Positions 1 to 8,188 of a DNA stretch of 8,188 nt are shown piece by piece; the stretch's first letter is position 1, and every line of letters begins with the position of its first letter. The notes below the pieces were generated by a model. The model worked only from the letters and a program-made list of their open reading frames with translations, was not told the DNA's origin and did no database searches. The DNA is from a virus (lineage: Duplodnaviria; Heunggongvirae; Uroviricota; Caudoviricetes). The stretch lies in the IMG/VR virus record IMGVR_UViG_2565956600_000003, one strand, 5' to 3'. Made by a program: the position numbers and the translations under genes.

Positions 1-1
1 C

Positions 2-151
2 GTGATTCAGTTAAAGCTGCAGGCCGGGCGCAAACTGACGCAAGAAGAAACTACCCGACTTAACGTTGTTCTGGATTATATCGACGCTGTGACGGCAACA
101 GATACCAGCACCGCACCGGATGTCATCTGGCCTGAACTGCAGGAGGCGTAG
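2..151 (+). CDS. G: Tail fibre assembly protein, C-terminal 49 codons (5' end lies outside the window)
   Basis: Open frame from the window edge (phase starting at nt 2) to TAG at 149-151. Translation ...LQAGRKLTQEETTRLNVVLDYIDAVTATDTSTAPDVIWPELQEA resembles the conserved C-terminus of phage tail-fibre assembly (Tfa / P2 gpG) proteins as I recall them. Its position directly upstream of the sheath gene matches P2 gene order. Confidence 0.7.
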   Translation: MIQLKLQAGRKLTQEETTRLNVVLDYIDAVTATDTSTAPDVIWPELQEA

Positions 152-359
152 GCCATTCAATATCTGACGCACCGGAAGTATCGGACCGCTCCGGTGCGTA
201 CAGGTAATCCAGCCACAAATTATATTGCGCCAGTACCTCAGACCTGCCGGGCTATTGCTTACTGTTCATGTATTTATTGGCCTGATTAATCAGTAGCTGT
301 CTTTCTGGTCGTGTGGATCCTGCAAATCCTGAATGGTAGGAAATACCGCAATAAATACA

Positions 360-384
360 GGCGGGCTGATTGCCCGCCTTTTTT
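360..384 (+). terminator. Intrinsic terminator closing the upstream tail-fibre operon
   Basis: Perfect GC-rich hairpin GGCGGGC-tgatt-GCCCGCC (360-378) followed by TTTTTT (379-384). On the opposite strand it is preceded by an A-run and followed by a moderately T-rich stretch, so it may work in both directions. Confidence 0.6.
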
Positions 385-481
385 ATCTGTTGTTTCATCC
401 CCTGACCAGCCAGGTCAAATAGCATCTCATGCCCTGCACAACTGAAAATACCACTCACCCATTAACCACGGAGTTAAACGG
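385..481 (+). promoter_or_regulatory. Probable late promoter region for the FI operon (PF-like) plus FI ribosome-binding site
   Basis: Sits between the upstream terminator and the FI start. Contains a 5-bp-arm palindrome TGACC-N5-GGTCA (403-417), a possible -10-like element around 444-449, and a GGAG Shine-Dalgarno at 470-473, 8 nt before the ATG at 482. I could not find a perfect TGT-N12-ACA Ogr-type dyad, so the exact promoter elements are uncertain. Confidence 0.3.
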
Positions 482-1672
482 ATGAGTGACTATCATCACG
501 GCGTGCAGGTGCTGGAGATTAACGACGGCACACGCGTCATTTCCACCGTATCCACTGCCATTGTCGGCATGGTCTGCACGGCCAGCGATGCGGATGCGGA
601 AACCTTCCCCCTCAATAAACCGGTGCTGATTACCAATGTGCAGAGTGCAATTGCAAAGGCCGGTAAAAAAGGCACGCTGGCGGCATCGTTGCAGGCCATC
701 GCCGACCAGTCAAAACCGGTCACCGTTGTTGTGCGTGTGGAAGACGGCACCGGCGACGACGAAGAAACGAAACTCGCGCAGACCGTTTCCAATATCATCG
801 GCACCACCGACGAAAACGGTCAGTACACCGGACTAAAAGCCCTGATGGGCGCTGAGTCGGTTACCGGCGTTAAACCGCGTATTCTCGGCGTACCGGGACT
901 GGATACCAAAGAGGTGGCTGTTGCACTGGCATCAGTCTGTCAGAAGCTGCGCGCTTTCGGGTATATCAGCGCATGGGGCTGTAAAACCATTTCCGAGGTG
1001 AAAGCCTACCGCCAGAATTTCAGCCAGCGTGAACTGATGGTTATCTGGCCGGATTTCCTCGCATGGGATACGGCCACCAGTACCACCGCCACCGCGTATG
1101 CCACCGCCCGTGCGCTGGGTCTGCGTGCCAGAATCGACCAGGAGCAGGGCTGGCATAAAACGCTGTCCAACGTCGGGGTAAACGGTGTTACCGGCATCAG
1201 TGCCTCTGTATTCTGGGATTTGCAGGAGTCCGGCACCGATGCTGACCTGTTGAATGAGTCAGGTGTCACAACGCTGATTCGCCGTGACGGTTTCCGATTC
1301 TGGGGTAACCGTACCTGCTCTGATGACCCGCTGTTCCTCTTTGAAAACTACACCCGCACCGCGCAGGTGCTGGCCGACACGATGGCTGAGGCGCACATGT
1401 GGGCGGTGGACAAGCCCATCACCGCAACGCTGATTCGCGACATCGTTGACGGCATCAATGCCAAATTCCGTGAGCTGAAAACAAACGGCTATATCGTGGA
1501 TGCGACCTGCTGGTTCAGCGAAGAATCCAACGATGCGGAAACCCTTAAGGCCGGAAAACTGTATATCGACTACGACTATACCCCGGTGCCTCCTCTTGAA
1601 AACCTGACCCTGCGCCAGCGTATTACCGATAAATACCTGGCAAATCTGGTCACTTCGGTTAACAGCAATTAA
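482..1672 (+). CDS. FI: Contractile tail sheath protein (P2 gpFI family)
   Basis: 396-aa ORF with ATG start and SD-like GGAG upstream. Sequence and length match what I recall of P2 gpFI (MSDYHHGVQVLEIN...). Followed 12 nt later by the tube gene, as in P2. Confidence 0.95.
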   Translation: MSDYHHGVQVLEINDGTRVISTVSTAIVGMVCTASDADAETFPLNKPVLITNVQSAIAKAGKKGTLAASLQAIADQSKPVTVVVRVEDGTGDDEETKLAQTVSNIIGTTDENGQYTGLKALMGAESVTGVKPRILGVPGLDTKEVAVALASVCQKLRAFGYISAWGCKTISEVKAYRQNFSQRELMVIWPDFLAWDTATSTTATAYATARALGLRARIDQEQGWHKTLSNVGVNGVTGISASVFWDLQESGTDADLLNESGVTTLIRRDGFRFWGNRTCSDDPLFLFENYTRTAQVLADTMAEAHMWAVDKPITATLIRDIVDGINAKFRELKTNGYIVDATCWFSEESNDAETLKAGKLYIDYDYTPVPPLENLTLRQRITDKYLANLVTSVNSN

Positions 1673-1684
1673 GGAGCCTGACCG

Positions 1685-2203
1685 ATGGCAATGCCGCGCA
1701 AACTCAAGTTAATGAACGTCTTTCTGAACGGCTACAGCTATCAGGGCGTTGCAAAGTCCGTCACGCTGCCAAAACTGACCCGTAAGCTCGAAAACTATCG
1801 CGGTGCTGGGATGAACGGCAGCGCACCGGTAGACCTCGGCCTTGATGACGATGCGCTGTCAATGGAGTGGTCGCTCGGTGGCTTCCCGGATTCGGTTATC
1901 TGGGAGCTTTACGCCTCAACCGGTGTGGATGCCGTGCCGATTCGTTTTGCAGGCTCTTACCAGCGCGACGATACCGGCGAAACGGTGGCCGTCGAAGTGG
2001 TCATGCGTGGACGTCAGAAAGAAATCGACACCGGCGAGGGTAAACAGGGAGAAGACACCGAGTCGAAAATCTCCGTGGTCTGCACCTATTTCCGGCTGAC
2101 GATGGACGGTAAGGAGCTGGTCGAAATCGACACCATCAACATGATTGAGAAGGTGAACGGCGTCGACCGGCTGGAGCAACACCGCCGAAATATCGGCCTG
2201 TGA
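1685..2203 (+). CDS. FII: Tail tube protein (P2 gpFII family)
   Basis: 172-aa ORF. Strong SD AAGGAG at 1671-1676, overlapping the FI stop. Length and sequence are consistent with P2 gpFII. Synteny sheath then tube. Confidence 0.95.
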   Translation: MAMPRKLKLMNVFLNGYSYQGVAKSVTLPKLTRKLENYRGAGMNGSAPVDLGLDDDALSMEWSLGGFPDSVIWELYASTGVDAVPIRFAGSYQRDDTGETVAVEVVMRGRQKEIDTGEGKQGEDTESKISVVCTYFRLTMDGKELVEIDTINMIEKVNGVDRLEQHRRNIGL

Positions 2204-2259
2204 TTTTCATCCGGTCAGCCTGGCTGACCGGTTAACCCTGATTCAGAAGTGAGAAAACC

Positions 2260-2535
2260 ATGAACAAAGAAAATGTCATTACCCTGGAAAATCCGGTCAA
2301 GCGTGGTGAGCAGGTCATCGAACAGGTCACGCTGATGAAACCCAATGCCGGGACGCTGCGCGGTGTCAGTCTGGCAGCGGTCGCAAACTCCGAAGTTGAT
2401 GCACTAATTAAGGTGTTGCCGCGCATGACGGCACCGATGCTGACCGAGCAGGAAGTCGCCGCGCTGGAACTGCCTGACCTTGTGGCGCTGGCCGGTAAGG
2501 TGGTCGGTTTTTTGTCGCCGAACTCGGTGCAGTAA
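2260..2535 (+). CDS. E: Tail assembly chaperone gpE (zero-frame product)
   Basis: 91-aa ORF placed between the tube and tape-measure genes, as P2 gpE is. Contains the slippery run near its 3' end. Confidence 0.9.
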   Translation: MNKENVITLENPVKRGEQVIEQVTLMKPNAGTLRGVSLAAVANSEVDALIKVLPRMTAPMLTEQEVAALELPDLVALAGKVVGFLSPNSVQ

Positions 2536-2687
2536 CGTTCCCGAAAAATCTCTCGGTCGATGACCTGATGGCGGATGTGGCAGTGATATTTCACTGGCCG
2601 CCATCAGAACTGTATCCCATGAGCCTGACCGAACTCATCACATGGCGCGAAAAGGCGCTCCGGCGAAGCGGAAACACGAATGAGTAA
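2260..2687 (+). CDS. E+E': Tail assembly chaperone gpE+E', predicted product of a programmed -1 ribosomal frameshift
   Basis: Slippery heptamer T_TTT_TTG at 2508-2514 in the E frame. I translated the -1 frame from 2514 by hand: it is open for 57 codons (VAELGAVTFPKNLSVDDLMADVAVIFHWPPSELYPMSLTELITWREKALRRSGNTNE) and ends at TAA 2685-2687, overlapping the T start at 2680. Predicted fusion is about 142 aa, the size expected for P2 gpE+E'. Analogous to lambda G/GT. Confidence 0.75.
2508..2514 (+). other. Programmed -1 frameshift slippery site (T TTT TTG)
   Basis: Canonical X_XXY_YYZ heptamer in the E reading frame, positioned so that a -1 slip yields the long E' extension. Confidence 0.7.
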
Positions 2688-5127
2688 CAATGTAAAATTA
2701 CAGGTATTGCTCAGGGCTGTTGACCAGGCATCCCGCCCGTTTAAATCCATCCGCACAGCGAGTAAGTCGCTGTCGGGGGATATCCGGGAAACACAAAAAT
2801 CACTGCGCGAGCTGAACGGTCACGCATCCCGTATTGAGGGATTTCGCAAGACCAGTGCACAGCTTGCCGTGACTGGTCATGCACTTGAAAAGGCACGGCA
2901 GGAAGCTGAAGCCCTTGCCACACAGTTTAAAAATACCGAACGACCGACCCGTGCTCAGGTGAAAGTGCTGGAATCCGCAAAGCGTGCGACGGAGGACTTA
3001 CAGGCGAAATATAACCGCCTGACGGATTCCGTTAAACGCCAGCAGCGGGAACTGGCCGCTGTGGGAATTAATACCCGCAATCTTGCACATGATGAGCAGG
3101 GGCTGAAAAACCGTATCAGTGAAACCACCGCACAGCTTAATCGTCAGCGTGACGCGCTGGCGCGTGTCAGTGCGCAACAGGCAAAACTTAACGCAGTCAA
3201 ACAGCGTTATCAGGCAGGAAAGGAACTGGCCGGAAATATGGCCTCAGTGGGCGCTGCCGGTGTGGGGATTGCTGCTGCGGGAACGATGGCCGGAGTTAAG
3301 TTGCTGATGCCCGGTTATGAGTTTGCGCAGAAAAACTCAGAATTGCAGGCCGTGCTAGGTGTGGCAAAAGACTCCGCCGAAATGACCGCACTACGCAAAC
3401 AGGCGCGCCAGCTCGGCGACAATACCGCCGCCTCGGCGGATGATGCGGCCGGTGCACAGATAATCATCGCGAAAGCGGGTGGGGATGTTGATGCCATTCA
3501 GGCGGCAACGCCGGTCACGCTGAATATGGCGCTGGCGAACCGCCGCACGATGGAAGAAAACGCCGCCCTGCTGATGGGGATGAAATCCGCCTTTCAGCTT
3601 TCAAACGATAAGGTCGCTCATATCGGGGATGTTCTCTCCATGACGATGAACAAAACCGCCGCCGATTTTGACGGCATGAGCGATGCGCTGACCTATGCCG
3701 CACCTGTGGCAAAAAATGCCGGTGTCAGCATTGAAGAAACCGCCGCAATGGTCGGGGCGCTGCATGATGCAAAAATCACAGGCTCAATGGCGGGGACGGG
3801 AAGCCGTGCCGTGTTAAGCCGCCTGCAGGCACCGACGGGAAAAGCATGGGATGCACTCAAAGAGCTTGGTGTGAAAACCTCAGACAGTAAGGGAAACACC
3901 CGGCCAGTATTTACCATTCTGAAAGAAATGCAGGCCAGTTTTGAGAAAAACCGGCTCGGTACTGCCCAGCAGGCTGAATACATGAAAACCATTTTCGGGG
4001 AGGAGGCCAGCTCAGCCGCTGCTGTGCTGATGACTGCCGCCTCAACCGGAAAGCTGGACAAACTGACCGCTGCGTTTAAAGCCTCAGACGGGAAGACCGC
4101 AGAGCTGGTAAATATCATGCAGGACAACCTCGGCGGTGACTTTAAGGAGTTTCAGTCCGCTTATGAGGCGGTGGGGACTGACCTGTTTGACCAGCAGGAA
4201 GGCGCGCTGCGTAAGCTCACACAGACGGCCACAAAGTATGTGTTAAAACTCGACGGCTGGATCCAGAAAAACAAATCACTGGCGTCAACCATCGGCCTCA
4301 TTGTCGGTGGCGCGCTGGCGCTGACTGGCGTCATCGGTGCCATTGGCCTCGTAGCCTGGCCGGTTATCACCGGCATCAATGCCATCATCGCGGCAGCAGG
4401 CGCAATGGGGGCAATTTTCACGACGGTTGGCAGTGCCGTTATGACGGCCATCGGGGCGATTAGCTGGCCGGTAGTGGCCGTGGTGGCCGCCATTGTCGCC
4501 GGAGCGTTACTTATCCGTAAATACTGGGGGCCTGTCAGCGCATTCTTTGGCGGTGTGGTGGAAGGGCTGAAAGCGGCATTTGCGCCGGTGGGGGAACTGT
4601 TCACGCCACTGAAGCCGGTGTTTGACTGGCTGGGCGAAAAGTTACAGGCCGCGTGGCAGTGGTTTAAAAACCTGATTGCCCCGGTTAAAGCCACCCAGGA
4701 CACCCTGAACCGTTGCCGTGACACGGGCGTCATGTTCGGGCAGGCACTGGCTGACGCGTTGATGCTGCCGCTTAATGCGTTCAACAAACTGCGCAGTGGT
4801 ATTGACTGGGTACTGGAAAAACTCGGTGTTATCAACAAAGAGTCAGACACACTTGACCAGACCGCCGCAAGGACTCATGCCGCCACGTATGGCACCGGTG
4901 GTTATATTCCGGCGACCAGCTCTTATGCAGGCTATCAGGCTTATCAGCCGGTCACGGCACCGGCTGGCCGCTCTTATGTAGACCAGAGTAAAAACGAATA
5001 TCACATCAGCCTGACGGGTGGTACTGCGCCGGGGACACCGCTTGACCGCCAGTTACAGGATGCGCTCGAAAAATACGAGCGGGATAAACGTGCGCGCGCC
5101 CGTGCCAGCATGATGCATGACGGTTAA
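2680..5127 (+). CDS. T: Tail tape measure protein (P2 gpT family)
   Basis: 815-aa ORF. N-terminal region is coiled-coil-like (Q/R/K/A/L-rich); the central part has long Gly/Ala/Ile/Val-rich hydrophobic segments typical of tape-measure proteins. Follows the frameshift chaperone pair, as in P2. Confidence 0.95.
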   Translation: MSNNVKLQVLLRAVDQASRPFKSIRTASKSLSGDIRETQKSLRELNGHASRIEGFRKTSAQLAVTGHALEKARQEAEALATQFKNTERPTRAQVKVLESAKRATEDLQAKYNRLTDSVKRQQRELAAVGINTRNLAHDEQGLKNRISETTAQLNRQRDALARVSAQQAKLNAVKQRYQAGKELAGNMASVGAAGVGIAAAGTMAGVKLLMPGYEFAQKNSELQAVLGVAKDSAEMTALRKQARQLGDNTAASADDAAGAQIIIAKAGGDVDAIQAATPVTLNMALANRRTMEENAALLMGMKSAFQLSNDKVAHIGDVLSMTMNKTAADFDGMSDALTYAAPVAKNAGVSIEETAAMVGALHDAKITGSMAGTGSRAVLSRLQAPTGKAWDALKELGVKTSDSKGNTRPVFTILKEMQASFEKNRLGTAQQAEYMKTIFGEEASSAAAVLMTAASTGKLDKLTAAFKASDGKTAELVNIMQDNLGGDFKEFQSAYEAVGTDLFDQQEGALRKLTQTATKYVLKLDGWIQKNKSLASTIGLIVGGALALTGVIGAIGLVAWPVITGINAIIAAAGAMGAIFTTVGSAVMTAIGAISWPVVAVVAAIVAGALLIRKYWGPVSAFFGGVVEGLKAAFAPVGELFTPLKPVFDWLGEKLQAAWQWFKNLIAPVKATQDTLNRCRDTGVMFGQALADALMLPLNAFNKLRSGIDWVLEKLGVINKESDTLDQTAARTHAATYGTGGYIPATSSYAGYQAYQPVTAPAGRSYVDQSKNEYHISLTGGTAPGTPLDRQLQDALEKYERDKRARARASMMHDG

Positions 5128-5141
5128 GGAGGTGACGAAAA

Positions 5142-5621
5142 ATGATGCTCGCGTTAGGTATGTTTGTTTTTATGCGCCAGACGCTGCCACACCAGACCAT
5201 GCAGCGTGAATCAGATTATCGCTGGCCGTCAAATTCCCGTATCGGTAAACGGGATGCCTACCAGTTTCTCGGTGTGGGTGAGGAAAACATGACGCTTGCC
5301 GGCGTGCTTTATCCCGAACTGACCGGCGGGAAGCTGACGATGACCACGCTCAGGCTGATGGCAGAGGAAGGCCGGGCGTGGCCGTTGCTGGATGGCACCG
5401 GCATGATTTACGGCATGTATGTCATCAGCAGGGTGAGTGAAACAGGGAGTATTTTCTTTGCAGACGGCACACCCCGGAAAATTGATTTTACGCTGTCGCT
5501 CACCCGTGTTGATGAATCACTGGCCGCGCTTTATGGCGATATCGGTAAACAGGCGGAATCGCTCATCGGTAAGGCTGGCAGTATGGCGGCTAAATTCACG
5601 GGTATGACGGGGGCGGAATAA
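5142..5621 (+). CDS. U: Tail protein gpU (P2 gpU family; tail completion / tube-initiator-like)
   Basis: 159-aa ORF. Strong SD AGGAGGTG at 5128-5135. Its stop overlaps the D start (TAATG at 5619-5623). Length and position match P2 gpU. Confidence 0.9.
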   Translation: MMLALGMFVFMRQTLPHQTMQRESDYRWPSNSRIGKRDAYQFLGVGEENMTLAGVLYPELTGGKLTMTTLRLMAEEGRAWPLLDGTGMIYGMYVISRVSETGSIFFADGTPRKIDFTLSLTRVDESLAALYGDIGKQAESLIGKAGSMAAKFTGMTGAE

Positions 5622-6784
5622 TGCTGGATGCGCGGACATTTGATGCAGGCAGTACGCTGACGCCGGATTACATGCTGATGCTCGACAGCAGGGATATTAC
5701 CGGCAATATCAGCGACCGTCTGATGAGCATGACCCTGACGGATAACCGGGGCTTTGAGGCTGATCAGCTTGATATTGAACTGAACGATGCCGACGGGCAG
5801 GTCGGGCTGCCGATTCGTGGCGCTATCCTGACGGTGTATATCGGCTGGAAAGGTTTTGCCCTTGTATGCAAAGGGAAATTTACCGTTGATGAGGTTGAAC
5901 ACCGGGGCGCGCCGGATGTGGTCACCATCCGCGCCCGGAGTGCAGATTTTCGCGGGACGCTCAATTCCCGCCGTGAAGGCTCCTGGCATGACACCACGCT
6001 CGGTGCGATTGTTGAGGCAATAGCCTCCCGTAACAAGCTGGAAGCCAGTGTCGCTCCGCCACTGGCCGGAATTAAAATCCCGCACATCGACCAGTCGCAG
6101 GAGTCCGATGCGAAATTCCTGACCCGTCTTGCTGAACGCAACGGCGGTGAGGTGTCGGTAAAAATGGGAAAACTGTTGTTTCTCAAAGCGGGGCAGGGGG
6201 TGACGGCCAGCGGTAAGAAAATCCCGCAGGTCACCATCACCCGCAGCGACGGCGACCGTCATTATTTTGCGATTGCTGACCGTGGAGCCTACACCGGCGT
6301 AACGGCAAAGTGGTTACACACCAAAGACCCGAAGCCGCAAAAGCAGAAGGTAAAACTGAAACGCAAAAAGAAAGAGAAACACCTGCGCGCACTGGAGCAC
6401 CCGAAAGCGAAACCGGTCACGCAGAAGAAAGCACCAAAAGTACCGGAAGCGCGCGAAGGTGAATACATGGCCGGTGAGGCTGACAACGTTTTTGCCCTGA
6501 CCACGGTATATGCCACGAAAGCGCAGGCAATGCGCGCCGCTCAGGCGAAGTGGGACAAACTGCAACGGGGCGTTGCGGAGTTCTCCATCAGCCTTGCCAC
6601 TGGTCGGGCTGATATTTACACGGAAACGCCGGTCAGAGTGTCAGGCTTTAAGCGCGTCATAGACGAGCAGGACTGGACAGTCACTAAGGTGACACATTTT
6701 CTGAATAATAGCGGCTTCACGACGTCCCTGGAGCTTGAGGTCAGGCTTTCTGATGTGGAGTACGAAACAGAAGATGATGAGTGA
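5621..6784 (+). CDS. D: Tail protein gpD (P2 late control gene D family; baseplate hub-like)
   Basis: 387-aa ORF, the same length as P2 gpD. Translationally coupled to U. Contains a Lys/Pro-rich low-complexity segment at about aa 235-276. Confidence 0.9.
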   Translation: MLDARTFDAGSTLTPDYMLMLDSRDITGNISDRLMSMTLTDNRGFEADQLDIELNDADGQVGLPIRGAILTVYIGWKGFALVCKGKFTVDEVEHRGAPDVVTIRARSADFRGTLNSRREGSWHDTTLGAIVEAIASRNKLEASVAPPLAGIKIPHIDQSQESDAKFLTRLAERNGGEVSVKMGKLLFLKAGQGVTASGKKIPQVTITRSDGDRHYFAIADRGAYTGVTAKWLHTKDPKPQKQKVKLKRKKKEKHLRALEHPKAKPVTQKKAPKVPEAREGEYMAGEADNVFALTTVYATKAQAMRAAQAKWDKLQRGVAEFSISLATGRADIYTETPVRVSGFKRVIDEQDWTVTKVTHFLNNSGFTTSLELEVRLSDVEYETEDDE

Positions 6785-6801
6785 TGTTTTATTTTATCTA
6801 T

Positions 6802-6830
6802 TTGTTTTGTAAGGATAAATTAACTAAAAT
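6802..6830 (+). promoter_or_regulatory. Putative sigma70-type promoter for ogr
   Basis: AT-rich region immediately after the D stop. TTGTTT (6802-6807), 17-bp spacer, TAAAAT (6825-6830), about 35 nt upstream of the ogr ATG. Sequence-based only. Confidence 0.4.
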
Positions 6831-6864
6831 GGCACCATCAACAAAACCGGAAGAGGTGCTCGCG

Positions 6865-7083
6865 ATGTTTCATTGTCCTTTATGCCAGCATGCCGCACAT
6901 GCGCGTACAAGCCGCTATATCACTGACACGACAAAAGAGCGTTATCACCAGTGTCAGAACGTGAATTGCAGCGCCACGTTCATCACTTATGAGTCGGTAC
7001 AGCGATACATCGTGAAGCCGGGAGAAGTCCACGCCGTGAGGCCGCACCCGTTGCCGTCAGGGCAGCAAATTATGTGGATGTAA
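6865..7083 (+). CDS. ogr: Ogr, zinc-finger transcriptional activator of late genes
   Basis: 72-aa product MFHCPLCQHAAHARTSRYITDTTKERYHQCQNVNC... with the Cys-X2-Cys-X22-Cys-X4-Cys zinc-binding pattern of P2 Ogr. SD AAGAGG at 6851-6856. The track ORF starting at 6781 is a GTG-initiated upstream extension that I do not accept. Confidence 0.9.
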   Translation: MFHCPLCQHAAHARTSRYITDTTKERYHQCQNVNCSATFITYESVQRYIVKPGEVHAVRPHPLPSGQQIMWM

Positions 7084-7094
7084 TTACAAACAGG

Positions 7095-7120
7095 AAGCCC
7101 CTCAGTCGAGGGGCTTTTTT
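7095..7120 (+). terminator. Intrinsic terminator after ogr (end of late transcription)
   Basis: Hairpin AAGCCCCTC-agtc-GAGGGGCTT (7095-7116) running into TTTTTT (7115-7120), 12 nt after the ogr stop. Confidence 0.8.
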
Positions 7121-7183
7121 GTCGATGTGGTCAATGTGTGGACGTGACCAGAAATAAATCCTTTTATTTCATGTAATTAGATA

Positions 7184-7210
7184 TTAAAAAATGTCACCAA
7201 TAACTGACAT
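7184..7210 (-). pseudogene. pflA: pflA 5' remnant: native start codon plus 5 codons fused to phage sequence, in-frame stop after 8 codons
   Basis: The minus strand reads ATG TCA GTT ATT GGT GAC ATT TTT TAA (MSVIGDIF*). PflA, as I recall it, begins MSVIGRIHSFESCG..., so the first 15 nt match and the sequence then diverges into AT-rich phage DNA. Confidence 0.6.
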
Positions 7211-7330
7211 TGCGGTGTTTCTCCAGATGTGGCCCATCTGAGGCCGTGTTGGTGCGCAGCTCGAAGGCTACGTCGAGTCTGTTTTGGCAGTCACCTTAAA
7301 GTATAGATAGCTGACAAAAAAGGCTCTCGT
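7211..7330 (-). promoter_or_regulatory. Host pflB-pflA intergenic region (expected to carry the pflA promoter and RBS)
   Basis: Located between the pflB terminator and the pflA start codon on the minus strand. No specific -35/-10 assignment was made. Confidence 0.4.
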
Positions 7331-7333
7331 GCT

Positions 7334-7359
7334 AAAAAAGGCCCCACTTTCGTGGAGCC
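7334..7359 (-). terminator. Intrinsic terminator downstream of pflB
   Basis: On the minus strand: GGCTCCAC-gaaa-GTGGGGCC (8-bp stem with one G-U pair, GAAA tetraloop) followed by TTTTTT. A second T-run follows about 12 nt later. Confidence 0.7.
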
Positions 7360-7401
7360 TTTATTGTACGCTTTTTACTGTACGATTTCAGTCAAATCTA
7401 A

Positions 7402-8188
7402 TTACATAGATTGAGTGAAGGTACGAGTAATAACGTCCTGCTGCTGTTCTTTAGTCAGCGAGTTGAAACGTACTGCGTAGCCAGATACACGGATGGTCAG
7501 CTGCGGATATTTTTCCGGGTTTTCCATCGCGTCGAGCAGCATTTCACGGTTCATCACGTTAACGTTCAGGTGCTGACCACCTTCGATGGATGCTTCGTGG
7601 TGGAAGTAACCATCCATCAGACCAGCCAGGTTGGTCTTACGAACTTCGTCGTCTTTACCCAGTGCGTTCGGAACGATAGAGAAGGTGTAGGAGATACCAT
7701 CTTTAGCGTAAGCAAACGGCAGTTTAGCAACGGAAGTCAGAGACGCTACAGCACCTTTCTGGTCACGACCGTGCATCGGGTTAGCACCCGGTCCGAACGG
7801 CGCGCCAGCACGACGACCGTCTGGGGTGTTACCAGTTTTCTTACCATACACAACGTTAGAAGTGATGGTCAGAACAGACTGAGTCGGGATAGCGTCACGG
7901 TAGGTGTGCAGTTTCTGAATTTTCTTCATGAAACGTTCTACCAGGTCAACAGCCAGGTCATCTACACGCGGATCATTGTTACCAAACTGCGGGTATTCGC
8001 CTTCGATTTCGAAGTCGATAGCCAGACCGTCTTCGTCACGAATCGGTTTAACTTTCGCATATTTGATTGCAGACAGGGAGTCAGCAGCAACGGACAGACC
8101 AGCGATACCACACGCCATGGTGCGGATAACGTCACGGTCGTGCAGCGCCATCAGAGAGGCTTCGTAGCTGTACTTGTCGTGCATGTAG
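7402..8188 (-). CDS. pflB: Pyruvate formate-lyase (formate C-acetyltransferase), C-terminal 261 codons; 5' end outside the window
   Basis: Translation ends ...[33 protein letters not shown], the glycyl-radical motif (RVSGY, Gly codon at 7480-7482) and C-terminus of E. coli-type PflB. The frame is open to the window edge. A close paralogue such as TdcE is less likely given the adjacent pflA start. Confidence 0.9.

What the first reader, a model, noticed from the sequence alone, without database searches (positions are those of the whole stretch)
7121..7215. Prophage attR junction lies inside the first codons of pflA (pyruvate formate-lyase activating enzyme)
Host sequence from pflB through the pflA start codon is intact on the minus strand. 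After ATGTCAGTTATTGGT (MSVIG) it diverges into AT-rich phage DNA and hits a stop after 8 codons. P2-family phages normally sit in intergenic or tRNA-associated sites, so an insertion point in the 5' end of a central anaerobic-metabolism gene is unusual. The AT-rich 7121-7195 segment has an inverted repeat GAAATAA/TTATTTC (7151-7170) and GTGGTCA / GTGACCA direct repeats (7126-7148), which are candidate integrase arm-type or IHF sites of the attP right arm.
Basis: partly seen in the sequence, partly recalled or inferred. Interest (0 to 1): 0.6.

Follow-up and report, generated by a model that had tools for sequence, protein, structure and literature searches.

The report
P2-like prophage junction in pflA
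This is the right-hand junction of a common P2-like prophage that uses an already described attachment site in the first codons of the E. coli gene pflA. The phage appears to give the gene a new start rather than destroy it.

Summary
Window 7196-7208 (ACCAATAACTGAC) is the 13-bp core of an attR junction. To its left lies P2-type phage DNA (tail genes, ogr, terminator, Int arm sites, IHF region). To its right lies E. coli DNA, 434/435 identical to K-12 (pflA start codon, pflB-pflA spacer, pflB 3' end).

The site is neither rare nor new. The junction occurs in 403 of 5426 complete E. coli genomes. It coincides with the published integration coordinate of the viable P2-like phages PhiD145 and PhiD160 (MG1655 950293), and the 12-bp repeat was reported in an O157:H7 lysogen.

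There the phage changes pflA's ATG to AAG and supplies an in-frame ATG plus a 19-codon leader, 31 nt after the int stop codon. In ten divergent sequences from several genera the leader is always 20 codons and open in frame, while the other two frames hold 1-5 stops. It survives next to decayed int remnants, and the leader-bearing 265-aa PflA is the common Salmonella form.

pflA is therefore probably re-headed, not inactivated. This rests on sequence only; expression is untested.

Verdict: known kind, ordinary instance, with one moderately interesting and under-documented detail.

The parts
482..1672 (+). P2-type tail sheath gene (FI)
   Evidence: Pfam Phage_sheath_1, Phage_sheath_1C and Gp18_domIII_N.
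1685..2203 (+). Tail tube gene (FII)
   Evidence: Pfam Phage_tube, E = 5e-60.
2260..2535 (+). Tail assembly chaperone gene (gpE type)
   Evidence: Pfam Phage_TAC_7.
2680..5127 (+). Tape measure gene (gpT)
   Evidence: Pfam PhageMin_Tail.
5142..5621 (+). gpU tail gene
   Evidence: Pfam Phage_P2_GpU.
5621..6784 (+). gpD, late control D / baseplate hub gene
   Evidence: Pfam Phage_GPD. RefSeq annotation in homologous genomes agrees.
6865..7083 (+). ogr, the late-gene activator
   Evidence: Pfam Ogr_Delta. Annotated ogrK in 403 genomes.
7095..7116 (.). ogr/F-operon terminator hairpin (AAGCCCCTC-GACT-GAGGGGCTT)
   Evidence: A 9-bp perfect inverted repeat. It is homologous to the annotated P2 terminator. 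The scan scores it as terminator-like on the minus strand only. On the plus strand a T run follows the stem (direct reading).
7126..7144 (+). Two Int arm-type direct repeats of the P arm: TGTGGTCA (7126-7133) and TGTGGACG (7137-7144)
   Evidence: Located. They lie inside the region homologous to the P2 'Int, P arm' footprint (AF063097 24293-24320, equal to window 7122-7149). They match the consensus tgTGGaCa (PMC3448106).
7153..7186 (.). Region homologous to the P2 IHF footprint; most of the inverted repeat GAAATAAA/TTTATTTC (7151-7170) lies within it
   Evidence: P2 annotation transferred by alignment. Inverted repeat found. Identity to P2 ends near 7171.
7190..7211 (.). 22-bp core-type recombination site of attR: AATGTCA - CCAATAAC - TGACATT (two 7-bp inverted Int core sites around an 8-bp spacer)
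   Evidence: Perfect 7-bp inverted repeat with an 8-bp gap. The same 22 bp in attB and attP are 18/22 identical.
7196..7208 (.). 13-bp identity core shared by attB, attP, attL and attR (ACCAATAACTGAC)
   Evidence: Four-way alignment. Exact matches. It contains the 12-bp repeat ACCAATAACTGA reported at both prophage ends in O157:H7 strain B103 (PMC4928038).
7184..7210 (-). Orphaned pflA 5' stub: native ATG (7210..7208) plus 4 host codons, then 3 phage codons and a stop (MSVIGDIF*)
   Evidence: Translation. K-12 pflA begins at the homologous position.
7211..7401 (-). Native pflB-pflA spacer, holding the pflA Shine-Dalgarno (GGAG; plus-strand CTCC at 7221-7224) and the pflB terminator hairpin (about 7337-7365)
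   Evidence: Within the 434/435 match to K-12, whose only mismatch is at 7330. The Shine-Dalgarno and hairpin are read directly from the sequence; the scan did not score them.
7402..8188 (-). 3' end of pflB (pyruvate formate-lyase)
   Evidence: Pfam PFL-like and Gly_radical. RefSeq pflB annotation.

Best explanation
Window 7121-7215 is the attR junction of a P2-like (Peduovirus) prophage whose tyrosine integrase is of the PhiD145 type.

**Recombination.** The integrase recombines a 22-bp phage core site with a 22-bp host site that spans the pflA start codon. The two sites share a 13-bp identity block, GTCAGTTATTGGT. The window keeps the phage P arm (Int arm repeats, IHF region) joined through the core to host DNA. 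An 8-codon pflA stub stays behind the native pflA promoter and ribosome-binding site.

**The other end.** At attL (not in the window) the rest of pflA lies directly downstream of int on the same strand. Its ATG has become AAG. The phage P' arm provides an ATG and 19 codons in frame, 31 nt after the int stop codon. The lysogen therefore encodes a 265-aa chimeric PflA.

**What is shown and what is inferred.** The junction anatomy and the chimeric reading frame are shown. Two steps are inferred:
- The chimeric gene is translated from the phage ATG.
- It is transcribed either by read-through from the phage Pc (C-int) operon or from a promoter in the int 3' end.
For: **Junction**
- The four att sites show the expected reciprocal arrangement around one 13-bp core.
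- attB and attP are 18/22 identical over a site of 7 + 8 + 7 bp.

**Phage identity**
- The window holds P2 late genes and ogr.
- The P arm is almost base-for-base identical to the annotated P2 attP until about 7171.
- Int of phage 11W and of APEC O78 is a tyrosine recombinase (PF00589 plus PF24624) and is 53% identical to P2 Int.
- 20 sequenced phage records carry a >=99% identical Int.

**Site already described**
- PhiD145 and PhiD160 integrate at MG1655 coordinate 950293 (PMC3448106).
- The core lies at 951066-951078 in the current MG1655 numbering. That is 950289-950301 in the older numbering, using a 777-bp offset that I recall from memory.

**Prevalence**
- attR occurs in 403 and attL in 405 of 5426 complete E. 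coli genomes.

**Re-heading of pflA**
- The attL sequence reads ...ACC AAG TCA GTT ATT GGT CGC..., with an ATG 20 codons upstream. RefSeq annotates a 265-aa pflA there.
- In ten sequences anchored on int or on an int remnant, the leader is always 20 codons with 0 in-frame stops. The other two frames hold 1-5 stops each. Leader nucleotide identity falls to 63-74%. The hosts are E. coli, E. albertii, three Scandinavium species, Pseudescherichia, Rahnella, Salmonella and two metagenomic hosts.
- A purine-rich stretch sits a few nt upstream of the ATG in all ten.
- The leader persists after prophage decay, next to int remnants.
- The leader-bearing 265-aa protein is the common Salmonella PflA, seen on at least 1000 contigs. 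A native-start version of the same protein is seen on 4.
- No terminator-like site is predicted on the pflA strand between Pc and pflA.
- AlphaFold2 models leader residues 1-15 at pLDDT below 50, and the first strand begins at residue 23. Solved PflA structures align from residue 22.
Against: - There is no expression data. Neither a transcript nor an N-terminal peptide was seen.
- The phage Shine-Dalgarno is weak (GAAG or AGAG), compared with GGAG at the native site.
- Promoter-like matches near the leader are no more frequent than in shuffled sequence.
- Variable leader sites show no third-position bias (12/14/14). The peptide sequence itself is therefore not under purifying selection; only its openness, its length and its first seven codons are conserved.
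- Constant length could also reflect spacing constraints between the core and the P' arm in the intasome. The conserved first codons could be Cox or Int binding sites.
- A recent review lists the PhiD145-site prophage ECA29 of Pectobacterium as having 'disrupted' pflA (PMC13492144).
- Identity of this Int with PhiD145 Int was not tested directly. It rests on the shared coordinate.
Confidence: 0.85

Rival explanations
1. Integration simply knocks out pflA. The lysogen lacks PFL-activating enzyme and the in-frame leader is incidental. Excision would then restore the gene, as in an 'active lysogeny' switch.
For: - The native ATG becomes AAG at attL, and the native promoter and ribosome-binding site are left at attR.
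- The phage Shine-Dalgarno is weak, and no promoter scores above chance.
- A review describes ECA29 as disrupting pflA.
Against: - The leader is open, in frame and exactly 20 codons in all ten divergent sequences. The other frames hold 1-5 stops each.
- The leader is kept where int has decayed and excision is impossible.
- The leader-bearing form is the dominant Salmonella PflA. Salmonella is a species that ferments through formate (general knowledge).
- 7.4% of complete E. coli genomes carry the prophage, including gut pathogens.
Confidence: 0.12
2. The leader is conserved only as DNA. It would hold Cox, IHF or Int binding sites and fixed spacing within the attP P' arm. Its open reading frame would then be a by-product.
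For: - In P2 the homologous interval between the core and the P' arm is the Cox footprint.
- There is no third-position bias in leader variation.
- The best-conserved part is the first 7 codons, next to the P' arm repeats.
Against: - DNA-binding constraints do not explain the absence of stops in one frame only.
- They also do not explain retention of the ATG, the purine-rich stretch and the open frame in the Salmonella, L095 and L097 remnants. There int is destroyed and recombination sites have no use.
- The two explanations are not exclusive.
Confidence: 0.1
3. The junction is an assembly chimera or a one-off illegitimate insertion.
For: None found.
Against: - The identical junction occurs in 403 complete genomes from unrelated lineages.
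- The reciprocal junction occurs in 405.
- The attP sequences of isolated phages carry the same core.
Confidence: 0.01

Closest known systems
PhiD145/PhiD160-type site-specific recombination system of P2-like coliphages (Karlsson et al. 2006 J Bacteriol 188:3923; Mandali et al. 2010 Virology 408:64; Nilsson et al. 2011, PMC3448106)
   Same: - The host coordinate is the same: MG1655 950293 falls inside the 13-bp core found here.
- The phage backbone and arm-site consensus are P2-type.
- From my memory of the Mandali abstract (not checked with a tool), the minimal attB is 22 nt with 18 nt identical to attP. This matches the 18/22 measured here.
- PhiECA29 of Pectobacterium is listed as using the same site.
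   Different: I found no difference. I could not compare the PhiD145 int and attP sequences directly, because they are not in the collections. I could not read the two primary papers, so I do not know whether they describe the pflA fusion.
Bacteriophage P2 attP/Int/IHF/Cox system (AF063097)
   Same: - The gene order is the same: D, ogr, terminator, P arm, IHF region, core, then the P' arm inside the int 3' end.
- The P arm and most of the IHF region are nearly identical in sequence.
- The Int proteins are 53% identical.
   Different: - The core and the interval between core and P' arm differ from about window 7172 onwards.
- According to the literature, P2 integrates between genes. This type integrates inside a coding sequence.
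dusA-specific integrases and their islands and prophages (Farrugia et al. 2015, PMC4482086)
   Same: Integration is in the 5' end of a housekeeping gene, and the element characteristically replaces the 5' end with sequence of its own.
   Different: - The integrase family and the target gene are different.
- In dusA the replaced part includes a structural beta strand. Here only the start codon is replaced, and a 19-residue tail that is modelled at low confidence is added.
HK022 integration upstream of torS (promoter replacement), as cited in PMC13492144
   Same: The prophage replaces the native expression signals of a host gene involved in anaerobic metabolism.
   Different: For HK022 only the promoter is replaced. 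Here the start codon and N-terminus are replaced as well, and the effect on expression is unknown.

Membership tests
P2-like (Peduovirus) prophage | P2 late-gene block FI-FII-E-T-U-D followed by ogr next to the attachment site | tested here: met
   Pfam hits for all seven genes. The segment is 96-97% identical in DNA to P2-like phages.
P2-like (Peduovirus) prophage | P2-type attP layout: terminator, two Int arm repeats (tgTGGaCa), IHF region, core, then P' arm repeats in the int 3' end | tested here: met
   Alignment to the annotated P2 genome. Repeats at 7126-7133 and 7137-7144. The P' arm repeats ATGTCCA x2 are seen in attL and attP.
Integrase-mediated site-specific insertion (Campbell model) | attB, attP, attL and attR share one core with reciprocal flanks | tested here: met
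   Four-way alignment. Flank identities.
Integrase-mediated site-specific insertion (Campbell model) | A tyrosine recombinase gene lies next to attL | tested here: met
   A 331-aa Int lies directly upstream of pflA in APEC O78. It matches PF00589 and PF24624. This gene lies outside the window.
PhiD145-type integration system | Integration at MG1655 coordinate 950293 (start of pflA) | tested here: met
   Table 1 of PMC3448106. The core is at 951066-951078 in NC_000913.3. That equals 950289-950301 after the 777-bp version offset, which I recall from memory.
PhiD145-type integration system | Int and attP sequences match those of PhiD145 itself | not testable with these tools
   AM158280, AM159077 and AJ298559 are not in any collection offered. 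The primary papers are not held.
Elements that replace the 5' end of their target gene (dusA-island type) | The element supplies an in-frame start codon and N-terminal codons for the target gene | tested here: met
   attL sequence and translation. Conserved in ten sequences.
Elements that replace the 5' end of their target gene (dusA-island type) | The chimeric gene is expressed and functional | not testable with these tools
   Only indirect evidence is available: retention after prophage decay and dominance in Salmonella.

The most novel reading that the evidence does not exclude
PhiD145-type P2-like phages carry a conserved surrogate 5' end for pflA between the attP core and int. It consists of a weak Shine-Dalgarno, an ATG and a 19-codon flexible leader.

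Every lysogen would then make a chimeric, functional PFL-activating enzyme under phage-derived expression signals.

This phage-derived gene head would have become permanently fixed in some lineages after the prophage decayed. The clearest case is Salmonella, where a SopD-family effector gene sits in the remnant between pflB and pflA.

The probability given is that this is both true and not already described in the primary PhiD145 papers, which I could not read.
Probability: 0.35. Interest if true: 0.45.

Novelty: already known. Interest (0 to 1): 0.3.

Why it matters
As given, the finding matters little. It is one more copy of a frequent prophage at a published attachment site.

The attL side is more useful. 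It would be a clear example of a phage that integrates into the start of an important metabolic gene and pays for it by carrying a replacement gene head. If that reading is right, the following follow:
- Annotating such lysogens as 'pflA disrupted' is misleading.
- In roughly one E. coli genome in thirteen, and in most Salmonella, PflA would depend on phage-derived translation signals and probably phage-derived transcription signals.
- The Salmonella pflB / SopD-family gene / pflA arrangement would be the scar of such a prophage.

Tried and rejected
- **IMG/VR scan with Int.** It returned 80 loci, all 99-100% identical, and nearly all end at the int stop codon. They were of no use for the leader analysis.
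- **60-aa N-terminal protein query.** It returned almost only short fragments. Two informative leader variants were recovered from it.
- **Promoter scans.** Scans upstream of the chimeric pflA in E. coli attL, Salmonella and L095 gave no more matches than shuffled sequence, and the matches are not at conserved positions. I make no promoter claim.
- **Codon-position test on the leader.** Variable sites fall 12/14/14 across codon positions. I therefore rejected the idea that the leader peptide has a sequence-specific function beyond its first residues.
- **Cluster size misreading.** I first took the 6565-member cluster of P0121 to be chimeric Salmonella PflA. One search showed it is a mixed 90% cluster of native and chimeric proteins from many genera. 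Exact look-ups replaced it.
- **Literature.** Searches combining pflA with prophage terms found only the ECA29 mention and nothing on E. coli. Karlsson 2006 is not held.
- **Assembly artefact.** Rejected on the strength.

Full report
**1. What is in the window**

The window is E. coli DNA. Positions 482-7083 hold the right end of a P2-like prophage: tail sheath, tail tube, gpE, tape measure, gpU, gpD and ogr (Pfam). This segment is 96-97% identical to sequenced Peduovirus phages. Positions 7402-8188 on the minus strand are the 3' end of pflB.

The finding lies between these two blocks. Reading the minus strand from 7210 gives ATG TCA GTT ATT GGT GAC ATT TTT TAA, which is MSVIGDIF*.

**2. Mapping the junction**

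I compared four sequences:
- the window (attR);
- the empty locus of K-12 MG1655 (attB);
- the attachment region of phage 11W (attP);
- the far end of the same prophage in APEC O78 (attL).

The four-way alignment shows one invariant block, GTCAGTTATTGGT in the pflA sense. On the plus strand it is ACCAATAACTGAC at window 7196-7208, with reciprocal flanks on either side.

The flank identities are as follows:
- From the core rightwards the window is 434/435 identical to K-12.
- Left of the core it is 37/40 identical to 11W and 12/40 identical to K-12.

The core sits inside a 22-bp site built as 7 + 8 + 7 bp. In the window it reads AATGTCA-CCAATAAC-TGACATT, a perfect inverted repeat. This is the usual layout of two integrase core-binding sites around an overlap region. 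The same 22 bp in attB and attP are 18/22 identical. In APEC O78 the two cores lie 31,787 bp apart.

**3. The phage arm in the finding's coordinates**

From the ogr terminator to about 7171 the window is nearly identical to phage P2, and the P2 record carries experimentally based annotation. Transferring those coordinates gives:
- window 7122-7149 as the Int P-arm footprint;
- window 7153-7186 as the IHF footprint;
- window 7185-7212 as the position of the core.

The arm repeats are TGTGGTCA (7126-7133) and TGTGGACG (7137-7144). They match the published P2-type consensus tgTGGaCa (PMC3448106).

The integrase of this phage type is a tyrosine recombinase. It is 53% identical to P2 Int.

**4. The site is common and already described**

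- The attR junction is present in 403 of 5426 complete E. coli genomes and attL in 405. These include APEC O78, APEC O18 and some O157:H7 strains.
- Twenty phage records carry a >=99% identical integrase, among them pro483, pro147, 11W, 12W and vB_YpM_46. The type is therefore active.
- Nilsson et al. 2011 list the viable P2-like phages PhiD145 and PhiD160 as integrating at MG1655 coordinate 950293. They list PhiECA29 of Pectobacterium as using the PhiD145 site (PMC3448106).
- In current MG1655 numbering the core is at 951066-951078. That is 950289-950301 in the older numbering, using a 777-bp offset recalled from memory. The published coordinate therefore falls inside the core.
- Rusconi et al. 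2016 reported the 12-bp repeat ACCAATAACTGA at both ends of a pro483-like prophage in O157:H7 strain B103 (PMC4928038).
- From memory, Mandali et al. 2010 reported a 22-nt minimal attB with 18 nt identical to attP. This fits, but I could not read that paper.

**5. What happens to pflA**

At attL, int lies directly upstream of pflA on the same strand. The sequence there reads ...GCT ACC AAG TCA GTT ATT GGT CGC ATT CAC....

The native ATG has become AAG, because attP has an A where attB has a T just outside the identity block. Twenty codons upstream, and 31 nt after the int stop codon, there is an in-frame ATG. The open frame encodes MSNLTNCNTTENTATAGAT-K-SVIGRIH..., 265 aa in all. RefSeq annotates pflA this way.

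The exact chimeric protein was seen on at least 1000 contigs. A Klebsiella version with the same leader was seen on 336.

**6. Is the fusion meaningful?**

Searching GTDB species representatives with the integrase gave intact int-leader-pflA arrangements in E. albertii, three Scandinavium species, Pseudescherichia vulneris and Rahnella ecdela. Protein searches added further leader variants, from Citrobacter and from unnamed hosts.

Three contexts have no intact prophage:
- In Salmonella enterica, pflB is followed by a SopD-family gene, then about 570 nt holding a decayed int 3' end, then the leader and pflA.
- Two metagenomic hosts show int fragments followed by the leader and pflA.

Across the ten DNA sequences the following hold:
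- The leader is always 20 codons.
- It has no in-frame stop, while the other two frames hold 1-5 stops each.
- Leader nucleotide identity to the E. coli leader falls to 63-74% outside Escherichia.
- A purine-rich stretch lies a few nt before the ATG in every case.

An exact look-up shows the leader-bearing 265-aa protein is the common Salmonella PflA. It is named 'MULTISPECIES [Salmonella]' and was seen on at least 1000 contigs. The same protein with a native MSVIG start was seen on 4.

In an AlphaFold2 model, leader residues 1-15 have pLDDT below 50 and the first strand begins at residue 23. Solved PflA structures align from residue 22.

Together this argues that the frame is kept open by selection and that the phage ATG serves as the start codon.

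**7. Limits**

- Variable leader sites are spread evenly over codon positions (12/14/14). The peptide sequence is therefore not constrained beyond its first seven residues (MSNLTxC).
- That N-terminal conservation and the fixed length could partly reflect DNA-binding and spacing needs of the attP P' arm. In P2 this interval is the Cox footprint.
- No promoter is predicted above chance.
- No terminator-like site is predicted on the pflA strand between the C-int region and pflA. Read-through from the phage Pc operon is therefore a reasonable source of transcription in intact lysogens. In the Salmonella remnant a local promoter must exist.
- From memory, native pflA is expressed constitutively from its own promoter, so a constitutive phage promoter would be an adequate substitute.
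- None of this was measured.
- A recent review describes ECA29 as disrupting pflA (PMC13492144). My data suggest that wording may not hold, but they do not disprove it for Pectobacterium.

**8. Verdict**

The interpretation as an attR junction inside pflA is right, and the arm-site idea is right in substance.

The claim of unusualness is overstated, because the site is published and frequent. The closest known system is the PhiD145-type P2-like integration module, and every membership feature I could test was met. The closest functional analogue is the dusA-specific islands, which replace the 5' end of their target gene (PMC4482086).

The finding as given is already known. The phage-supplied gene head and its fixation in Salmonella are the only parts that might add something.

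Noticed in passing
L093 1-3798 (Salmonella enterica GCA_010400525.1): The gene order is pflB, a SopD-family gene on the opposite strand (1470-2429), about 570 nt with a decayed int 3' end, then a leader-bearing 265-aa pflA. The region looks like the scar of a PhiD145-type prophage with an effector gene left in it. The leader-bearing PflA is the common Salmonella form, seen on at least 1000 contigs.
   Followed up: partly
L095 2570-3001; L097 1750-2118: Two metagenomic enterobacterial contigs keep an int 3' fragment plus the 20-codon leader fused to pflA, but have no prophage. These appear to be independent cases of the phage-derived gene head outliving the phage.
   Followed up: partly
Protein P0257: A Salmonella-type PflA with the native MSVIG start and an otherwise identical body exists on only 4 contigs. 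It may come from a rare lineage without the scar, or from a recombinant. The genomic context was not seen.
   Followed up: no
Protein P0242: Klebsiella pneumoniae has a 265-aa PflA with exactly the E. coli-type leader, seen on 336 contigs. The same phage type therefore also uses pflA in Klebsiella.
   Followed up: no
window 7095-7116: The ogr terminator hairpin is scored terminator-like on the minus strand, and a T run follows it on the plus strand. In the lysogen it could stop host transcripts from the orphaned pflA promoter before they run antisense into ogr. In free phage it could stop int transcripts.
   Followed up: no
window 7184-7224, minus strand: The native pflA promoter, the GGAG Shine-Dalgarno and the ATG now drive only an 8-codon ORF (MSVIGDIF*). 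I have no evidence that the peptide matters.
   Followed up: no
L002 about 4180-4270 (phage 11W attP), minus strand: In the free phage the leader frame runs through the core into the P arm and encodes a 27-aa ORF, MSNLTNCNTTENTATAGATKSVIGDIF*. Its function, if any, is unknown.
   Followed up: no
PMC4928038: That paper says the pro483-like prophage flanked by ACCAATAACTGA 'disrupts the colicin immunity protein' in O157:H7 strain B103. The repeat is the pflA core found here, so the target gene was probably misnamed.
   Followed up: no
L001 3535-4017 and 7407-8213 (APEC O78 prophage): RefSeq marks the head completion gene and a baseplate gene of this prophage copy as partial pseudogenes. This particular copy may be defective even though the phage type is active elsewhere.
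   Followed up: no

Follow-up and report, generated by a model that had tools for sequence, protein, structure and literature searches.

The stretch of DNA analysed here (the window; 8,188 nt of the IMG/VR record IMGVR_UViG_2565956600_000003) carries the right arm of a P2-type prophage, which ends with the late-gene activator gene ogr, next to the 3' part of the host gene pflB and its terminator (Table 1). Between ogr and pflB, positions 7184-7330 form the right-hand junction (attR) of this P2-family prophage, which lies inside pflA. PflA activates pyruvate formate-lyase, the enzyme at the center of mixed-acid fermentation, as well as TdcE and GrcA.

Table 1. Features of the window on both sides of the right-hand prophage junction.
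Feature	Position	Strand	Basis and remarks
P2-type tail/late genes (sheath, tube, E/E', tape measure, U, D), prophage right arm	482..6784	+	ORFs; same order in APEC O78
ogr (72 aa), late-gene activator; final gene at the right end of the prophage	6865..7083	+	Pfam Ogr_Delta, E 1e-21; annotated ogrK in matching genomes
GC-rich 9-bp hairpin	7095..7122	.	T-run on + (ogr terminator), imperfect T-tract on -
Direct repeats GACCACA and GTCCACA, P' arm	7126..7142	-	Candidate arm-type Int binding sites, 11-bp spacing
Orphaned pflA start	7184..7210	-	Native ATG (7210-7208), 4 pflA codons, 3 phage codons, stop
att core	7196..7208	.	GTCAGTTATTGGT (pflA sense), 13 nt, G of ATG through pflA codon 5
Retained native pflA upstream region (SD GGAG, 5' UTR, promoter region)	7209..7330	-	Match to the BL21 locus, 1 SNP
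pflB intrinsic terminator	7331..7362	-	Hairpin 7337-7362, 11-bp stem, then U-run; dG -18.5 kcal/mol, z -5.0
pflB 3' part (formate C-acetyltransferase)	7402..8188	-	ORF 7402-8184; annotated pflB in all matching genomes

The prophage has the gene order of the P2 family (Peduovirus), running sheath-tube-E-T-U-D-ogr up to att and int-C-cox-B-A beyond it, and encodes both the Ogr and the Cox regulators; the Pfam domains detected in it are Ogr_Delta, Phage_Cox, HTH, Int_N, and Phage_integrase. It matches Peduovirus records at the DNA level at 98-99 per cent, and the record of classical P2 is absent among the close DNA matches. Like P2 and Wphi, it has the layout D, ogr, attP, int, C, cox, with int directed toward attL, an integrase composed of Int_N and Phage_integrase domains, and paired direct repeats in both att arms, but its Int is only about 55 per cent identical to those of P2 and Wphi. 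Of the attachment sites described for P2, such as locI and locH, none is known to be in pflA. Free phages with this integrase have been isolated on Yersinia pestis EV76 and on Escherichia coli, and some prophage-derived records bear the name 'Peduovirus P2' despite an integrase that is not of the classical P2 type.

At attR, the minus strand from 7210 to 7184 reads ATG TCA GTT ATT GGT GAC ATT TTT TAA, that is, MSVIGDIF followed by a stop, in agreement with a preliminary description of this DNA, according to which the native pflA start yields only an 8-codon peptide here. Positions 7209-7401 differ from the unoccupied pflB-pflA intergenic region of E. coli BL21(DE3) by a single SNP, and identity to the host continues through the GGT codon to position 7196, from which the sequence is that of the phage. 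The junction of ogr with pflB (at least 80 per cent query coverage) recurs in 403 of 5,426 complete E. coli genomes and is therefore not a chance resemblance.

To define the att sites, we compared the window with attB of BL21, attP of the free Yersinia phage vB_YpM_46, and attL and attR of the APEC O78 lysogen (locus L001). In pflA sense, attB reads ..ACCGCAAT-GTCAGTTATTGGT-CGCATT.. and attP reads ..GCTACCAA-GTCAGTTATTGGT-GACATT..; attR combines the host left flank with the phage right flank, and attL the phage left flank with the host right flank. The two prophage junctions are thus reciprocal hybrids of attP and attB with a common 13-nt core and exactly swapped flanks, as in Campbell-type integration. 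Because the core begins at the G of the pflA start codon, the A and T of this codon belong to the host only and stay at attR. The preliminary description had taken a 15-nt identity to suggest that the core contains the pflA start; the identity measures 13 nt and excludes the 'AT' of the start codon.

The host DNA retained at attR includes the native upstream region of pflA, whose promoter is separate from that of focA-pflB (PMC12338860). Promoter scans of this region returned a single weak -10-like hexamer, TATACT, at 7305-7300, and did not map the exact position of the pflA promoter.

The left-hand junction lies outside the window, about 32 kb from the native pflA upstream region, and was inspected in complete genomes. 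In APEC O78, int (331 aa) is located on the pflA strand, and its TAA stop codon precedes an ATG in phage DNA by 31 nt. From this ATG, the P arm of the phage supplies 18 further codons and an AAG (Lys) at the position of the native ATG, where the sequence is ACC AAG TCA, in frame with pflA codon 2. The resulting frame encodes MSNLTNCNTTENTATAGATK, continues with SVIGRIHSFES, and extends to the usual pflA stop, giving a product of 265 aa, as compared to 246 aa for native PflA of BL21. RefSeq annotates pflA of APEC O78 at the same length of 265 aa; the ORF has complete Radical_SAM and Fer4_12 domains and no internal stop, and the predicted N-terminal tryptic peptide of its product is SNLTNCNTTENTATAGATK. 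The pflA ORF at attL owes its reconstruction solely to an in-frame ATG and 19 codons that the phage arm supplies. The DNA upstream of the core is purely phage in the four-way comparison, in which no duplicated host promoter was found at attL. The arrangement is accordingly one of promoter replacement, with the native upstream region at attR and an intact ORF at attL that has no host sequence above the core. As the preliminary description had anticipated, pflA is cut off from its native promoter and persists at attL as an intact ORF that lacks this promoter; its expectation that the native gene would be regenerated does not apply, as the ORF starts from a phage ATG and encodes 265 aa. Nor does the phage arm carry a copy of the displaced end of the gene: the left flanks of attP (..GCTACCAA) and attB (..ACCGCAAT) are unrelated, and the leader has no counterpart in native pflA.

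In the free phage vB_YpM_46 (L002, positions 1943-2026), the leader ORF crosses attP as a 27-codon ORF (MSNLTNCNTTENTATAGATKSVIGDIF*), and integration divides this ORF into the leader of PflA and the tail of the 8-codon remnant at attR.

The leader ATG is preceded by a weak Shine-Dalgarno match (GAAG or AGAG). Two other starts were considered for the rebuilt gene and rejected. A start codon within the core is ruled out by the AAG at attL, and reading of the sequence from this AAG revealed no in-frame ATG, GTG, or TTG before M32. This next in-frame Met of PflA lies beyond Cys30, the first cysteine of the CX3CX2C motif (C30, C34, and C37), so a product initiated there would lack a cluster ligand and could not be active.

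The same-length leader is not peculiar to the APEC O78 lysogen. We scanned one genome per bacterial species for the integrase, which yielded six loci with a full flank; having been found through Int, these loci were not selected for an open frame. In all six, pflA directly follows int (76-100 per cent identity of Int) and begins with an in-frame leader whose length is the same as in APEC O78: MSNLTNCNTTENTAAAGATK-SVIGR in E. albertii (Int 100 per cent), MSNLNTCNLTENTDAPGAVK-PVIGR in Scandinavium manionii and S. lactucae, MSNLNTCNLTENTDATGAVK-PVIGR in Pseudescherichia vulneris, MSNLTSCNLKENTDNSEVAK-PVIGR in Scandinavium hiltneri (Int 80 per cent in these four), and MSNLTDCISTESTTESGGH-MSVQGR in Rahnella ecdela (Int 76 per cent). 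A second E. coli type, represented by strain S42 and found in 11 genomes, has an Int of 86 per cent identity that is likewise followed by in-frame leader-pflA, with the leader MSNLNHCNTTENPAASGATK. Leaders of divergent sequence and the same in-frame length are present in Klebsiella, E. albertii, Scandinavium, Pseudescherichia, Rahnella, and Citrobacter, and more variants were recovered from Salmonella, Citrobacter, and metagenomes, several of them through protein databases, which report open frames only. The offset of the GRIHS motif is identical in all variants despite heavy amino-acid divergence.

These variants bear directly on the version put forward in the preliminary description, in which the core includes the ATG, attL regenerates the native 246-aa PflA, and the phage provides transcription only. 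The Rahnella arm, which supplies GGGGGACAT-ATG at the native start position, and the protein P0004, which has the same or an equivalent sequence, would allow a PflA of native length in those cases. The E. coli type, to which the window belongs, has AAG at this position, which refutes that version for this phage type, and AAG, or GTG in one case, also occupies the position in the variants from Klebsiella, Scandinavium, Salmonella, Citrobacter, and loci L012, L016, and L019. We therefore regard regeneration of the native protein as extremely improbable. P0004 was also considered as a candidate from Pectobacterium and rejected, as its N-terminus is not Pectobacterium-like.

In all 13 DNA sequences of leaders, stops are absent from the pflA frame and number one to five in each of the other frames; under composition-preserving shuffling, the chance of an open pflA frame is 0.13-0.32 per leader sequence. 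Indels are present in the 31-35 nt before the leader ATG, and there are none inside the 60-nt leader, although its second half is highly diverged. In active phages, the absence of indels could reflect the arm-to-core spacing needed for recombination rather than coding. Codons 1-7 of the leader (MSNL..C) are conserved at the DNA level, whereas residues 8-20 are not conserved, the rest of the leader after codon 7 being polar, rich in small residues, and variable. Because of this lack of conservation, the leader is probably a spacer rather than a functional peptide. PflA N-termini of extended length also occur outside the prophage context: locus L013 (positions 1175-1459) is an ordinary pflB-pflA locus whose PflA has a native Thr/Ser/Pro-rich N-terminal extension of about 17-20 residues, as do proteins P0127, P0132, and P0036. 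Such extensions, found in Providencia and other taxa, indicate that the N-terminal length of PflA varies naturally, and N-terminally tagged PFL-AE has been purified (PMC10267522).

The int-pflA junction (attL) is found in 405 of the 5,426 complete E. coli genomes, which corresponds to an insertion frequency of 7.5 per cent. A query consisting of the phage arm and leader likewise gave 405 genomes, with one match per genome (388 of them at least 99 per cent identical), and every match listed lies under the annotations pflA and integrase. At least 1,000 contigs encode the exact 265-aa fusion protein, and 336 contigs encode a Klebsiella pneumoniae version, in which the E. coli-type leader is attached to Klebsiella's own PflA body. 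A few records labeled as plasmids (CP088669.1, NZ_CP148399.1, NZ_CP148584.1, and NZ_CP134387.1; 73-730 kb, non-mobilizable) also carry the int-pflA junction; these records, with pflA beside the integrase, are probably mislabeled chromosomal pieces.

Leader-pflA also occurs without a prophage, as a fossil junction, in three Salmonella genomes and at loci L016-L018 and L019/L020. In Salmonella enterica (L011, positions 2456-4002; L014 and L015, positions 3470-5000), focA-pflB and its terminator are followed by a SopD-family gene on the other strand, about 250 bp of a decayed int 3' end with stops, the P arm, and leader-pflA. The native pflA ATG is absent from these three loci, and no E. coli-like pflA upstream region was found in them after the pflB terminator. 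At L016-L018, the pflB terminator is followed by about 150 nt, an int remnant, and leader-pflA, and at L019/L020, the place of pflB before leader-pflA is taken by a GntP-family permease gene, which suggests either a rearrangement or cargo at the fossil site. In four fossil loci, C and Pc are absent and the leader is immediately preceded by a decayed int 3' end of about 215-270 bp, with similarly placed left boundaries of the int homology. Since these fossils lack C and Pc, the C-int operon is not required to express leader-pflA, and read-through from Pc cannot be a universal mechanism.

At the fossil loci, the phage-derived start is the only pflA start present. Such loci are the strongest indirect support for the predicted functional fusion, even though they were found through protein databases that report open frames only, so that the set is biased toward intact examples. 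The Salmonella arrangement is known from three genomes and from partial-protein clusters; an exact look-up of the reconstructed Salmonella protein identified it as a rare allele on 3 contigs, and the 90 per cent cluster (6,565) is uninformative on Salmonella because it mixes the 246-aa and 265-aa forms. An islet with a SopD-family effector gene, which we take to be sopD2 (STM0972, between pflB and pflA in strain LT2), appears to occupy the fossil attL of this phage family. A literature search for a connection of sopD2 with pflA or pflB returned nothing relevant.

Could the insertion simply inactivate pflA, with the open leader frame arising as a coincidence of annotation pipelines? Insertion does remove the native promoter, Shine-Dalgarno sequence, and ATG, the Shine-Dalgarno sequence of the leader is weak, and there is a described case of pflA disruption: ECA29, a prophage of Pectobacterium atrosepticum that we take to be of the P2 family. 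A review (PMC13492144, citing Evans et al. 2010, FEMS Microbiol Lett 304:195) lists ECA29 as disrupting pflA. ECA29 resembles the prophage described here in residing in pflA of an enterobacterium and differs from it in being presented as a disruption of the gene. However, insertional disruption would leave no intact target ORF at either junction, and attL carries the 265-aa ORF with a full-length pflA body in APEC O78. Moreover, all lineages examined, among them those identified by Int only, share an open frame of one length, the exact fusion is present on at least 1,000 contigs and the insertion in 7.5 per cent of complete E. coli genomes, and the fossils keep leader-pflA in the absence of the native ATG. 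We thus consider simple disruption very unlikely.

The explanation that we favor, and consider probable on the strength of these sequence comparisons, is that a P2-family (Peduovirus) prophage recombined within pflA codons 1-5 and that its arm rebuilds the gene as a 265-aa PflA. Under this explanation, Int would recombine at the 13-bp core and would thereby strand the native upstream region, the Shine-Dalgarno sequence, and the ATG at attR. The fusion would be translated from the phage ATG into a presumably active PflA, and transcription of pflA would start in phage DNA, either by read-through from Pc through C and int or at a promoter in the int 3' end or the P arm. With the ATG, the leader, and transcription all coming from phage DNA, the phage would repair the gene that it interrupts and at the same time replace the transcription and translation signals of that gene. 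The sequence-level claims are secure, and the view that the chimera is functional is well supported, but indirectly.

The arrangement around attL is compatible with read-through. The preliminary description had int pointing in the same direction as pflA; the two genes are on the same strand, with the repressor gene (C) upstream of int, and a scan of the coding strand across C, int, and the interval up to pflA detected no terminator-like site. The hairpin downstream of ogr, for which a bidirectional stop had been proposed, exists and is predicted to be stable on both strands. Its stem-loop (7095-7116) has a folding energy of -21.7 kcal/mol on the plus strand (z -4.7) and -19.1 kcal/mol on the minus strand (z -4.4), and 0 of 200 shuffled sequences fold as well. 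It is followed by U6 on the plus strand and by an interrupted tract, CCUGUUUGUA, on the minus strand, which has the int and pflA sense and on which the hairpin passes a simple terminator scan (7116..7095). The hairpin starts 79 nt past the att core, and the same hairpin is present in attP of vB_YpM_46. In the free phage, the hairpin lies downstream of int on the other side of attP, and no other terminator-like structure comes before it; after integration, the orphaned pflA start points toward it. Integration moves the hairpin to attR, and int-sense transcription would consequently be free to run into pflA. The geometry of the read-through proposed in the preliminary description is thus supported by these predictions. 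Any transcript that starts in the pflA upstream region left at attR would have its 8-codon ORF translated and would then run into this hairpin.

A similar relocation is known from the sib element of lambda, an RNA structure downstream of int that extends across attP and is moved away from int by integration. As with sib, int-sense transcripts of the phage and of the prophage would differ in their 3' ends. Unlike sib, the element relocated here resembles a plain bidirectional intrinsic terminator that is common to ogr, and it implies no RNase III processing.

Alternatively, leader-pflA may be transcribed independently of Pc-C-int from a dedicated phage promoter in the int 3' end or the P arm. 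This reading, which is compatible with the explanation favored above and differs from that of the preliminary description only in the origin of the transcript, is possible, although we would not rate it at quite even chances. It is consistent with the retention of about 215-270 bp of int 3' end before the leader in the four fossils that have neither C nor Pc, and with the position of the L016 remnant downstream of the pflB terminator, which places the promoter required at that locus within about 350 bp upstream of the leader. Weak promoter-like sites occur at about -69..-40 from the leader ATG (TTAACC-16-CATAAT in E. coli, TAAACC-18-TATAAT in Rahnella, and TGAACC-18-TATCAT in L016), and further ones recur at about -209..-179. 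Moreover, in HK022, a promoter in phage DNA at attL drives torS without the int promoter. Yet promoter consensus scans upstream of the leader found no strong conserved site: the best candidates agree with the consensus at no more than 9 of 12 positions, no sigma-70-like site is conserved in every lineage, and candidate sites are no more numerous than in shuffled sequence. The fossils could also have gained new promoters after the decay of the prophage. For the pflA transcript, an origin in C-int read-through and an origin at an int-3'-end or P-arm promoter are about equally likely.

The closest known mechanism is that of phage HK022 at torS, where the junction lies 73 bp from the int stop (Carey et al. 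2019, eLife 8:e49081; PMC6814406). There, too, integration beside int parts an anaerobic-metabolism gene from its native promoter and leaves a usable ORF; a phage-side promoter downstream of int has been shown by experiment, and many wild E. coli carry prophages at this site. HK022 is lambdoid, whereas the pflA prophage is P2-type, and the crossover at pflA falls inside the coding sequence, unlike that at torS. HK022 replaces the promoter only, whereas at pflA the Shine-Dalgarno sequence and the start codon appear to be replaced as well and a 19-residue leader is predicted to be added. The pflA junction therefore extends the replacement of control signals into the coding sequence.

Phages that integrate into tRNA genes or into icd (phage 21 and e14) carry a copy homologous to the displaced 3' end of the gene, and the gene keeps its native promoter. 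The pflA prophage is like them in that phage sequence restores the interrupted gene, so that the host would keep the function. It is unlike them in that the phage sequence substituted for the 5' end of pflA has no homology to it, and in that pflA loses its native control region. In a literature search that covered few subscription journals, we found no description of an attachment site in E. coli pflA or of a chimeric PflA, and the pro147 paper does not mention an att site.

If the favored explanation is correct, about 1 in 13 E. coli genomes, including those of O157:H7, APEC, and clinical isolates, make an N-terminally extended PflA from phage-derived signals, and the locus provides a second, more invasive case of the HK022/torS type, in which not only the promoter but also coding sequence is exchanged. 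Attachment of a phage at the 5' end of a useful gene could then leave the function of that gene intact, and curing or inducing the prophage would alter the control region of pflA. The 265-aa annotations of PflA are probably correct rather than start-site errors, and the available data suggest that reports of prophage-'disrupted' pflA, including ECA29, merit re-reading. The fossil sites indicate that host genes can permanently retain 5' ends acquired from phages.

A broader reading, to which we assign even chances, is that this P2-type lineage carries inside attP a portable 'gene-repair cassette' consisting of a start codon, a 19-codon spacer, and probably an int-3'-end promoter. Many Klebsiella and 7.5 per cent of complete E. 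coli genomes would then make a chimeric PflA from phage signals. In at least two further taxa and in the three Salmonella genomes, the cassette would have outlived the prophage and would now form the 5' end of pflA. In that event, the phage would have repeatedly rewired the control of pyruvate formate-lyase activase.

The att arms contain a further repeated motif. GWCCAYA, to which the direct repeats in Table 1 belong, occurs four times in the 2.9-kb attP locus of vB_YpM_46, on a single strand and as one pair per arm with 11-bp spacing (L002, positions 1893-1910 and 2067-2084); 1.1 occurrences are expected, and 4 of 200 shuffled sequences reach four, for a pattern chosen post hoc. Since the pair in the P arm overlaps the candidate -10 element, Int could modulate pflA. 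The APEC O78 prophage has two annotated pseudogenes, for head completion and for the baseplate (L001, positions 22251-22733 and 26123-26929), and some copies at the pflA site are therefore defective, with no exit by lytic growth.
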